A DNA stretch of 64,000 nucleotides from Cyanophyceae cyanobacterium (GCA_050331735.1 JBHJGN010000019.1:32001-96000); one strand, 5' to 3'; shown: positions 1 to 64,000, counted from the stretch's first letter. Notes: generated by a model not told the origin, from the sequence alone. Translations and numbers: made by a program.

Positions 1-304
1 ATTTGAAGTCGAACGAGAAACAGTCTCGACGGAATTTACCAGCTTTCCTAGAGACATGATCTTTGAGCAAGACCCAGTACAGATCCTTGACTCTCTGCTG
101 CCGCTCTACCTCAACAACCAGCTATTGCGGGCGCTGCAAGAATCAGCGGCTAGCGAATTAGCCGCTCGAATGACGGCAATGAATAACGCAAGCGACAACG
201 CGACTGAGCTCATTGGTACGCTCACGCTGTCTTACAACAAAGCGCGACAGGCATCCATTACGCAAGAAATTTTGGAAGTTGTGGCTGGTTCTGAAGCTCT
301 CTAG
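1..304 (+). CDS. atpG: ATP synthase F1 gamma subunit, C-terminal part (runs off window start)
   Basis: [47 protein letters not shown]...[19 protein letters not shown] is the conserved gamma C-terminus (called atpC in cyanobacterial nomenclature). Confidence 0.97.
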
Positions 305-380
305 CTCTGAGTTGATTGGTTTGGGTTGCGAAGCGTCTAAATATTTAGGCGCTTTTTCATAGCTTGTGAACGCAATCAAT

Positions 381-409
381 AAAAAACCCCAGCGTCTAAA
401 ACTGGGGTT
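381..409 (-). terminator. Intrinsic terminator hairpin (T-tract on minus strand; possibly bidirectional)
   Basis: AAAAAACCCCAG-cgtctaaaa-CTGGGGTT stem-loop with A6 on plus (U6 on minus). Confidence 0.6.
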
Positions 410-515
410 AGGAAGTTGACAGCATGCTACAGAGCCTTATGAGCTTAAATATTACAGACAAAACGTGAAGAACTCGAAGCCTGACGAAAAAAACTGAATT
501 GAGGCTCTTTTGATG

Positions 516-767
516 TCAGTGCTTTCGCTGCTGACTGGCAATTTTCAGTTCCCGTTCGCAGGACTGATAATCTCCATTGCCCCAATCGTCTACTTGCAGT
601 AGCTCAACCAAGGCTCTAATGCGGTTGGCGTGTCTGACGCTCTCGACGGCTGCCGTCTGATGTTGACGCAGAATCTATTTTTGGAGGGCTTCGTCTTTTT
701 CGGCAAAGAAAATGTCGTTTTGCAGCAGCTTGAGGAGGTAGGCAGGATGGCAAAAGCTTTTGATCTT
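516..767 (-). pseudogene. Possible gene remnant with in-frame TAG, truncated by MITE-like element
   Basis: Frame reads ...HPAYLLKLLQNDIFFAEKDEALQK*ILRQHQTAAVESVRHANRIRALVELLQVDDWG...RKH*; stop at 675-677; upstream part is repeat-derived. Confidence 0.35.
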
Positions 768-917
768 ATACCGATTAGAAAAAGTAATAGGAGACTTGAT
801 GAGTTGGGGGAAAGGGGAAGGGGGAAAGGGGAAAGGAAAGCACAGCAGCTCTTTGCCCTTGAACCTCCAATGCTTGGTTCGTTTGGGAACTATCTGACTC
901 CTTTCGGTAAATGGTAT
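768..917. mobile_element. ~150-bp MITE-like element, copy 1
   Basis: Ends ATACCGATTAGAAAAAGT ... CTTTCGGTAAATGGTAT (imperfect terminal inverted repeats), internal GGGGAAA heptamers; colinear homologue at 63705-63855. Confidence 0.65.
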
Positions 918-952
918 TACTCCGTAAGAGAAACCGCTCGCTTCGGCGACGG

Positions 953-1010
953 TAAAGAGCATCTAAGGAACTTACAATCTTTAAAGAGCATCTAAGGAAC
1001 TTACAATCTT
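953..1010 (+). repeat. Perfect 29-bp tandem duplication
   Basis: TAAAGAGCATCTAAGGAACTTACAATCTT at 953-981 and 982-1010. Confidence 0.9.
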
Positions 1011-1096
1011 TGGGGTTTCCGTGTGGTAGCGACGGATTTGAGCGATACTGAGGGCGATCGCTTTCTTCTGCAACTGTTCAATAGAAAGAATCTTCG

Positions 1097-2578
1097 TTAA
1101 CCGTAGCGGCGACAGTTATCGCAGTGACCGCACTGAAATCCTTCTTGGGGCAGACCGAAAGCCGCGAGTAAAAACTGCCAGCGGCACTGTCTGGTGGTGA
1201 AATAGCGAGCTGTTTGGCTGCGTAGCTGTTTCTGCCGGGTGCGTAGCTGAGTGAGGGGTGCGGTGATGTTAGGACATCGCCGATAGTGAAACGGATCTTC
1301 CCACTCTAACTGACCTGTACTGTGTAATAGAGCCAGGGCCATTTCGCCTCCTCGCCCAGCAACCGAGTCAAGATCTCCTTGCTGGGGCAATTGGCGAACA
1401 ATTTTCTGCGCCTGCTGGTACTGTTTCTCTAGCCTGTCGGTGAAGAACTGAGTACGTTGTTTGTCTTCTGGGTTGAGCCATCCTGTCGGTTCGCTCACAA
1501 TGGTTAACGCCTGGGCGGTTTGTCCGTCTCTGCCGCCTCTACCAATTTCTTGCAGATACTCAGATAGGAGCATTGGCGGTTGAAAATGAGCCACCCAACG
1601 AACATTGGGCTTGTTAACCCCCATGCCAAAAGCCGACGTGCAAACCACGAACTGTACGACGTTTTTCAGCCAATCTGCTTCAATTTGCCGGCGTTCTTCT
1701 GCTCCCAAGCCGGCATGATAAGCAGCGGTTGAATACTGAGAGCCAAACCACTGAGCGAGGGCTTCGGCGTCTCGACGAGAACGAACATAAATCAAGCCAG
1801 ATTGCTGTCCTTGCCCTTTGACAAACTTAAAAAGTAAATGACGGCGACATCTGGGAGTCCAGGCTACTTTGACCTCAAGCTCGAGATTCGGGCGATAGGG
1901 ACTCGCTACAAAGCGCTGTGGAGACTGTAGCTGTAGGGTTTCTTGAATAATTTTTTGAGCCGTCGGTTCTGCCGTTGCTGTAAAGGCGGCGATCGCGATT
2001 TGCGTTCCTGCTGGTTTATGCTGAAGCAGGGCAGGGCGAACTGCCCCTAAACGCCGGTACGCCGGACGAAAAGTCGTTCCCCAATCTACTAAACAATGAG
2101 CTTCATCTAAAATTAAGCCGTTGATTTTTACCTGTGGCCGCTTTAAGCGGTCCCAAATAGGACGACTGAGTAGCGTTTCTGGCGAGAGATAGAGCAACTT
2201 TAATTGCTGCTGTTCTAGGGCCCGTAAGGTTAAAAAACGCTGCTGCCGAGGAAGTTCACTGTGAAGAAGCGCCGTGCGCTGCTGAGGATTGGGCAGCGGC
2301 TGAAGAGCCGCCCGGAGACGCTGCTGTAGTTCTGTGATCTGATTTTCCATCAAAGCCACTAGAGGAGAAACTACTAGCGTCAAACCGTCCTGCAGTATGG
2401 CGGGAAGCTGAAAGCAAAGCGATTTGCCACCCCCCGTCGGGAGCACAATCAGCCCATCTTCTGCTGCTAACAGACAGCGAATTATTTGATCTTGGGGCGG
2501 ACGAAACTCCTCATATCCCCAAATCTGACGAAAAGCAGCGCGGACGTGATGCCAGTCCTCAGCTCGTGAGTTAGTCAC
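1097..2578 (-). CDS. recQ: RecQ family ATP-dependent DNA helicase
   Basis: LPTGGGKSLCFQLP, DEAHC, YHAGL, QEIGRGGRDG and C-terminal Zn-binding CRW...CGHCDNC motifs. Confidence 0.93.
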   Translation of the reverse strand: MTNSRAEDWHHVRAAFRQIWGYEEFRPPQDQIIRCLLAAEDGLIVLPTGGGKSLCFQLPAILQDGLTLVVSPLVALMENQITELQQRLRAALQPLPNPQQRTALLHSELPRQQRFLTLRALEQQQLKLLYLSPETLLSRPIWDRLKRPQVKINGLILDEAHCLVDWGTTFRPAYRRLGAVRPALLQHKPAGTQIAIAAFTATAEPTAQKIIQETLQLQSPQRFVASPYRPNLELEVKVAWTPRCRRHLLFKFVKGQGQQSGLIYVRSRRDAEALAQWFGSQYSTAAYHAGLGAEERRQIEADWLKNVVQFVVCTSAFGMGVNKPNVRWVAHFQPPMLLSEYLQEIGRGGRDGQTAQALTIVSEPTGWLNPEDKQRTQFFTDRLEKQYQQAQKIVRQLPQQGDLDSVAGRGGEMALALLHSTGQLEWEDPFHYRRCPNITAPLTQLRTRQKQLRSQTARYFTTRQCRWQFLLAAFGLPQEGFQCGHCDNCRRYG

Positions 2579-2891
2579 GCTTCACCCCTATCTTGCTCGG
2601 ACTAGTGCTGTTATAACCTCTCATGCTAAATATTTCTACAGTCAACAAACGGTTATCCCATCGAGTCTCTCTTCAGTATTGAGAGCGAGGGAATTAACTC
2701 TTTGGCGTCTCTCAAAGCATCTGAAGTTAAAATATAACCATTGTTCATCACTAAAGTGTGGCTAGTATCATAAGATTCATAGGCGATCGCTCGGTCCAGC
2801 AATAATAGAGCTGAGTCCTTTGACGTAAAAAGGCTCGCTCACCTACCACTTTTTAACTTTCAATCCGTTCCTCGCTTCTGATTCAACGACT

Positions 2892-3824
2892 ATGCTGCCA
2901 GTTATTTACTCCGACGACTTTCTCAAGCACAACACCGGCTATGCTCATCCCGAACGACCAGCGCGTTTGACGGCCATTGTCGAGGCCCTTAGAAATACGC
3001 CTTGGGCTAGTCAAATTGATTGGCAAGTCCCCACGCCGACCGCAGCGCGGGACGTTATGCCGATGCTCCAGAAAATCCACACTCAGGAGCACATTGAGCG
3101 AGTGCAGCGTCTGGCCCAAAGGGGAGGAGGTCGGCTGGATCTAGATACTCCCGTCTCTCCTCACAGTTACGACGTGGCTTTACTAGCAGTGAGCGCTTGG
3201 CTCGATGGTGTTGATCGAGTATTAGAGAGTAACAGTCCGGCCTTCGTGCTAGCGCGTCCCCCTGGACACCACGCTACCAGAGAGACCGGCATGGGATTTT
3301 GTCTGTTTGCTAACGCCGCGATCGCCGCCCACTATGCCCTCGAACAGCCCGGAGTGGATCGAGTTGCGATTCTCGACTGGGACGTACATCACGGTAACGG
3401 CACCGAGGCGATTGTCGAGGACAACCCTCAAATCGCCTACTGCTCGCTGCACCAGTCTCCCTGCTACCCCGGAACCGGACGGGACAGCGATCGCGGCCAC
3501 CACAACAACGTCCTCAATCTGCCCCTGCGAGCAGGCAGCACCTTGGCCGAGTACGAGCAGGCGTTTGAGCATCAGGTTATTCCCTTTATTGCCCAATTTG
3601 AGCCGGATCTCCTGATCGTCAGCGCTGGCTACGATGCTAACCACGACGACCCGCTCGCTGGGATGTCTTTACAGCCAAAAGACTACGGCGTGTTTACCCA
3701 GTATTGTCTGAAGCTAACTCGCCGCATTCTCTTTGGGCTAGAAGGAGGATACGATTTGGCCGCCCTAGCAGATTCAGCGATCGCGACTATAGCAAACTGC
3801 TTAAGCGAGGGCAAGCCGCTCTAG
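2892..3824 (+). CDS. Histone deacetylase family protein
   Basis: HPERPARL, RPPGHHA, GFCLF, DWDVHHGNGT, SAGYD, LEGGY motifs. Confidence 0.93.
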   Translation: MLPVIYSDDFLKHNTGYAHPERPARLTAIVEALRNTPWASQIDWQVPTPTAARDVMPMLQKIHTQEHIERVQRLAQRGGGRLDLDTPVSPHSYDVALLAVSAWLDGVDRVLESNSPAFVLARPPGHHATRETGMGFCLFANAAIAAHYALEQPGVDRVAILDWDVHHGNGTEAIVEDNPQIAYCSLHQSPCYPGTGRDSDRGHHNNVLNLPLRAGSTLAEYEQAFEHQVIPFIAQFEPDLLIVSAGYDANHDDPLAGMSLQPKDYGVFTQYCLKLTRRILFGLEGGYDLAALADSAIATIANCLSEGKPL

Positions 3825-3916
3825 ATGATGTTGAAGGCGCGAAAGCCAAAGTACAAGCCTAGGGCGAGCACGGTATAAACCAAAATAATGCCAGCAAAAG
3901 AAACGACAGCAGCCAT
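3821..3916 (-). CDS. petL: Cytochrome b6f complex subunit VI (PetL), 31 aa, not in ORF track
   Basis: MAAVVSFAGIILVYTVLALGLYFGFRAFNII*: single TM helix with PetL-type GL.FG.R..II end; GAGGAAG RBS-like sequence upstream; divergent from aroB. Confidence 0.85.
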   Translation of the reverse strand: MAAVVSFAGIILVYTVLALGLYFGFRAFNII

Positions 3917-3991
3917 TGCTAAACTTCCTCAATAAACTAAAAACAGGTACTTTGATATTGTATGGGGTGATCCCCGCGCCCTCAAGTACCG

Positions 3992-5116
3992 ATGGTAAAT
4001 TCTATGCACTCTATCTCCGTCAATCTTCCCCAAAACGCCTATCGGGTGGCGCTCGCTCCCGGCAGTATCAACGAACTCGGCAAACATCTTCGTTGTCTAC
4101 AGCTCGGGCAAAAAGTGCTGCTCGTTTCTAATCGAGAGATTTTCAACTACTACGGGGAACAGGCGCTAGCTTCCCTCAAAGACGCTGGCTTTGACAGCTC
4201 GATCCACATCATTCCGGCAGGCGAACCCTACAAAACCCTCGACTCGATCCAAAAACTCTACGATACCGCCATCGACAATCAGCTCGAGCGTTCTTCGACT
4301 CTTGTCGCTCTAGGAGGCGGCGTAATTGGGGATATGACGGGTTTTGCAGCGGCAACCTGGCTCAGAGGAGTCAACTTTGTGCAGGTTCCTACTTCTCTGC
4401 TGGCGATGATCGATGCGGCGATTGGCGGAAAAACGGGCGTGAATCATCCTCAAGGTAAAAATCTGATCGGAGCTTTCTACCAGCCGCGACTGGTCTTGAT
4501 CGATCCGACGGTCTTAAAAACGCTTCCAGAACGCGAGTTTCGCGCTGGGATGGCAGAAGTGGTTAAGTACGGAGTGATTTGGGATGCCGAGCTGTTCGCT
4601 CAGCTAGAGCAGGCAGAGAGTCTTGACACCTTAAGCACCATTAGCAAGGAACTGTTACAAACAATTATTATTCGTTCCTGTCAGGCTAAAGCGGATGTGG
4701 TCAGTCAAGACGAAAAAGAAGCGGGACTGCGGGCGATCCTCAACTATGGTCACACCGTTGGTCACGCCGTTGAAAGCTTGACGGGCTATCGCTTAGTGGT
4801 TCATGGCGAAGCGGTTGCCATTGGCATGGCGGTAGCGGGAGAAATTGCCGTGCAGATGGATCTGTGGAGCGAGCAAGCGGCTCAGCGGCAGCAGCGCCTG
4901 CTGCAAAAAGCGGGATTACCGACCGAAGTTCCGGCTCAGCTAGCTCCGGAAGCCATTATCGACGCTTTACAGTCTGACAAAAAAGTAAAAGCCGGGAAAG
5001 TCCGCTTTGTGCTGCCTACTCAAATTGGGTCAGCGATTGTGAGCGATCGCGTTTCAGCCGTAACAATTCGACAAGCTCTCCAAGCCCATAGGTGTGCAGC
5101 TTCAGCCTATAATTAG
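3992..5116 (+). CDS. aroB: 3-dehydroquinate synthase
   Basis: [49 protein letters not shown]. Confidence 0.96.
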
Positions 5117-5330
5117 TCCGGTGCGGGACGGGGAAATCGTTCCTGTCGGAACGGGGAAAGGGGAAAGGGAAATTAGTCCGGTGCGGGACGGGGCAAGAAT
5201 ATGGGTCTAGAGAACAAACTGATTCATTCTCCCCTTACCCTTTGCCCTTTTCCCCAGCAGCTTCGCTGCTTTGCCCTGCGCCGGTGGCGCTTTCCCTTTT
5301 CCCGTTGCGCAGCAACTTTCCCCTTCCGTA
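5111..5330. repeat. Modular GGGGAAA-heptamer/micro-hairpin dispersed repeat
   Basis: TCCGGTGCGGGACGGGG, GTTCCTGTCGGAAC, GCAGCTTCGCTGC, GTTGCGCAGCAAC modules shared with 7211-7420 and 12091-12325; 23-bp direct repeat at 5111-5133/5171-5193. Confidence 0.75.
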
Positions 5331-5348
5331 TAGCCCTGAAAATGAACA

Positions 5349-5882
5349 ATGGTTTTACTGCGCCTGTCACGAATTATTGATACCGTCAACGAATGGCTCG
5401 GTCGCCTCCTCTGTTGGCTGGTTCTGTTCATGGTTCTGGTCGGAGCCTGGAACGTTGTTGGGCGCTATCTAGGGCGCTTTCTAGGACGCAATCTGACATC
5501 GAACGGCCTGATTGAGCTGCAGTGGTACTTATTTGCTCTGGTGTTTCTACTGGGGGCGGCCTATACTCTAAAGCACAACGAACACGTCCGGGTTGATATT
5601 TTTTATAAAGGATGGAGCCGCAAGCGTAAAGCCTTGGCAAACCTTATCGGGACGCTGCTGTTTCTCATTCCCTTCTCTGTCTTGGTAATTTATTTCTCTT
5701 GGGAAACCGTCGCTAACTCCTGGAGACTGTTAGAGGTTTCTCCCGATCCAGATGGTCTGCCACGTTACCCGATAAAATCGGCAATGATTGTGAGCTTCGT
5801 CTTGCTTATTTTGCAGGGTCTGTCCGAGGCAATCAAAAGCTGGGCAATTTTAAGAGAGTCGCAGGAGGAACACCACCCGTGA
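5349..5882 (+). CDS. TRAP transporter small permease (DctQ-type)
   Basis: 4 TM segments, ELQWYLF...GAAYTL...HVRVDIFY motif; overlaps start of the large permease. Confidence 0.9.
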   Translation: MVLLRLSRIIDTVNEWLGRLLCWLVLFMVLVGAWNVVGRYLGRFLGRNLTSNGLIELQWYLFALVFLLGAAYTLKHNEHVRVDIFYKGWSRKRKALANLIGTLLFLIPFSVLVIYFSWETVANSWRLLEVSPDPDGLPRYPIKSAMIVSFVLLILQGLSEAIKSWAILRESQEEHHP

Positions 5883-7210
5883 TTGATTGGTTAGGTCCGG
5901 GGATGTTTGCCGGGGCCTTGGTCATGCTGTCTGTAGGCTATCCGGTGGCGTTTTCTCTTGGGGGAGTCGCGATTGTCTTTGGGGTGCTTGGTACGACATT
6001 CGGTGTTTTCGATCCGATTTTTCTAACCGCAATGCCGGGGCGGATCTTCGGCATTATGTCCAACTATACGCTGTTGGCAATTCCCTATTTTATTTTTCTG
6101 GGCTCGATGCTGGAAAAAACCGGTATTGCCGAGAGACTGCTCGAAACAATGGGGATTCTCTTTGGTCGGGTCCGTGGAGGCTTAGCGCTGGCGGTGGTGA
6201 TTGTGGGAGCTTTACTGGCGGCTTCAACGGGCGTGGTGGCGGCGACGGTAGTGGCGATGGGATTAATTTCTCTGCCGATTATGCTGCGCTATGGCTACAG
6301 TAAAGAACTAGCGGCGGGCGTCATTGTGGCTTCGGGAACTTTAGGGCAGATTATTCCGCCTAGCGTTGTGTTAGTGGTGCTAGGCGATCAGTTAGGCATT
6401 TCGGTGGGAGATTTGTTTATTGGGTCGCTGATTCCGGGTTTGTTAATGGCTGGAGCCTTTGCCGTTCACGTCCTGATTGTCTCGTATCTTAAACCTGAAG
6501 TCGCTCCGGCACTGCCAATAGAGGTACGCAAAATTGGTGGAAAAGATCTGGTGCAGAGGGTCTTGGCTGTCATGATTCCGCCGCTGCTGTTGATCTTGCT
6601 GGTGTTGGGCAGCATCTTTTTTGGCATTGCTACACCGACAGAAGCAGGGGCGGTGGGGTCTTTAGGAGCGATCGCGTTAGCGGCGCTCAGCGGCCAGTTG
6701 AGCTGGAGTGCGCTCAAACAAGTCTGCGATGCCACCCTAAAAATTACCACGATGGTCGTTTTTATTCTGATTGGTTCCACCGCGTTTAGTCTAGTGTTTC
6801 GCGGGTTGAACGGCGATCGCTTGATGTTCGATCTCCTGGCGAACTTACCGGGAGGTCAGACGGGCTTTCTGCTGGTGAACATGCTAGTCATTTTCATCCT
6901 CGGCTTCTTTATCGATTTTTTTGAAATTGCATTTATTGTCATTCCTATCTTCGCTCCGGTTGCTGAAGCCCTCGGACTGGATTTAGTCTGGTACGGAGTG
7001 ATCCTCGGAGCAAATCTGCAAACCTCTTTTCTAACCCCTCCTTTCGGCTTTGCTCTATTTTATCTGCGCGGAGTCGCCCCCCCTGAAGTCAGCACCGAAG
7101 ACATTTATCGAGGCGCAATTCCATTTATACTGCTCCAGTTATTGATTCTCGCGCTCATTATTGCTTTCCCCAGCATTGTCAGCTTCCTGCCGTCTTTAAG
7201 CCTACAATAG
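5879..7210 (+). CDS. TRAP transporter large permease (DctM-type)
   Basis: LLAIPYFIFLG, GTLGQIIPPS, ATPTEAGAVG, SFLTPPFG motifs. Confidence 0.93.
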   Translation: MIDWLGPGMFAGALVMLSVGYPVAFSLGGVAIVFGVLGTTFGVFDPIFLTAMPGRIFGIMSNYTLLAIPYFIFLGSMLEKTGIAERLLETMGILFGRVRGGLALAVVIVGALLAASTGVVAATVVAMGLISLPIMLRYGYSKELAAGVIVASGTLGQIIPPSVVLVVLGDQLGISVGDLFIGSLIPGLLMAGAFAVHVLIVSYLKPEVAPALPIEVRKIGGKDLVQRVLAVMIPPLLLILLVLGSIFFGIATPTEAGAVGSLGAIALAALSGQLSWSALKQVCDATLKITTMVVFILIGSTAFSLVFRGLNGDRLMFDLLANLPGGQTGFLLVNMLVIFILGFFIDFFEIAFIVIPIFAPVAEALGLDLVWYGVILGANLQTSFLTPPFGFALFYLRGVAPPEVSTEDIYRGAIPFILLQLLILALIIAFPSIVSFLPSLSLQ

Positions 7211-7420
7211 CGAAAGCGCCGCAGGCGCGGGGCAAGCAGCGAAGCTGCTTGGGGAACAGGAAGCCGCTGACGCAGCGGGAAAAGGGGAAAAAGTTGCTCC
7301 GCAACGGGTAAGGGGGAAGGGAATAATGAATCAGTTTATGCCTTAGTTCTGTGGTCTTTGCCCGTCCCGGAGGGACAAATTTCCCTTTTCCCTTCTCCCG
7401 TCGCCCAGCGACTTCCCCTT
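7211..7420. repeat. Modular heptamer/micro-hairpin dispersed repeat (inverted relative to 12091-12325)
   Basis: Reverse complement contains GTCCCTCCGGGACGGGCAAAGACCACAGAACTAAGGCATAAACTGATTCATT and GTTGCGGAGCAAC, matching the 12.1-kb copy. Confidence 0.78.
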
Positions 7421-7436
7421 TTCGGACTCTCTAGAA

Positions 7437-8111
7437 ATGATTCATCGACTACCACCGATTCGTAACGTCAAGCTGCTCAATCAGGCTCTTACTCATCGCT
7501 CTTACGTCAATGAACATGCAGAAGCAGAGGCAGACAATGAACGCTTAGAATTTCTAGGGGATGCTGTCCTAGGCTTTATCGTTGGCGAACTGCTTTTTCG
7601 GCGCTATCCTCAGATGAACGAAGCTGAATTAACTCGGCTGCGCTCTAAACTAGTGGATGAGAAACAGTTGAGTCAGTTAGCTCAAGATTTGGGTCTAGGG
7701 GAGAAGATCCGATTAGGAAAAGGGGCGCAACGGGACGGGGCCAGGGAAAGCTCGGCATTGCTCAGTGATACCTTTGAGGCAATTATTGGAGCCTATTTCT
7801 TAGAATCTGGCGTTGAAGCCGTTCGCAACTATATAGAGCTTCTCTATCAATCGGTGGATTATTTTCAGGCAGATGGGTCAGTAAAATCCCTCATTGACTT
7901 CAAAAATCGGTTTCAGCAGTGGGCTTTGGCAAATGTGGGAGAAAATCCTTGCTATAGGATTATTAATGAATCTGGACCAGACCATGCTAAAGAGTTTACA
8001 GCGCAAGTATGCGTTCAGGGAGTTGTTTATGGGGTGGGTCAGGGTCGCCGCAAACAAGAAGCTCAAAAGCAAGCAGCAGAGGAAGCGTTGAAGCGGTTGG
8101 GGCTAGAGTAG
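7437..8111 (+). CDS. rnc: Ribonuclease III
   Basis: ALTHRSY, NERLEFLGDAVL signature, C-terminal dsRBD. Confidence 0.95.
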   Translation: MIHRLPPIRNVKLLNQALTHRSYVNEHAEAEADNERLEFLGDAVLGFIVGELLFRRYPQMNEAELTRLRSKLVDEKQLSQLAQDLGLGEKIRLGKGAQRDGARESSALLSDTFEAIIGAYFLESGVEAVRNYIELLYQSVDYFQADGSVKSLIDFKNRFQQWALANVGENPCYRIINESGPDHAKEFTAQVCVQGVVYGVGQGRRKQEAQKQAAEEALKRLGLE

Positions 8112-8278
8112 GCGGGGCCCATGAGTAGCACCTCCAACAGAACTGAAAATAAGAAAAGGCTAATCGTTTCCCTATTAGAGAGGGGTCTTCTCTAGATTTT
8201 GCCCAAAGCCGAGTCAATGTCAATCTTTCAACCCTGGTGGGGAACAATAAGCTTAATTATTTTCTGCTGCGATCGACG

Positions 8279-11026
8279 ATGGTTTTCAAAATTCCTGCCA
8301 GTCATAGTTTGAACCGGGCTCTTGTCAACAAACTTCCTTTGCGTCTTGTGCTCGTGCTGCCCTTCGTTGTACAGACCTTTGCTGCTGTTGGATTAGTCGG
8401 ATATCTATCGTTCAAGAATGGGCAGAAAGCCGTGAGCAATTTAACAAGTCAGTTGCGGAGCGAAGTGACTGCCCGTATCGAGCAACATCTTGAAGCTTAC
8501 ATGGCAACGCCACTCTTGGTCAATGCCATCAATGCCAGTGCTATCGAACAGGGTCTTTTAGATTTAGAAGATCCAACCAGCCTAGAACAGTACTTCTGGC
8601 AGCAGAGTCAAATCTTCGATAACGTAGCCACGATTGCCTTCTCTAACGACCAAGGCGAGTTTTTTGGAGCCAATGGGCTCGATGAATACGTCGTCATCGC
8701 TGACGAAACTACGGAGCGAGCGATTAGTTGGTATGAAGTCGATGCTCAAGGCAAGCGGACCAATTTAGTCCTTGAAAAACCAGATTACGACGCTCGCCAA
8801 CGCTCTTGGTATCAAGCGGCGCTTGAAGCCGGAAAACCAACCTGGACAGAGGCAGTCGCGTCAGTGAGCGGTCGCAATATTGCTGTTACTGCTGTCTACC
8901 CAATCTATGAGGACACCTTCCGGGGAGTGCTTCTTTGCAAACATATCCTCATGTATATTGGAGATTTTCTCGACAGCTTGAAAATTGGTCAAACAGGACA
9001 GGCTTTTATCGTGGAACGCTCTGGAGAACTGATTTCTAGTTCAACAACTAGCGAGCCTTTTACGATTAGCAATGATGAGGCCCAAAGAATTTTCGCTCTT
9101 CAAAGCTACGATGCTGTCACTCAGGCAGCATCAGAACATTTGATTTCTCAGTTTGGCAGCTTCGAGCAAATTAACGAAACCCACCAGATTTCTTTTCGCT
9201 TAGAGGGTCAGCAACACCTGCTTCAGGTGACCCCGTTTACCGATGACTTTGGGTTAGATTGGCTGGTCGTAGTGGTAGTTCCCGAAGCGGATTTTATGGA
9301 GCAAATCAACGCCAATACCCGCACTACCATCACGCTATGTTTGGCTGCCCTATGTTTGGCGATTTTTCTGGGTCTTTATACCTCCCGCTGGATTGCACAA
9401 CCGATTCGGCAATTAGGCGCGGCTTCAGAAGCGATCGCTACAGGCAACCTCGATCAACAAGTGAGAATTCAAGGCACGAATGAACTGCAAGTGTTGGCAG
9501 TTTCTTTTAACCGCATGGCGCAGCAGTTGCGAGATTCCTTCACCGCTCTCCGCTCAATCAACGAAGAACTCGAACACCGCGTTGAGGAACGAACTGCCGA
9601 ACTCCGACATGCCAAAGAAGCGGCGGATGCTGCCAACCGAGCCAAAAGCGAATTTTTAGCCAACATGAGTCACGAGCTGCGTACTCCCTTCAACGGCATT
9701 CTCGGCTATGCTCAAATCCTCCAGAGTTCTCTGCCTATGAAAGCAAAAGAGCGCCAGGGAGTCAAAATTATTTATCAGTGCGGCTCTCATCTCCTTAACC
9801 TAATCAATGATATTTTGGATCTTTCTAAAATCGAGGCGCAAAGAATGGAGCTGTATCCCAGCCACCTCAATGCGCTCAACTTTCTCGAAGGAGTCAGCGA
9901 AATCTGCCGCATTCGGGCAGAGCAGCAGGGCATTGCTTTCGTTTATCAACCGGATGCGGAGCTGCCAACCGCCATTGTTGCCGATGAAAAACGCCTGCGG
10001 CAGGTGTTAATTAATCTGCTGGGCAATGCTATTAAGTTTACGGAGCAAGGCAGCGTCACCTTTAAAATTCGGCTTCTAAAACAGAATAATGATACCCAAG
10101 CCGAGTATCCTCTTGTCACCCTGCGCTTTGAAGTGGAAGATACCGGAGTTGGCATGACTTCTGCTCAGATAGAAAAGATCTTTTTGCCGTTTGAGCAGGT
10201 GGGAGACCCGCAAAAGCGTACTGAAGGAACCGGACTCGGATTAGCCATTAGCCTCAAAATTGTTTCGTTAATGAATAGCACTCTGGAAGTACAAAGTCAG
10301 CTCGGACGAGGAAGTAAATTCTGGTTCGACGTTGATCTACCGACAGCAGCGCCAGTCGCCTCTGTCGGTCAATCTCAGTTCGGAAAAATTATCGGACATG
10401 AGGGCAGGCAGCGGCAGATTTTGGTTGTGGATGACCACTGGGAAAACCGCTCGGTTCTGTTGAACTTGCTCGAACCGCTTGGGTTTAAGGTCATTGAAGC
10501 CAGTAGCGGGGAAGAGGGGCTAGAGCGGGCGATCGCCACACCTCCTGATGCGATTATTACCGATCTAGTGATGCCCAAGATGGGTGGGATTGAAATGATT
10601 CGGCAGATTCGCCGGGTTCCTCACCTACACAAGATCACGATTATCACCTCGTCGGCGAGCGTGTTCGATAGCGACCAGTACAGCAGTTTGGACGCTGGAG
10701 CCGATGAGTTTTTGCCAAAGCCAGTGTCGGCACAGAATTTACTGGAGATGTTACGAGTTCATCTCAAGCTTCAGTGGCTCTACGCAGAGGCGGCAGCGGA
10801 GCCAGCTAAGGCAGCTTCCCTAGGCCAAGCGCTCGTGCCTCCCAATGCTAACATCTTGAAGAAGTTACTCAATTTAGCAAAAAAAGGCGACCTAGACAGC
10901 ATCTTAGAAGAGACAGACCAGCTCAGCTCTGACGTTAAGCTCAAGCCTTTTGCTCAAGTGCTTTCTCAGTTTGCTGAAAATTGTCAAATCAAACAACTGC
11001 GGGAGTTTCTAGAAAACTATACCTAG
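8279..11026 (+). CDS. Membrane hybrid histidine kinase (Cache-like periplasmic, HAMP, HisKA, HATPase, REC)
   Basis: Two TM helices, [13 protein letters not shown]-box, DTGVG/GTGLGL boxes, C-terminal receiver (ILVVDD, TDLVMP); ATG at 8279 preferred over GTG 8237. Confidence 0.92.
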
Positions 11027-11133
11027 CAGTTCTCAGTGGGATGAGGGACGGTTTGACAATTTAATTTTTGCTGATTGTTCCTTGCGGTGTCTCTACAAGA
11101 TCTATCATCTGCTAAACAACTCGCTACCCTGCT

Positions 11134-11538
11134 TTATGGATCAATGCGAATCTCTATGCTTCCGGGAGTTGCGTAGCGAACGTATCTTTTGCGGGTATAC
11201 CGCCGCTGACGCGAGGGAGTGATAAATACTGGATTAATCAGGACTGAATCGCGGATTTGAGAGTTGATAACCGTTGGATTAACCAGAGTGGAGTGACGAA
11301 TCGTGCTGCCGTATCTTCTCGCTGGGGAATAGATGTCGGACCCAAAGCGAGAGTCGTAGGAGCGCAGGACTTGTCTAGACCGAAGCGGCCTGTGGGTAAT
11401 CCTGGGGCCTTGGTAAGGAACGGGACCGCGATAGAAGCTGCTGCCATAGATAGGTCGGGCTTCAACCGATGGCGCGACAACAGCGAAACCAACGGTGAGT
11501 GAGGCAACAACCCCGCGCCAAAGTAGCTGGTTGTACAT
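11134..11538 (-). CDS. Hypothetical secreted basic protein
   Basis: Signal-peptide-like N-terminus ending VEA; repeated STLVNP/SVLINP motif. Confidence 0.65.
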   Translation of the reverse strand: MYNQLLWRGVVASLTVGFAVVAPSVEARPIYGSSFYRGPVPYQGPRITHRPLRSRQVLRSYDSRFGSDIYSPARRYGSTIRHSTLVNPTVINSQIRDSVLINPVFITPSRQRRYTRKRYVRYATPGSIEIRIDP

Positions 11539-11580
11539 TGTTTGCTAATGATAAAATCTATATGCACTCTAGCGATTATT

Positions 11581-12090
11581 GTGACGATCCAGCAAGAATT
11601 CCACCAGCTATACCGAGCAGGAAAACAGGCTTTAGAACGAGGTCAGTATCGCCAGAGCGTCGAGCAGCTTCAGGCCGCCAGCAAGCTTGTCGCTCCCGCT
11701 TCTCGCCTAGGGGGAGAAGTCAATATTTGGCTAGTTTCAGCCTATCAGGCCTTGGGACAACCACAAGCGGCGATCGCTCTTTGTCAGAAGCTATCGGCTC
11801 ATCCGTCTCCAGAAGTTCGTAAGCAAAGCCAGCGCTTGCTCTATATTATTCAAGCCCCTCAGCTCAATCGACCGAAGGAGTGGATGTCTGAAATTCCCGA
11901 CCTCAGCGCCCTCGAAGAAAGCCAGCCCCAAGACAGGCGCGGTAGCAATACCGTCCGGCGAAAGACGACGGCCACTTTAGAAGAAACTTCCCTCGACCTC
12001 AGCCAGAGAGAAACCAACGACAATCAGTTTATCTGGGTGGCTCTCCTCATTTTACTTTTGGGGTTAGGAGGATTTGTTTGGCTTAGTTAA
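11581..12090 (+). CDS. TPR-like protein with C-terminal membrane anchor
   Basis: YRAGKQALERGQYRQSV helical repeat, C-terminal hydrophobic segment; start uncertain (11542 or GTG 11581). Confidence 0.75.
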   Translation: MTIQQEFHQLYRAGKQALERGQYRQSVEQLQAASKLVAPASRLGGEVNIWLVSAYQALGQPQAAIALCQKLSAHPSPEVRKQSQRLLYIIQAPQLNRPKEWMSEIPDLSALEESQPQDRRGSNTVRRKTTATLEETSLDLSQRETNDNQFIWVALLILLLGLGGFVWLS

Positions 12091-12325
12091 TATCCGGTGC
12101 GGGACGGGGAAATAGTCCCTCCGGGACGGGAAAAGGGAAAACTGTTCCTTCTCCTTCGGAGACGCTAACGCGAACGGAACGGGGAAAGGGAAAACTGTCC
12201 CTTCGGAACGGGCAATGACTACAGAACTAAGGCACAAACTTAATTACTCCCCTTTGCCCCTTCCCCGTTGCGGAGCAACTATTTCCCCTTTTCCCGCCGC
12301 GACAGCGGCTTCCCTTACCCCCATT
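12091..12325. repeat. Modular heptamer/micro-hairpin dispersed repeat with nested insert
   Basis: Same modules as 5111-5330 and 7211-7420; 24-nt extra unit at 12150-12173. Confidence 0.78.
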
Positions 12326-12355
12326 CTTTTAATCTGAATCTTCAGCTACGGAATG

Positions 12356-12847
12356 TTATGGGCAATAAAGCGTGTCCCGTGTTTTTCGTCCCGTCGTCGG
12401 ATTTATCCCGGTGGCAATTTTACAGAGCGCTGCTTCAGTATCTCGACGCAGCAGCACGTCTGTAAAGTCAGCTCCGTCTATCGTTGCTCCTTCAAACTTA
12501 GCACTCGTGGCGAAGGCTCCTTCGAGGACGGCATTGGTTAGGTTGGCACGAGTCAACCGAGCTGAGTCGAGAATGGCATAGCTTAGGTTGGCTCCTGACA
12601 GATTAGTGGATTCTAGATTAGCGGCAAAAAACCGTACTCCCTGAAGGTTAGCATTACTGAAGTTGCTATCTCGCAGATTGGCTTTATCGAAGCTAGAATC
12701 TGTCAAATTCTGTCCGGAGAAATCTTGGCCAATAAGAATGCGTTTATCGTAGTCAATGGCCCATGCTGGGGTAGCTAACCAACAAACGGCAAGGCTAATA
12801 ACTAAGCTCCACGTCATCCATCGGCTCTTAAGTTTCCTAAAGGTCAT
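12356..12847 (-). CDS. Pentapeptide repeat protein (exported)
   Basis: Signal peptide then A(N/D)L.. pentapeptide repeats; C-terminal C...G.NP.TG..TR..L.C. Confidence 0.92.
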   Translation of the reverse strand: MTFRKLKSRWMTWSLVISLAVCWLATPAWAIDYDKRILIGQDFSGQNLTDSSFDKANLRDSNFSNANLQGVRFFAANLESTNLSGANLSYAILDSARLTRANLTNAVLEGAFATSAKFEGATIDGADFTDVLLRRDTEAALCKIATGINPTTGRKTRDTLYCP

Positions 12848-12952
12848 GGTTCACAAGCGATCGCACAACGGTTTATCTGTGACAGGTCTGCGGCTAGCTG
12901 TTACACTAGCCGTTATCTGCAATCTTACCAGGATCGAGTCTTAAGCTTTGAA

Positions 12953-13384
12953 ATGATCGGAGAAGTTGGAGAGCAGCTAGTGGCGCAGTGGCTTAAGGCT
13001 CAGGGATGGATGATTTTACAACGTCGTTGGCGCTGTCGCTGGGGAGAAATCGATCTCATTGCTCAAAAGGCTACCCAAATTGCCTTTGTTGAGGTGAAAA
13101 CTCGCAAGGCTCAAAATTTAGATGCTGACGGTCTTTTGGCTATTACTCCTCATAAGCAAGCGAAATTGCAGCGCACCGCCGCCCTATTCTTGGCCAAACA
13201 TGCTCGTTTAGCAGAGTTCTCCTGTCGGTTTGATGTCGCTTTGGTCACTTACCAACGGCTGCCGTTGCGCCAGCGGTCATCGGCAGCAAACACCACTCCA
13301 CCTAAAGCAATGTCGTGGCAGGATCGCCAGCTTACTCTCCAAAGCTATATAGAATCAGCCTTTGACGGAGAGGGTATTTCTTAA
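12953..13384 (+). CDS. YraN (UPF0102) family endonuclease-like protein
   Basis: GEIDLIA, FVEVKTR, RFDVA motifs. Confidence 0.9.
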   Translation: MIGEVGEQLVAQWLKAQGWMILQRRWRCRWGEIDLIAQKATQIAFVEVKTRKAQNLDADGLLAITPHKQAKLQRTAALFLAKHARLAEFSCRFDVALVTYQRLPLRQRSSAANTTPPKAMSWQDRQLTLQSYIESAFDGEGIS

Positions 13385-13919
13385 GGGAGATGCGATGAAC
13401 CTTCCATTATGATATCAATTCTTTACGATACGATTACTCTGTTTTAGCATCAAAAACTCAATGCTCAACTATTTTTTCAATTCCCATCCCAGATCCAATC
13501 CTGAGCAAAACTCATAATCCTTCCGTGATAGAGACAGTCCATTGCAGAACTGATATTATCGTTCATTGAGCGGTTGTTGCCAATTCCGCTTAGCTCAATA
13601 CGGCGTTGAGATCGTACCGCTGGGGTTTAATGTTATGCCTAACATCACCGATCTGATTTTAAAAGTCTTTTACACAGCCACTGTTAAACTTTGTGCTCTT
13701 TGAAGATAAAACCTACGTTAATTTGTTTTTTGTCGATTTTGGTGGCTTGGAGAGCGGTTTTAATCTTTATTATTTCTATGCAATTTTAACGAATGGTTCT
13801 TGATTAATGTTGTGTTATTGTATTGTTTGCCAAATTAAGATGAGCCAGTTCAGGACTAAAACGGGCGAAGCTAATTTCTGGAACGGGCAGGAATCAGATT
13901 GAATTGATGTGCCGACTCT

Positions 13920-14186
13920 ATGAGTAAACTGTTGTTGAAGCTTTATGTCACTGGACAATCAAGCCGTTCTGGACAGGCAATTTCTAACCTTCATCGCATT
14001 TGTGAAGAAGAATTTCCGGATCAATACGAAATTATTGTTATTGACGTTCTTAAAGAACCTCAACTAGCAGAGGAAGACAAAGTTTTAGTGACTCCAACCT
14101 TAATTAAACAGCTTCCGCCACCATTAAAGCGACTAATTGGCGACCTGTCCGACAAGCAGAAGGTTTTGCTGGGTCTGAACATTTAA
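13920..14186 (+). CDS. kaiB: KaiB family protein (short, no acidic tail)
   Basis: LKLYVTG, IDVLKEPQLAEEDK..TPTL.K.LPPP..R.IGDLSD..KVL.GL KaiB signature. Confidence 0.93.
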   Translation: MSKLLLKLYVTGQSSRSGQAISNLHRICEEEFPDQYEIIVIDVLKEPQLAEEDKVLVTPTLIKQLPPPLKRLIGDLSDKQKVLLGLNI

Positions 14187-14232
14187 TCTCCCCTTACTGT
14201 CGATTTTTCTCTCCAAGCTCCATCATTGAAAT

Positions 14233-15765
14233 ATGAACGTCAATAGGAATCCGCCCCAAAAATACACCGTTGAAAAGCTGCAAACGGGTATTCCCGGTTT
14301 TGATACCGTTGCTGATGGCGGCTTACCTAGTCATAGCGCGACTCTAGTGGCCGGAACAACAGGCAGTGCTAAGACAGTTCTGGCCTGTCAGTATCTCGCT
14401 GCCGGCATTACGCAGTTCGATCAGCCCGGGGTATTAGTAACGTTTGAAGAAGCTCCTCGGCAGATTTGCCACTATATGAGTGGCTTCGGCTGGACTATTC
14501 AACAATGGGAAGCCCAAGGAAAATGGTCTTTTGTCGATGCCTCTCCAGAGGCGGGAGAGAAGCCAGTCGTGACAGGAGAGTACGAACTCGCTCCAATACT
14601 GGCTAGAATTGAACATGCGATTAACAAGGTTGGGGCTAAACGTCTTGCTGTTGATGCTCTTGGCGCTATTTTTTCCTACTTTAGCGATCCTGCTCAGATT
14701 CGGAGCGAGATGTATCGGATTGCCTCTACCGTCAAAGAATTAGGAGTAACAACTCTGATTACTGCCGAACGGAGTCATGAATATGGTAACGTGAGCCGCT
14801 ACGGAATGGAAGAGTTCGTCGCTGATAACGTGATTATTCTCCGAAACATTTTAGAGGAAGAGAAACGGCGGCGATCGCTAGAAATTCTCAAATTCAGAGG
14901 CTCTAACCATCAAAAAGGAGAATTTCCGTTCTCTGTCCTCGCTGGCTCTGGAATTGAGGTGGTGCCGCTCTCAACTTTAGAATACGAACAAGAATCCACC
15001 GCCATGCGCATTCCTTCAGGAATTGAGGAATTGGACAATATGTGCGGCGGCGGTTTTTTCCGAGATTCCGTCGTTTTAGTATCAGGAGCAACCGGAACCG
15101 GAAAAACGCTAATTGTCACTCAGTTTTTGAATGGCGGTATTGAACATCAGGAGCGCTGTTTACTATTTGCTTTTGAAGAAAGACGAGAACAGCTTTATCG
15201 CAACGCCAGGGGATGGGGCGTAGATTTTGCCGCCGCTGAAACAGCCAACCGATTAAAAATTGTCTGTCGCTCTCCTGAAGCAACGGGCCTAGAAGAACAT
15301 CTCATTGTCATTAAAGATATCATCAATCGCTATCAGCCCAATCGCGTCGCCATCGATAGCCTCTCTGCCCTAGAGCGAACGGCCCCAGAACGGGCGTTTC
15401 GGCAATTTATCATTAGCATTACGGCTTTTGTCAAATCTAAAAAAATGACTGGTATTTTCACCTCTAATACTTCGAGTCTGCTTGGCGGTTCCTCAGTAAC
15501 AGATGCTCATATTTCCACCATTACAGATTCTATTATTCTGCTGCGCTACGTTGAAGTTTTTGGGGGAATGCGTCGGGGAATTGTGGTGTTGAAAATGCGC
15601 GGCTCCGACCACGACAAGGATATTCGGGAGTTTCAGATTGTTAACAAGCAAGGAATGAAAATTGGTCATCCATTTCAGCAGATTGCGGGAATTTTGACCG
15701 GTAACTTTACCTACATTACGGCGAGTGAAGAGGCGCGTCTCAATCAGATGTTTAGCTCGGACTGA
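14233..15765 (+). CDS. kaiC: Double-domain KaiC family ATPase/autokinase (non-canonical paralogue)
   Basis: Two RecA-like domains (AGTTGSAKT; SGATGTGKT), FEE in both, HISTITDS phosphosite motif, KMRGS.HDK.IREF. Confidence 0.95.
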   Translation: MNVNRNPPQKYTVEKLQTGIPGFDTVADGGLPSHSATLVAGTTGSAKTVLACQYLAAGITQFDQPGVLVTFEEAPRQICHYMSGFGWTIQQWEAQGKWSFVDASPEAGEKPVVTGEYELAPILARIEHAINKVGAKRLAVDALGAIFSYFSDPAQIRSEMYRIASTVKELGVTTLITAERSHEYGNVSRYGMEEFVADNVIILRNILEEEKRRRSLEILKFRGSNHQKGEFPFSVLAGSGIEVVPLSTLEYEQESTAMRIPSGIEELDNMCGGGFFRDSVVLVSGATGTGKTLIVTQFLNGGIEHQERCLLFAFEERREQLYRNARGWGVDFAAAETANRLKIVCRSPEATGLEEHLIVIKDIINRYQPNRVAIDSLSALERTAPERAFRQFIISITAFVKSKKMTGIFTSNTSSLLGGSSVTDAHISTITDSIILLRYVEVFGGMRRGIVVLKMRGSDHDKDIREFQIVNKQGMKIGHPFQQIAGILTGNFTYITASEEARLNQMFSSD

Positions 15766-15778
15766 GTAATGGGAATCG

Positions 15779-18127
15779 ATGCAGACGACTAAAATTCTGT
15801 TGATTGAAGACGACCGAGAAGATGTCGAACTTGTTGCAGAGCTGTTGCAGGAGCTGCCGCAGGCGCGAATTCAGCTTGAGAGTTCTAGGTCTCTGGCTCA
15901 AGGACTTGAGCGATTGGCAAAAGGGCAAATCGATGTCGTTTTTTTGGATTTATCGCTACCGGATGCTCAGGGACTGGGGATCTGCCGCCAGGTGCAGGCT
16001 CAAGAGCCGCACCTGCCCATAATTATCCTCAGCGGGCTAGACGATGAAGAGGTGGCGATCGCCGCTCTCCAGGAAGGCGCTCAGGATTATTTAGTCAAAG
16101 GAAAATTTGACAGCTATTCATTTGTCAAAGCGATTCGCTACAGCATTGAGCGCAAGCGCCTTCAGCTCGCTATGAAGCAGCAAAACGCTGCCGTTAAAAC
16201 TAGCGAGGAGCAGTTTCGCTCTTTAATCAACCGCAATGCTGATGCGATGCTGGTGGTCAATTCTCAAGGAGTGATTCAGTTTGCCAATCCAGCCGTCGCA
16301 GAGCTGTTTGACCGTCGAACCCAAAATTTGATCGGCAGAGAGTTTGGGTTTCCCCTAGTGACTGGGGAAAGCACTGAAATAGATATTGTGCGCCAGACAG
16401 AAGTGATTACGGCAGAAATGCGGCTTGCTGAAATCACCTGGGAGGGAGAGTCGGCCTATCTGGCCTCGCTCCGGGACATCACCTGGCGCAAGCAAGCAGA
16501 AACAACGCTCAAGCGGCTGAACGATAATTTAGAAACTCAAGTTTCGGAACGAACCGTCGCTCTCAAACAAACTAACAAGCAGTTGTTAACTGAAATCACC
16601 GAACGCCAGCGCTCTGAAGCATTACTGCGAACTGTGGTTACCGGAGCTCCAATTATTCTCTGGTCTGTTAACCGGGAAGGCACGATTACTTTAGCCGAAG
16701 GCAAAGGATTAGCGGCACTGGCTCTGAAGCCGGAAGCCATTGTGGGACGCTCGATTTTTGAATTTTCCCGTCTCTATCCAGAAATGAGCGAAAAACACCG
16801 TCGGGTTCTGGCTGGTGCCGAAACTCAGTGGCGTGTCGAAATCAATCAGCTAGTCTACGAGTGTCGGGCCACACCGATCGCTCGCCAGGGAACTGTCGTT
16901 GGTTTGATTGGAGTAGCGACAGATATCACCGAGCGTGTTTTAGCTGAAACTCAGCGCGATAAGCTGTTGGAGAGTGAAAGGACAGCTCGGGAAGAAGCAG
17001 AGCAGGCCAACCGCCTTAAAGACGAATTTCTAGCGGTGCTTTCCCACGAACTGAGAACGCCGCTGAATCCGATTGTCGGCTGGACGAGTCTCCTCCGCAA
17101 AGGAAACGTTAGCGCTGAACAAACCGAACGCGCTCTCGAAACAATTGAGCGCAACGCTCAGCTACAGACTCAACTCATAGACGATCTGCTCGATATCAGC
17201 CGGATTTTGCGAGGCAAGCTTCAGCTTCAGAGCCTGCCTCTAAAGCTGCCCCCAATTATTGAAGCGGCGATCGAGACGGTTCGCCTAGCAGCGCAGGCTA
17301 AATCAATTCAGATTGTCACTAATTATCAGAGTCGCGAAGAGACGATTTTAGGAGATCCAGACCGTTTGCAGCAGGTGGTGTGGAACCTCTTAACAAATGC
17401 GGTTAAATTTACCCCTGCTGGCGGTCAAATTACCGTTCAGCTTTTCAAACGCGACTCCCGCATGACGCTACAGGTTGTCGATACGGGCAACGGCATCGAC
17501 CAACAGTTTATTCCCTACCTGTTTGATAAATTTCGCCAAGAGAACAGTAGTACCACCCGAACTTTCGGAGGCTTAGGGTTAGGGTTAGCGATTGTCAGAC
17601 ATCTAGTCGAGCTGCATGGAGGAACCGTCTCAGCTCAGAGCTTGGGTAAAGGCCAAGGCTCAACATTTACAGTCAATCTCCCCCGGATTCAACAACCGTT
17701 AGCCCCTAAAAAGCCCCCCAGTCTCCAGACTGACGGGCTCAGTTTGGAGGGAGTCCGCCTGCTAGTCGTGGATGACGAAGCAGATAGTTTAGAGATTACC
17801 ACTCTCTGGCTGGAACAACACGGTGCTCAGGTAACGGCTGTAACAAAAGCGCAGGAAGCCTTGACATCCTTTGACGCTGAACAGCCGGACGTACTCATTA
17901 GCGATATTGGCATGCCTGAAATCGACGGTAACGAGTTAATACAAACCATCCGGAGAAAATCGCTAGCAGCCGGAGGCAATATTAAGGCGATCGCCCTAAC
18001 TGCTTACGCAACGGAAGCCGATAAGCGAAAAATCCTCGCCGCTGGGTTTGATTGTCATCTGTCGAAGCCCATTAAACCGTCGCAGCTTATTACTCAGGTC
18101 GCTATGCTGGTGCGTAGATTTAGCTAG
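15779..18127 (+). CDS. Cytoplasmic hybrid histidine kinase REC-PAS-PAS-HisKA-HATPase-REC
   Basis: N-terminal receiver (LLIEDD, LDLSLPD), PAS ends (RDITWRK, TDITER), FLAVLSHELRTPL, GGLGLGL, C-terminal receiver; 13 nt after kaiC. Confidence 0.92.
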   Translation: MQTTKILLIEDDREDVELVAELLQELPQARIQLESSRSLAQGLERLAKGQIDVVFLDLSLPDAQGLGICRQVQAQEPHLPIIILSGLDDEEVAIAALQEGAQDYLVKGKFDSYSFVKAIRYSIERKRLQLAMKQQNAAVKTSEEQFRSLINRNADAMLVVNSQGVIQFANPAVAELFDRRTQNLIGREFGFPLVTGESTEIDIVRQTEVITAEMRLAEITWEGESAYLASLRDITWRKQAETTLKRLNDNLETQVSERTVALKQTNKQLLTEITERQRSEALLRTVVTGAPIILWSVNREGTITLAEGKGLAALALKPEAIVGRSIFEFSRLYPEMSEKHRRVLAGAETQWRVEINQLVYECRATPIARQGTVVGLIGVATDITERVLAETQRDKLLESERTAREEAEQANRLKDEFLAVLSHELRTPLNPIVGWTSLLRKGNVSAEQTERALETIERNAQLQTQLIDDLLDISRILRGKLQLQSLPLKLPPIIEAAIETVRLAAQAKSIQIVTNYQSREETILGDPDRLQQVVWNLLTNAVKFTPAGGQITVQLFKRDSRMTLQVVDTGNGIDQQFIPYLFDKFRQENSSTTRTFGGLGLGLAIVRHLVELHGGTVSAQSLGKGQGSTFTVNLPRIQQPLAPKKPPSLQTDGLSLEGVRLLVVDDEADSLEITTLWLEQHGAQVTAVTKAQEALTSFDAEQPDVLISDIGMPEIDGNELIQTIRRKSLAAGGNIKAIALTAYATEADKRKILAAGFDCHLSKPIKPSQLITQVAMLVRRFS

Positions 18128-18165
18128 GAGAGGCTCCTCTCGGTGACGAGTCAAATACGTCTCGG

Positions 18166-19611
18166 TTAAGTTCCCGCGTCATCCACTGACGGCTCTTCCT
18201 CGACGACTGTTGAAGGCGGTTGAGGCACCTCGGATGCAGGCGGTTCGCTGGGAAGATAGTGTTCTGGCTGCGTCTCGATCAATCCGGGCTTTAGTTCCTC
18301 GGGGTTAGGGGCAATCACTTCTGGCAGCAGGGGTTCTGGGGAAGGGCTAGGCGTGATTTCGGGACGGCGCAGGCGGCGAAAGAATTTTCTGCGCCGTTGA
18401 GGCTGCTCAGCGGCTGGTGCTGCTGACGGCTCATCGAGGTTGGGAATGGGCTGAGGTTGTGGCTCGATTAGTTCTGTGGGCTCCTCAAAGGCTTTTGGAG
18501 TTTCCGGCGGAGAAGCCTCAGACTCTATTGGTTCTGAATCTGGAACCCCCTGCTCGATGCTGGGTTCGGGTAAGGGAGCGCTCGGCGGTTCCACTTCCTC
18601 GGGTTCCTCGAGAAGCGGCTCCTCCGTTTCCGGCAGTTCTGGAACCGGGCCTGCTGCTGGCGGACCCTCGTCTTCAGTCGGTTCAGGAGGCGTGATCGCT
18701 TCCTCGCTAATGCTCGGACTAATGATGCCGCGAGCCGCTTGGGCAGAAAGTTCGCCCCGCATCAGCTTTGATAGCGTATCTTGCCCGTCTGGGACGTACT
18801 CAATCAGCCGAACGGTATTGTTAAAAACGTTCTGAATGGGATTCTCTTGTCCATCGAGAAGCTCTAGCTGGACCCAGTTCGTTCCGGGTCGCCATCCTTT
18901 GAGATAGACTGGCTGCCAGTCTTCGAGCAAGAAACTTTGTCCGTTTACGGTCGCCTGAATTTTCCAGTCAGCAATCTCGTCGTCAGCATCTTCTTGAGCA
19001 ACGAGGTGCAGCGGGGCATTGGTTAAGTAGAAATCGAGCAGGATCGGTTCAGCTCTGTAAGTTCCTTCGGGCTGACTATAGGTCAGCAGAGGTAAGGCGG
19101 AATCGGGAGCGTCGTTGGTGCGAGTAAAGACATGAAACGTTGTTTGAGCGTAAGCCCCTTCGTTTTTAAAGCTTTCGTGCCAGGGACGAGAGGCAAACAC
19201 CCGCAGGGTATGAGTCCCCGGCGACAGGTTTTCTAAAACGATTGGCTGCTCGACGCTATAAATTTCCTGCTCCGGCTGGTTATCGAGGAGCAGGCTCAGA
19301 TGAGGGCCGAGCTGCCGTTCTTCATCTTGGAAGAGGGGATAGTCCTGCACCTGAACTTGGACCTCAACGGTGGTGTCTTGGAAGATATCATCGGTTTGCG
19401 GGCTGATAATTTCTACCTGGGGCTGATACTGAGCCAGTTTGGTTTTTAACTCCTCTATTGCTGGGGGAGGAGCGGTTTCGGCAATGCCAGCTCCAGACCC
19501 TGGACTATCAAGTTGGGGAGGGCGATCGCTACAGCTCAGCAGGCTCCACGCGATGACGCACAGCACCATTCCTACCCCAACAATTTTCCTCCCCAACCCG
19601 ATTCTCCTCAT
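18166..19611 (-). CDS. Hypothetical lipoprotein with Pro/Glu-rich C-terminus
   Basis: Lipobox-like LLSC; globular core with GPHL, PGTHTLRVFASRPWHESFKN; low-complexity tail. Confidence 0.8.
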   Translation of the reverse strand: MRRIGLGRKIVGVGMVLCVIAWSLLSCSDRPPQLDSPGSGAGIAETAPPPAIEELKTKLAQYQPQVEIISPQTDDIFQDTTVEVQVQVQDYPLFQDEERQLGPHLSLLLDNQPEQEIYSVEQPIVLENLSPGTHTLRVFASRPWHESFKNEGAYAQTTFHVFTRTNDAPDSALPLLTYSQPEGTYRAEPILLDFYLTNAPLHLVAQEDADDEIADWKIQATVNGQSFLLEDWQPVYLKGWRPGTNWVQLELLDGQENPIQNVFNNTVRLIEYVPDGQDTLSKLMRGELSAQAARGIISPSISEEAITPPEPTEDEGPPAAGPVPELPETEEPLLEEPEEVEPPSAPLPEPSIEQGVPDSEPIESEASPPETPKAFEEPTELIEPQPQPIPNLDEPSAAPAAEQPQRRRKFFRRLRRPEITPSPSPEPLLPEVIAPNPEELKPGLIETQPEHYLPSEPPASEVPQPPSTVVEEEPSVDDAGT

Positions 19612-19801
19612 GCTTTCTGCCTAATTTATTGAAGTCCCACTGGCACTATAGCGAAATCTGGTTCGCCTTCATCAGCTAAATTGCGCAGGTTTTAAATGTC
19701 TGGCGTCAAATGTTTCTCTTTGTGAAGAAAACTTGTTTTCTCTTGACATGCTTAGAAGAGGAGGTTGCTCACAATCTATATCTGCTCAAGACTTGAGGAA
19801 A

Positions 19802-19819
19802 TTTAAATATTGTTAAGTA
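19802..19819 (+). promoter_or_regulatory. HLR1-like (RpaB) direct repeat upstream of psaA
   Basis: TTTAAATA-TT-GTTAAGTA resembles (G/T)TTACA(T/A)(T/A)-N2 repeat; TATTAT -10-like at 19856-19861. Confidence 0.55.
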
Positions 19820-19951
19820 TCTTCGGGTGGAGCGAAACAAACGCGGGATTGGATTTATTATCAGAGTAATTGCAAATGCCTAGAACATAACTAGGATAGG
19901 CATACCGCGTTAAATCACACTTTTAAAGTTCATTGTCGAGAGAGAACCCTC

Positions 19952-22213
19952 ATGACAATTAGTCCTCCTGAAAGAGAGGCGAAAGTGAGAGTCGTAGTTG
20001 ACAAAGATCCGGTAGAAACCTCATTTGAAAAATGGGCTCAGCCGGGTCACTTCGACCGCGCTCTCAAGCGAGGTCCTAAAACCACAACCTGGATTTGGAA
20101 CCTCCACGCCGATGCACACGATTTTGATAGTCAAACCAGTGACCTCGAAGATATTTCTAGAAAGATCTTCAGTGCCCACTTTGGTCACTTAGCAGTTGTT
20201 TTTGTTTGGCTGAGCGGCATGTATTTTCATGGCGCTCGTTTTTCCAACTATGAGTCTTGGCTGAGAGACCCAATCAATATCAAGCCAAGCGCTCAGGTCG
20301 TTTGGCCGATTGTCGGTCAAGACATTCTCAATGGTGATATGGGCGGTGGCTTCCACGGCATTCAGATCACCTCTGGCTTCTTCCAGCTCTGGCGAGCTTC
20401 GGGAATTACCACCGAATTTCAGCTTTACTGCACCGCGATTGGCGGGCTAGTAATGGCAGCACTCATGATCTTCGCTGGTTGGTTCCACTACCACAAGCGT
20501 GCTCCCAAGCTAGAGTGGTTCCAGAATGTCGAGTCGATGCTCAACCATCACCTAGCTGGCTTGCTCGGGCTGGGGTCTCTATCCTGGGCTGGGCACCAGA
20601 TCCATGTAGCTTTACCAATTAACAAGCTACTGGATGCGGGAGTGGCCCCAGAAGACATTCCCCTGCCCCACGAGTTCATCTTGAACCGCAGCATTATGGC
20701 TGAGCTCTATCCCAGCTTTGCTGAGGGACTCAAGCCCTTCTTTACCCTTAACTGGGCTACCTACTCTGATTTTCTCACCTTCAAGGGGGGATTGAACCCC
20801 GTCACCGGAGGTTTGTGGCTGTCGGATACGGCTCACCACCACCTGGCGATCGCCGTTCTGTTCCTAATTGCCGGACATATGTACCGGACCAACTGGGGCA
20901 TTGGGCACAGCATCAAGGAAATCCTAGAAAACCACAGGGATCCCATGATCATTGGTGGCACAGGGCATAAAGGTCTTTATGAAATCTTGACCACGTCCTG
21001 GCACGCTCAGCTAGCGATCAATCTCGCCATGCTCGGTTCGCTGACGATCATTGTGGCACATCATATGTACGCGATGCCTCCCTATCCCTACATGGCGACA
21101 GACTACGGTACGCAGCTGTCTCTGTTCACCCACCATATGTGGATTGGCGGATTCCTGATTGTGGGCGCGGGCGCTCATGGCGCGATCTTCATGGTGCGCG
21201 ATTACGATCCGGCGAAGAACGTTAACAACGTATTAGACCGGGTAATCCGCCACCGCGACGCGATTATTTCCCACCTCAACTGGGTCTGTATTTTCCTCGG
21301 CTTCCACAGCTTTGGTCTCTACATTCACAACGACACGATGCGAGCTTTGGGTCGCCCCCAAGATATGTTCTCAGATACGGCAATTCAGCTCCAGCCCGTG
21401 TTTGCCCAGTGGGTCCAGAACCTGCATACTCTGGCTCCGGGTGCCACCGCTCCCAATGCGATTGAACCGGCAAGCTATGCCTTTGGCGGCGGTATTGTCG
21501 CCGTGGGTGGTAAAGTCGCCATGATGCCGATTGCCCTGGGAACCGCCGATTTCATGGTGCATCACATTCATGCGTTTACCATTCACGTAACGGCACTGAT
21601 CCTGCTCAAAGGAGTGCTTTACGCTCGTAGCTCACGGCTGATTCCCGATAAGATGAATCTCGGCTTCCGTTTCCCCTGCGACGGTCCTGGTCGCGGCGGT
21701 ACGTGCCAAGTATCCGGATGGGACCACGTTTTTCTGGGCCTGTTCTGGATGTATAACTCCCTATCGATTGTCATTTTCCACTTTAGCTGGAAGATGCAGT
21801 CCGACGTTTGGGGAACCGTATCGCCAGATGGAACGGTATCTCATATTACCTTCGGCAACTTCGCAACGAGTGCCCTCACCATTAACGGGTGGCTGCGCGA
21901 CTTTCTCTGGGCGCAGGCTTCGCAGGTGATCAACTCCTACGGAACAGCGTTGTCTGCCTACGGGTTACTGTTCCTCGGCGCTCACTTTGTCTGGGCCTTC
22001 AGCCTGATGTTCTTATTCAGCGGTCGCGGCTACTGGCAAGAGTTGATTGAGTCGATTGTCTGGGCACACAATAAACTCAGAGTCGCTCCAGCAATTCAGC
22101 CTCGCGCTTTGAGCATCATTCAAGGCCGCGCCGTGGGTGTTGCCCACTACCTGTTGGGAGGAATTGTCACCACTTGGGCATTCTTCCTCGCGCGAATCCT
22201 TGCAGTAGGATAA
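19952..22213 (+). CDS. psaA: Photosystem I P700 apoprotein A1
   Basis: [37 protein letters not shown]. Confidence 0.99.
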
Positions 22214-22244
22214 GGAAAACGCACAGGGCAGCTATTGCCTACCC

Positions 22245-22314
22245 TCCTGGAACTTCGGTTCCAGGACAACTATAAACAAGAAAATGAGCAGCGCACCTGC
22301 GTTAGCCTCATTTT
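22245..22314 (+). other. Intergenic RNA hairpins in psaA-psaB spacer
   Basis: TCCTGGAAC-TTCG-GTTCCAGGA perfect stem with UUCG loop; AAAATGAG...CTCATTTT second stem. Confidence 0.6.
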
Positions 22315-22341
22315 TGACAAGGAGAATTTCCTTAAAGACTT

Positions 22342-24555
22342 ATGGCAACTAAATTTCCAAAATTTAGCCAGGATCTCGCTCAAGACCCGACGACTCGTCG
22401 GATTTGGTACGGAATCGCCACCGCCCACGATTTTGAAACGCACGACGGAATGACCGAGGAAAATCTTTATCAAAAGATTTTTGCCTCTCACTTCGGTCAC
22501 ATTGCGATCATTTTCCTCTGGACCTCCGGCACTCTGTTCCACGTCGCCTGGCAAGGTAATTTCGAGCAGTGGATTAAAGATCCGATCAACGTTCGTCCCA
22601 TCGCTCACGCAATTTGGGATCCTCACTTTGGGGAAGCGGCAGTAGATGCGTTTACCCAAGGGGGCGCTTCTAACCCCGTTAACATTGCCTACTCTGGTGT
22701 TTACCACTGGTTTTACACCATTGGCATGACCAAGAATACCGACCTCTATATGGGAGCCGTGTTCTTGCTCATTCTCTCAGCCGTCTTTCTATTTGCTGGC
22801 TGGCTGCACCTCCAGCCTAAGTTCCGTCCGAGCCTCTCCTGGTTCAAGAACGCTGAGTCTCGTCTCAATCACCACTTGGCTGGTTTGTTTGGCGTGAGTT
22901 CTCTAGCGTGGGCTGGTCACCTCGTTCACGTGGCTATTCCTGAGTCTCGCGGACAGCACGTAGGCTGGGATAACTTCCTGACCACTCCTCCTCACCCGGC
23001 TGGTCTTGGCCCCTTCTTTACCGGCAACTGGGGAGTGTATGCTCAGAACCCAGATACGGCTAATCACGTCTTTGGTACGTCTCAGGGTGCAGGAACCGCC
23101 ATTTTGACCTTCTTAGGTGGCTTTCATCCTCAAACCGAGTCTCTTTGGCTGACGGATATGGCTCACCACCACTTGGCGATCGCCGTGATCTTCATTATCG
23201 CGGGACATATGTACCGCACCAACTTTGGGATCGGGCACAGCATTAAGGATATGCTTAACGCCAAGAAATTTTTCGGCCAAGAAACCGAAGGTCAGTTCAA
23301 CCTGCCTCACCAGGGACTGTATGACACCCTCAACAACTCCCTGCACTTTCAGCTTGCTCTGGCCCTAGCCGCGTTGGGTGTGATCACATCCCTCGTCGCT
23401 CAGCATATGTACGCTCTGCCTCCCTACGTCTTTATGGGACGAGCCTACACCACGCAGGCGGCGCTCTACACCCATCACCAGTACATTGCTGGGTTCATCA
23501 TGCTCGGAGCTTTTGCTCACGGTGCCATTTTCCTCGTCCGGGACTATGACCCTGAGCAAAACCGAGGCAACGTCCTAGACCGGGTACTCCAGCACAAAGA
23601 GGCGATTATCTCCCACTTAAGCTGGGTTTCCCTCTTCCTCGGCTTCCACACTCTGGGTCTGTACGTTCATAACGACGTTGTTGTAGCCTTCGGCACTCCC
23701 GAAAAGCAAATCCTGATTGAGCCGGTATTTGCTCAGTTTGTGCAGGGCGCTCACGGGAAAGCCCTCTATGGGTTCGATGCTCTGCTCTCCAACGCCGATA
23801 GCGTCGCCTCCACCGCCGGTGCTCCTTGGCTTCCGGGCTGGCTAGGCGCTATCAACGACAGCACCAACTCGCTGTTCCTGACCATTGGTCCTGGCGACTT
23901 CTTGGTGCATCACGCGATCGCGCTTGGTCTGCATACCACCACTCTTATTTTGGTTAAGGGCGCCCTCGACGCTCGCGGTTCTAAGCTGATGCCGGACAAA
24001 AAAGACTTCGGCTTTGCGTTCCCCTGCGACGGTCCCGGTCGGGGAGGTACCTGCGATATTTCTGCTTGGGATTCGTTCTACCTCGCCGCCTTCTGGATGC
24101 TGAACACCATCGGCTGGGTGACCTTCTACTGGCACTGGAAGCATCTTGGTATTTGGCAGGGCAACGTGGCGCAGTTTAATGAAAGCTCCACCTACCTGAT
24201 GGGCTGGCTCCGTGACTATCTCTGGGCAAACTCCGCACAGTTGATTAACGGATACAACCCCTACGGCATGAACAACCTATCAGTCTGGGCTTGGATGTTC
24301 CTATTCGGACACCTGGTTTGGGCAACTGGCTTTATGTTCCTGATCTCCTGGAGAGGATACTGGCAAGAGCTGATTGAGACTCTTGTTTGGGCGCACGAGC
24401 GCACTCCTCTAGCCAACCTCGTTCGCTGGAAGGACAAGCCTGTGGCAATGTCTATCGTTCAAGGTCGTGTAGTTGGTCTAGCCCACTTCGCCGTTGGCTA
24501 CGTCCTTACCTACGCTGCCTTCCTGATTGCCTCCACGGCTGGTAAGTTTGGTTAA
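22342..24555 (+). CDS. psaB: Photosystem I P700 apoprotein A2
   Basis: [45 protein letters not shown]. Confidence 0.99.
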
Positions 24556-24581
24556 AGACTAATCTCTAAGAGATAACCATT

Positions 24582-24615
24582 TAATCCCTCACCGAGCGGT
24601 GGGGGATTAGTTTTT
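24582..24615 (+). terminator. Intrinsic terminator of psaAB
   Basis: TAATCCCTCACC-GAGC-GGTGGGGGATTA-GTTTTT. Confidence 0.85.
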
Positions 24616-24740
24616 GTGGCTCCTGCATCCAAGCTCGTTTAGGAACTGAAGCCAGTCAAAATGATTAACGAAGTTCCGAGCAAAGCTGAACAGAGCGACC
24701 GTTGCTCGCCCAATTCAAGACATAGAAGTAGTTTTCTAGA

Positions 24741-26405
24741 ATGATTCTGCCTCAGTTTTTAGCCTGTCGTCAGTCTCGTGCTCAACTATTTTGGTTGGCT
24801 CTGAGTTTGTCTGTAGCCGCAGCCTATAGCGTTTTTGCTCTTCAGGAGGCATTTAGTAGTGAATGGGTCGTTCAAGACGATGCGCGACAGCACGTGTTTT
24901 GGATGCTGCGGTTTACCAATTCGGAGCTGTTTCCTGACGATTTTATTGCCAATTATTTTCAAACTGTAGCCCCAGCGGGATATCAGTGGCTGTATCGAGG
25001 GGCGATCGCTCTGGGGTTCGATCCGTTTGTGTTCAATAAATTGCTGCCTGTCGGCTTAAATCTGATCGCGGCTGGCTACTGCTTTGGAACCTGCTTGCAG
25101 ATCTTTCCCGTTCCCGCCGCCGCTTTCACCGCCACTCTGCTGCTCTCGCAAAGTTTGGGCTTGACAGATGCCGTTGTTTCTGGGACGCCAAAGGCGTTTA
25201 TCTACCCGCTCTTTTTAGCGTTTCTCTACTATCTGCTGCGGCGTTCCCTGTGGCCCTGCTTAGGCGCGATCGCGCTATTGGGGCTGTTCTATCCGCAGAT
25301 GGTGTTACTGGCTGCCGCTATTTTAACGCTCCGGTTGGTATGGCGCTCCCATCGCCAGGATTGGGTAATGAGCGTGGCGGGGTTAGCCGTAGCGTTTCTC
25401 GTGCTGCTGCCCTATGCCCTCAAAACCCATCAGTTTGAACCCGTAATTTCCGTTGCTCAGGCCAGGAGTCTGCCGGAATTTCTACCGGGGGGGCGATCGC
25501 GGTTTTTTTATGACAACGATCCGGCCAAGTTTTGGCTGCGGGGACGCGGCGGGGTTCGGCTGCCGTCGATTTTAACGCCTGTGACGAATGCAACAGGGTT
25601 TCTGCTGCTGGTGCTGCCGCAATTTCCGCAGCGGTTTCCGATTGTGCGGCAGTTACAGGCAAAGATTCTGCTGCAAATCGTGGTGGCTTCTGTGGGGATG
25701 TTTTTTGCTGCCCATGCCCTGCTGTTTAGGCTGCATTTACCGTCCCGCTACACAGAACATAGCCTCCGCATGGTGATGAGCATTGCATCAGGGATTGTGT
25801 TGGTGATTTTGATTGAGTCTCTATGGCGCTGGGCGAAGCCTGGGGGGCGAGCGCTGCTGGCTGGGTGCGCCACAATCGTAATGGCGATCGCGCTGGCTGG
25901 CTATCCTCGCTTTGTCGAGAAGTTCCCCGTCACCGCTTATCGAGTGGGAGAAGCCCCGGCGCTGTACGAATTTTTCCAGCAGCAGCCTCCAGACAGCCTG
26001 ATTGCTTCTCTGACTGATGAGGGCAATAATCTGCCCACCTTTGCCAGACGTTCTATTTTAGTTGGCAGCGAATACGCAATTCCCTATCACTGGGGCTACT
26101 ACCGACCGTTTCGAGAACGAGTGCTGAATTTAATGGCCGCTCAGTATAGCCCCAACCTTCAGGTGGTGCGAGACGTGATTCAAAAATACGGCATTGACTT
26201 TTGGCTACTAAAACCTAGCGATTTCACCCCAGAAGCACTGGCAGACGATCCGTGGCTGATGCAGTATCAGCCAGCGGCGAACGAGGCAATTTCTCATCTT
26301 CAATCAGGAGTCCCTGCCATTTTGAAGACAATTCCTCACTGTACGGTTTTTCAATCGAAAGATTTAGTCGTCCTAGACGCAAACTGTATTCGCACAGCTA
26401 ATTGA
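24741..26405 (+). CDS. Polytopic membrane protein, possibly GT-C fold glycosyltransferase
   Basis: Many TM segments, acidic QDD motif in first loop, soluble C-terminal domain; near a GT39-like gene. Confidence 0.7.
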   Translation: MILPQFLACRQSRAQLFWLALSLSVAAAYSVFALQEAFSSEWVVQDDARQHVFWMLRFTNSELFPDDFIANYFQTVAPAGYQWLYRGAIALGFDPFVFNKLLPVGLNLIAAGYCFGTCLQIFPVPAAAFTATLLLSQSLGLTDAVVSGTPKAFIYPLFLAFLYYLLRRSLWPCLGAIALLGLFYPQMVLLAAAILTLRLVWRSHRQDWVMSVAGLAVAFLVLLPYALKTHQFEPVISVAQARSLPEFLPGGRSRFFYDNDPAKFWLRGRGGVRLPSILTPVTNATGFLLLVLPQFPQRFPIVRQLQAKILLQIVVASVGMFFAAHALLFRLHLPSRYTEHSLRMVMSIASGIVLVILIESLWRWAKPGGRALLAGCATIVMAIALAGYPRFVEKFPVTAYRVGEAPALYEFFQQQPPDSLIASLTDEGNNLPTFARRSILVGSEYAIPYHWGYYRPFRERVLNLMAAQYSPNLQVVRDVIQKYGIDFWLLKPSDFTPEALADDPWLMQYQPAANEAISHLQSGVPAILKTIPHCTVFQSKDLVVLDANCIRTAN

Positions 26406-26410
26406 ATGCC

Positions 26411-28012
26411 CTAACTATTCGCGGCGAGTACTTCCTGAGCAAGGTTGCTGAAGTAAGTTTTGAGATCTTTCCAGGAAAGACTGGTCGAAACCATGCCGAT
26501 GTAGTTATCGGGTCTTAGCAAGACCTGGAACGGTTGGCTTAAGCCAAAAAGCTCGACAACGCGCGGGTAAAGCGGAATAACCGTATAGTCGAGCCAATGG
26601 CCGTATTCCTGGTTAAGCTTTGGCTGTAATTCTTGAACGCTGTGTTCACCGTCGGTAAATATCAGCAGGTGGAATTTGGGAGCGCGGAGCGAGTCGTATA
26701 CACTAGCGCCATTGACCAAAAAGTACGGCATTCTGTCCCCGGCCTTAACCTCAAAATGGCGATGGCGCAGCCTCTCGGCACGAGAGCCCTGATGCTGGCT
26801 TAAAGAGCTGTGGCGGTAGTTCAGGCCGATTTCAGACACCAGCTCGAAGAGAAACTCTCTGGCCCCATCAAAGCGCGTCACTACGCTGGCCAGACTCGGC
26901 AAAACCGTGTCGCGGAACAACCGGAAATACCACTGGTGGCCTGCTGCCACATCAAAAAACTGATCTGTTGACCGCAAAAGCTGTTTGGCGTTTGCTAAAC
27001 GTTCCTCATTGTACGTATCGAGAAGTGAAGTCTTCGCCTTGCCGTGCAGCACAAATGCCAGCTTCCAGGCTAGGTTATAGGCATCCTGAATCCCGGTGTT
27101 CATGCCCTGTCCGCCCGCAGGAGTATGAATGTGGGCGGCATCGCCAGCCAGAAAGCATCTGCCAACAGAAAATGGTTCTGCATGACGAGTATGTACTTTG
27201 TAGCTGGAAAACCAGCGCACCGTCAGAATCTCCAGTGGACGCATGACCAACTGCTTGACCTTATGTTCAATGTCAGCAAAGGTCACGTCTGGCTCGTCCC
27301 AGTCGTTATATTCAGGCATGTTGCCGATTAGCCTCCAGTGCTTCTTGCCCTGCATCGGAACCATCAGCACAAAGGAGTTCTGGGCCAACGGAGCGTAAAA
27401 GGTAGCTTCGTCTGCGGGAAACTCCATCTCTACGTCTGCCACATAAAACAGGCGCGGGTAAGTCGAGCCTTCAAACGGAAGACCGAGAAAATGCCGCGTC
27501 GGACTGCTTGCGCCGTCACAGCCCACTAGGTAGCGGGCTTCAACCGTATTTGTTTCGCCGTTTGCGGCTTTAAGAACCGCCTTAACACCATCGGCATTTT
27601 GCTCTACGTTTCCCACTTCAGTCTGCCACCGCACCTCTTGCCCGTGGTGTTGGAGATACTCGTACAGAAGACACTCGTTCTTACTTTGTTCAAAGACGAG
27701 CATATACGGAAATGGGCTGAGCTGAGCGCCAAAGTCAGAAAAATCGAGGCGACCAGTAATTTTGCCTTCATGCATCAAAGCACCTTTTTGGACAATCTCG
27801 CCCCCGGCAACAGCTTGCTGAGCTAGACCAACCTGCTCGTAAATCTCCAGAGTACGCGCGTGAACGACCAAAGCCTTTGACAGGTCTGTAATTCCTTCTT
27901 TGCGATCGATGATTACAAAATCAATACCGTAGCGGATGAGCTGGACAGCTAGCGAGAGTCCGGTCGGTCCGGCCCCGATAATAATTACATCTGTTTTGAG
28001 CGTTGTTTTCAT
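26411..28012 (-). CDS. FAD-dependent monooxygenase (PheA/TfdB-like)
   Basis: GAGPTGL, GCDGASS, LAGDAAHIHTPAGGQGMNTGIQDAYNLAWKL. Confidence 0.93.
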   Translation of the reverse strand: MKTTLKTDVIIIGAGPTGLSLAVQLIRYGIDFVIIDRKEGITDLSKALVVHARTLEIYEQVGLAQQAVAGGEIVQKGALMHEGKITGRLDFSDFGAQLSPFPYMLVFEQSKNECLLYEYLQHHGQEVRWQTEVGNVEQNADGVKAVLKAANGETNTVEARYLVGCDGASSPTRHFLGLPFEGSTYPRLFYVADVEMEFPADEATFYAPLAQNSFVLMVPMQGKKHWRLIGNMPEYNDWDEPDVTFADIEHKVKQLVMRPLEILTVRWFSSYKVHTRHAEPFSVGRCFLAGDAAHIHTPAGGQGMNTGIQDAYNLAWKLAFVLHGKAKTSLLDTYNEERLANAKQLLRSTDQFFDVAAGHQWYFRLFRDTVLPSLASVVTRFDGAREFLFELVSEIGLNYRHSSLSQHQGSRAERLRHRHFEVKAGDRMPYFLVNGASVYDSLRAPKFHLLIFTDGEHSVQELQPKLNQEYGHWLDYTVIPLYPRVVELFGLSQPFQVLLRPDNYIGMVSTSLSWKDLKTYFSNLAQEVLAANS

Positions 28013-28082
28013 AAGTTCACCTCTAGCAATTTCAGCCGTCGCCAGTAGTTAGCAGTCGCGACGGAATAATTCTATTAATTCT

Positions 28083-28110
28083 ATAATACTGAACTGTTCA
28101 GTTTAGTCAA
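28083..28110 (-). promoter_or_regulatory. Sigma70-type promoter with palindromic operator in spacer
   Basis: Minus strand TTGACT-N16-TATTAT; ACTGAAC-N-GTTCAGT perfect palindrome at 28088-28102. Confidence 0.6.
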
Positions 28111-28335
28111 GCGGAGAAGCATAAGGTATTGATGGAGCTATCTCGGTAGGAAAGTTCAGAACAACTCGTTGGACTGACAAAAATCCTCAGAAAGTTTTAC
28201 AGTAATCGGTATTTGGGAAAGTAGTGAAGCAGTTTAGCAACTGTTCTTAACTAACAAAGCTTGAAAAGCTGGCTATGTAGTTCCAGACGGCGGCGCTATC
28301 TTTCCCCATCATTAAAATTCCTGTTTGAGAGCCAA

Positions 28336-29874
28336 ATGTTCAATCGTCCTCTACCGTCAAGACAACGAAGCATGATTATTGTGCTTATTCTCGTTGGGAT
28401 TTTCTTCCGCTTCTATAACCTAGAGCGCAAGGTATACTGGTACGACGAGACGATGACCTCGCTACGGATTTCCGGTCATACCCAGTCAGAATTGGTCGAA
28501 CAGGTTTTTGATGGACGTACCATCAGCGTTGAGGAATTACTGCATTATCAGTATCCCAACCGAGTCAAAGGTTTGCATGATACTCTCGATGCCCTAGCAG
28601 GTAATCCTGAACATTCGCCGCTGTATTATTTGATGGCGAGGGGATGGCTACAGATTTTCGGGAATTCTGTCACCACCATCAGAGTTTTATCGGCTCTCAT
28701 TAGTTTACTGGTCTTGCCCTGCATCTACTGGCTGTGTTTAGAACTATTTGGTTCGTCATTGGTCGGTTGGGTGGCAACAGCACTGATTGCCATTTCCCCG
28801 TTTCATATTCTCTATGCCCAAGAAGCGCGAGAGTACAGTCTGTGGACGGTCACGATTCTCTTTTCCGGTGCTGCGCTTCTGTGGACCAGGGGACGCAAAG
28901 ATTGGTTAAGCTGGGGCGTTTACAGCGTTAGCGTCGCTTTGGGGCTGTACGTCCACCCGTTTTCTGGGTTTGTCAGCGTTGGACACGGAATTTATATCTT
29001 AATGAGCGAAAGATGCCGCTGGAGTCAACGAGTGCAGGCTTACTTCCTGTCTTCGTTCGTGGGGGTGTTACTCTTTGTTCCTTGGCTGTGGATTGTGATC
29101 GCCCGCTTCTCGGATTTCCTGGCTAACACAGACTCGGTTAATCGCACTCGCTCAGGCTTCCTGCCCCTGTTTTGGGGACTCAATTTGAGCCGAATCTTCA
29201 TCGATTTCAATCAAGGAACGAGTCCGTTGAGTCCCCTACACTATCTTTGTGCTGCTTTAGCCGGATACGCGCTTTACTATCTCTGTCGTCACGCTTCTCC
29301 CTCTACCTGGGTGTTCGTGATTACCTCGGTCGGCGTGACAGGAATTGCTCTGATTGCCCCCGATATTATTTTAGGGGGTCGTCGTTCCAGCATCACTCGC
29401 TACGCCATTCCCTGCTACCTGGGGATTCAAATCGCTGTCGCCTACTTGCTGACAATGAAGCTGAGCCTTAAACGACCCTCTCAGCAGCGTCAGCGCTGGA
29501 GAGGTGTGGCGATCGCCTTAATTTTCAGCGGGGTGTTATCCGCTATCGTTAGCTCGCAAATTCCGGTATGGTGGCACAAAAGCTATGCCAAAAGTCGCTA
29601 TAATCCGCCCATTGCTCGCACCTTCAACAGCGCCATCGAGCCTTTAGTCATTAGCAATGAAATCCCCGGTCGAGTGCTCTCCTTAGCGCATCTTCTCAAC
29701 CCGCAGGTTCATTTGCAGTTAGTGACGGCTTCTGACACTCCCACAATCGATAGCAACTTCAAAACAGTGTTTCTCTATCGTCCCTCAGATACTCTACTGC
29801 AAGCATTGCAGAAAAAACACCGCTTTGAAAAGATTCAGCCCTGGGTTTGGCAGCTTACAGACAACGATCATTAG
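28336..29874 (+). CDS. Glycosyltransferase family 39 (PMT/ArnT-like) membrane protein
   Basis: YWYDE, HSPLYY, SPFHILYAQEAREYSLW motifs; ATG 28336 preferred over TTG 28261. Confidence 0.87.
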   Translation: MFNRPLPSRQRSMIIVLILVGIFFRFYNLERKVYWYDETMTSLRISGHTQSELVEQVFDGRTISVEELLHYQYPNRVKGLHDTLDALAGNPEHSPLYYLMARGWLQIFGNSVTTIRVLSALISLLVLPCIYWLCLELFGSSLVGWVATALIAISPFHILYAQEAREYSLWTVTILFSGAALLWTRGRKDWLSWGVYSVSVALGLYVHPFSGFVSVGHGIYILMSERCRWSQRVQAYFLSSFVGVLLFVPWLWIVIARFSDFLANTDSVNRTRSGFLPLFWGLNLSRIFIDFNQGTSPLSPLHYLCAALAGYALYYLCRHASPSTWVFVITSVGVTGIALIAPDIILGGRRSSITRYAIPCYLGIQIAVAYLLTMKLSLKRPSQQRQRWRGVAIALIFSGVLSAIVSSQIPVWWHKSYAKSRYNPPIARTFNSAIEPLVISNEIPGRVLSLAHLLNPQVHLQLVTASDTPTIDSNFKTVFLYRPSDTLLQALQKKHRFEKIQPWVWQLTDNDH

Positions 29875-29932
29875 TTAAGTTATTCGTCATCAGTGAATCA
29901 CTTTGTCCCAAGGACAAATGAAGAACAAAAAA

Positions 29933-30313
29933 CTAATTTGCACCACCTTGGAGAATGCGTTGAGGAGTAATCCCCTTTGCTTCTAAACAGTTTTCAAACT
30001 CAATTTCCGCTTCGCTCAGCTTATAGTCATCTTTAATATCCAACGTTCTCTCGATCTGGTCGTTCTTCATCTCCGCCATAGCGCGAGCGAATCGATCTGA
30101 ACGATCCTTATTTTTGAGCGTTAGCTGATCGGGTAAACAATCAGCAAAGGCTTCAAACCGTTCGTTCTTCTCCTGAGAACGAGGCACAAGGGGCATCGCT
30201 TCTTTGCCAATGGTGTACTGAGCAGACGTACCAGGCAAACTGAGAACCCAAATCACCCCTGCCAGCAGACCACTTAAAATAATGCCTAGCAGAATCAATA
30301 ATCTTTTATTCAT
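29933..30313 (-). CDS. Hypothetical protein with N-terminal TM/signal
   Basis: 126-aa ORF, hydrophobic N-terminus, two Cys. Confidence 0.6.
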   Translation of the reverse strand: MNKRLLILLGIILSGLLAGVIWVLSLPGTSAQYTIGKEAMPLVPRSQEKNERFEAFADCLPDQLTLKNKDRSDRFARAMAEMKNDQIERTLDIKDDYKLSEAEIEFENCLEAKGITPQRILQGGAN

Positions 30314-30494
30314 CGGGCAGTTTTATTTGTAAATTGTACTGACTTGAGAGATTTACTAATATTCTAGTTTCTTGTTGAGGGTTGATTGTTGATGGGGAGC
30401 TAAATTGCTAAATGATTTATTTGGATTGGTTGAAGCATTACTTTCTGAGTGCTGCGGCGCTTTATAATGGTCGAGTTCTTCATCATTTTATTAA

Positions 30495-31250
30495 TTGTTG
30501 TCCTCTCTTGTGTATCAATATCCGCCGCTGATTCCCGGGACTTTAGTAAAACGCTACAAGCGTTTCTTTGCCGATATTGAACTAGCTTCTGGAGAAGTGA
30601 TTACTGCTCACTGCCCGAATACGGGTCCAATGACCAAGATTTGTCTTCCCGGCAATCCGGTACAGGTTTCTCGCAGTGATAATCCAAAGCGCAAGCTGTC
30701 CTACACGTGGGAGATGATTCAGGTCAACGATAATGAGCCAACTTGGGTGGGAGTGAATACCGGGTTGCCGAATCGAGTAATTAAACTGGCGCTAGAAAAA
30801 CAACTGTTGCCAGAGTTGACTGGATACAGCCAGATTCGTCCCGAGTTTCCCTACGGACAGAACAAAAAAAGCCGCGTTGACTTTCTGCTGACGCATCCAG
30901 AAACACCGCCACTCTACATAGAAGTTAAAAGCACGACTTTAGTCCAGGGAAACGTTGCCCTGTTTCCCGATACCGTCACCACCCGAGGACAAAAACATTT
31001 ACAGGAGTTGCGGCTGCTGTTGCCGAAGGCGCGCTCGGTAATGCTGTATTTTATCAATCGCGCTGACTGTCCTTACTTTGCCCCGGGAGACAGTTTTGAT
31101 GCGGCCTACGGTCAACTGCTGCGGGAAGCCGTTGTCGCTGGGGTAGAGGTTTTGCCCTATCGGTTTGAAATTTCTCCGGCGGGTATCCGCTATCTGGGGT
31201 TAGCAGAATTTCTGCCGCAGCAACCCGCCGAAGGCAGTGGAACCTGCTAA
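30495..31250 (+). CDS. sfsA: DNA/RNA nuclease SfsA
   Basis: KRYKRFFAD, AHCPNTGPM, IEVKS, FPDTVTTRGQKHL. Confidence 0.94.
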   Translation: MLSSLVYQYPPLIPGTLVKRYKRFFADIELASGEVITAHCPNTGPMTKICLPGNPVQVSRSDNPKRKLSYTWEMIQVNDNEPTWVGVNTGLPNRVIKLALEKQLLPELTGYSQIRPEFPYGQNKKSRVDFLLTHPETPPLYIEVKSTTLVQGNVALFPDTVTTRGQKHLQELRLLLPKARSVMLYFINRADCPYFAPGDSFDAAYGQLLREAVVAGVEVLPYRFEISPAGIRYLGLAEFLPQQPAEGSGTC

Positions 31251-31293
31251 CCTATAAGCGAGCCTCTATCGGCACACTCAACAAACAGCCATT

Positions 31294-32214
31294 GTGGATT
31301 TACAGCACGTTATTATTGCCTACAAAGCCGGACACTCCGAAAGCCAAGCGTGGGCCGAAAAATGCGCCCGACAGCTCGAAGCCCGTCAGTGTCAGGTGCT
31401 GATGGGACCGAGCGGCTTTAAAGATAACCCCTATCCGGTCTTTTTAGCTTCTGCCTTTACCAAAATCGATCTTGCCGTTGTCCTAGGCGGTGATGGCACC
31501 GTGCTCGCGGCAACGCGGCATTTAGCTCCTGCTGGCGTACCGCTGCTGGCCGTGAACGTTGGCGGTCATTTAGGCTTTCTCACCGAACCCTTTGAAGCAT
31601 TTCAGGATACCGAGAAGGTGTGGGAGCGACTACAGGCTGACCGCTACGCGGTGCAGCGACGGATGATGCTAGAAGCACAGCTCTTTGAGGGAGAACGACA
31701 TCATCCCGAAACGGCCAGCGATCGCTATTTTTGCCTCAACGAAATGGGCGTTAAACCAGCTAGCGTGGATCGGATGCCCACTTCAATTTTAGAAATGGAG
31801 GTCGATGGAGAAATTGTCGATCAGTACAGTGGGGATGGTCTGCTGGTCGCCACTCCCACCGGGTCAACCGGCTACACGGCTTCGGCCAGCGGCCCCATTT
31901 TGCATCCCGGCATGGAGGCGATCGCCGTTACGCCGATTTGTCCGCTCAGTCTTTCTAGCCGTCCGATCGTCTTGCCTCCGCGCAGCGTCGTTAATATTTG
32001 GCCCCTGCGCGATAACGAACTCTATACCAAACTCTGGACCGATGGTGCCCTTGCCACCTCCATTTGGCCCGGACAGTGGGTAGCTGTAAAAATGGCAGAG
32101 TGTCCCGCTAAATTTATCGTGCTGCGAGACAGCCACTCGTTCTATCAAACTCTGCGAGAAAAACTGCTTTGGGCTGGAACGCGAGTTCACTACAGCAACA
32201 ATCATCGTCGTTAA
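31294..32214 (+). CDS. nadK: NAD(+) kinase
   Basis: LGGDGT, GHLGFL, GDGLLVATPTGSTGY motifs. Confidence 0.94.
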   Translation: MDLQHVIIAYKAGHSESQAWAEKCARQLEARQCQVLMGPSGFKDNPYPVFLASAFTKIDLAVVLGGDGTVLAATRHLAPAGVPLLAVNVGGHLGFLTEPFEAFQDTEKVWERLQADRYAVQRRMMLEAQLFEGERHHPETASDRYFCLNEMGVKPASVDRMPTSILEMEVDGEIVDQYSGDGLLVATPTGSTGYTASASGPILHPGMEAIAVTPICPLSLSSRPIVLPPRSVVNIWPLRDNELYTKLWTDGALATSIWPGQWVAVKMAECPAKFIVLRDSHSFYQTLREKLLWAGTRVHYSNNHRR

Positions 32215-32280
32215 TCCTCATCGGTAAACAGAGCAAGCATTGCTTCTCTCTGGGTAACGTTGGTAACAAGTAGCGCAACT

Positions 32281-32324
32281 CCCTACTGATGGTAGATTTC
32301 TATCTTTGCCGATCGCCTTAATCT
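32281..32324 (+). promoter_or_regulatory. Island motif site plus -10
   Basis: CCCTAC-TGAT-GGTAGA, 22 nt, TAATCT. Confidence 0.5.
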
Positions 32325-32360
32325 AATTGGCAAAGAAGTATGTTCAAAACAAGTCTGACC

Positions 32361-32564
32361 ATGAATAACGATTCTAAACAAGCCTCTCCAGGGCAAGCAG
32401 CGGCGGAAGCTCAAGAAACCATTAAAGCAGGAAAAGTTTATGGTGGCGGTGATGCTTTACTGGAGGTTGAAGACAAAGCCAATTCTGGCGAAGTTGTTGA
32501 TGAGGCGATCGCGACCAACACCACTGGCAACACTGCTAGTAACGCTCCAGGGGATGCTAAATAG
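32361..32564 (+). CDS. Small hydrophilic hypothetical protein
   Basis: Ala/Gly/acidic-rich ORF downstream of motif promoter; start 32340 or 32361. Confidence 0.6.
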   Translation: MNNDSKQASPGQAAAEAQETIKAGKVYGGGDALLEVEDKANSGEVVDEAIATNTTGNTASNAPGDAK

Positions 32565-32652
32565 TTTGAAAACCACTGGAGGATATCCCGTCGCTCCAGA
32601 GCGCCTGAAAAAGGACTACTAACAGTTTGGGGGCTAATCGCCCCCCATTTCA

Positions 32653-33222
32653 CTAAGCTGAACGGCGCTGTTCTTGGTGCTGACCTACGGCGAATTCCTC
32701 AATGACTTTACTAATAAAAGCAGGAATATCGTCGGGTTGACGACTGGTAATTAACCCCCGATCGACCACCACTTCCTGGTCGACCCAGTTGGCACCCGCA
32801 TTTTTCAAATCCGTGGAGACAGACGGATAAGAGGTGATAGTTCGACCTTTCACCACATCTGCTTCTACCAGCGTCCAGGGACCGTGACAAATCGCCGCCA
32901 CGGGTTTTCCTGCTTCAAAGAAGGATTTCACAAACTCAACGGCGGTTTTGTTTGTCCGGAGCTGATCTGGGTTAACCGTACCGCCAGGAAGCAGCAAAGC
33001 ATCATAATTGCTAGCATTCGCTTGATCAATCGGTACATCAACTGGGAAAAAATCTGCTTTATCGTAATGGTTCCAGCCCTGCACCTGCTCGCTTTCTGGC
33101 GAAACAATATGAACCTGAGCACCCGCCTTGACCAAGGCATCCTTGGGCTTAGTTAGCTCTACCTGTTCAAATCCTTGAGCCACTAAAATTGCGACTTTCT
33201 TTCCGTTTAATTCCTGTGCCAT
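32653..33222 (-). CDS. PfpI/DJ-1 family type 1 glutamine amidotransferase-like protein
   Basis: GFEQVELT, YDALLLPGG, AAICHGPW, TSRQPDD. Confidence 0.93.
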   Translation of the reverse strand: MAQELNGKKVAILVAQGFEQVELTKPKDALVKAGAQVHIVSPESEQVQGWNHYDKADFFPVDVPIDQANASNYDALLLPGGTVNPDQLRTNKTAVEFVKSFFEAGKPVAAICHGPWTLVEADVVKGRTITSYPSVSTDLKNAGANWVDQEVVVDRGLITSRQPDDIPAFISKVIEEFAVGQHQEQRRSA

Positions 33223-33267
33223 TAGCTGTTCTCTCTGTCAAGCTAGTTTACGTAAATGTGATAATTT

Positions 33268-33311
33268 ATACTATTTTTTTTACTAGGGAGCGGCATCTAT
33301 CTAACGGTCAA
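33268..33311 (-). promoter_or_regulatory. Island motif site plus -10 (PfpI gene)
   Basis: Minus strand TTGACC-GTTA-GATAGA, 22 nt, TAGTAT. Confidence 0.55.
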
Positions 33312-33425
33312 CTATATTGTTCTCTTGATTGAGTAACCGTCTAGACTGATCTTTTAGAGGAAAGGGACTTAACAGCGCTCAGTTACTAGTAATTTGATAA
33401 ATGAACTAACTAGTTTGGTCACTGC

Positions 33426-34364
33426 TCACTGTTCACTGTTTCTCCTTTCCCCGTCCCGGAGGAATGATTTCCCCTTTTCCCCCGCCAAGGGCGCTTCCCC
33501 GTACAGATCGACAAATCGTCTAAACAGCCGCATCGTATCGTGGTTAGATGGATGAGCCGCGACTAAGCGAAGTGATCTTCTAGTTGCTAACTTGCGGAGG
33601 TAGGGCAAGTCTTCCCAAAGAGTTAAACAGGACGCAAAGTGCAGCACTAACTGCAAAAATGGTTTAGGCCAGCTTAAATCGCTATAGATATCAATCAGAA
33701 ATTTGTGCTCGTTAGCACCGAGAGGAATAACGTTAAAAATTACTGTAATCTTCTTACCGTTGTAGACAGGAATTTTCAGCTCAACCGTGTAGGGCGTGTG
33801 CAACACCAATTCCACTTCGACAATCGGCTGTCTCCAAATTCTTAAGGCATTGACCGGAGAATCGAGAAGAGTTTGAAATTTTAGCTTGCCTCCAGCAGCC
33901 GTCGCTTGAAACTGACCCACTTCTATAATTCTTAAGTTATTCAGGCTAAAGGCATGAACCGTTTCTAAATGTTTTAGGTTCAGCAGGTGATAAATTTGGC
34001 AGAAATAAGGAAAGGGCAGCAAATATTCTTGGCGAATGAGGTGAAATTGTTGTAGCTCGAGCATTCTAGAGTGAGCTAGTTGCCAATACTGCTGATGAGT
34101 GAGAGAAACGCTGTCCGTTGAATTGGTGTTGTCTAACTCTTCTGGCTTTAAGTAGAGCCAGCTCACAAAAAAGAACGTGCCAATCAGAATATGAAGAATC
34201 TCAATCGGAGAAATATACCCGTCTCCCAGAGCCGCAATACTTCTATCAGTAATTCCAAATAGCCAGGAGGGAATTCCTAAGCTCCAAACACTGTTTCTCA
34301 GCTTAGCAACGCAGAGCAGAGTATTTGTTAAAGGGCGATCGCCTGGAGATGTATTGCTAGACAT
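33426..34364 (-). CDS. Hypothetical protein with N-terminal two-helix membrane module
   Basis: 312-aa ORF; N-terminus homologous to 37777-38031; last ~22 codons repeat-derived. Confidence 0.8.
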   Translation of the reverse strand: MSSNTSPGDRPLTNTLLCVAKLRNSVWSLGIPSWLFGITDRSIAALGDGYISPIEILHILIGTFFFVSWLYLKPEELDNTNSTDSVSLTHQQYWQLAHSRMLELQQFHLIRQEYLLPFPYFCQIYHLLNLKHLETVHAFSLNNLRIIEVGQFQATAAGGKLKFQTLLDSPVNALRIWRQPIVEVELVLHTPYTVELKIPVYNGKKITVIFNVIPLGANEHKFLIDIYSDLSWPKPFLQLVLHFASCLTLWEDLPYLRKLATRRSLRLVAAHPSNHDTMRLFRRFVDLYGEAPLAGEKGKSFLRDGERRNSEQ

Positions 34365-34877
34365 CGTTAATGAATATTAATGTGAACGAAATAAACTGAC
34401 TTGCCGCAGACCTGTGGCAATTAGCTCAATTACCAAGAACTGATCGCAAAGCTGCATGAAAGTAGTATCAGCTCTAGAATCCTCTGAGCTGTCGTGCGCT
34501 AATGGAGGTAACTCCCAGGAGAAAGACGCAAGCGAAAGCCAAGAATACTCCTAGGCTTTATTGTCAAATCAGGCTGATGCAATAAAGTCAAGAAACTGAA
34601 AGTTTTTGTAACAATTAGATATTAACAAAAATATAAGAAGTTGGGAGAGTAGCTACTTCGCTATCTTTAGGCGTCTGGGAAACAAATCTTTGGCTACGGG
34701 ACATTCAGCGTAGCCTGTTTAAAAACATCCCTCCAAAGCGGGATGTTTTTTGCTTTTTATAACGATGAAAGCCACTTTGAAACAGTTGATGCGGCTACAG
34801 TAAGATGAAGCGAAATGCGAAACCTTTGACTTCAATCAACTAGCCAAAAAACAAATGCTGTCTCCTGCTGTCAGTTA

Positions 34878-36380
34878 TTAGGCCAGCAGTAATCCGAAGC
34901 TAAATCCGAGAATCAGTCCGAGTAAGTGACTCAAAAAGCTTACCTGAGGAGTGACAAGGTCGAAAGCAAACTGTAGTGCAATAATCAGCACAATAAACCG
35001 CAGACGTTTAGCGGCAAGAGGCGATTGTTCCCGTTGCCATCCTCGCAGAAAAATAGCGCCAATGACGCCAATAAGCCCCATAATGGCGGCGGAGGCTCCG
35101 ACTAAAACTTGAGCCGGTTCTGTATTAACGGCCCACAGGGAAAACACGAACATCGCCCCCACTCCGCTCATTAAATAGACGAATAAATAGCGGGGAACTC
35201 CCAAACTCAGCTCTACGGGTCTTCCTAAAAAATACAGGCCCAGCATATTGGTGAGCAAATGCAGCCAGCCGTAGTGCAGAAAATTGGCGCTAAGTAAACG
35301 CCACCACTGACCGGACCAAGTAGCTTGGGGAACCAAGGCTCCGAGGCGATAGAGCGTGTTGAGATCTTCGCTGCCTCCTACCTGAATTTCTACACCAAAA
35401 GCGACCAGATTGATGCCGGTGAGTCCGTAGGTAGCATAAGCTTGGCGATCACGGTGAGTCATAACGTTTATTTTATCCTGTCTTAGCTCAATTTGAAGGC
35501 GAGCCAGAATCTGTTTGGAAGCATCGGTTAACACCTGCTGAGGCACGGCTGGGGAATGGGATAAACGCCAGGCGATCGCCTGCTCCAGCACGGGATCGCC
35601 GGAAGACAGAGAAGTAAGTCCGCAATCATTTTGTTCTGCTACCATCTGTGCCGTGCCTACCCAAAACCTTTTGATCCGTTCAGGATACAGGCTTAAAGGA
35701 CCAGCCAGCAAGCGTCGTACCTGTTCTACCCGCCCGCAGAAAGCCAGAGCATAAAGACAACCGAGCCTCACCTGTCTCTTGCTTAAATACGGCTGAACGC
35801 GAGCCATCTCTGTCAGCAATCCATTTAAATCACCGGTTTCTCCAAGAGTGCGGAGGTAGCAAACAGCCAACTCCGGATCTTTCAAGCGCGTCTGTTGCGG
35901 TAGCTGGCTAAGCCAGGCTAAACATCCGTTCCAGTCTGATTGGATCGTGTAGAGTAATGCCTGAGCGCGCAGAGACAGAGAACCAGAATTGGTAAGCACA
36001 GCAGTCGCTTGCTCCAGTCCTTGTTGACCTCGGGCCAGGGCCAGCATTAACTGGGGTCGTTCCCAGGCTCCGCTCCATGGATGCAGCCAGCGCAACCAGA
36101 GAGCTAGCCGGTACGCCTGATGGTATCGGTGGCGATCACTCTCGTGTTTGATGAGAACGTTTCCCCATCTTGGAAGGAGATAGAAGCTCAGCCACAGACT
36201 AATGCCGATTAGACCAGCCATGCTAGGAAAGGAGTAAAGTAACCCCCCTGTAATTCCTAAAATCACTCCGCAGGTAGCAGCCCAACCTCGCTCATGCCTA
36301 CCGACCGCTGGAGAACAAATCACAATGGAGGCAATACAGGCAAAACCAACAATCCAGAGCAGGAAGTCATTAAGATCCAC
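34878..36380 (-). CDS. Rhomboid family intramembrane serine protease with N-terminal extension
   Basis: WWRLLSANFLH, HLLTNM, GASAA catalytic Ser, HLLGLILG. Confidence 0.9.
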   Translation of the reverse strand: MDLNDFLLWIVGFACIASIVICSPAVGRHERGWAATCGVILGITGGLLYSFPSMAGLIGISLWLSFYLLPRWGNVLIKHESDRHRYHQAYRLALWLRWLHPWSGAWERPQLMLALARGQQGLEQATAVLTNSGSLSLRAQALLYTIQSDWNGCLAWLSQLPQQTRLKDPELAVCYLRTLGETGDLNGLLTEMARVQPYLSKRQVRLGCLYALAFCGRVEQVRRLLAGPLSLYPERIKRFWVGTAQMVAEQNDCGLTSLSSGDPVLEQAIAWRLSHSPAVPQQVLTDASKQILARLQIELRQDKINVMTHRDRQAYATYGLTGINLVAFGVEIQVGGSEDLNTLYRLGALVPQATWSGQWWRLLSANFLHYGWLHLLTNMLGLYFLGRPVELSLGVPRYLFVYLMSGVGAMFVFSLWAVNTEPAQVLVGASAAIMGLIGVIGAIFLRGWQREQSPLAAKRLRFIVLIIALQFAFDLVTPQVSFLSHLLGLILGFSFGLLLA

Positions 36381-36577
36381 GGAGGAAGAGCGCAGGAAAG
36401 CAGAGAAAATTAGCTAGTCTACTCAGGAACAATAGACACTACTTTAAAGTTAACTCATGCAGAATATTTAGTCAGTTTCCTTGTTGAGCAAACGCCCTCC
36501 CAACAAACAGCCTGCACTCGCTGATTATATGTCTTAAGATAGAGTACTCAAGGGACTTTTAGCGAACAAGAGTCAAA

Positions 36578-37774
36578 GTGATGAGGGATATCGGTAAAGC
36601 ACTGCAAGAGAAGACGGATCTCGTTACCCAAAACTGGATCGAAGCTGTTCGCACCGATGAAGAAATTGAAAGCGCCCAACAAATTGCTTATCACGCCGTT
36701 CGTGACAGTATTCCATTGGTTCTAGAGGCGATTTCTACCTTGCTCACCCGTACTCCGACCGATGACGATCCGCAAGCCGTTTTAGCAAGGGGATTGAAAC
36801 ATGGAGCGGAGAGAGCCGAACAAGGCTATGATGCTGCCGAAATTGTCCGAGAATATCGCCTATTGCGCCGAGTCATTTTTACCACGCTCAAGCCCGATCT
36901 TCTGTCTGGTTCTGCTAGTCAAGTTCTAGAGGCGATACAAGCCATTGATACCATTATCGATGAAGTCGTTTCTACTTGTCTAGAGAGCTACCTGCAAGAA
37001 CGTCTGCGAGAACTAGAGAGAGTTCAGGGTCAACTGATGCTCACCAATCAAGAACTGACTCGCTTGGTTCAGTCCCAGAAAGATAATTTGTCTCGTTTAA
37101 CCCACGAACTCAAAAACCCAGTTAACGCCATTATGGGGTACTCGGAACTGTTATTGCGCCAGCAGCCGACGTTCCCTCAAGCACAAGATACGTCTACAAA
37201 CCTGCAATTCATTGAGCGGTTGATCCGTAACGGTCAGCAGCTACTTCGCTTAATCAACAACTCGCTAGAGATTTCTCGCTGTGAAGCCGAGCAAATGCAG
37301 CCTCAGCTAGAGTCAACCGCTGTCCGCTCTTTGATCGAAGAGTCGGTGGAAGCTTTGGCACTCTCAGCTCGCGATCGGCAGTTAGCAGTGAGGGTAGAGT
37401 GCGACCGCGCTCCCGAGACTGTCCTGAGCGACCCGCTCTGGCTTCGGCAAATTGTGACTAATTTGGTCAGCAATGCCATCCGCTACACTGATTCTGGAAC
37501 CGTGCGCGTCATCTGTCAGAGGTGTGACGACGAGGGCTGGCAACTGGTGGTTTCTGATACCGGCGTTGGCATCACTCCCGAAGATCAGCTCAAAATTTTT
37601 AAGCCTTACTTTCGCGTTCAACAAGATCACCACTCCTTAGACGGCACTGGCCTAGGCTTAGCGATTGTTGCTGAACTCGTTAACCTGCTCCAGGGAAAGA
37701 TTTACGTTGTCTCTCAGGTTGGCAAGGGGTCCACCTTTACGGTGACGTTTCCACTTTCGGCACCAACGGCCTAA
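36578..37774 (+). CDS. Soluble histidine kinase with RsbRD_N-like helical sensor domain
   Basis: W.EAVR...HGAERAEQGYD..EIVREY N-terminus; THELKNP H-box; DTGVG, GTGLGL. Confidence 0.87.
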   Translation: MMRDIGKALQEKTDLVTQNWIEAVRTDEEIESAQQIAYHAVRDSIPLVLEAISTLLTRTPTDDDPQAVLARGLKHGAERAEQGYDAAEIVREYRLLRRVIFTTLKPDLLSGSASQVLEAIQAIDTIIDEVVSTCLESYLQERLRELERVQGQLMLTNQELTRLVQSQKDNLSRLTHELKNPVNAIMGYSELLLRQQPTFPQAQDTSTNLQFIERLIRNGQQLLRLINNSLEISRCEAEQMQPQLESTAVRSLIEESVEALALSARDRQLAVRVECDRAPETVLSDPLWLRQIVTNLVSNAIRYTDSGTVRVICQRCDDEGWQLVVSDTGVGITPEDQLKIFKPYFRVQQDHHSLDGTGLGLAIVAELVNLLQGKIYVVSQVGKGSTFTVTFPLSAPTA

Positions 37775-37776
37775 GC

Positions 37777-38031
37777 CTACTCCGGCTTTAAAAACAACCA
37801 ACCGATAAATAACAAACAGGTTGTGGATAGCTGAATCAGATCCAGGAGGGAGAAATAGCCCTTTCCCAGTACGGCCAGACCTCTATCAAACAATCCGTAG
37901 CACCAAGAAGCCAAACCCAGATACCAAATTCCTCTTTTGAGAATTCTAGAAAAGGCATTAATCTGATAGCACTGTTTATTCATAACCGCGACTTGGGCTG
38001 AAGGCAATGGAGAGGCTAATGCATCCATCAA
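37777..38031 (-). CDS. Small membrane protein, paralogue of N-terminus of 33426-34364
   Basis: GIWYLGLASWCYGLFDRGLAVLGKGYFS...WLFLKPE; start may be 37983. Confidence 0.7.
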   Translation of the reverse strand: MMDALASPLPSAQVAVMNKQCYQINAFSRILKRGIWYLGLASWCYGLFDRGLAVLGKGYFSLLDLIQLSTTCLLFIGWLFLKPE

Positions 38032-38071
38032 TGACGAACGCTTTATTCCTCGTTGATTAGCTCGTACTCCT

Positions 38072-38115
38072 GTTATAAGTTAAGAATTGTTACAAAGTCT
38101 CTACCGAAGTACATA
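38072..38115 (-). promoter_or_regulatory. Island motif site plus -10
   Basis: Minus strand TATGTA-CTTC-GGTAGA, 22 nt, TATAAC. Confidence 0.5.
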
Positions 38116-38189
38116 GCTTTAGCAAAAACAATACCTCTTTAGAGGTAGTTCCAAGGAAGGAGGGTAGCGGCTAGCTAGGGCCCGAGAAA

Positions 38190-39506
38190 CTAATCCAGTA
38201 ATTTCTTCACCGTCAGAAACTGCTCCTCAATCGCAGTACGCTCGCTTTCACACTCGCTCTCGGCGTGAACGTGATAGATCATCTGAGCATGACGCTTGAG
38301 AACGAGGTGGTCTTGTGGCTGATGAGTGTAGGCAGCAATATTAGCGATCGCCTCTAGTAACCGAATCCTCACTTCCACCGCAGAGCGACTGTACTGACGA
38401 ATTTGATCAAAAGCGGTATCTATAATGTCAGCAAAGGTAATGGGATTAGCGATGATGCGGAGTGTTCCGCGTTCATCAGTGCGATAAGGAGAAGGAATGT
38501 CTTTTTGTGCCAGACGACATAAAGCCGCACCAAGCTGATCGATACAGCGCATGGCCGTAAATGGATCGTTAATGCCGGGAGAGAGGGCCCGAACGGCAAT
38601 TTCGACTAGCTGCTCCACGGCAAAATCGAGATCTTGCTGCTGAGTCCGCTGTGCTCCCAGGACAAAAGCGCGATTGATTTGGCTCGCGAGCTGCTTGTCC
38701 ACTCGCTCCCCCGGATACACCATCACAAGCGTTGCTTTCGCTACGACGAAATGGCCAGGACGATGGAGAAGACGCATCAGCACATTGTTTTCCTGCGCCA
38801 CTTTCATTAAAAGGCGATCATCGATGACCTGAATATAGCCTCGTTGAGTGACGTGGACAGGACAAGCACGACGAGCAAAATCCGCAGGAACCGGGGATTC
38901 GCTCGACTTGTGCCCTTTGCCAAGCTGTTGAGGAAAAAGTTGTTCAATGGTGCGCTCGAGGTCTTCACTCACTCTCTGCACCACGTTATCTGCTTGAATC
39001 GATTCCGCTGCATGGTGAATAAAATAAATCAGGACGGCCAGATTTAGAGTAGCCAGCATAATACTAAACGCTACAGAAAGCTGTGGTAGAAACTGACCGT
39101 CATCCCGCCCCTGGACCGAACGCAACACCAGCAGACAGTACAAGAAAGTTGCAATAAACGTCCCCAGCACCACTTGATTGCCCCGGTCCTGCATAAAGTT
39201 GCGCAAGATGCGCGGTCCAAACTGGGAAGAGGCAAGCTGAAGAGCAACAATGGTAATGGAAAACGCCGTTGTCGCTACCGTAATCGACGAACCAGCAATA
39301 ACCGAAAGAATGGTACGGGCTCCGTCTGCATCCCTCGTATAGGTCCAGCCAAGAGCAGCAATAATATCAGACTGACTCGTTTCATCAAGCCGAAGCATCC
39401 CCAAAGACAACCCAACAGCGCTCGCCGCCATGAGAGCCGGAATAAACCAGTAGCTCGCCAGAAGAGACTGCCATAGCTGATAGAGCTTAACGTTTTTCAT
39501 AGACAA
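38190..39506 (-). CDS. DUF2254 family membrane protein
   Basis: YWFIP, LQLASSQFGPR, RALSPGINDPFTA motifs. Confidence 0.88.
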   Translation of the reverse strand: MSMKNVKLYQLWQSLLASYWFIPALMAASAVGLSLGMLRLDETSQSDIIAALGWTYTRDADGARTILSVIAGSSITVATTAFSITIVALQLASSQFGPRILRNFMQDRGNQVVLGTFIATFLYCLLVLRSVQGRDDGQFLPQLSVAFSIMLATLNLAVLIYFIHHAAESIQADNVVQRVSEDLERTIEQLFPQQLGKGHKSSESPVPADFARRACPVHVTQRGYIQVIDDRLLMKVAQENNVLMRLLHRPGHFVVAKATLVMVYPGERVDKQLASQINRAFVLGAQRTQQQDLDFAVEQLVEIAVRALSPGINDPFTAMRCIDQLGAALCRLAQKDIPSPYRTDERGTLRIIANPITFADIIDTAFDQIRQYSRSAVEVRIRLLEAIANIAAYTHQPQDHLVLKRHAQMIYHVHAESECESERTAIEEQFLTVKKLLD

Positions 39507-39585
39507 TGGGTCGCGGCGCTGCTCTCAACAAGAAACAGTCCGATAGCAAACGTTTTTGGTTGATTGCTCATTGCTGACTGAATGG

Positions 39586-40389
39586 CTATTCTCCGGCTGA
39601 CCACGGTTTAGCAAAGGAAGGATACAGCGTTAAGCCCCCGTCAGCAAACAGGGTTTGACCCGTGATGTAGGCGGCATCGTCAGAAGCCAGAAATGCCGTA
39701 ATAGCGGCCATTTCTTCGGACGTTCCCACTCGGCCCATCGGAATTTGCTGCGCGATCTCTTGTTGCTTTTGCGGATCCTCTTGCCAGTTGTTAATCGGCG
39801 TTGCCGTCGCACCGGGCGCGATCGCATTGACGCGAATGCCCTGATGAGCGTACTCTAGCCCGAGGGTCTTCGTCATGTTTTCCAGGCCGCCCTTGCTGAT
39901 CGCATAGCTAACATACTGGGGTCGGGGAATGATTTCGTGAACGCTAGAGACATTAATAATGATGCCTCCAGTTCCCTGCTTGAGAAATTGTTGAATCGCT
40001 TCGCGAGCGCACAGGTACGCACCTCTCAAGTTTACGCCGATCACCTTGTCGAAGTCATCGGTTTCGACTTCATGGGAATCTTCTGCCATCTGAATCCCGG
40101 CGTTGTTCACGAGAATATCTAAACTGCCCAATTGCTCGACGACTTCCTTGCACATTCTGATAATATCGGCTTCTTGAGACACATCGGCCTGCACCAGAAT
40201 TTTGTGGGCCTCACCCCCACAAGCTTCTTCGATCATCGCCACCGTCTGGTCAGCCGATTCAGGGCCTTTGCGATGGTTAATCGCGACGCTCGCTCCTTCC
40301 TGGGCGAAGCGGACAGCGATCGCCTGCCCAATCCCAGAGGTGGCTCCCGTCACCAACACCTTCTTTTCCTTCAACCCTTTCATGCTCAA
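39586..40389 (-). CDS. Glucose 1-dehydrogenase-like SDR oxidoreductase
   Basis: TGATSGIG, NNAGIQ, SSVHE, YAISKGG, ITGQTLFADGGLTLYP. Confidence 0.9.
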   Translation of the reverse strand: MSMKGLKEKKVLVTGATSGIGQAIAVRFAQEGASVAINHRKGPESADQTVAMIEEACGGEAHKILVQADVSQEADIIRMCKEVVEQLGSLDILVNNAGIQMAEDSHEVETDDFDKVIGVNLRGAYLCAREAIQQFLKQGTGGIIINVSSVHEIIPRPQYVSYAISKGGLENMTKTLGLEYAHQGIRVNAIAPGATATPINNWQEDPQKQQEIAQQIPMGRVGTSEEMAAITAFLASDDAAYITGQTLFADGGLTLYPSFAKPWSAGE

Positions 40390-40552
40390 ACTCCCTTGCT
40401 TAATGCTCGTCTAAACACACTTTATCAGCTTGGTTATCCTTCACTGTTGATGATAAAAAACCTGCCACAAATCGCCAAGCAAAATGCCACTGCGATCGAG
40501 CAGGTTATTCGAGTCGTTATCGTTTAGGTCTTCGCACCAAAGCGACTGCTAC

Positions 40553-40975
40553 TTAGTCGATATCGAAGAAATCTTTGACCGAATCAACTAAACCTTCCGA
40601 TTTGTTTTCTAGTTCTGCCGTTGCTGCTCCCGCTTCTTCCTTGGCGTTACCAATCCCCTGCTTAAGCTTTCCTTTAGCTTGCTGCGCTGCGCCTTCGGTT
40701 TGTCCGCTGACTTGACCAACGTTGCGCTTCACCGTTCCTACTGCTTCGTCAATACCGCCTTCAACCTGTTCGCCAGTCCCAGATGCCGCTCGCTCGAGCA
40801 CGTTTGTTTCTGCCACTACAAAAGGAAGATCTTCTATAGTAGCGGCACGAGCGTTCATCATTGACCCGAAATTGCTAGTCCAGGCTACTGTAAACATCAG
40901 TAATAAAACGCCTGTTAATAACAGCTTTCTCCCTGTCTTCCAGAAATTGTCCATTGGTTGTCTCCTTTTAGCCAT
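40553..40975 (-). CDS. Exported CsbD/LEA-like stress protein
   Basis: Signal-like N-terminus then EG..Q.KGK..Q..G.AKE CsbD-like segment. Confidence 0.72.
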   Translation of the reverse strand: MAKRRQPMDNFWKTGRKLLLTGVLLLMFTVAWTSNFGSMMNARAATIEDLPFVVAETNVLERAASGTGEQVEGGIDEAVGTVKRNVGQVSGQTEGAAQQAKGKLKQGIGNAKEEAGAATAELENKSEGLVDSVKDFFDID

Positions 40976-40989
40976 TTTATCTGCTGTTA

Positions 40990-41033
40990 TTATTAGCGAT
41001 AGACCCTGCTTCAGTATTCACTCTTTGTATAGA
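40990..41033 (-). promoter_or_regulatory. Island motif site plus -10
   Basis: Minus strand TCTATA-CAAA-GAGTGA, 22 nt, TAATAA. Confidence 0.55.
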
Positions 41034-41128
41034 GATTGGCGATTCAAACGTTAAAAAACGTAGCAGTAGCTTAACTTTTGATCTCAATATTGTTTAAATA
41101 ACTACATAAACAGCATTTTTGCCTTTTT

Positions 41129-41172
41129 TGTATCTAAAGAGGGAGGCCAGACAGATCTTTTTTCGCTATTCT
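41129..41172 (+). promoter_or_regulatory. Island motif site plus -10 (CsbD gene)
   Basis: TGTATC-TAAA-GAGGGA, 22 nt, TATTCT. Confidence 0.6.
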
Positions 41173-41250
41173 AATGCTGGCGATTAGCAGCCTTACGGCC
41201 TGTAACTAATCGAAATTGATACCTTATATGCAGCTATATAGTTAGAGAAA

Positions 41251-41433
41251 ATGAGTACAGAAGATAGAGCAAAAGCAACGGCTAAAAATATCGAAGGAAA
41301 AGCGCAGGAGATGATGGGTGAAATTACCGGAGATCCCAAAGATAAAGCAGAAGGACAAGCCAAGCAAACTGAAGCAAAAGCTCGACATGCCGTAGAAAAT
41401 GCCAAGGATGAAGTCAAAAAAGCCATTGACTAA
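41251..41433 (+). CDS. CsbD family stress protein
   Basis: KNIEGKAQE..G.ITGD..DKAEGQAKQ.EAK.RH..E..KD. Confidence 0.9.
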   Translation: MSTEDRAKATAKNIEGKAQEMMGEITGDPKDKAEGQAKQTEAKARHAVENAKDEVKKAID

Positions 41434-41465
41434 CTATTAAGTCGAGCTTTCTCAGCAGATCAAGC

Positions 41466-41494
41466 TGCGTCTGGGTTAATAACACCCAGACGCA
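41466..41494 (+). terminator. Hairpin downstream of CsbD gene
   Basis: TGCGTCTGGGT-taataac-ACCCAGACGCA 11-bp stem. Confidence 0.6.
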
Positions 41495-41768
41495 AATTTA
41501 TTTGGAGGAATTCCTGGCTTCTGGAGAATAGCGTTTTTAAGTTTTCCTAAAATCGTGTTTCGACTGTTTTTTGTCTTAATCTTTAGCTGAAAAGCTTTGC
41601 GATTGACTTTGATGGAGAGGAGCGTCTGTTAACCACAGTCTGTTTAGATAGACAGGCATTTTTTTCAGAAGCGAGATCAAAGCAGAAGAATTAACATAGA
41701 GACAGTCAGCTCAATAGCTGAGCTGTTGGATTAACTATTTTTCTTAGAGATTGAATCAAGCCTAAATT

Positions 41769-42038
41769 ATGAAGGAACAAGACGTTCGCAAAGTCGCAGA
41801 AGCCGAACCAACCACGACTGGAGGAGATGTAGAAGCGGATCGCTACCAGGCGCAAGTAACTGGAGAAGAAGCCGTCGGCGGCCAAACGCCAACACCGGGA
41901 CAAAATGATGTAGACAAACTAGGCAGTTCCGCCGGCATAGAAATGGCGGATACAGAACCTTTGCCAGTGACGGAAAAACTGGCGGCTCGAGATGGCGATC
42001 GCTGGGAATTGGATGCGAATTCAGCAGAAGATCACTAG
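41769..42038 (+). CDS. DUF6335-like acidic small protein
   Basis: TGGDVEAD..QA..TGEEAVGG..PTPGQNDVD.LG...G, RD..RWELD..S. Confidence 0.78.
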   Translation: MKEQDVRKVAEAEPTTTGGDVEADRYQAQVTGEEAVGGQTPTPGQNDVDKLGSSAGIEMADTEPLPVTEKLAARDGDRWELDANSAEDH

Positions 42039-42091
42039 TAGGCAGGCGACGCTAGCTGGCCACCACGCGGGTGCTGACCTCAAGCCCCGCG

Positions 42092-42457
42092 TTACTTCGT
42101 GTAAACAGAGTTTAAAAGACGATCGAGAACGTTAGCTTGCTTGGCTTGCTCAACAGCAGAGTAAGTAACCAATTCGCCGACCTCGAGAATCACGCTTCCT
42201 TGCGGGTCAGTAACCCGAAGCTTGACAGGATAACCTAAAGCAGCTCTAATTAACTCTTCATGCTGACACCGCACTCCATAAGCTCGATCAGAACAGTTAC
42301 AGTTTACGGCCTTCCATAGCTGGTCCCAGACCTGCCATCGTTTGGCCACCTCTGCTAGAGCGGGTGTGATTTTTTGACGTTTGCCAATGAGCGGCGTACC
42401 GTGCTTGGTATAAATGGCTTGTTTGGCAATTTTGCCAACGATGCTGCTGTGCTGCAC
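42092..42457 (-). CDS. Hypothetical protein, duplicated module resembling C-terminal repeats of cyanobacterial PRC-barrel proteins
   Basis: Two similar halves: G..LI.K.Q.IT....E.AK / G.VILE.GE.VT...VEQAKQ..VLD.L. Confidence 0.6.
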   Translation of the reverse strand: MQHSSIVGKIAKQAIYTKHGTPLIGKRQKITPALAEVAKRWQVWDQLWKAVNCNCSDRAYGVRCQHEELIRAALGYPVKLRVTDPQGSVILEVGELVTYSAVEQAKQANVLDRLLNSVYTK

Positions 42458-42816
42458 TTGTGGACCTCTTTGAGCGGCAATACTGAATCTCCAGTGCCTG
42501 TTCCCAAGAATTGCTACTAGAGTTCCGAGCTGGCGATAAAAATTTACGCCGAGAAGCTACCTATTTTTCGCTTTTGTGTACCTATCATTAAAAAGTAATT
42601 TTTTGACAATTGAATCGCTCTTGAGTTATAAAAATTGGCGCTCTTTCCGCTCTGTCTTAACAATTTAAGCCTCCTTCTTAAGAGAGAGAAGCGTGTTGCT
42701 GGCTCACAAGAATAGTTTTTCACTAAGTAATTTGTGACCTTATTAAGCAGTGGAAATAACCCTGCCTTGCAGCAGGGCAGCGATTGTCTCCGTCAAATGC
42801 TCTTAAGACGGCCTAG

Positions 42817-43464
42817 CTATCTTAAATCTAAAGGAGAGCGCAGATACAAAGCTAAGTCGGTTTCTGGATCGATAGAAACCAATTCAGCCTCATTTCCCCC
42901 TAAAATCCAGCCAGCTAAAGCACCAATTCCGGCTCCTCCCAACACTTCTTCAACATTAATTTCGTCTCCAATGACGACGGCCAAAACGCTGGCCGCCGCC
43001 GCACCCACGGCAGCCCCCTCTAGAATGTCGCCAGCACTCGCGCCCCCCTCGACAACTTCAGTTCTAGTCACAATCTCAGAAGCCGCATCGAGGGGCTGAG
43101 GGCGGTTGGTATCAATAATAATTTCTTCGGCCACGAACCGAGAGCCATCACCCGCAGGCTCGATTTGACCCACTACCTGGCTGTCGTAGGGAATTAACAC
43201 AGTACCGCTTCGAGTTCTGACGTTAGCAGCTACCCTGAGGGTGAGGGGAACCGTTTCTTCCTTCGTCACTAAAATTTTTTCGGCCTCGTCATACCGAACG
43301 GGAATTTTGGTTCCTGCCGGAATGACGACTCGCTCTGGCGTGGTGACAGGAGTTCTGCGTTGTTCAGGAAATAGCTGAGCTAAAGCGCCCGTTGAAAGCA
43401 GGGGAGCCGCAGCAGTGGCCGCTATGGTGGTGAGAAGAAACGTTTTTGCAAGATGAGTAAACAT
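42817..43464 (-). CDS. Exported hypothetical protein with glycine-zipper-like segment
   Basis: Signal peptide, IPAGT.IPV, GAAVGAAAA..GAGIGALAG. Confidence 0.78.
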   Translation of the reverse strand: MFTHLAKTFLLTTIAATAAAPLLSTGALAQLFPEQRRTPVTTPERVVIPAGTKIPVRYDEAEKILVTKEETVPLTLRVAANVRTRSGTVLIPYDSQVVGQIEPAGDGSRFVAEEIIIDTNRPQPLDAASEIVTRTEVVEGGASAGDILEGAAVGAAAASVLAVVIGDEINVEEVLGGAGIGALAGWILGGNEAELVSIDPETDLALYLRSPLDLR

Positions 43465-43675
43465 TGATATAATCCTTAGCGAAAGAAAATACAGTCAGCA
43501 AGAGTTACATAAGCTGTAGCGATGTCAAGAGCGGTGCCATTCAAAAGCAGGTAGAATCGGGGCGACCGCTGCTTTTCTTTGTTTCTGTTTGACGGAGAGA
43601 AATTTAGCTTTGTTCCACAACAAACGGAATCGAAACTCATGTAGCACAATAAAGAGTGACGAGCGCAGGTCACGG

Positions 43676-45826
43676 ATGATGGGGAAACCACTCAGAAAAA
43701 CGATAGTGATTAGCTCAGGTCTGGCTCTAGTGGCGTTGATTGGAGTCATAGCCACTCCGCCAGTGCGGGAGTGGCTACAGCCAAGACCAATATCATCAAC
43801 GCGAGACCGCGCCTCGGCTGTCTTGCCTCTAGTTGGGTTGCCGGCTGAGGAGAGACGTGCGCAGCTAGAGAAAATCGCGGCGAGCGAGCGAGCGACCCTG
43901 GACCGCAGCCGCGCTCGCTACCTGTTGGCGATGGATTTCCTCAGAGACTATCAGGGCGGACCAGCGGTTGAGCAGCTTGAAAGACTCGAACAAGACTATC
44001 CAGTTTTAGCTCCCTACGTGCTCCTCAAGCGAGGACGCGGCTACGAGCTAGCCAACAACCGAGAACAAGCTCAGGAAATTTGGCAACAGGTCATCGATAC
44101 CTATCCAGATTCTCCCTATGCGGCGGAGGCTCTCTATCTACTGGGTCGTTCCAGCCCTGCTCCAGATTACTGGGATCGGGCGATCGCCGCCTTTCCCGCT
44201 CATCCTCGCACTCATCAGATCGTCCGGGAACGGCTGCAAGACGACCCCAATCAGCTCCCGCTGCTGCTGCTGCTGGCTCGCTATGACGCAGATGCTTGGG
44301 ATGTGCGCACCGTTCGAGACCGCTTAGCGGCAGAATACGCCTCTCAGTTGACCCCAGAAGACTGGCAGAGTATTGCCGATGGCTACTGGCAGCAGTGGGC
44401 TTACGATAAAGCAGCTCAAGCCTATGAGCAAGCCCCGGCTACGCCCCGTAATCTCTATCGACTGGCCAGGAGCCTGCACGTTGACGAGCAAGAGGACAAG
44501 GCGCGAGTAGCCTACCGGCGTCTAATCGACGAGTTTCCCCAGTCGCCTGAAACCGGATTGGGACTGCGGCGGTTGGCCAGCTTAGGATCGGGCAAAGAGG
44601 CTTTAACCTACCTAGACCGAGCGATTGCCTACCCGGATGAAGCCCCAGCAGCGCTGCTTGCTCAAGCGGAAATCCTCGACAATCTCGGCAGCCGCACCGC
44701 CGCTGCCGAAGCGCGGCAGACTCTTCTCGATAACTACCCCGATTCAGAGGCAGCGGCTCAGTATCGCTGGCAGGTGGCTCAACGCTACGCTGAACAGGGA
44801 AACTTAGCCAATGCCTGGCAGTGGGCGCAGGCGATCGCCACCAACAATCCCGACAGCAGCATTGCCCCGAAAGCCGCATTCTGGGTTGGCAAATGGGCGC
44901 AGCGTCTCGATCAGCAGCAAGAAGCTCATCAGGCGTTTGAACACGTCCTCGCTCGTCATCCGGAATCTTACTACGCATGGCGGTCTGCGGTTCTTCTCGG
45001 TTGGGAGGTGGGCGACTTCGATACGGTGAGGCAGATGGCTCCTGCTGTCTCATCACCCCTAGCGCGGACGGTTCCCCCGGCAGGGTCTGAGACGTTTCAG
45101 GAACTATATCGCCTCGGGGAGGATGGAGATGCTCGCCTGCTGTTTGAGGCTGAAATTGGCGATCGCGAGGTCACGGTGCCGGAACAGTTTACAGAAGCGC
45201 TGCTGCTCTCCTCTCAGGGAAACTATCTTCAGGCCATTAACCAGGTATGGAGCCTGCAAGAACGAGACTCTTCGGCAGAACAGCAGCAGTGGCAGGAGCT
45301 GCGGCAAACTCCGGCCTACTGGCAAACGCTTTTCCCCTTTCCTTTTAACGACACTATTCTGGCCTGGTCCCAAGAGCGTCAGCTTAACCCTTTGTTAGTA
45401 ACATCCCTCATTCGCCAGGAATCGCGCTTTGAAACGGCTATTCAGTCTCCGGTGGGGGCAACGGGCTTGATGCAGGTGATGCCCGCTACCGGCCAGTGGG
45501 TAGCCACTAACCTCGACCTCGAAGACTATTCTCTGAGCGACCCCGAAGACAATATCAACCTCGGAACCTGGTATTTAGACCATACTCATCAAACCTACAA
45601 CAATAACTCGTTGTTTGCCGTCGCGAGCTACAATGCTGGTCCTGGGAATGTTTCTCAGTGGATCGAGCGGTACAGCTTCTCTGACCCTGATGTTTTTGTC
45701 GAAAATATTCCGTTTCCTGAAACCAAAGGCTATATCGAGTCCGTCTTTGGCAACTACTGGAACTACTTACGCATCTACAACCCGGATGTGGCGGAGCAGC
45801 TATCCCGCTATTCCACTGAGGAATAA
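43676..45826 (+). CDS. Soluble lytic transglycosylase with TPR superhelix
   Basis: SLIRQESRF, GATGLMQVMP.T, ASYNAGPG, FPETKGY; ATG 43676 preferred. Confidence 0.93.
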   Translation: MMGKPLRKTIVISSGLALVALIGVIATPPVREWLQPRPISSTRDRASAVLPLVGLPAEERRAQLEKIAASERATLDRSRARYLLAMDFLRDYQGGPAVEQLERLEQDYPVLAPYVLLKRGRGYELANNREQAQEIWQQVIDTYPDSPYAAEALYLLGRSSPAPDYWDRAIAAFPAHPRTHQIVRERLQDDPNQLPLLLLLARYDADAWDVRTVRDRLAAEYASQLTPEDWQSIADGYWQQWAYDKAAQAYEQAPATPRNLYRLARSLHVDEQEDKARVAYRRLIDEFPQSPETGLGLRRLASLGSGKEALTYLDRAIAYPDEAPAALLAQAEILDNLGSRTAAAEARQTLLDNYPDSEAAAQYRWQVAQRYAEQGNLANAWQWAQAIATNNPDSSIAPKAAFWVGKWAQRLDQQQEAHQAFEHVLARHPESYYAWRSAVLLGWEVGDFDTVRQMAPAVSSPLARTVPPAGSETFQELYRLGEDGDARLLFEAEIGDREVTVPEQFTEALLLSSQGNYLQAINQVWSLQERDSSAEQQQWQELRQTPAYWQTLFPFPFNDTILAWSQERQLNPLLVTSLIRQESRFETAIQSPVGATGLMQVMPATGQWVATNLDLEDYSLSDPEDNINLGTWYLDHTHQTYNNNSLFAVASYNAGPGNVSQWIERYSFSDPDVFVENIPFPETKGYIESVFGNYWNYLRIYNPDVAEQLSRYSTEE

Positions 45827-46015
45827 TCGCTGCGCGATGGGGAAGGGGGAAAGGGAAAATTTGTCCCTCCGGGACGGGAAAAGGGTAAATAGTGACCAGT
45901 GACCAGACTATTAAGTCCCTTTCCCTCTTCCCGAAGTCAACGCAGCTCCCGTCGGCTTCCGGCGGAAGAACTTAACCTTGGCTCGTTTCCCCGCGCCAGG
46001 GGCACTTTCTTTGCT
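45827..46015. repeat. Modular heptamer/micro-hairpin dispersed repeat
   Basis: GGGGAAGGGGGAAAGGG, GTCCCTCCGGGACGGG, GTGACCA heptamers. Confidence 0.65.
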
Positions 46016-46017
46016 GC

Positions 46018-49017
46018 TTAGGGTAGTTGAGTCGAGGCTAGCTGACTGTAGGATTGGGTAACGGCGACCGAGCTCTCAGAAAGCTGTTTGGCCACGTCTG
46101 CGACTTCTAGAAGCGAGCGGTTGGCAACGCTTGCCGTCTGTTCTCCTAGCGTAGCCGATTGAGTAACTTGCTCGAGGAGTAAACTGAGGTGGTCGCTGAT
46201 GGCAACTAGCTGCGTCAGCTTGTGCTTTGTTTCTTCAACCGAGCGCGTTCCGGCAACTGCCTGCTGAGTGCCCGCCCTCATCGCTGCCACCACTGCCTGG
46301 TTTTCTGAGCGAATTTCGGTAATGCGCGGATCAATCTGGGCGATATTCGTGTTTAGCTGTCGCGTCAAGGCGATAATTTTCTGAGCAATGGCGGAAAATT
46401 CCTCGCCATTCTCGCCGAGTCGGGCAGCCTCGAGAGAGGCATTCGTAGCGTGGAGCTTCAGTTGAGACGTAATACTGCTCACCAGGGGCACCATCTGAGC
46501 TAGTTTCTGCAATAACGGGTCAAGGTCTTCTGCGCGGTCGGCAGCCTCATCTGCTGTTCTATGGATTCCTCCGAGGTCTTCGAGCGCTAAACTCAAGGTT
46601 TCTTGTCCGGGCCGGAGGAGCTGAGCGAGCTGTTCGTTTTGACTGTCTGCCTGACGCGTTAGGGCGATCGCCTCTCGCACCGCATCCATGACCTCTCGCA
46701 TCTGGCTATAAACGGTTGTTACCAACTCCATCTGACCCGCTGCCTCGTCTGCTATTCCCGTCATCGCGGCTTCGCTCCTGTGCAGCAGTTGGGTAACCTG
46801 CCGCGCGAGGGTTTCTTTCTGCTGGCGCTGTTGGTGGGAATCGGCCTGGGCCAAATCGCAGGCTTGCTGAACCTGAGCTAGCAGCCGAGCGTGATCGAGC
46901 GCAAATCCCACCTGGGTTGCCACTTGCGCAAACAGATCGATGTCCGTCTGCTGCCAAGAGCGAGGACCAGAACACTGATGAGCAATCAGTAACCCAAACA
47001 GGCGAGCATCTTTTAAAATCGGAGCCACGAGATTGGCTTTGACCGCTAGAGGCTCTAGCTGCCCCAGATAGCATTCTGTCAGATTGGCTTCATAAATATT
47101 GCTAATAGCGTGGACTCGGCCAGCACGATACTTCTCAACATAGCCTTCCTCAAAGCAGGGATCTTTGAGGTGGCGCTGGAGTGCTTTTGGCCAGCCAGGA
47201 AGCACTGCTTCGGCGACTACCGTTCCATACCAGTCTTCATCGAACTCATACACAATGACGCGGTCAGTTCTCAACGCTTTGCGAACTTCTCCTACCGTCG
47301 TTTTGAGAATATCCGCTTCTACTAACGATGCTCGGATGTGCCGAATAATTGAGGAGAACATCTGAGAGCGCGCTCCCTGAGTATCAACTCGCTGAAGTAG
47401 CCTCGCCTGATCCAGGGCAAAACCGACTTGGGAGGCAATTTGGGCAAAGAAATCGATCTCCGACTGCTGCCAATTTCTTGGCCAGGAGCATTGGTGCGCA
47501 ATCAGTAAGCCAAAGAGCTGATTTCCTTTGAGGATCGGTGCAACAAGGTTCGCTTTGACGGCAAAGGGTTCTAGCTGACGCAGATAGCACTCGGTTAAGT
47601 TAGCTTCATAGATGTTGTTGAGGGCATGAACTCGCCCGTTTTGATATTCATCGATGTAGCCTTCGGCAAAGCAGGGGTCTTTGATACTTGCCTGGAGTGC
47701 TTTTGGCCAGCCAGGAAGCACCGATTCGGCAACCACCGTTCCGTACCAGTTTTCGTCAAATTCATACACGATCGCGCGGTCAGCTCTCAGCGCTTTACGG
47801 ACTTCAATGACGGTCGTTTTAAGGATCTCGTCTTCGTAGAGAGATTCACGAATGCTGCGGGCAATTTGAATGAAAAGTTGAGCGCGATTGGCTTCGGCAT
47901 CTACTCGTCCTAACACTTGGGCGTAGGTCAAAGCGAAACCAGCCTGGGAAGCGACTTGAGCTAATAGATCAATGTCCAACTGTTGCCAAAAGCGAGGCTC
48001 GCTACAGTGATGAGCCATCAGCAACCCAAATAGCTGATTGTTTTTAAAGATGGGGGCAGAGAGACTAGCTTGGACAGCCAGTTGGTGGAGCGCTTCATGT
48101 TCCTCCTCGCTAATGCTCAGTTGAGCAACGTTGTCTACGACGAGAATTTTTCCCTGACGGTACTGCTCAATTTCTGCTGTGGAATAAGGGATTTGAATCG
48201 TTCTCGTTCCAATTTTCGGCAACCCAGGAACGGCTGATTCGGCAATGAACGTGCCAGTGTTGGTGTCTAAGCGAAGGATGACCACTCGCTCGGTATGGAG
48301 AGCTTTACGAACCTCATCAACAATCGTTTTTAAGACGTTCTCCTCCGAGAGAGACTCCCAGATACGGCGAGTCAGTTCTAAAACAAGCTGCGATCGCTCT
48401 GCTGCTTGATTCTGTTGCTTGAGGAGTTCTGTCAACTGTGCTTCTACTAGATGAGTATTGGTGGTCAATGTCGCCAGCTCATCTGCGGATCTGGTCGAAC
48501 TTTGACTTTGACGCAGCCGCTTAACGGTTTTAGCGGAGGCCTCAGCGGCGTCGAGGACGGGGCGAAGAGTTCGATAAACCAACAACAGAGCAACGACTCC
48601 CGCTAGAGTCGCGGTGGCTCCGGTTCCGAGCAATAGCAGAAATAGCTGCTGCTGGAGAGCAAATTCTGTTTCTTGCCAATCTAACGCGGTGGGCTCTGCT
48701 TGCTCAATCTGCTGTTCAATAGATTGGGAACTGACGTAGAAAACACTACCAACCACCAGCACTGGCAGCGTACTGACGGCTAGCGCCCAGGCGGTCGCCT
48801 TCTTTCTTAAACTCCACTGGCGCCGAGGAGAGTTGGACGCTGGTACGGCCCACGGAGAACGCTGCATTGTCGAGGTGGCGGCTGAGCGCTCGCTGGCGCT
48901 CGTCTGCTCGTGTCTATTTTGTGGCTCAGATTCAGCAGACTCGCCTGTAAAATGAGCCGCAGCAGCGACAGATTTAAGATTTTTCAGGGCTGGCTGAGAA
49001 TTGTGGTGATTGTCCAT
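46018..49017 (-). CDS. Cyanobacteriochrome methyl-accepting chemotaxis-like protein (2 TM, 3 GAF, MCP-like tail; PixJ-like)
   Basis: GAF2 and GAF3 carry KDPCF...LTECY; GAF1 lacks both Cys; C-terminal NASLEAAR.GE.G. Confidence 0.87.
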   Translation of the reverse strand: MDNHHNSQPALKNLKSVAAAAHFTGESAESEPQNRHEQTSASERSAATSTMQRSPWAVPASNSPRRQWSLRKKATAWALAVSTLPVLVVGSVFYVSSQSIEQQIEQAEPTALDWQETEFALQQQLFLLLLGTGATATLAGVVALLLVYRTLRPVLDAAEASAKTVKRLRQSQSSTRSADELATLTTNTHLVEAQLTELLKQQNQAAERSQLVLELTRRIWESLSEENVLKTIVDEVRKALHTERVVILRLDTNTGTFIAESAVPGLPKIGTRTIQIPYSTAEIEQYRQGKILVVDNVAQLSISEEEHEALHQLAVQASLSAPIFKNNQLFGLLMAHHCSEPRFWQQLDIDLLAQVASQAGFALTYAQVLGRVDAEANRAQLFIQIARSIRESLYEDEILKTTVIEVRKALRADRAIVYEFDENWYGTVVAESVLPGWPKALQASIKDPCFAEGYIDEYQNGRVHALNNIYEANLTECYLRQLEPFAVKANLVAPILKGNQLFGLLIAHQCSWPRNWQQSEIDFFAQIASQVGFALDQARLLQRVDTQGARSQMFSSIIRHIRASLVEADILKTTVGEVRKALRTDRVIVYEFDEDWYGTVVAEAVLPGWPKALQRHLKDPCFEEGYVEKYRAGRVHAISNIYEANLTECYLGQLEPLAVKANLVAPILKDARLFGLLIAHQCSGPRSWQQTDIDLFAQVATQVGFALDHARLLAQVQQACDLAQADSHQQRQQKETLARQVTQLLHRSEAAMTGIADEAAGQMELVTTVYSQMREVMDAVREAIALTRQADSQNEQLAQLLRPGQETLSLALEDLGGIHRTADEAADRAEDLDPLLQKLAQMVPLVSSITSQLKLHATNASLEAARLGENGEEFSAIAQKIIALTRQLNTNIAQIDPRITEIRSENQAVVAAMRAGTQQAVAGTRSVEETKHKLTQLVAISDHLSLLLEQVTQSATLGEQTASVANRSLLEVADVAKQLSESSVAVTQSYSQLASTQLP

Positions 49018-49575
49018 TGAACGTTCGTGGTTGGAAAGTCGGTGCTGAGGGTGCTGGGTATAGCTTCAGTCAACAGAAAAGCAAGAGGGCAGTGCGGATG
49101 GAGTTGAGTCGTCAAAGAGCCTTATCATCAATACTAATCGATGCTAGAGTCAGTCAGATGTTCGCTCGAGCGGCAATGTGCAGATTTTTTAGAGAGCTTT
49201 TTCAGCGGTAATTGTTTTCTGGGGCAATCATCTGCTCGATCTGGGGGTCAGCGGCTGCTAGTCGAGCGTAAGCTCCCCTGGAGTTTCCAAACCAGTAAGT
49301 TTACGCTGATAATCTTCAATAGAGAGCGATCCGGCTTGAGAAAACCGTGACTGTTGCTCCCACAATTCCCAAAAATAAGTCATTGTTGCTGGCTGAGATT
49401 CTGGTGAAGCCGTTTAACTGGGGAGAATTCTGGTAGAGTCAGCGAGTGAGTCAAACACCAACTTCTGATAGAATTGTAGTGAAATCGAATTTTAGCTCAG
49501 TAGCAAAGCTCAGTCGTTTTTGCCGTCGGTTCCTCAAAGCGCTTTCAAATTAGGCAGACGTAGCCGGGAAGTATA

Positions 49576-50010
49576 GTGATTGACCCCCCAACAATTTTGC
49601 TAGTAGAAGATGATTCTAACGATGTTTTGTTGATAGAGCGGGCTTTCCGGAAGGCAAACGTCAATACTCAAATTGAGATTGTGGCCGATGGCGATGAGGC
49701 GATCGCCTATCTAACGCAGCAGTCACTCGCTCGAAGCGACGCTCTGCCAGCACTCGTTCTCCTCGATCTCAAACTGCCCCGTCGTAGCGGGTTAGAAGTT
49801 CTAGAATGGGTTAGACAACAGCCCCTTTTGAAGCGACTGCTGGTAGTGGTATTAACCTCTTCTCGAGAAAGTCCAGATATTGCTCGGGCCTACGATTTGG
49901 GAGTCAACTCGTATTTGGTTAAGCCGGTTGTTTTTGACGATTTAGTAATTCTAGCCACCTATATTCATCAGTACTGGCTTGACTGCAACGAACAACCAAC
50001 CTTTTTTTGA
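49576..50010 (+). CDS. Single-domain response regulator (Rcp1-like)
   Basis: ILLVEDD, LLDLKLP, VLTSS, AYDLGVNSYLVKP, YW. Confidence 0.92.
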   Translation: MIDPPTILLVEDDSNDVLLIERAFRKANVNTQIEIVADGDEAIAYLTQQSLARSDALPALVLLDLKLPRRSGLEVLEWVRQQPLLKRLLVVVLTSSRESPDIARAYDLGVNSYLVKPVVFDDLVILATYIHQYWLDCNEQPTFF

Positions 50011-50136
50011 AGGGGCAGCAGTGACTGTGCTGTAGGGACGGTGTTGGTTCCCTCAGTAATGGCTGGTATAATCTGGCTAGAAGCATTGTTGGTGCGACCG
50101 GACCATCAACCCCTGTGAATAAAGTCTGTTGGCCTG

Positions 50137-52095
50137 ATGACTGAACTGAAGCTGCTGCTCATTGACGACAACGCAGACGACCGGGCTCTAGCGTTGCGGG
50201 AGCTAAAGCAGGAATTTTCTGAGCTTCAGGCCACCGAGGTCTATAGCCCAGAGAACCTGAATCACGCTCTTCAGCGCGGGGATTTCCAGCTTGCGATTAC
50301 CGATTATCAATTACGCTGGACAACGGGGCTGGAGGTGTTGGAAGTGCTGAAAAAGCGCTACCCTCACTGTCCCGTGATTATGTTTACCGGGACGGGCAGT
50401 GAAGAAATTGCCGTCAAAGCGATGAAAGCAGGGCTAGATGATTACGTCATCAAATCTCCTCAGCATTTTATTCGTCTAGCCTCAGCCGTACGCTTAGTCT
50501 GGGAGCGGGAGCAGCAGCGCCAAGCTCTGCAAGAAGCAGAAAACCGCTACCAGCGGCTGTTTGAAGGCGTTCCGATTGGGCTTTATCGTCTCACCCCTGA
50601 CGGACAGATCCTGGAAGCCAACAGCATGCTCGTTCACCTGTTAGGCTACGCCAACCGACAGGAGTTGAGCGCCGGAAAAGCAATTGAGCGACACTTAGAG
50701 CCGCGGTATCGTCAGCATTGGCGATCGCAGATGAAAGCGCAAGGAGCCGTACAGGGATTGGAAACCCCCCTGAAGCGCTGTGATGGTTCGCAGATTTGGG
50801 TGATCCATAGCGCGAGAGCCATTAAAGATGAACAGGAGCGTCTGCTGTATTACGAGGGAGCAGTCCAAGATATTACAGAACGGAAGCAATCGGAGCAAGA
50901 GCGAGCTCAACTGCTCAGCAGCGAACAAGAAGCGCGGGTGGAGGCGGAGGCGGCGAACCGTTTAAAAGATGAATTTTTGGCAACGCTGTCCCACGAACTG
51001 CGCACTCCCCTCAACAGCATTTTTGGCTGGATTCAGCTACTGCGCCGCCAGAAATTGGGAGCTAAACAAACTGCCCAAGCGCTAGAGATCATCGAGCGCA
51101 ACGCTAAGGCGCAAATTCAGTTGATTGACGATTTGCTAGATGTTTCGCGGATCATTCGAGGCCGGATGGAGCTCAATCTCGTTCCCGTTGACCTGACCGC
51201 GATCGTCAAATCGGCCCTGGATACAGTTCGTCCGGCGGCCCAAGCTAAAAACATTCAGCTACGGACGGGATACCCAGAGCGAGCGTGTTTTGTAGCTGGA
51301 GATCTCGACCGCCTTCAGCAAGTTTTCTGGAACCTGCTCGTCAACGCGATCAAGTTTACGTCTGAAGGCGGTTCAGTGACAGTTTTAGTAAAGGCGCAGC
51401 CGAATAGCGCTCTGATTCAGGTATGCGATACGGGGAAAGGCATCGACACTCAGCTACTGCCCCACATCTTTGAGCGGTTTCGTCAGCAAGATAGTACGTC
51501 TACCCGGACCCAGGGAGGACTGGGGTTGGGACTGGCAATCGTTCGTCATTTAGTTGAGCTTCATGGAGGAAAGGTCTGGGCAGATAGCCCAGGAATTCGA
51601 CAGGGAGCAACCTTCTCCGTACAGCTCCCGCTTAATCGTCAGTCTCATCCGCCAATCGCTCCCCAAACCAGAGGAATGCCCGCTCTTAACAACTGCCGGG
51701 TTCTGATCGTCGAAGACGACGAGGACGCCCGGACTTTAATTGCTCTAGTCCTTCGAGAATGCGGGGCCGACGTCACCGCCGTTGGTTCAGTGACCGAGGC
51801 GCTAGCAGCTGTTGAGTGCCGCTCGCCCCACGTCATCGTCAGCGATATTGCCATGCCGTCAGCAGACGGCTATGACCTCATGCGCCGGATTCGCAAGCGT
51901 CAGCGAGCGAATTCCTCCACTATTCCCGCAATCGCCGTCACGGCTTACGGTCGGGTAGAAGATCAGCAAAAAACTCAAGAGGCCGGATTTCAGATTCACT
52001 TAACGAAGCCAGTAGACGCGCTTCAACTGGCAGAAGCCGTCGCCAGTTTAACCCCTCAGCACAACGGACCAGCGAGCGCAGATCAGCCTTTTTAA
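50137..52095 (+). CDS. Hybrid histidine kinase REC-PAS-HisKA-HATPase-REC
   Basis: N-terminal receiver, PAS/PAC (QDITERK), FLATLSHELRTPL, GGLGLGL, C-terminal receiver. Confidence 0.92.
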   Translation: MTELKLLLIDDNADDRALALRELKQEFSELQATEVYSPENLNHALQRGDFQLAITDYQLRWTTGLEVLEVLKKRYPHCPVIMFTGTGSEEIAVKAMKAGLDDYVIKSPQHFIRLASAVRLVWEREQQRQALQEAENRYQRLFEGVPIGLYRLTPDGQILEANSMLVHLLGYANRQELSAGKAIERHLEPRYRQHWRSQMKAQGAVQGLETPLKRCDGSQIWVIHSARAIKDEQERLLYYEGAVQDITERKQSEQERAQLLSSEQEARVEAEAANRLKDEFLATLSHELRTPLNSIFGWIQLLRRQKLGAKQTAQALEIIERNAKAQIQLIDDLLDVSRIIRGRMELNLVPVDLTAIVKSALDTVRPAAQAKNIQLRTGYPERACFVAGDLDRLQQVFWNLLVNAIKFTSEGGSVTVLVKAQPNSALIQVCDTGKGIDTQLLPHIFERFRQQDSTSTRTQGGLGLGLAIVRHLVELHGGKVWADSPGIRQGATFSVQLPLNRQSHPPIAPQTRGMPALNNCRVLIVEDDEDARTLIALVLRECGADVTAVGSVTEALAAVECRSPHVIVSDIAMPSADGYDLMRRIRKRQRANSSTIPAIAVTAYGRVEDQQKTQEAGFQIHLTKPVDALQLAEAVASLTPQHNGPASADQPF

Positions 52096-52362
52096 GAGGA
52101 GTCAATAAACCTCGGGCTGCCGCTATTTTTTGTTCTTAGCTGGCTGGTTATTTGGAATGACTTGATATTAACAAAACTTAGTAAATTGCTGATAGGTAGC
52201 AAGAGATTTGTAAAAGCTGCTGCTGAGAGAAAAATCACGATAATTAATAACTGAGTGAGGCGAGATGACTGGAAAAATTTAAGATAGAGTCGATAGCCGA
52301 CTGTTGTTTTGGCTCGATTTTTCTGGATTTGTTAAGCGTTAGCTAATCAAGCTGTATCAAGC

Positions 52363-52447
52363 TCTATCTCGTGAGAGATTAGACAGAGGTTTGCTAGAAA
52401 GATTATATATTTAGATAGATTGTGCGTTACCAAATGTTTGGTAATAC
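52363..52447 (+). promoter_or_regulatory. Two island motif sites plus -10
   Basis: TCTATC-TCGT-GAGAGA (52363-78) and TATATA-TTTA-GATAGA (52404-19), 22 nt, TAATAC. Confidence 0.55.
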
Positions 52448-52479
52448 TAGTATGTTAGTTTCCAAATGGAGAACGTTAT

Positions 52480-52833
52480 ATGATTGCTGCTTTTAAATTT
52501 AGTCTTCGCTGGGTCAGGTTATTGGTCGTTGTTTGTTTTTGCGCTTTATTGTTGACGATCAACGTGCGTCCGGCTGCCGCTATTGATAGCTATAAGAGTA
52601 ATCCTGCTGAAGGCGAAACCCAGCTAAATGAAACGATCCGTAAAACTGAAGAGGTATCGAGATCTAAACCGCGCTCTATGCAAGAACAGCAAGGATACCA
52701 AGAAGGTAAGGCAGGCTTGAATGCGGTTCAAGGAACGGCTGATGCTGAGAAAATGAGCCGTCCCGAAAATTCCTCAGAAGCGACTTCTGTAGAAACCAAA
52801 ATTAAAGAGGGACTGAGAGACTTTTTGGAATAA
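52480..52833 (+). CDS. Exported small hydrophilic protein (stress-type)
   Basis: Signal peptide ending PAAA; GLNAVQGTAD.EKM.RPENS. Confidence 0.72.
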   Translation: MIAAFKFSLRWVRLLVVVCFCALLLTINVRPAAAIDSYKSNPAEGETQLNETIRKTEEVSRSKPRSMQEQQGYQEGKAGLNAVQGTADAEKMSRPENSSEATSVETKIKEGLRDFLE

Positions 52834-52889
52834 ACCCTCAAAAAATCCGATCGAAGCGTGCAATAGAGCTACAAAAATTGAGCTATGGT

Positions 52890-52919
52890 AAAGCACCGTC
52901 TTTAACGCGGTGCTTTTTT
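52890..52919 (+). terminator. Intrinsic terminator
   Basis: AAAGCACCG-tctttaacg-CGGTGCTTTTTT. Confidence 0.75.
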
Positions 52920-52933
52920 GGTGAGCGAGATGC

Positions 52934-53680
52934 TCAAACGGCTGCGGGAGATTTAGCTTCGTAGTAGCGATTGGCAATATTGCCAAGAGTATAGAACATA
53001 CCGGCATTGGTCGCTGCTCCGTAAACAGCCCCCACAACCGGCAAGATTTCAATAATTCCCAACCCTCCCTTGAAAACGCCGGAACTCCCTATTGCTAAAG
53101 CGAGCATGGCAGCGACTTCCCCGCGACGAGCATCCGCCGTGAGATTTAAGCCGTAGGCTGCCGCAATTTCATAAATCATTTCGGCCTGCATTTTCGAGAG
53201 CGCGGCTAGCTCTAATCCAAGGAGAGCGATCGCCACTGGCGGTACCACGTTCGTCGCCAGACCAATCCCGCCAGCGGATAAGGCTTTCTGAATAATCAGG
53301 CGCTGAGCAATTTCGCTTGGAGTTGCTCGCGGGTACTCAAGCTGAAGCTTCGTCACGGCTTGCTGAGTTTTCTCGATATCAGCTTCCCCGAGCAGCGTTC
53401 GCACCCAGTCAGCGCCTAGATTGTCGGTTAGGAACTGGAGGACAGAATTTTGGGACAGGGAAGAGAGAGTCCGTCCAGCTCCTTCAGTGGCTTGCTCTAC
53501 GAAAGGCTGAGTGACTTGAACCGTTGTTTTACTAATCGTTTCCACGGCCTCGCCCACTGCCGCTGCTGTCTGAGACGCTGTCGCAACGGCTTCTTCTACC
53601 GCTTTGGCTGCCTCTGCAAAGAGGGTTTGCTCGTCGAATAACTGGCTCAGTGAGAGCTGGTGTGGAAGTGAATCTTGCAT
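52934..53680 (-). CDS. EcsC/DUF697-like membrane-associated protein
   Basis: MIYEIAAAYG, LPVVGAVYGAATNA motifs. Confidence 0.75.
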   Translation of the reverse strand: MQDSLPHQLSLSQLFDEQTLFAEAAKAVEEAVATASQTAAAVGEAVETISKTTVQVTQPFVEQATEGAGRTLSSLSQNSVLQFLTDNLGADWVRTLLGEADIEKTQQAVTKLQLEYPRATPSEIAQRLIIQKALSAGGIGLATNVVPPVAIALLGLELAALSKMQAEMIYEIAAAYGLNLTADARRGEVAAMLALAIGSSGVFKGGLGIIEILPVVGAVYGAATNAGMFYTLGNIANRYYEAKSPAAV

Positions 53681-53737
53681 AGAAGGCGATCGCGCAATTT
53701 ACTGTCCTGTTTTTACTCCATTCAGCAGTAAAACCGC

Positions 53738-53753
53738 ACTATCTAAAGACAGA
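53738..53753. promoter_or_regulatory. Island motif site between divergent genes
   Basis: ACTATC-TAAA-GACAGA; on minus strand followed 22 nt later by TAAAAA. Confidence 0.5.
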
Positions 53754-53880
53754 AATGTAGCGGTTCTCGCTGGCTCAGTCTTCTCAATGGATGAGTTACA
53801 ACTCACTGAGCCATTGCTTTCTAAAACCGAATAAGATGGCTAGTTGTGAGCTTTCACCTAAATTGAGAAATCCGATTTCC

Positions 53881-55236
53881 ATGAAACGAGTGCGTCCTTT
53901 AATGAGGTTTTTTGTCTTGATGTTAATCGCAGCAATCATACTGGTTGCTCCGGCTGTCTCTCAAGAAGCGCCAGGCTCGGCTCCTACCGCCTCTACAACC
54001 GACGACGGCGCTTACTTTGCAGACGTGTTAGTGAGAGGAAAACCAGTCTTTGAAATCGGGAGCCTAGCCAATCTCAGCGCCAGCGATCGCGCCCGCATCA
54101 TTAACCGCCGGATTGCGAGTCTGCTTTCTCAAGGAGGTGAGATTGCATCGGTAGAGACGGTTCCAGACGAGCCTCGCGGCATTGCCAAACTCCAGGTCAA
54201 CAATCGCGTGATTATGACCGTCACAGAGCAGGATGCCCAGGATTTTGGCGTTGATGGTGATGTCGAGGCGTTAGCGAACCGCTGGAGCGAACGACTCAAT
54301 CAGGAACTCGATCAGCCGCCACTAGCTATTGATGTTGGCCAGCGCCTCTACGGCACTGTCCGTCAGCTCCTGCGAGATTTGGTTATTAACCTCCCTTCGC
54401 TGCTCGGCGCGGCGATCGTGGTGCTCTTGACGTGGATTGTTGCTAGGGTAGTCCGCTTTATTGCTTTCAGATGGGCGCAACAAACCGAGGGAGATAGCAG
54501 TACGGAAATTTTAATCGGACGGCTGGGCTATGGGGGAGTTTGGGTACTAGGAAGCGTTATCGCTCTGGGCGTTCTTGGTCTTGATGTTGGCGCTTTACTC
54601 GGAGCGCTAGGACTCACCAGCGTTGCTATCGGTTTTAGCCTTAAAGATGTTTTGAGTAACTACATCTCCGGCGTAATTTTGTTGGCGGCAAGACCGTTTG
54701 GGATTAACGATCAGGTCGTAATCGGTGATTACGAGGGCACGATTACGCAGATCCAACTGCGGGCAACCACCATGAAAACCTACGACGGTCGCTTAGTATA
54801 CATTCCCAACCAGGAAGTGTTTCAAGCCAGCATCATCAACAATACGGCTTCTCCTCGTCGCCGCAGTTCAGTGATGGTAGGGATCGATTACGGAGCAGAT
54901 GTCGCAGAAGCCATACAGGTCATTATGAAAGCTTTACAGTCCGTCCAACAGGTCGAGCAAAAGCCCGCAGCAGACGTTTTGGTGCAGGAATTAGCAGCGA
55001 GTACAGTCAATTTAGAAGTTCGCTTTTGGGTAGATTCTCGACGTGCTGGTTTTCTGGCTACTACCTCTCAAGTGGCCCAGGCCATTAAAGAGTCTCTAGA
55101 AGCCGCTGCGATTGATATGCCAACCGATATCTATACCTTAATATTTCGTAACTCTCCACCTCAAATTGGAGACGAAATTAAGAAAGTGCTGACAGACTCG
55201 CAAGTTTCTCTCTTCGAGGGCAACTCGTCCAAGTAA
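53881..55236 (+). CDS. MscS family mechanosensitive channel with periplasmic N-terminal domain
   Basis: GALGLTSVAIGFSLKDVLSNYISG, RPF.I.D, YIPN, VGIDY. Confidence 0.9.
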   Translation: MKRVRPLMRFFVLMLIAAIILVAPAVSQEAPGSAPTASTTDDGAYFADVLVRGKPVFEIGSLANLSASDRARIINRRIASLLSQGGEIASVETVPDEPRGIAKLQVNNRVIMTVTEQDAQDFGVDGDVEALANRWSERLNQELDQPPLAIDVGQRLYGTVRQLLRDLVINLPSLLGAAIVVLLTWIVARVVRFIAFRWAQQTEGDSSTEILIGRLGYGGVWVLGSVIALGVLGLDVGALLGALGLTSVAIGFSLKDVLSNYISGVILLAARPFGINDQVVIGDYEGTITQIQLRATTMKTYDGRLVYIPNQEVFQASIINNTASPRRRSSVMVGIDYGADVAEAIQVIMKALQSVQQVEQKPAADVLVQELAASTVNLEVRFWVDSRRAGFLATTSQVAQAIKESLEAAAIDMPTDIYTLIFRNSPPQIGDEIKKVLTDSQVSLFEGNSSK

Positions 55237-55363
55237 CCTCCTATAAAAGTTGTTGCGAGCCAGCCAGGAACTTCTTAGACTTTGGCTTTTCCCTGTTTTC
55301 CTGGTTCTAGTCATTAGCGACTTTTTCTTGACAAGAAGTTGGTTTCTATTGCAAAAAAAATCT

Positions 55364-55485
55364 TCTATCAAAAGTCAGATATTAGTAAAAAATTAACTGC
55401 AACAGGATAGGCAAATTAGCTATTACAGCTAACATTAATCTCTACCTGAAGTGGAGGCTAGTTAAGGAAGATAATCAGATAAAAT
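55364..55485 (+). promoter_or_regulatory. Two island motif sites plus -10
   Basis: TCTATC-AAAA-GTCAGA (55364-79); TCTACC-TGAA-GTGGAG (55441-56), 23 nt, TAAAAT. Confidence 0.55.
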
Positions 55486-55524
55486 AGAAACAAACAAATT
55501 ACATAAAGTATAGAGGAAAACAAC

Positions 55525-55800
55525 ATGATTGGTAATCTTATCGCTTGGTTAGTTTTAGGTTTAATTGCTGGTGCGTTAGCAAAACTAATTTACCCTGGTC
55601 ACCAAGGCGGCGGTATTATCGCTACGATTGGCTTAGGCGTTTTAGGCGCTCTTGTTGGTGGCTTTCTAGGTAGAGCCTTGCTTGGGACCGGCGGGGGAGC
55701 GGCAGCCGGAGTTCTATCAATTCCTAGCATCATTTTTGCTATTATCGGCGCCATCGTCTTAATTTTCATCTGGGGTTTATTGACTCGCAGAACAACCTAG
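55525..55800 (+). CDS. GlsB/YeaQ/YmgE family stress membrane protein
   Basis: W.VLGLIAGALAK.I.PG...GG...TI.LG..GA.VGG. Confidence 0.92.
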   Translation: MIGNLIAWLVLGLIAGALAKLIYPGHQGGGIIATIGLGVLGALVGGFLGRALLGTGGGAAAGVLSIPSIIFAIIGAIVLIFIWGLLTRRTT

Positions 55801-56254
55801 TTTTTACCACACTGCAGGGCGTTGCTACCAATCGTAAGGCTAGCTTAATCTAAGCTAGGTTATCATTGGCCGTGAACGACTAACGCCCGACGTTTATTTC
55901 CCCTAATCATCATTATTTAGTCTTCCGTTCTACAGCAGTACAGAAGCAAGGTAGAGTCTGGAGGCTCGACTAGTTAACGATAAAAGGAAAAGAAACTGTG
56001 GGAGCAGAATTTCTGCTCCTCTGTTATTAGATGTCTTGTTAGATGCTATATTGATGCTTTTGTGAAGCCCGAACTGACTTAACTAATGATATTTTCATTG
56101 TTAGCTGAAGCGTAGAAGGCACTGGGCTAATCAACAATTATAAACTGTCAGCTCTCTTGCTCTTCTCGGTTAACGAAAATGAGAAACGCTAACGAAATTT
56201 TACGTCAGCAGTTAAAAAGATAAGGCTAGGGAAGTACGGCACAGTCGACTAGCT

Positions 56255-56299
56255 TCTGTCGTTAGTAGGATGAACGAGGTGCAGCTATTTTTTTAATCT
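56255..56299 (+). promoter_or_regulatory. Island motif site plus -10
   Basis: TCTGTC-GTTA-GTAGGA, 23 nt, TAATCT. Confidence 0.5.
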
Positions 56300-56476
56300 A
56301 TAGGCGGGTGGTAACAAACTAAGCAAGATAAGAGATTAAAACGCGCTTGCAATCATGTCGTATAAATCAAAAATCTACTAGCCTAACTTTGACACGTTTG
56401 TTGATAAGTATCAGCTTCAACGTAGTTTGTTGGCACTACCCTGCGAGTATAGATAAGAATTAAAGGAGAATTATAG

Positions 56477-57310
56477 ATGAGAGCTGAACTAGCCAGAATT
56501 AAGGACTACTACCCAAACTACAAAGACGAAGTGTTTGGCGGAGAAGACATTATTGGATACAGTGTCTACAGTGACAATAACGACAAAATCGGAGAAGTCC
56601 ACGACATTATCGTAGATGATACTGGACGTTTGCGTTATTTCGTCATCGATACCGGATTTTGGGTCTTTGGGAAAAAAGTCCTGTTACCTATCGGCAGAGC
56701 TAAGACCGATTTCAATCAAAACCGCATCTATGCGACAGGAATGACGGAAGAACAGGCCAAGAATTTGCCAGAGTACAATGAGAACACCGCTCTTGATTAC
56801 GATTACGAAGAGAGAGTGAGGGGGGCGTATAGAACGCCAGCAACTCAGCCTACTCGGACTAGCTACAGCCGTGAGAATTATAGCTACGATTACGATCCTA
56901 GTCTTTACGACCTGAACGAAGCTGACCACTCTACGCTCAGGCTGTACGAGGAAAGGTTGGTTGCCAACAAGAATCGCTACAAAGCTGGTGAAGTTGCCGT
57001 TGGCAAAAGAGTTGAAACGGAAACGGCTCAAGTGGCTGTCCCGGTAGAAAAGGAAAGAGTTGTGATCGAACGCACTAACCCGACCGATACGACTCCAGTT
57101 GCTCCTGGTTCCACCGACTTCCGCGAAGGGGAAGTGGCTCGTGTGGAAGTGTATGAAGAAACGGCTGAAGTTAACAAGCAAGCTTTTGTTCGGGAAGAGG
57201 TTAGCGTCAGAAAAGAGGTAGACCGAGACACCGTTACGGCCAAAGAGCAAATTCGCCGCGAAGAACTAGAGGTAGATGTAGACGGTAAGCCCAACGTCAA
57301 AGACGTCTAG
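56477..57310 (+). CDS. PRC-barrel + DUF2382 (YsnF/AvaK-like) protein
   Basis: RYFVIDTGFW.FGKKVLLPIG; LYEERLVA.K.R.K.GEV.VGKRVETE; VREEV.VRKE. Confidence 0.9.
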   Translation: MRAELARIKDYYPNYKDEVFGGEDIIGYSVYSDNNDKIGEVHDIIVDDTGRLRYFVIDTGFWVFGKKVLLPIGRAKTDFNQNRIYATGMTEEQAKNLPEYNENTALDYDYEERVRGAYRTPATQPTRTSYSRENYSYDYDPSLYDLNEADHSTLRLYEERLVANKNRYKAGEVAVGKRVETETAQVAVPVEKERVVIERTNPTDTTPVAPGSTDFREGEVARVEVYEETAEVNKQAFVREEVSVRKEVDRDTVTAKEQIRREELEVDVDGKPNVKDV

Positions 57311-57336
57311 AGCGGCTGATTTCTCCAGACGATCGA

Positions 57337-57363
57337 AAGCAGAGTCCGCCATAGACTCTGCTT
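57337..57363 (+). terminator. Hairpin downstream of first DUF2382 gene
   Basis: AAGCAGAGTC-cgccata-GACTCTGCTT. Confidence 0.55.
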
Positions 57364-57484
57364 CGAGGTACGAGGAAAGCATTCATAGAACTGGCTTGAG
57401 TGCGCTCAACGCAGCGCCTAGAAACGCTTCGAGGTGAAGCTTTATGTTCTGAGAATGTTCAAGTCCCTCAGCTAAGTGCGACTC

Positions 57485-57528
57485 TCCATCATTGGTCAGA
57501 TGAACAGCTTGTCCGTCGTTTCTACTAT
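57485..57528 (+). promoter_or_regulatory. Island motif site plus -10
   Basis: TCCATC-ATTG-GTCAGA, 22 nt, TACTAT. Confidence 0.6.
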
Positions 57529-57564
57529 TTTTACTAAACGTCATTTATTGGGAATATACAACTT

Positions 57565-58434
57565 ATGTCTCTAGTTAAAATTGCTGATTATTATCCAGAC
57601 TACAAAAGCAGAGTATTTGATGGCGAAGATGTTATTGGGTACAGCGTTTACAACGAGAAAGAGGAAAAGCTCGGGGACGTCCATGAAATTCTTCTAGACG
57701 AACAGGGACGCTTCCGCTACTTTGTCATTGATACAGGCTTTTGGATCTTTGGGAAAAAGGTGCTGATGCCAGTGGGCCGAACTCGCATGGATTTTGCTCG
57801 TCGTCGGGTTTATGCAATGGGAATGACCCACGAGCAAGCAGAAGCTCTCCCAGAATATCGTGAAAATACGGTTGTCGATTACGACTACGAAGAGCAGGTC
57901 AGAGAAACTTACCGTCCTAGCGTTGCTCAAACCGATCGCCCGACAGCATCTACTGGAGAAGGGGTCGGAACGAGCCGCCGTGAACCCACTCGTGACAACT
58001 ACAGCTACGATGATGACCCAGACCTCTATGGCCTCAACGAGCAGAATCATGAAAAGCTAAAGCTATACGAAGAGCGTTTAGTGGCGGATAAAGACCGCTA
58101 TAAAGCTGGTGAAGTTTCCGTGGGCAAGAGAGTTGAAACAGAAACAGCAGAGGTTTCCGTTCCGGTCGAAAAAGAACGGGTCGTCATTGAGCGTAAATCC
58201 CCAACTGATGCTACACCAACAACGCCAGGAACGGCTGATTTTAGGGAAGGAGAAGTAGCTCGTATGGAGGTTTATGAAGAATCGGCTGATGTCGAAAAAC
58301 AAGCCTTTGTTCGGGAGGAAGTTAAAGTTAGAAAAGAGGTAGACCGAGAAACTGTTGCAACCGAGGAAACGGTCCGTCGAGAAGAGTTAGACGTTGATGT
58401 AGTAGAAGGAAAGCCGAACGTCAAAGACCTGTAA
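57565..58434 (+). CDS. PRC-barrel + DUF2382 protein, tandem paralogue
   Basis: Colinear and highly similar to 56477-57310. Confidence 0.9.
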   Translation: MSLVKIADYYPDYKSRVFDGEDVIGYSVYNEKEEKLGDVHEILLDEQGRFRYFVIDTGFWIFGKKVLMPVGRTRMDFARRRVYAMGMTHEQAEALPEYRENTVVDYDYEEQVRETYRPSVAQTDRPTASTGEGVGTSRREPTRDNYSYDDDPDLYGLNEQNHEKLKLYEERLVADKDRYKAGEVSVGKRVETETAEVSVPVEKERVVIERKSPTDATPTTPGTADFREGEVARMEVYEESADVEKQAFVREEVKVRKEVDRETVATEETVRREELDVDVVEGKPNVKDL

Positions 58435-58510
58435 ACTGAAAGTAAACCATTGCAGACAGGGCAGGTGGAGAATGCTTTCTACCTGCCTCTATTTAAAAAA
58501 AGGGTTAAAA

Positions 58511-58993
58511 ATGCCTGACAACGACAATATTACCAACGAACTGATCGCAGTCAATACAGACAGTACGCTGCCAGCCGAGCCTCAAGTTATCGAAACAGAA
58601 ACCATTCGTCTTCTTGAGGAGCAGCTTGTCGTTGACCGACATAAGCAAAAAGTGGGCGAAATTATTGTTCGTAAAGTCGTAGAAACACGCCTGGTAGAAG
58701 TACCAGTTCGTAGTGAAAAGCTAATCGTGGAGCAGCTTGGTCCTGAAAATAGGCAGCTTGCTGAAATTAAACTTGGGGAAGGCACGATTTCTGGAGTGGA
58801 AGACTCTAGGACAGCGGCCCGCGACCGCGTCAGCGGTGATTTTTTTTCGCTAGAAGCAGCTAGTAATCTCCTACGAGCGATCGCCACCCAAAGAAGGCAT
58901 GGATGCAAACGGGTGCGGATTGAGCTCGTGCTTGACGACGAACACCGTCAGCCAGAATACCAGGAAATGTTCGATCGCTGCACGAAAAGGTAA
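58511..58993 (+). CDS. DUF2382 domain protein
   Basis: IRLLEEQLVVDR.K.KVGEIIVRK.VETR.VEVPVR.EKLIVEQ; ATG 58511 preferred. Confidence 0.82.
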   Translation: MPDNDNITNELIAVNTDSTLPAEPQVIETETIRLLEEQLVVDRHKQKVGEIIVRKVVETRLVEVPVRSEKLIVEQLGPENRQLAEIKLGEGTISGVEDSRTAARDRVSGDFFSLEAASNLLRAIATQRRHGCKRVRIELVLDDEHRQPEYQEMFDRCTKR

Positions 58994-59019
58994 TAATATT
59001 ATCTCTGGACAGTCAAGCG

Positions 59020-59231
59020 ATAGATGCGGTGTCGGGAAAATACTTCCTATCGGAACGGGGAAAGGGGAAAGGTTTCAGCTCTTTTGTGTTTGTGTAGCAT
59101 CACCATTGAGAAATGGTATGAGGAAAAGCCGCTTTCGGGGTGGGAAAAGGAAAAAGCCCATGAATGATACAGCTTGTTCCTTAACACTGTGTTCTAGATC
59201 CTCCCGCACCGGGCAGTTTTCTCCTTCCCCG
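59020..59231. repeat. Modular heptamer/micro-hairpin dispersed repeat
   Basis: TTCCTATCGGAACGGGGAAAGGGGAAAGG and TCCCGCACCGG modules. Confidence 0.6.
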
Positions 59232-60560
59232 TTACTGAAATCCTTTTGCTTTCTTCTTTTTCTTGCCTTTCGACTTTGATTTATGGACTTGGGCTACCGC
59301 TGCTTCAAACAGATTATGTAGATGGAGCGGTACGCTAGCCGTTTCTGGCAGTTCTGGCTCACTGGGTTTTCCGTATTCCAGCAGCAGAGGCTCCAAGTCT
59401 CGCTCTAGGCTAAATTCAGGACGAGCTAACGTTGTTTGTAAGGCTCGCTCTAGGGCATCGTGGTACGACTCCTTGAGCTGTTGCCAGATATAAAAATTGA
59501 TCGTTGGGTCTTGTAGATACTTGCGCACCAAGTCAGGATTAATCGGCTGACTATCGTCTTTAGCGGTCAGCGTCGATACAAACTGGGCATAGGTAGGAAT
59601 AAACATCTGTCCCCAGCGCGGGTGAGAGAAGGAGGTCACGTGCTCAGCGTTTTTGATCTCGGGCGGGAGATCAATTTTAGGAGTGACCATTGGTGAAGAT
59701 AAAGCCCCTTCAACGGCCTGAGCGACGGTATCAGAGCTTTCTCCCGATTCAGCCGCAGCGGCGGTGGTCAATTCTTCGGCGTCAACTCCCGCCTCCTGCG
59801 CTACCTCTTGAAGAGATTTAGAACCATCGATCCCCGCGGCAGCAAGACGCTTATGGCTCATAATCTGCTGTAGTTCTGCTAGCTGTTTATTCAATTCGTA
59901 TCCAGAAAGCGTCAGGCGATCGCTCCCAAAAAAATCGACAAACTCTTGATGAAACTGCGCCACCGAATCCCAGGCCTGCTCCAGCAGTTCAGGTGCATCG
60001 CTATAGAGTTGCCCCCGGTAGTTCTCCTTAAATTCCCCAATAGCCACGGCTAACTTAGGTTTACCTAATTTCCCCTTCAAAATACACGGACTAAACATCC
60101 ACTCGCTCTCCGAAATTGGGGTCATCCTCGTCAGAATAATTTCCCCGCTTCCTAGTCTCTTCAGCTCATCTTCAGGAATATTGTCAGCAAAAGCAGTGTA
60201 GCGTTTGGCAGTCAGCCAGTTCATCAGCGTAAACCCTTGAGGGAGGGTTTCAACAATTTCAAACAACCCCGTGAAGCTGCGCTGCCAGTCGTTGAGAAGA
60301 GTACGCGCTGCTGCGGTAAGTTTAGCTTGTTCGCTATATAGCTCAACAGGCGTTCTGTCTCCCACCTGCCCTTGAGTTAAAAAGGTATCAACAACGATGC
60401 TTTGAATTTTAGAGTCGTAGCGATCGCAGTTCGCGTATTCTGCGACAAAGGTTTCAAGGGCAACGGCTATCTCTCCTTCTGCATTGTAAACCCAGTCGAT
60501 CAAATCCTGTTTAAGTGCTTGTGCCTGTTCTATCGTCACAGTTATTATTGAATAAGCCAA
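59232..60560 (-). CDS. Hypothetical soluble protein with basic C-terminus
   Basis: 442-aa open frame, MNWLTAKRY, HPRWGQ, ends KKKKKAKGFQ; start uncertain. Confidence 0.8.
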   Translation of the reverse strand: MAYSIITVTIEQAQALKQDLIDWVYNAEGEIAVALETFVAEYANCDRYDSKIQSIVVDTFLTQGQVGDRTPVELYSEQAKLTAAARTLLNDWQRSFTGLFEIVETLPQGFTLMNWLTAKRYTAFADNIPEDELKRLGSGEIILTRMTPISESEWMFSPCILKGKLGKPKLAVAIGEFKENYRGQLYSDAPELLEQAWDSVAQFHQEFVDFFGSDRLTLSGYELNKQLAELQQIMSHKRLAAAGIDGSKSLQEVAQEAGVDAEELTTAAAAESGESSDTVAQAVEGALSSPMVTPKIDLPPEIKNAEHVTSFSHPRWGQMFIPTYAQFVSTLTAKDDSQPINPDLVRKYLQDPTINFYIWQQLKESYHDALERALQTTLARPEFSLERDLEPLLLEYGKPSEPELPETASVPLHLHNLFEAAVAQVHKSKSKGKKKKKAKGFQ

Positions 60561-60621
60561 CCCTTCTAGATTAACGAGAAGAGAGCAAAATCAGACGATC
60601 TTTAAGCCCTGTGCAAGCTGT

Positions 60622-60885
60622 TCAATTAAACCCTTTCCCCTTTCCCCTCTTCCCCTTCCCCACCGCCCCGCGACTATGATTTAATTCCATCGGTACGTCT
60701 GCTAACGCTTCATCCGGCAAAACGTAAGAAGAGGCAATCAGCTTCTCGTCCCAGTCCACAATCTCCGGGTAGCGAATCCCTGGTAATATTTGTACTGCAA
60801 AGATCTCCTGCACCGCTTCCTCAAACCTCAGAAAAGCCACTGTTTGACCCGTTTGCAAATTAACAACCCATACGCCACTTCTGGC
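60622..60885 (-). pseudogene. C-terminal fragment of TIGR03032 (DUF4915)-like protein
   Basis: GVWVVNLQTGQTVAFLRFEEAVQEIFAVQILPG; no N-terminal region; tail repeat-derived. Confidence 0.6.
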
Positions 60886-61792
60886 AACCAAGACGGGGGG
60901 ATTCTTGCTTCCGCTAGTGGATACGGAAGGCTAAATGCGACAATAAACCAGCAGCACCATCACAGGGAACCAGGCACAGGAAGGAGGCGGCATTCTTAAT
61001 GAATCTGCTTCGGTTACTGTTGAAAATAGCGAAATTTCAGACAACGAAGCCGAGCGAGGCGGCGGTATCTTTAGCGAGGGCATCGTCGTGCGCGCGAGCA
61101 TATTCTATGCTGCCGAAAAAGGTGAAATAACAGTAGAAAACAGCACGATTTCTGGAAATACAGCCAATGACGTCGGTGGCGGGGTCTATAACGACGATGG
61201 CTTTTTAGAACTGAATAACAGCACAGTTTCTGGGAATACAGCAGATAATGGCGGCAGCGGCATTGTTACCTTGAGTTCAACAATTACCATATCTTATGGT
61301 GGTGGCAGCTATTATTACGTCCTGTACCCCGGTGGAACGGAAATTCGCAATACAATTATTGCTGCCAATGATAACAATACAGATGTTGAGGGCGATGTAG
61401 AAGGTCGCTTTAACCTCGTTTGTTGAGGGCGATGTAGAAGGTCGCTTTAACCTCGTTGGTAATGGAGACGGAGTGGCAAGCTTTGTTGATGGAGAAAACG
61501 GTAATATTGTCGGCACGTCAGCTAAGACCCGCTCCTCGGTCCCCTACAGGATAACGGTGGTCCGACCCGAACTCAGGCTCTCCTGCTCGGCAGTCCAGCC
61601 TTCAATACCGGAGATCCTAACTTTACGCCGCCGCCCTTTACCGACCAGCGAGGCTTTGAGCGGGTACTTTTCGAGCGTGTTGATATGGGAGCGGTAGAAG
61701 CAGTGCCTGGACCGGAAGCAACTCTGGGATGGATACTAGGACTAGTCGCTCTCGGGGCTGCCCGTCACTACAGGCGGCGAAGCTCGCATTAA
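60880..61792 (+). pseudogene. Frameshifted beta-helix/choice-of-anchor Q protein with PEP-CTERM-like anchor
   Basis: NSTISGN.A..GGG repeats; [21 protein letters not shown]...G...DQRG..R...VDMGAVE; VPGP-TM-RRR tail; at least 3 frameshifts. Confidence 0.8.
61384..61457 (+). repeat. Perfect 37-bp tandem duplication
   Basis: TGTTGAGGGCGATGTAGAAGGTCGCTTTAACCTCGTT at 61384-61420 and 61421-61457. Confidence 0.9.
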
Positions 61793-61845
61793 AAGAAATA
61801 GAGGTAACAGCGCTTGGACAATCAGCAGGCTTAGATGTGTTTGAT

Positions 61846-61890
61846 TACATCTAGAGGGGGAGAATGCTGCTGGCGTTCTCCAAATACAGT
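61846..61890 (+). promoter_or_regulatory. Island motif site plus -10
   Basis: TACATC-TAGA-GGGGGA, 23 nt, TACAGT. Confidence 0.45.
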
Positions 61891-61926
61891 AGTAAGGTGA
61901 AGCCCAAAACTTACAGAAAACACACC

Positions 61927-63438
61927 ATGAGTCTCATTGCTGCTAAACCTGTTTCTTACTGGATCGACTCAACTCCAGAAGCCGAATTTCCTTCACTGAC
62001 TCACAATGTTTTAGTCGATGTCGCCATTGTGGGTGCCGGAATTGCTGGTCTTACTGCCGCCACCCTACTGAAGCGAGCGGGTAAAACTGTTGCCGTGGTC
62101 GAATCGAAGCAGATTTCGACCGGAGTCAGCGGTCATACGACGGCAAAAGTAACCTCCCTACATCAGCTCATTTACGCCGATCTGACGAAAGAAATCGGCG
62201 AGGAGAAAACCCGGCTCTATGCCGAGTCTAACCAGGCGGCAGTGGAGCGCGTCGCTCAGTTTATCAAAGAAGAGCAGATCGACTGCGATTTTAGCCGCAG
62301 AAGCACCTACACCTACGCGCGATCGCAACAGCAGCTAAGCCAGGTGGAAGCGGAAGTAGAAGCGGCCCTGAAAGCAGGACTGCCGGCTTCTTTGGTGAAC
62401 GATACCTCTTTACCATTCCCCGTTGCTGGGGCCATTAAAGTTGACAATCAAGTGCAGTTCCACTCGCGCAAGTATCTTCTGCACCTCGCCAAGAGTCTTC
62501 CCGGTAACGGCAGCTATGTGTTTGAAAATACTAGAGTTGAGTCGGTAGAAGAAGGAGACCCCTGTCAGGTGATCACTCAGCGAGGAGTCGTAGAAGCTCA
62601 AGATGTCCTAATTACCACCAACTTGCCGATTCTCGATCAAGGACTGTTCTTTGCCAAGACCTATCCCAAGCGTTCCTACATCATTGGGGCTCCTATTGAC
62701 CCGGCTAAAGCGCCAGAAGGAATGTTTATCGGCACCGGAGAAAACTACCACTCGATTCGTACCACTCCTTACGAAAATGGCTTGCTGTTGCTGGTCGGCG
62801 GCGGCGGACATAAAGTCGGGACAGTCACGAACACCGAGGAAAAATATCAGCAGCTCGAAGAATTTGCGCGATCGCACTTTGATATCGATACGATTGACTA
62901 CCGCTGGTCTACCCAAGATATGGTCTCGTTCGACAAGCTGCCCTACATTGGTAAGCTGACTCCTCTTAATAATCATCTCTACGTCGCCACTGGCTTCAGT
63001 CTGTGGGGAATGAGCAAAGGCACTCTCTCAGGAATGCTGCTTAGCGATCTCGTCCTCGGTAAAAACAATCCTTGGTCCGATCTTTACGATGCCACTCGCG
63101 CGACCCCGTTTATTTCCCAACAGTCAATCCAGGAAAACTTAGATGTCGGGCGGCATTGGGTCGGCGATCGCCTCAAGGGGTTAACGGCATCGGTGTCTGA
63201 TGTGAACAACGGTGAGGGCAAGCTGATTACCGTTAACGGCGAGAAAGTAGCAGCCTACCGAGATCAGCAGGGTAAACTACACGCGGTTTCCGCCGTTTGT
63301 TCCCATTTAGCCTGTATTGTTGACTGGAATAGCGCTGAAAAGAGTTGGGACTGCCCCTGTCACGGAGCACGCTTCACCTACGATGGCGAAGTATTGCGCG
63401 GTCCGGCGGTGAAAGACTTAGACAAATATAACCTGTAG
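61927..63438 (+). CDS. FAD-dependent oxidoreductase with C-terminal Rieske [2Fe-2S] domain (YhfW-like)
   Basis: VGAGIAG, GHTTAK, CSHLAC...WDCPCHG; ATG 61927 preferred. Confidence 0.92.
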   Translation: MSLIAAKPVSYWIDSTPEAEFPSLTHNVLVDVAIVGAGIAGLTAATLLKRAGKTVAVVESKQISTGVSGHTTAKVTSLHQLIYADLTKEIGEEKTRLYAESNQAAVERVAQFIKEEQIDCDFSRRSTYTYARSQQQLSQVEAEVEAALKAGLPASLVNDTSLPFPVAGAIKVDNQVQFHSRKYLLHLAKSLPGNGSYVFENTRVESVEEGDPCQVITQRGVVEAQDVLITTNLPILDQGLFFAKTYPKRSYIIGAPIDPAKAPEGMFIGTGENYHSIRTTPYENGLLLLVGGGGHKVGTVTNTEEKYQQLEEFARSHFDIDTIDYRWSTQDMVSFDKLPYIGKLTPLNNHLYVATGFSLWGMSKGTLSGMLLSDLVLGKNNPWSDLYDATRATPFISQQSIQENLDVGRHWVGDRLKGLTASVSDVNNGEGKLITVNGEKVAAYRDQQGKLHAVSAVCSHLACIVDWNSAEKSWDCPCHGARFTYDGEVLRGPAVKDLDKYNL

Positions 63439-63704
63439 ATCAACTGAGGGGAAAGGAAGAAGCGGTGCGGCTCTGCGCCTCGAAGGGGTACTTTCAGAAA
63501 AGCTTCGCTAACGGCATCCTCCTGGACGCAATCACGGGGCTTCCAAAGTATCGCTAGTTGTGCGGAGGTTGCCTTCGCAAAGATTTGGCGGCGGAACAAG
63601 TCGGAACTCGGTTTCGGCAGTGCACTTTCCCGCCGTACGACGGCGGGAAACGGCGACCGCAGCACTAGGGCGGGCGGCTGCATTCCGAACACAATAGCTA
63701 CGTC

Positions 63705-63855
63705 ATACCAATTAGAAAAAGTCATGAGAGACTTGATCCGTTGGGAAAAAGGGGAAAGGGTCAGGGGGAAAGGTAAACACAGCAAGCCTTTCCCTTTTAA
63801 GAGCCAACTCTTTGTTAGTTAGGAGAACTATCTCACTACTTTCGGTCAATGGTAT
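63705..63855. mobile_element. ~150-bp MITE-like element, copy 2
   Basis: ATACCAATTAGAAAAAGTC ... CTTTCGGTCAATGGTAT; colinear with 768-917. Confidence 0.65.
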
Positions 63856-64000
63856 CAATTAGATTAGCGGGATGAGCTTTGCTCCGAGCAGCCGCCGTAA
63901 CCGCTTTAGCCACTACCATCTGACCGCGTTTGCTACTGCTAACTTCGGCTATAGCAGGAGGTAATTGCCGCCAAAACGGCTAGAACAATAGTTAGCCAGT

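Follow-up and report, generated by a model that had tools for sequence, protein, structure and literature searches.

The window analyzed here is a stretch of 64,000 nt from contig C19 of a Cyanophyceae cyanobacterium genome (GCA_050331735.1 JBHJGN010000019.1:32001-96000). On its + strand lie kaiB, kaiC, and a hybrid histidine kinase gene in succession, with gaps of 46 nt (kaiB/kaiC) and 13 nt (kaiC/kinase), an arrangement that the first-pass annotation had described together with a leader of ~535 nt and that is borne out by the coordinates (Table 1). The leader adjoins the gene for UPF0102/YraN (12953-13384), the nearest upstream ORF of at least 60 aa. No Rfam family matched the leader at E ≤ 1; one promoter-like site was detected within it (13531-13559, + strand), with a site count not above that of shuffled sequences. 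No terminator-like sites were found on the + strand from 13920 to 18127, and kaiBC and the kinase gene are probably carried on one transcript. All three reading frames are intact. GC3 rises from 0.36 in kaiB and 0.44 in kaiC to 0.52 in the kinase gene, which hints at different histories, although the kaiB and kaiC values both fall inside the spread of the genome.

Table 1. Features of the kaiB-kaiC-kinase locus, in window coordinates
Feature	Positions	Strand	Basis or remark
Leader, 535 nt, AT-rich (GC 0.38)	13385..13919		5′ of kaiB; no ORF longer than 47 aa
kaiB, KaiB3 class, 88 aa, without C-terminal tail	13920..14186	+	Pfam KaiB, 100.3 bits
kaiC, KaiC3 class, 510 aa	14233..15765	+	Pfam KaiC and NCBIfam
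Hybrid histidine kinase, 782 aa	15779..18127	+	Pfam and NCBIfam; start 13 nt past kaiC stop
N-terminal receiver, residues 1-135	15779..16183	+	Alignment
PAS1, residues 136-262, Kai-linked PAS subfamily	16184..16564	+	Profile, alignment
PAS2 (Pfam PAS_4), residues 291-387, not Kai-linked	16649..16939	+	Pfam
Kinase core: HisKA, residues 414-476; HATPase_c, residues 525-636	17018..17686	+	Pfam
C-terminal receiver, residues 662-774	17762..18100	+	Pfam, alignment

Three Kai modules in one genome

The genome encodes three two-domain KaiC proteins, on contigs C56, C16, and C19. Contig C56 carries kaiA-kaiB-kaiC, and contig C16 carries kaiB-kaiC preceded by a gene for a 290-aa receiver (REC) protein, here called KaiA3-like, and followed by another hybrid kinase gene. 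The window pair, previously taken for a second Kai module, is thus a third. A second KaiC3-class copy within one genome was found in 1 of 401 sampled cyanobacterial genomes.

Window KaiB is a member of the Pfam KaiB family (PF07689, 100.3 bits against a cut-off of 27). It falls short of the NCBIfam cut-offs for canonical KaiB (105.7 against 110 and 104.1 against 145), as expected of a protein outside the KaiB1 class, and is 57 to 68% identical to KaiB of KaiA3-type loci. Its absence of an acidic tail, remarked on earlier, holds: the protein stops directly past the conserved G-L-N-I, with 0 residues after it compared with a median of 10, and is the shortest of 72 KaiB3-class sequences. At conserved columns it deviates in 3 of 33 cases (median, 2).

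Window KaiC scores above the NCBIfam KaiC cut-offs (NF006799/TIGR02655; 664.9 bits against 408 and 578.9 against 546.25) and matches Pfam KaiC twice (PF06745, 385 bits over two domains). The FEE motifs (TFEE at 70 to 73 and AFEE at 313 to 316) and the H-I-S-T-I-T phosphosites with S428/T429, as first annotated, are in place. K47/T48, E72/E73, K291/T292, E315/E316, T423, and S428/T429 are all present, in columns that are invariant or nearly so, and by these residues the protein would qualify as a functional autokinase/ATPase. The Walker A sequences are GTTGSAKT in CI and GATGTGKT in CII. Since 118 of the 120 best database hits share the CI variant G..GS[A/S]KT, and 73 of 80 related loci have GSAKT, this variant is a trait of the KaiC3 class and not a local oddity; the shorter tail is a class trait as well. 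The sole unusual residue of the CI motif is T at position 3 (1 of the 120 best hits).

Identity of window KaiC is 60 to 63% to KaiC of KaiA3-kaiB-kaiC loci, 51% to KaiC of C16, and 47 to 48% to the genome's own KaiC1, in keeping with the proposed separation of the module from the canonical one. There is no close orthologue; a search of 5.8 billion database clusters gave a best match of 65% identity. Against window KaiC, the S. elongatus protein scores 535 bits and the Rhodobacter protein 304 bits. In an IQ-TREE phylogeny of 125 rows, with KaiC1 as outgroup to the whole KaiC3 clade, window KaiC lies inside a 34-row cyanobacterial clade (SH-aLRT, 95) with Gloeothece PCC 7424, Geminocystis, Microcystis, and Pleurocapsa, a clade that also holds KaiC of loci with KaiA3-like-kaiB-kaiC synteny. 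Within that clade, it belongs to an 11-row subclade (SH-aLRT, 98) that includes Caldora, Acaryochloris, and Lusitaniella, with P0002 as sister (95); C16 KaiC falls in another subclade of 23 rows (SH-aLRT, 98). We therefore place window KaiC in the KaiC3 class, an assignment made by clade membership. Grouping with KaiC1 and being the only KaiC of the genome, the outcomes that the first-pass annotation had named as fatal to its proposal, were both checked, and neither was found. Canonical KaiC1 was also rejected as an identity given the 47 to 48% identity, the position of KaiC1 outside the clade, and the lack of a KaiA gene in the window.

The branch leading to window KaiC is ~4 times longer than that of its sister (0.95 versus 0.25), which makes its placement less sure. 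Placement was unchanged in a 44-row tree, and a forced clade of C19, C16, and the locus G034, a group named after the tree had been seen, was only marginally rejected (ΔlnL, 32; p-AU, 0.041). Of 233 highly conserved columns, 23 are altered in the protein (median, 4), all of them conservatively.

KaiA3 and the KaiC tail

A gene with a KaiA3-type C-domain is present in 70 of the 80 related loci, directly upstream in 69. This C-domain matches KaiA weakly (hhalign E, 0.01; probability, 4%). Over the whole genome, Pfam KaiA matched on C56 alone and nowhere in the window, as first noted, and C16 holds the only KaiA3-like gene. The window locus does not qualify as a KaiA3-KaiB3-KaiC3 system, in which kaiB3 is immediately preceded by a KaiA3 gene encoding a receiver and a KaiA-like C-domain: the upstream gene encodes UPF0102, and tblastn with 85 KaiA3-like proteins as queries detected no significant KaiA3 remnant in the leader (best E, 0.03). 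Because the two subclade members with visible context, Caldora (L086) and Acaryochloris (L088), both have the order KaiA3-like-kaiB-kaiC, we infer that KaiA3 was lost at the window locus.

The C-terminal motif E..R....F is intact in window KaiC as E499/R502/F507, and is present in 67 of 76 KaiC3-class sequences. The whole tail is absent only in four KaiA3-less Pseudomonadota loci, and in G034, which also lacks KaiA3, two of the three motif residues are changed. Since this motif is kept where clearly KaiA3-less lineages have lost it, and since the genome encodes a KaiA3-like protein, the earlier view of the module as self-contained is doubtful. On this comparison, the C16 protein may act in trans on window KaiC. 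At 35 to 40% identity between this protein and KaiA3 of the window KaiC's own subclade, cross-activation is uncertain.

A tentative alternative is that the module is an autonomous, KaiA-free hourglass. KaiC would then phosphorylate itself, each day or each energy shift would bring a single cycle driven by KaiB and the ATP/ADP ratio, and the neighboring kinase would serve as a dedicated output. The absence of a KaiA or KaiA3 gene or remnant at the locus and the complete loss of the KaiB tail favor such a timer, and the long branch and deviating columns of KaiC are compatible with a change of regime. Timers made up of KaiBC and a PAS kinase, with no KaiA, have also been described in purple bacteria (Ma 2016, PMC4794148). 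However, Rhodobacter KaiC has an extended C terminus that provides hexamer-hexamer contact and KaiA-independent phosphorylation (as summarized in Koebler 2024, PMC11372060). This ~50-residue extension is missing from the 510-aa window protein, which ends 3 residues past F507 (Rhodobacter KaiC structures, 8dba and 8fwi; 8dba chain, 568 aa), so the window does not encode the KaiC2-type hourglass of Rhodobacter. Synechocystis KaiC3 is reported to autodephosphorylate when alone, remaining dephosphorylated, and to be phosphorylated only with KaiA3 (Koebler 2024, PMC11372060). The retained tail motif and the KaiA3-like gene in the same genome likewise weigh against full autonomy.

The hybrid kinase and its PAS1 domain

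By Pfam, the kinase consists of REC, PAS, PAS_4, HisKA, HATPase_c, and REC domains (HisKA, 64.1 bits; HATPase_c, 105.2 bits; Response_reg, 156 bits over two stretches) and is, with its C-terminal receiver, a hybrid histidine kinase. SasA is a histidine kinase that reads the state of KaiC through a KaiB-like N-terminal domain. As anticipated, Pfam detected no such domain in the window kinase, which is thus not a SasA-type output kinase; the true SasA equivalog (NF006800, 525 bits) is a separate gene on contig C4. Many cyanobacterial hybrid kinases without Kai linkage match the kinase core at 50 to 59% identity; the core is therefore not Kai-specific and belongs to a common paralogue family. Counting against Kai coupling, the N-terminal receiver is nearer to two proteins from unlinked genes of the same genome, a REC-histidine kinase (55%) and a REC-GAF-GGDEF protein (45%), than to the C16 KaiA3-like protein (42%).

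PAS1 is the candidate link to KaiC. Only two copies exist in the genome, each directly after one of the two KaiC3-class genes. PAS1 of the window kinase (profile, 178 bits; E, 2e-52) is 43% identical to the PAS domain of the C16 kinase (E, 3e-25), and the next match in the genome is 29% identical. Among 80 KaiC3-type loci, a PAS1-like domain occurs in 52; in 43, from 12 phyla, the gene that carries it immediately follows kaiC, a recurrence that supports functional coupling. PAS2 is matched in only 3. Three Chloroflexaceae loci encode REC-PAS1-PAS fused with the KaiA3 C-domain in one protein. When the ORFs directly after kaiC were scanned (n = 63), 46 encoded PAS and/or REC signaling proteins, 38 of them kinases, and 42 encoded a kinase or GGDEF/EAL protein. 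PAS1-like domains also occur outside Kai loci: at E ≤ 1e-30 they were found in 22 of 27 sampled cyanobacterial genomes with a KaiC3-class gene versus 25 of 374 without one. By its PAS1 profile and position, the window kinase would count as a Kai-linked PAS1 transducer, a working group and not a curated family; a literature search found no paper defining a PAS1 subfamily.

Synteny gave a divided answer to the question raised in the first-pass annotation. A kinase or other PAS signaling gene after kaiC is a conserved theme of the class, whereas this particular kinase is missing from the nearest relatives. In Caldora and Acaryochloris, the nearest with visible context, no kinase follows kaiC, and PAS1 was found in 0 of 7 KaiC3 loci of relatives with long flanks and 0 of 12 with 1.5-kb flanks; only G034 has PAS1 nearby.

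The PAS1 data also bear on whether the pair is a redundant, functionless duplicate that drifts after duplication or transfer, with an incidental kinase neighbor. The long KaiC branch, the distant best database match, the truncated kaiB, and the lower GC3 of kaiB and kaiC are what such decay might leave. We consider it very improbable: the three frames are open, no catalytic or phosphosite residue has been lost, the KaiC deviations are conservative, KaiB deviates about as often as its class, the PAS1 end branch (0.29) is shorter than the median (0.35), and both PAS1 genes sit directly after a KaiC3-class gene.

In the canonical clock, CikA is both input and output. The window kinase might likewise be an input, or both, sensing through its PAS domains or N-terminal receiver and resetting or gating KaiBC. 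By alignment, this receiver keeps the acidic pair, the phospho-acceptor Asp, and the Lys and is thus predicted to be phosphorylatable. PAS1 is fused in the three Chloroflexaceae loci to KaiA3, an oscillator component and not an output, and many related loci have a further kinase upstream of the receiver-bearing KaiA3, which points to frequent phosphotransfer into Kai components. However, the window locus encodes no Kai component with a receiver that could accept phosphate from the kinase, hybrid kinases that end in a receiver typically serve an outward phosphorelay, and the domains after PAS1 differ among loci (kinase or GGDEF), as expected of an output adaptor. We consider an input role unlikely.

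Proposed mechanism and known systems

Taken together, we favor, with a probability of roughly 0.55, a third Kai module in which a KaiB3/KaiC3-class pair has lost its own KaiA3 gene, is joined to the PAS1 hybrid kinase, and is stimulated by the C16 KaiA3-like protein acting in trans. In this scheme, KaiC would alternate between phosphorylated and unphosphorylated states, KaiB would bind the phosphorylated form, and the kinase would read this state through PAS1. The signal would leave through the C-terminal receiver to an Hpt protein and then a response regulator, both presumably encoded elsewhere; Hpt domains number 0 on the window's contig and 8 in the rest of the genome. Stimulation in trans is favored over a fully autonomous hourglass because Synechocystis KaiC3 is unphosphorylated without KaiA3 and window KaiC keeps the tail motif. 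If it occurs, the module would act as a satellite of the KaiA3 system, equipped with an output kinase of its own.

A precedent by analogy for the PAS1 read-out is KidA of Synechococcus elongatus, whose PAS domains are reported to bind fold-switched KaiB (Kim 2022, PMC9478674). KidA is described there as unlinked to kai genes, ending in GGDEF-EAL, and acting on the KaiABC1 clock, whereas the window kinase gene adjoins kaiC. The KaiA3-KaiB3-KaiC3 system of Synechocystis sp. PCC 6803, as described by Koebler 2024 (PMC11372060), shares with the window module the KaiC3 and KaiB3 classes, neighboring Ser/Thr phosphosites, and Ser-Ala before the CI Lys; both coexist with canonical kaiA1B1C1, and neither has a SasA-type output. 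In that account, kaiC3 is unlinked from kaiA3B3, and the KaiB3-KaiC3 output is given as unknown. Unlike that system and its relatives, the window locus lacks KaiA3, has a kinase after kaiC and a tail-less KaiB, and lies in a genome with a second KaiC3-class copy. The operons of Rhodopseudomonas palustris and Rhodobacter sphaeroides, as presented by Ma 2016 (PMC4794148), are likewise KaiA-free and combine kaiBC with a PAS sensor kinase, and an hourglass or energy-driven timer has been proposed for them as well as for the window type. However, they are of KaiC2 type in the order kaiC-kaiB-kinase, compared with KaiC3 class and kaiB-kaiC-kinase here.

Linkage of kaiBC to kinase or GGDEF genes was stated as a rule "except for cyanobacteria" by De Luca 2011 (PMC3164672) and is noted in general terms by Kim 2022 (PMC9478674). 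The kinase after kaiC is common to that rule and to the window, and the window case is cyanobacterial. The window cassette is a rare form of a linkage that has been known chiefly outside the cyanobacteria, where it has been in print since 2011. Further cyanobacterial cases of the linkage are C16, G034, G266, and five MAG loci.

A third Kai cluster in one cyanobacterial genome

In the window, kaiB, kaiC and a hybrid histidine kinase follow one another on the plus strand with gaps of 46 nt and 13 nt, exactly as the first-pass annotation had placed them. KaiC retains both EE pairs, both Walker A lysines, T423, and S428/T429, bearing out the earlier statement that its FEE motifs and phosphosites are kept. 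KaiB, described earlier as lacking the acidic tail, lacks its entire C-terminal tail and is the shortest among 72 KaiB3-class sequences. Neither Pfam nor NCBIfam detected a KaiB-like domain in the kinase, in agreement with the claim that it lacks a KaiB-like SasA domain. The 535-nt leader between the UPF0102/YraN gene and kaiB (GC 0.38) contains no open reading frame (ORF) longer than 47 aa, and neither leader nor cluster has an Rfam match at E ≤ 1. No terminator-like site was seen on the plus strand inside the cluster; scans for promoter- and terminator-like sites gave counts not above those of shuffled sequence. Third-position GC was lower in kaiB (0.36) and kaiC (0.44) than in the adjoining kinase (0.52; genome mean for ORFs of ≥300 aa, 0.52, standard deviation 0.065), weakly suggesting separate histories for kaiBC and the kinase.

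Coordinates of the Kai clusters and other features discussed
Feature	Location	Strand	Description
UPF0102/YraN gene	window, ends 13384		upstream neighbor of kaiB
kaiB	window 13920-14186	+	88 aa; KaiB confirmed by Pfam and NCBIfam
kaiC	window 14233-15765	+	510 aa; above both curated NCBIfam KaiC cutoffs
Hybrid kinase	window 15779-18127	+	782 aa; REC-PAS-PAS_4-HisKA-HATPase_c-REC (Pfam, NCBIfam)
Window cluster	contig C19		kaiB, kaiC, 782-aa kinase
Second KaiC3-class cluster	contig C16, 70240-77502 (L015:4240-11502)	-	805-aa PAS kinase, 290-aa KaiA3-like receiver protein, kaiB, 507-aa kaiC, 627-aa hybrid kinase, on one strand
kaiA-kaiB-kaiC	contig C56		holds the genome's only Pfam KaiA match
Cluster in genome G034	L055:4527-11948		kinase (1029 aa), kaiB, kaiC, kinase (649 aa, with PAS1); no KaiA3
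Tandem cassettes, Nitrospirota MAG	L114:3802-9509		two complete KaiA3-like-kaiB-kaiC cassettes
Tandem cassettes, unclassified MAG	L117:2443-7848		two complete KaiA3-like-kaiB-kaiC cassettes
Fusion gene, Chloroflexaceae	L113:201-2003		upstream of kaiB
Fusion gene, Chloroflexaceae	L138:5928-7568		upstream of kaiB
Fusion gene, Chloroflexaceae	L139:814-2430		upstream of kaiB
Sensor gene group	window 46018-52095		starts with 999-aa GAF/phytochrome-like protein (minus strand)
Single-domain receiver	window 49576-50010	+	after the GAF/phytochrome-like gene
Hybrid kinase	window 50137-52095	+	core 48% identical to that of the Kai-linked kinase
YsnF/AvaK-domain pair	window 56477-58434		two adjacent paralogues, 277 and 289 aa

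The window belongs to contig C19 of a 5.57-Mb cyanobacterial genome, with psaA and psaB just downstream. The genome carries three two-domain KaiC genes, on contigs C56, C16, and C19, and its SasA equivalog lies on a fourth contig, C4. The window cluster is therefore a third module. A binning artifact is unlikely, as C16, C19, and C56 have a composition typical of the genome. The cluster had initially been read as a second, self-contained module: a separate Kai module with an adjoining kinase stands, but it comes after both the kaiA-kaiB-kaiC cluster on C56 and the KaiA3-like-kaiB-kaiC cluster on C16, and its Walker A and C-terminal tail are not local traits (see below). In the C16 copy, the CI Walker A of KaiC has reverted to GTAGTGKT, and the N-terminal receiver of the 627-aa kinase has lost its acidic pair and Lys, making it a pseudo-receiver. 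Among 401 sampled cyanobacterial genomes, 27 carry a KaiC3-class gene (E ≤ 1e-190 to P0002, the sister of the window KaiC), and only the genome studied here has two, with up to three candidates scored per genome. The window feature is real: a KaiC3-class pair that has lost KaiA3 and kept a kinase with the PAS domain PAS1 (its first, residues 136-262), alongside two other Kai systems. Two KaiC3-class paralogues sharing a cell, only one of them accompanied by KaiA3, constitute a natural experiment, and a comparison could reveal ways in which Kai modules escape cross-talk or make use of it.

Class and phylogeny of the window KaiC

The window KaiC is 47 to 48% identical to the genome's own KaiC1, 51% to the C16 KaiC, and 60 to 63% to KaiC of KaiA3-type loci; its closest match among 5.8 billion protein clusters reaches 65%. 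Against PDB entries, it scored 535 bits with S. elongatus KaiC versus 304 bits with Rhodobacter KaiC. In our main tree (IQ-TREE, 125 rows, quick search, SH-aLRT support only), cyanobacterial KaiC3-type sequences formed one 34-row clade (support 95) with two parts. The 11-row part (support 98) holds the window KaiC with its sister P0002 (95), Caldora, and Acaryochloris, and through near-identical cluster members takes in Lusitaniella coriacea and Acaryochloris thomasi. The 23-row part (support 98) pairs the C16 KaiC with that of G034, the genome of a related cyanobacterium (99), and also contains KaiC of Gloeothece PCC 7424, Geminocystis, Microcystis, and Pleurocapsa. With this placement, the identity to KaiC1, and three KaiC genes in the genome, the view that the window KaiC is neither KaiC1-like nor the sole copy was upheld.

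A 44-row tree gave the same placement. Constraining the C19, C16, and G034 sequences to a single clade lowered the log-likelihood by 32 units (p-AU 0.041), only a marginal rejection, and this grouping was chosen with the tree already in view. The window KaiC has a long end branch (0.95 versus 0.25 for P0002), and rows of this kind are marked unsure by the tree tool. We scored departures from 233 columns in which 90% or more of 76 KaiC3-class sequences agree: the C16 KaiC deviated at 34, the most of all 76, and the window KaiC at 23, conservatively, against a median of 4; both paralogues are evolving faster than any of their 74 relatives. No near-identical match to P0002 was found in the 401-genome sample (best, 75%).

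For genomic context, we collected KaiC3-type loci by two peptide patterns and analyzed the best 80 of at least 572, close kin included; the P0002 locus was not among these 80. The CI Walker A variant and the short C terminus had both been taken for local peculiarities. Ser-Ala or Ser-Ser precedes the Walker A lysine in 118 of the 120 best matches, the motif GSAKT itself occurs in 73 of the 80 loci (best of at least 572), and the short C terminus is typical of the class; the distinguishing traits of this locus are the missing KaiB tail and the absence of KaiA3. Two metagenome-assembled loci carry complete cassettes in tandem (see the table), the first KaiC of each being 49% identical to the query and branching outside the main clade.

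Loss of KaiA3 and retention of the KaiC tail

The 290-aa protein encoded on C16 shares 43 to 49% full-length identity with the product of the gene that precedes kaiB-kaiC in six cyanobacterial relatives. Genes with its type of C-terminal domain were found in 70 of the 80 loci (best of at least 572), in 69 of them directly upstream of kaiB-kaiC, and these loci include Roseiflexus, a genus named as having kaiA3B3C3 synteny in the text consulted of Koebler 2024 (PMC11372060). The direct sequence link to KaiA is weak: hhalign of the C-domain against the genome's KaiA gave E 0.01 and a probability of 4% (KaiA residues 217 to 305), Pfam gave a weak RsbU_N match (E 0.009), and a PDB profile search with the C-domain returned nothing relevant. 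We therefore call the protein KaiA3-like on architecture, synteny, and its match with the Roseiflexus loci. In several loci (L115, L120, L124, L146, L165, and others), the KaiA3-type C-domain ends longer proteins of 596 to 659 aa without the usual N-terminal receiver, and many loci have a further histidine kinase directly upstream of KaiA3.

Genomic context was visible for two members of the window KaiC's own subclade, Caldora (L086) and Acaryochloris (L088), and both have KaiA3-like-kaiB-kaiC. A KaiA3-type gene was absent from 10 of the 80 loci (best of at least 572); in six of these the contig ends within 750 nt of kaiC, and the other four (L119, L144, L147, and L161) form one Pseudomonadota clade. 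Comparison of the loci therefore indicates that KaiA3 was lost from the window locus and that the KaiA3-less state is rare and derived. A decayed KaiA3 pseudogene in the leader was rejected, as tblastn with 85 KaiA3-like queries gave no significant match (best E, 0.03). Three of the Pseudomonadota loci (L144, L147, and L161) have the order kaiB-kaiC-PAS-GGDEF and then a long KaiC-like gene of 568 to 1009 aa.

KaiA is established to bind the C-terminal tail of KaiC1, and by analogy the KaiC3 tail is likely the KaiA3 contact. Of 76 KaiC3-class sequences, 67 carry the tail motif E499, R502, and F507, the window KaiC among them; only the four KaiA3-less Pseudomonadota loci lack the tail entirely, so that the tail covaries with KaiA3 presence. 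The KaiC of G034, sister of the C16 copy and likewise at a locus without KaiA3, has two of the three motif residues changed. Retention of the tail in the window KaiC argues for one of two histories: the C16 protein may activate it in trans, or the loss of KaiA3 may be very recent. Counting against activation in trans, the C16 KaiA3-like protein is only 35 to 40% identical to KaiA3 of the window KaiC's own subclade. Koebler 2024 (PMC11372060) reports that Synechocystis KaiC3, left on its own, autodephosphorylates and needs KaiA3 to become phosphorylated, that its gene is unlinked from kaiA3B3, and that a C-terminal extension frees Rhodobacter KaiC from dependence on KaiA. Unlike Rhodobacter KaiC, the window KaiC has no such extension. 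The absence of a KaiA3 gene from the locus fits the proposal that the module is self-contained, but the missing extension, the retained tail motif, and the KaiA3-like protein on C16 make this proposal doubtful.

The linked kinase and its PAS1 domain

To characterize the gene following kaiC, we took 71 candidate ORFs from the 80 loci (best of at least 572) and scanned 63 with Pfam, setting aside seven ORFs of 98 to 213 aa (L090, L128, L148, L155, L159, L160, and L164) and one kaiB (L119). Among the 63 were 38 histidine kinases, four GGDEF proteins, two PAS proteins truncated where the contig stops, and two REC or REC-PAS proteins; the remaining 17 were unrelated or unassigned. The kinase core in the window is 50 to 59% identical to many unlinked hybrid kinases, and a whole-kinase search of the 401 genomes, with two candidates scored per genome, mainly returned the HisKA-HATPase-REC core. 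Since that search was uninformative on linkage, we analyzed the domains separately.

Within the genome, the sole good match to PAS1 was the PAS domain of the kinase following the C16 kaiC (43%, E 3e-25; next, 29%, E 8e-6). PAS1-like domains (33 to 53% identity) occurred in 52 of the 80 loci (best of at least 572): directly after kaiC in 43, representing 12 phylum labels, in an upstream gene in five, and further downstream in four. The second PAS domain of the kinase had matches in only three of the 80. The Chloroflexaceae fusion genes of the three MAG loci in the table encode, in one reading frame, REC-PAS1-PAS joined to a KaiA3-type C-domain, and are by their sequence a KaiA3 variant bearing the PAS that elsewhere heads the post-kaiC kinase.

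PAS1 is not exclusive to Kai loci. At E ≤ 1e-30, PAS1-like domains were present in 47 of the 401 cyanobacterial genomes, 22 of the 27 that carry a KaiC3-class gene versus 25 of the 374 that lack one, a contrast inflated by kinship. Most reside in sensor proteins of 1000 to 2000 aa far from kaiC; these could possibly be partners of KaiA3B3C3 clocks, kinship confounding the contrast. Adjacency of kaiC and PAS1 is the minority state in cyanobacteria (C16, C19, G034, G266, and five of ten cyanobacterial MAG loci), with no PAS1 near kaiC in seven relatives' long-flank loci or in 12 loci with 1.5-kb flanks. A signaling gene after kaiC recurs across the broader set of loci, where kinases predominate in that position; the exact kinase is not conserved in the nearest relatives, as Caldora and Acaryochloris have no kinase there. 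A PAS1 tree of 110 columns did not resolve between vertical and transferred origin, and a PDB search with the PAS1 profile gave the cytoplasmic PAS of WalK as best match (E 1e-12), without a functional hint.

The N-terminal receiver of the window kinase is phosphorylatable, judging by its residues, and belongs to a receiver subfamily that includes KaiA3. Derivation from KaiA3 itself is weakened by two unlinked proteins of the genome that are closer (55% and 45%) than the KaiA3-like protein (42%).

KidA PAS domains bind fold-switched KaiB, and PAS-mediated association with Kai proteins has been suggested as general, in the part consulted of Kim 2022 (PMC9478674). A comparable mechanism is proposed for the window cluster: KaiC phosphorylation would cycle, with KaiA3 helping in trans; the tailless KaiB would bind the phosphorylated state; PAS1 would sense the KaiB-KaiC complex, as the KidA domains do; and the hybrid kinase would then feed a phosphorelay. 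No Hpt domain is encoded on contig C19, and eight are encoded elsewhere in the genome. Complex prediction for KaiC CI (residues 1 to 250), KaiB, and PAS1 from separate alignments, run without controls, scored 0.00 and counts neither for nor against the mechanism. In its widest form, the hypothesis is that PAS1 is a signaling adaptor of KaiC3-type clocks. The cell would have three oscillators, with a separate PAS1 hybrid kinase coupled to each KaiC3-class one; the window copy, its own KaiA3 gone, would share that of C16 or run without; PAS1 would recognize KaiC-bound, fold-switched KaiB in the manner of the KidA PAS domains; and the unlinked PAS1 sensors in 22 of 27 KaiC3-carrying genomes would be outputs of the Synechocystis-type KaiA3B3C3 clock. 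We regard this reading as speculative, with roughly a one-in-five chance of being correct.

According to Koebler 2024 (PMC11372060), it is unknown by what route the KaiB3-KaiC3 clock delivers its output. A KaiBC pair with a PAS kinase has been described in purple bacteria (Ma 2016, PMC4794148), and De Luca et al. 2011 (PMC3164672) noted linkage of kaiBC to a kinase or GGDEF protein, with cyanobacteria as the exception. Among the papers listed by full-text searches, neither a KaiC3-class pair joined to a kinase in cyanobacteria nor the PAS1 subfamily came up as described. Because both pieces (KaiA3B3C3, and KaiBC linked to a PAS kinase) have already been described, the gain is a testable variant and not a new principle. 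The kinase 13 nt after a cyanobacterial KaiC3-class pair is a concrete candidate partner for the missing output, and the recurrence of PAS1 after kaiC in 12 phyla, with the KaiA3 fusion in three loci, is a further lead. Elsewhere in the window, the table lists a second group of sensor genes, with its own receiver and hybrid kinase, and a pair of YsnF/AvaK-domain paralogues.
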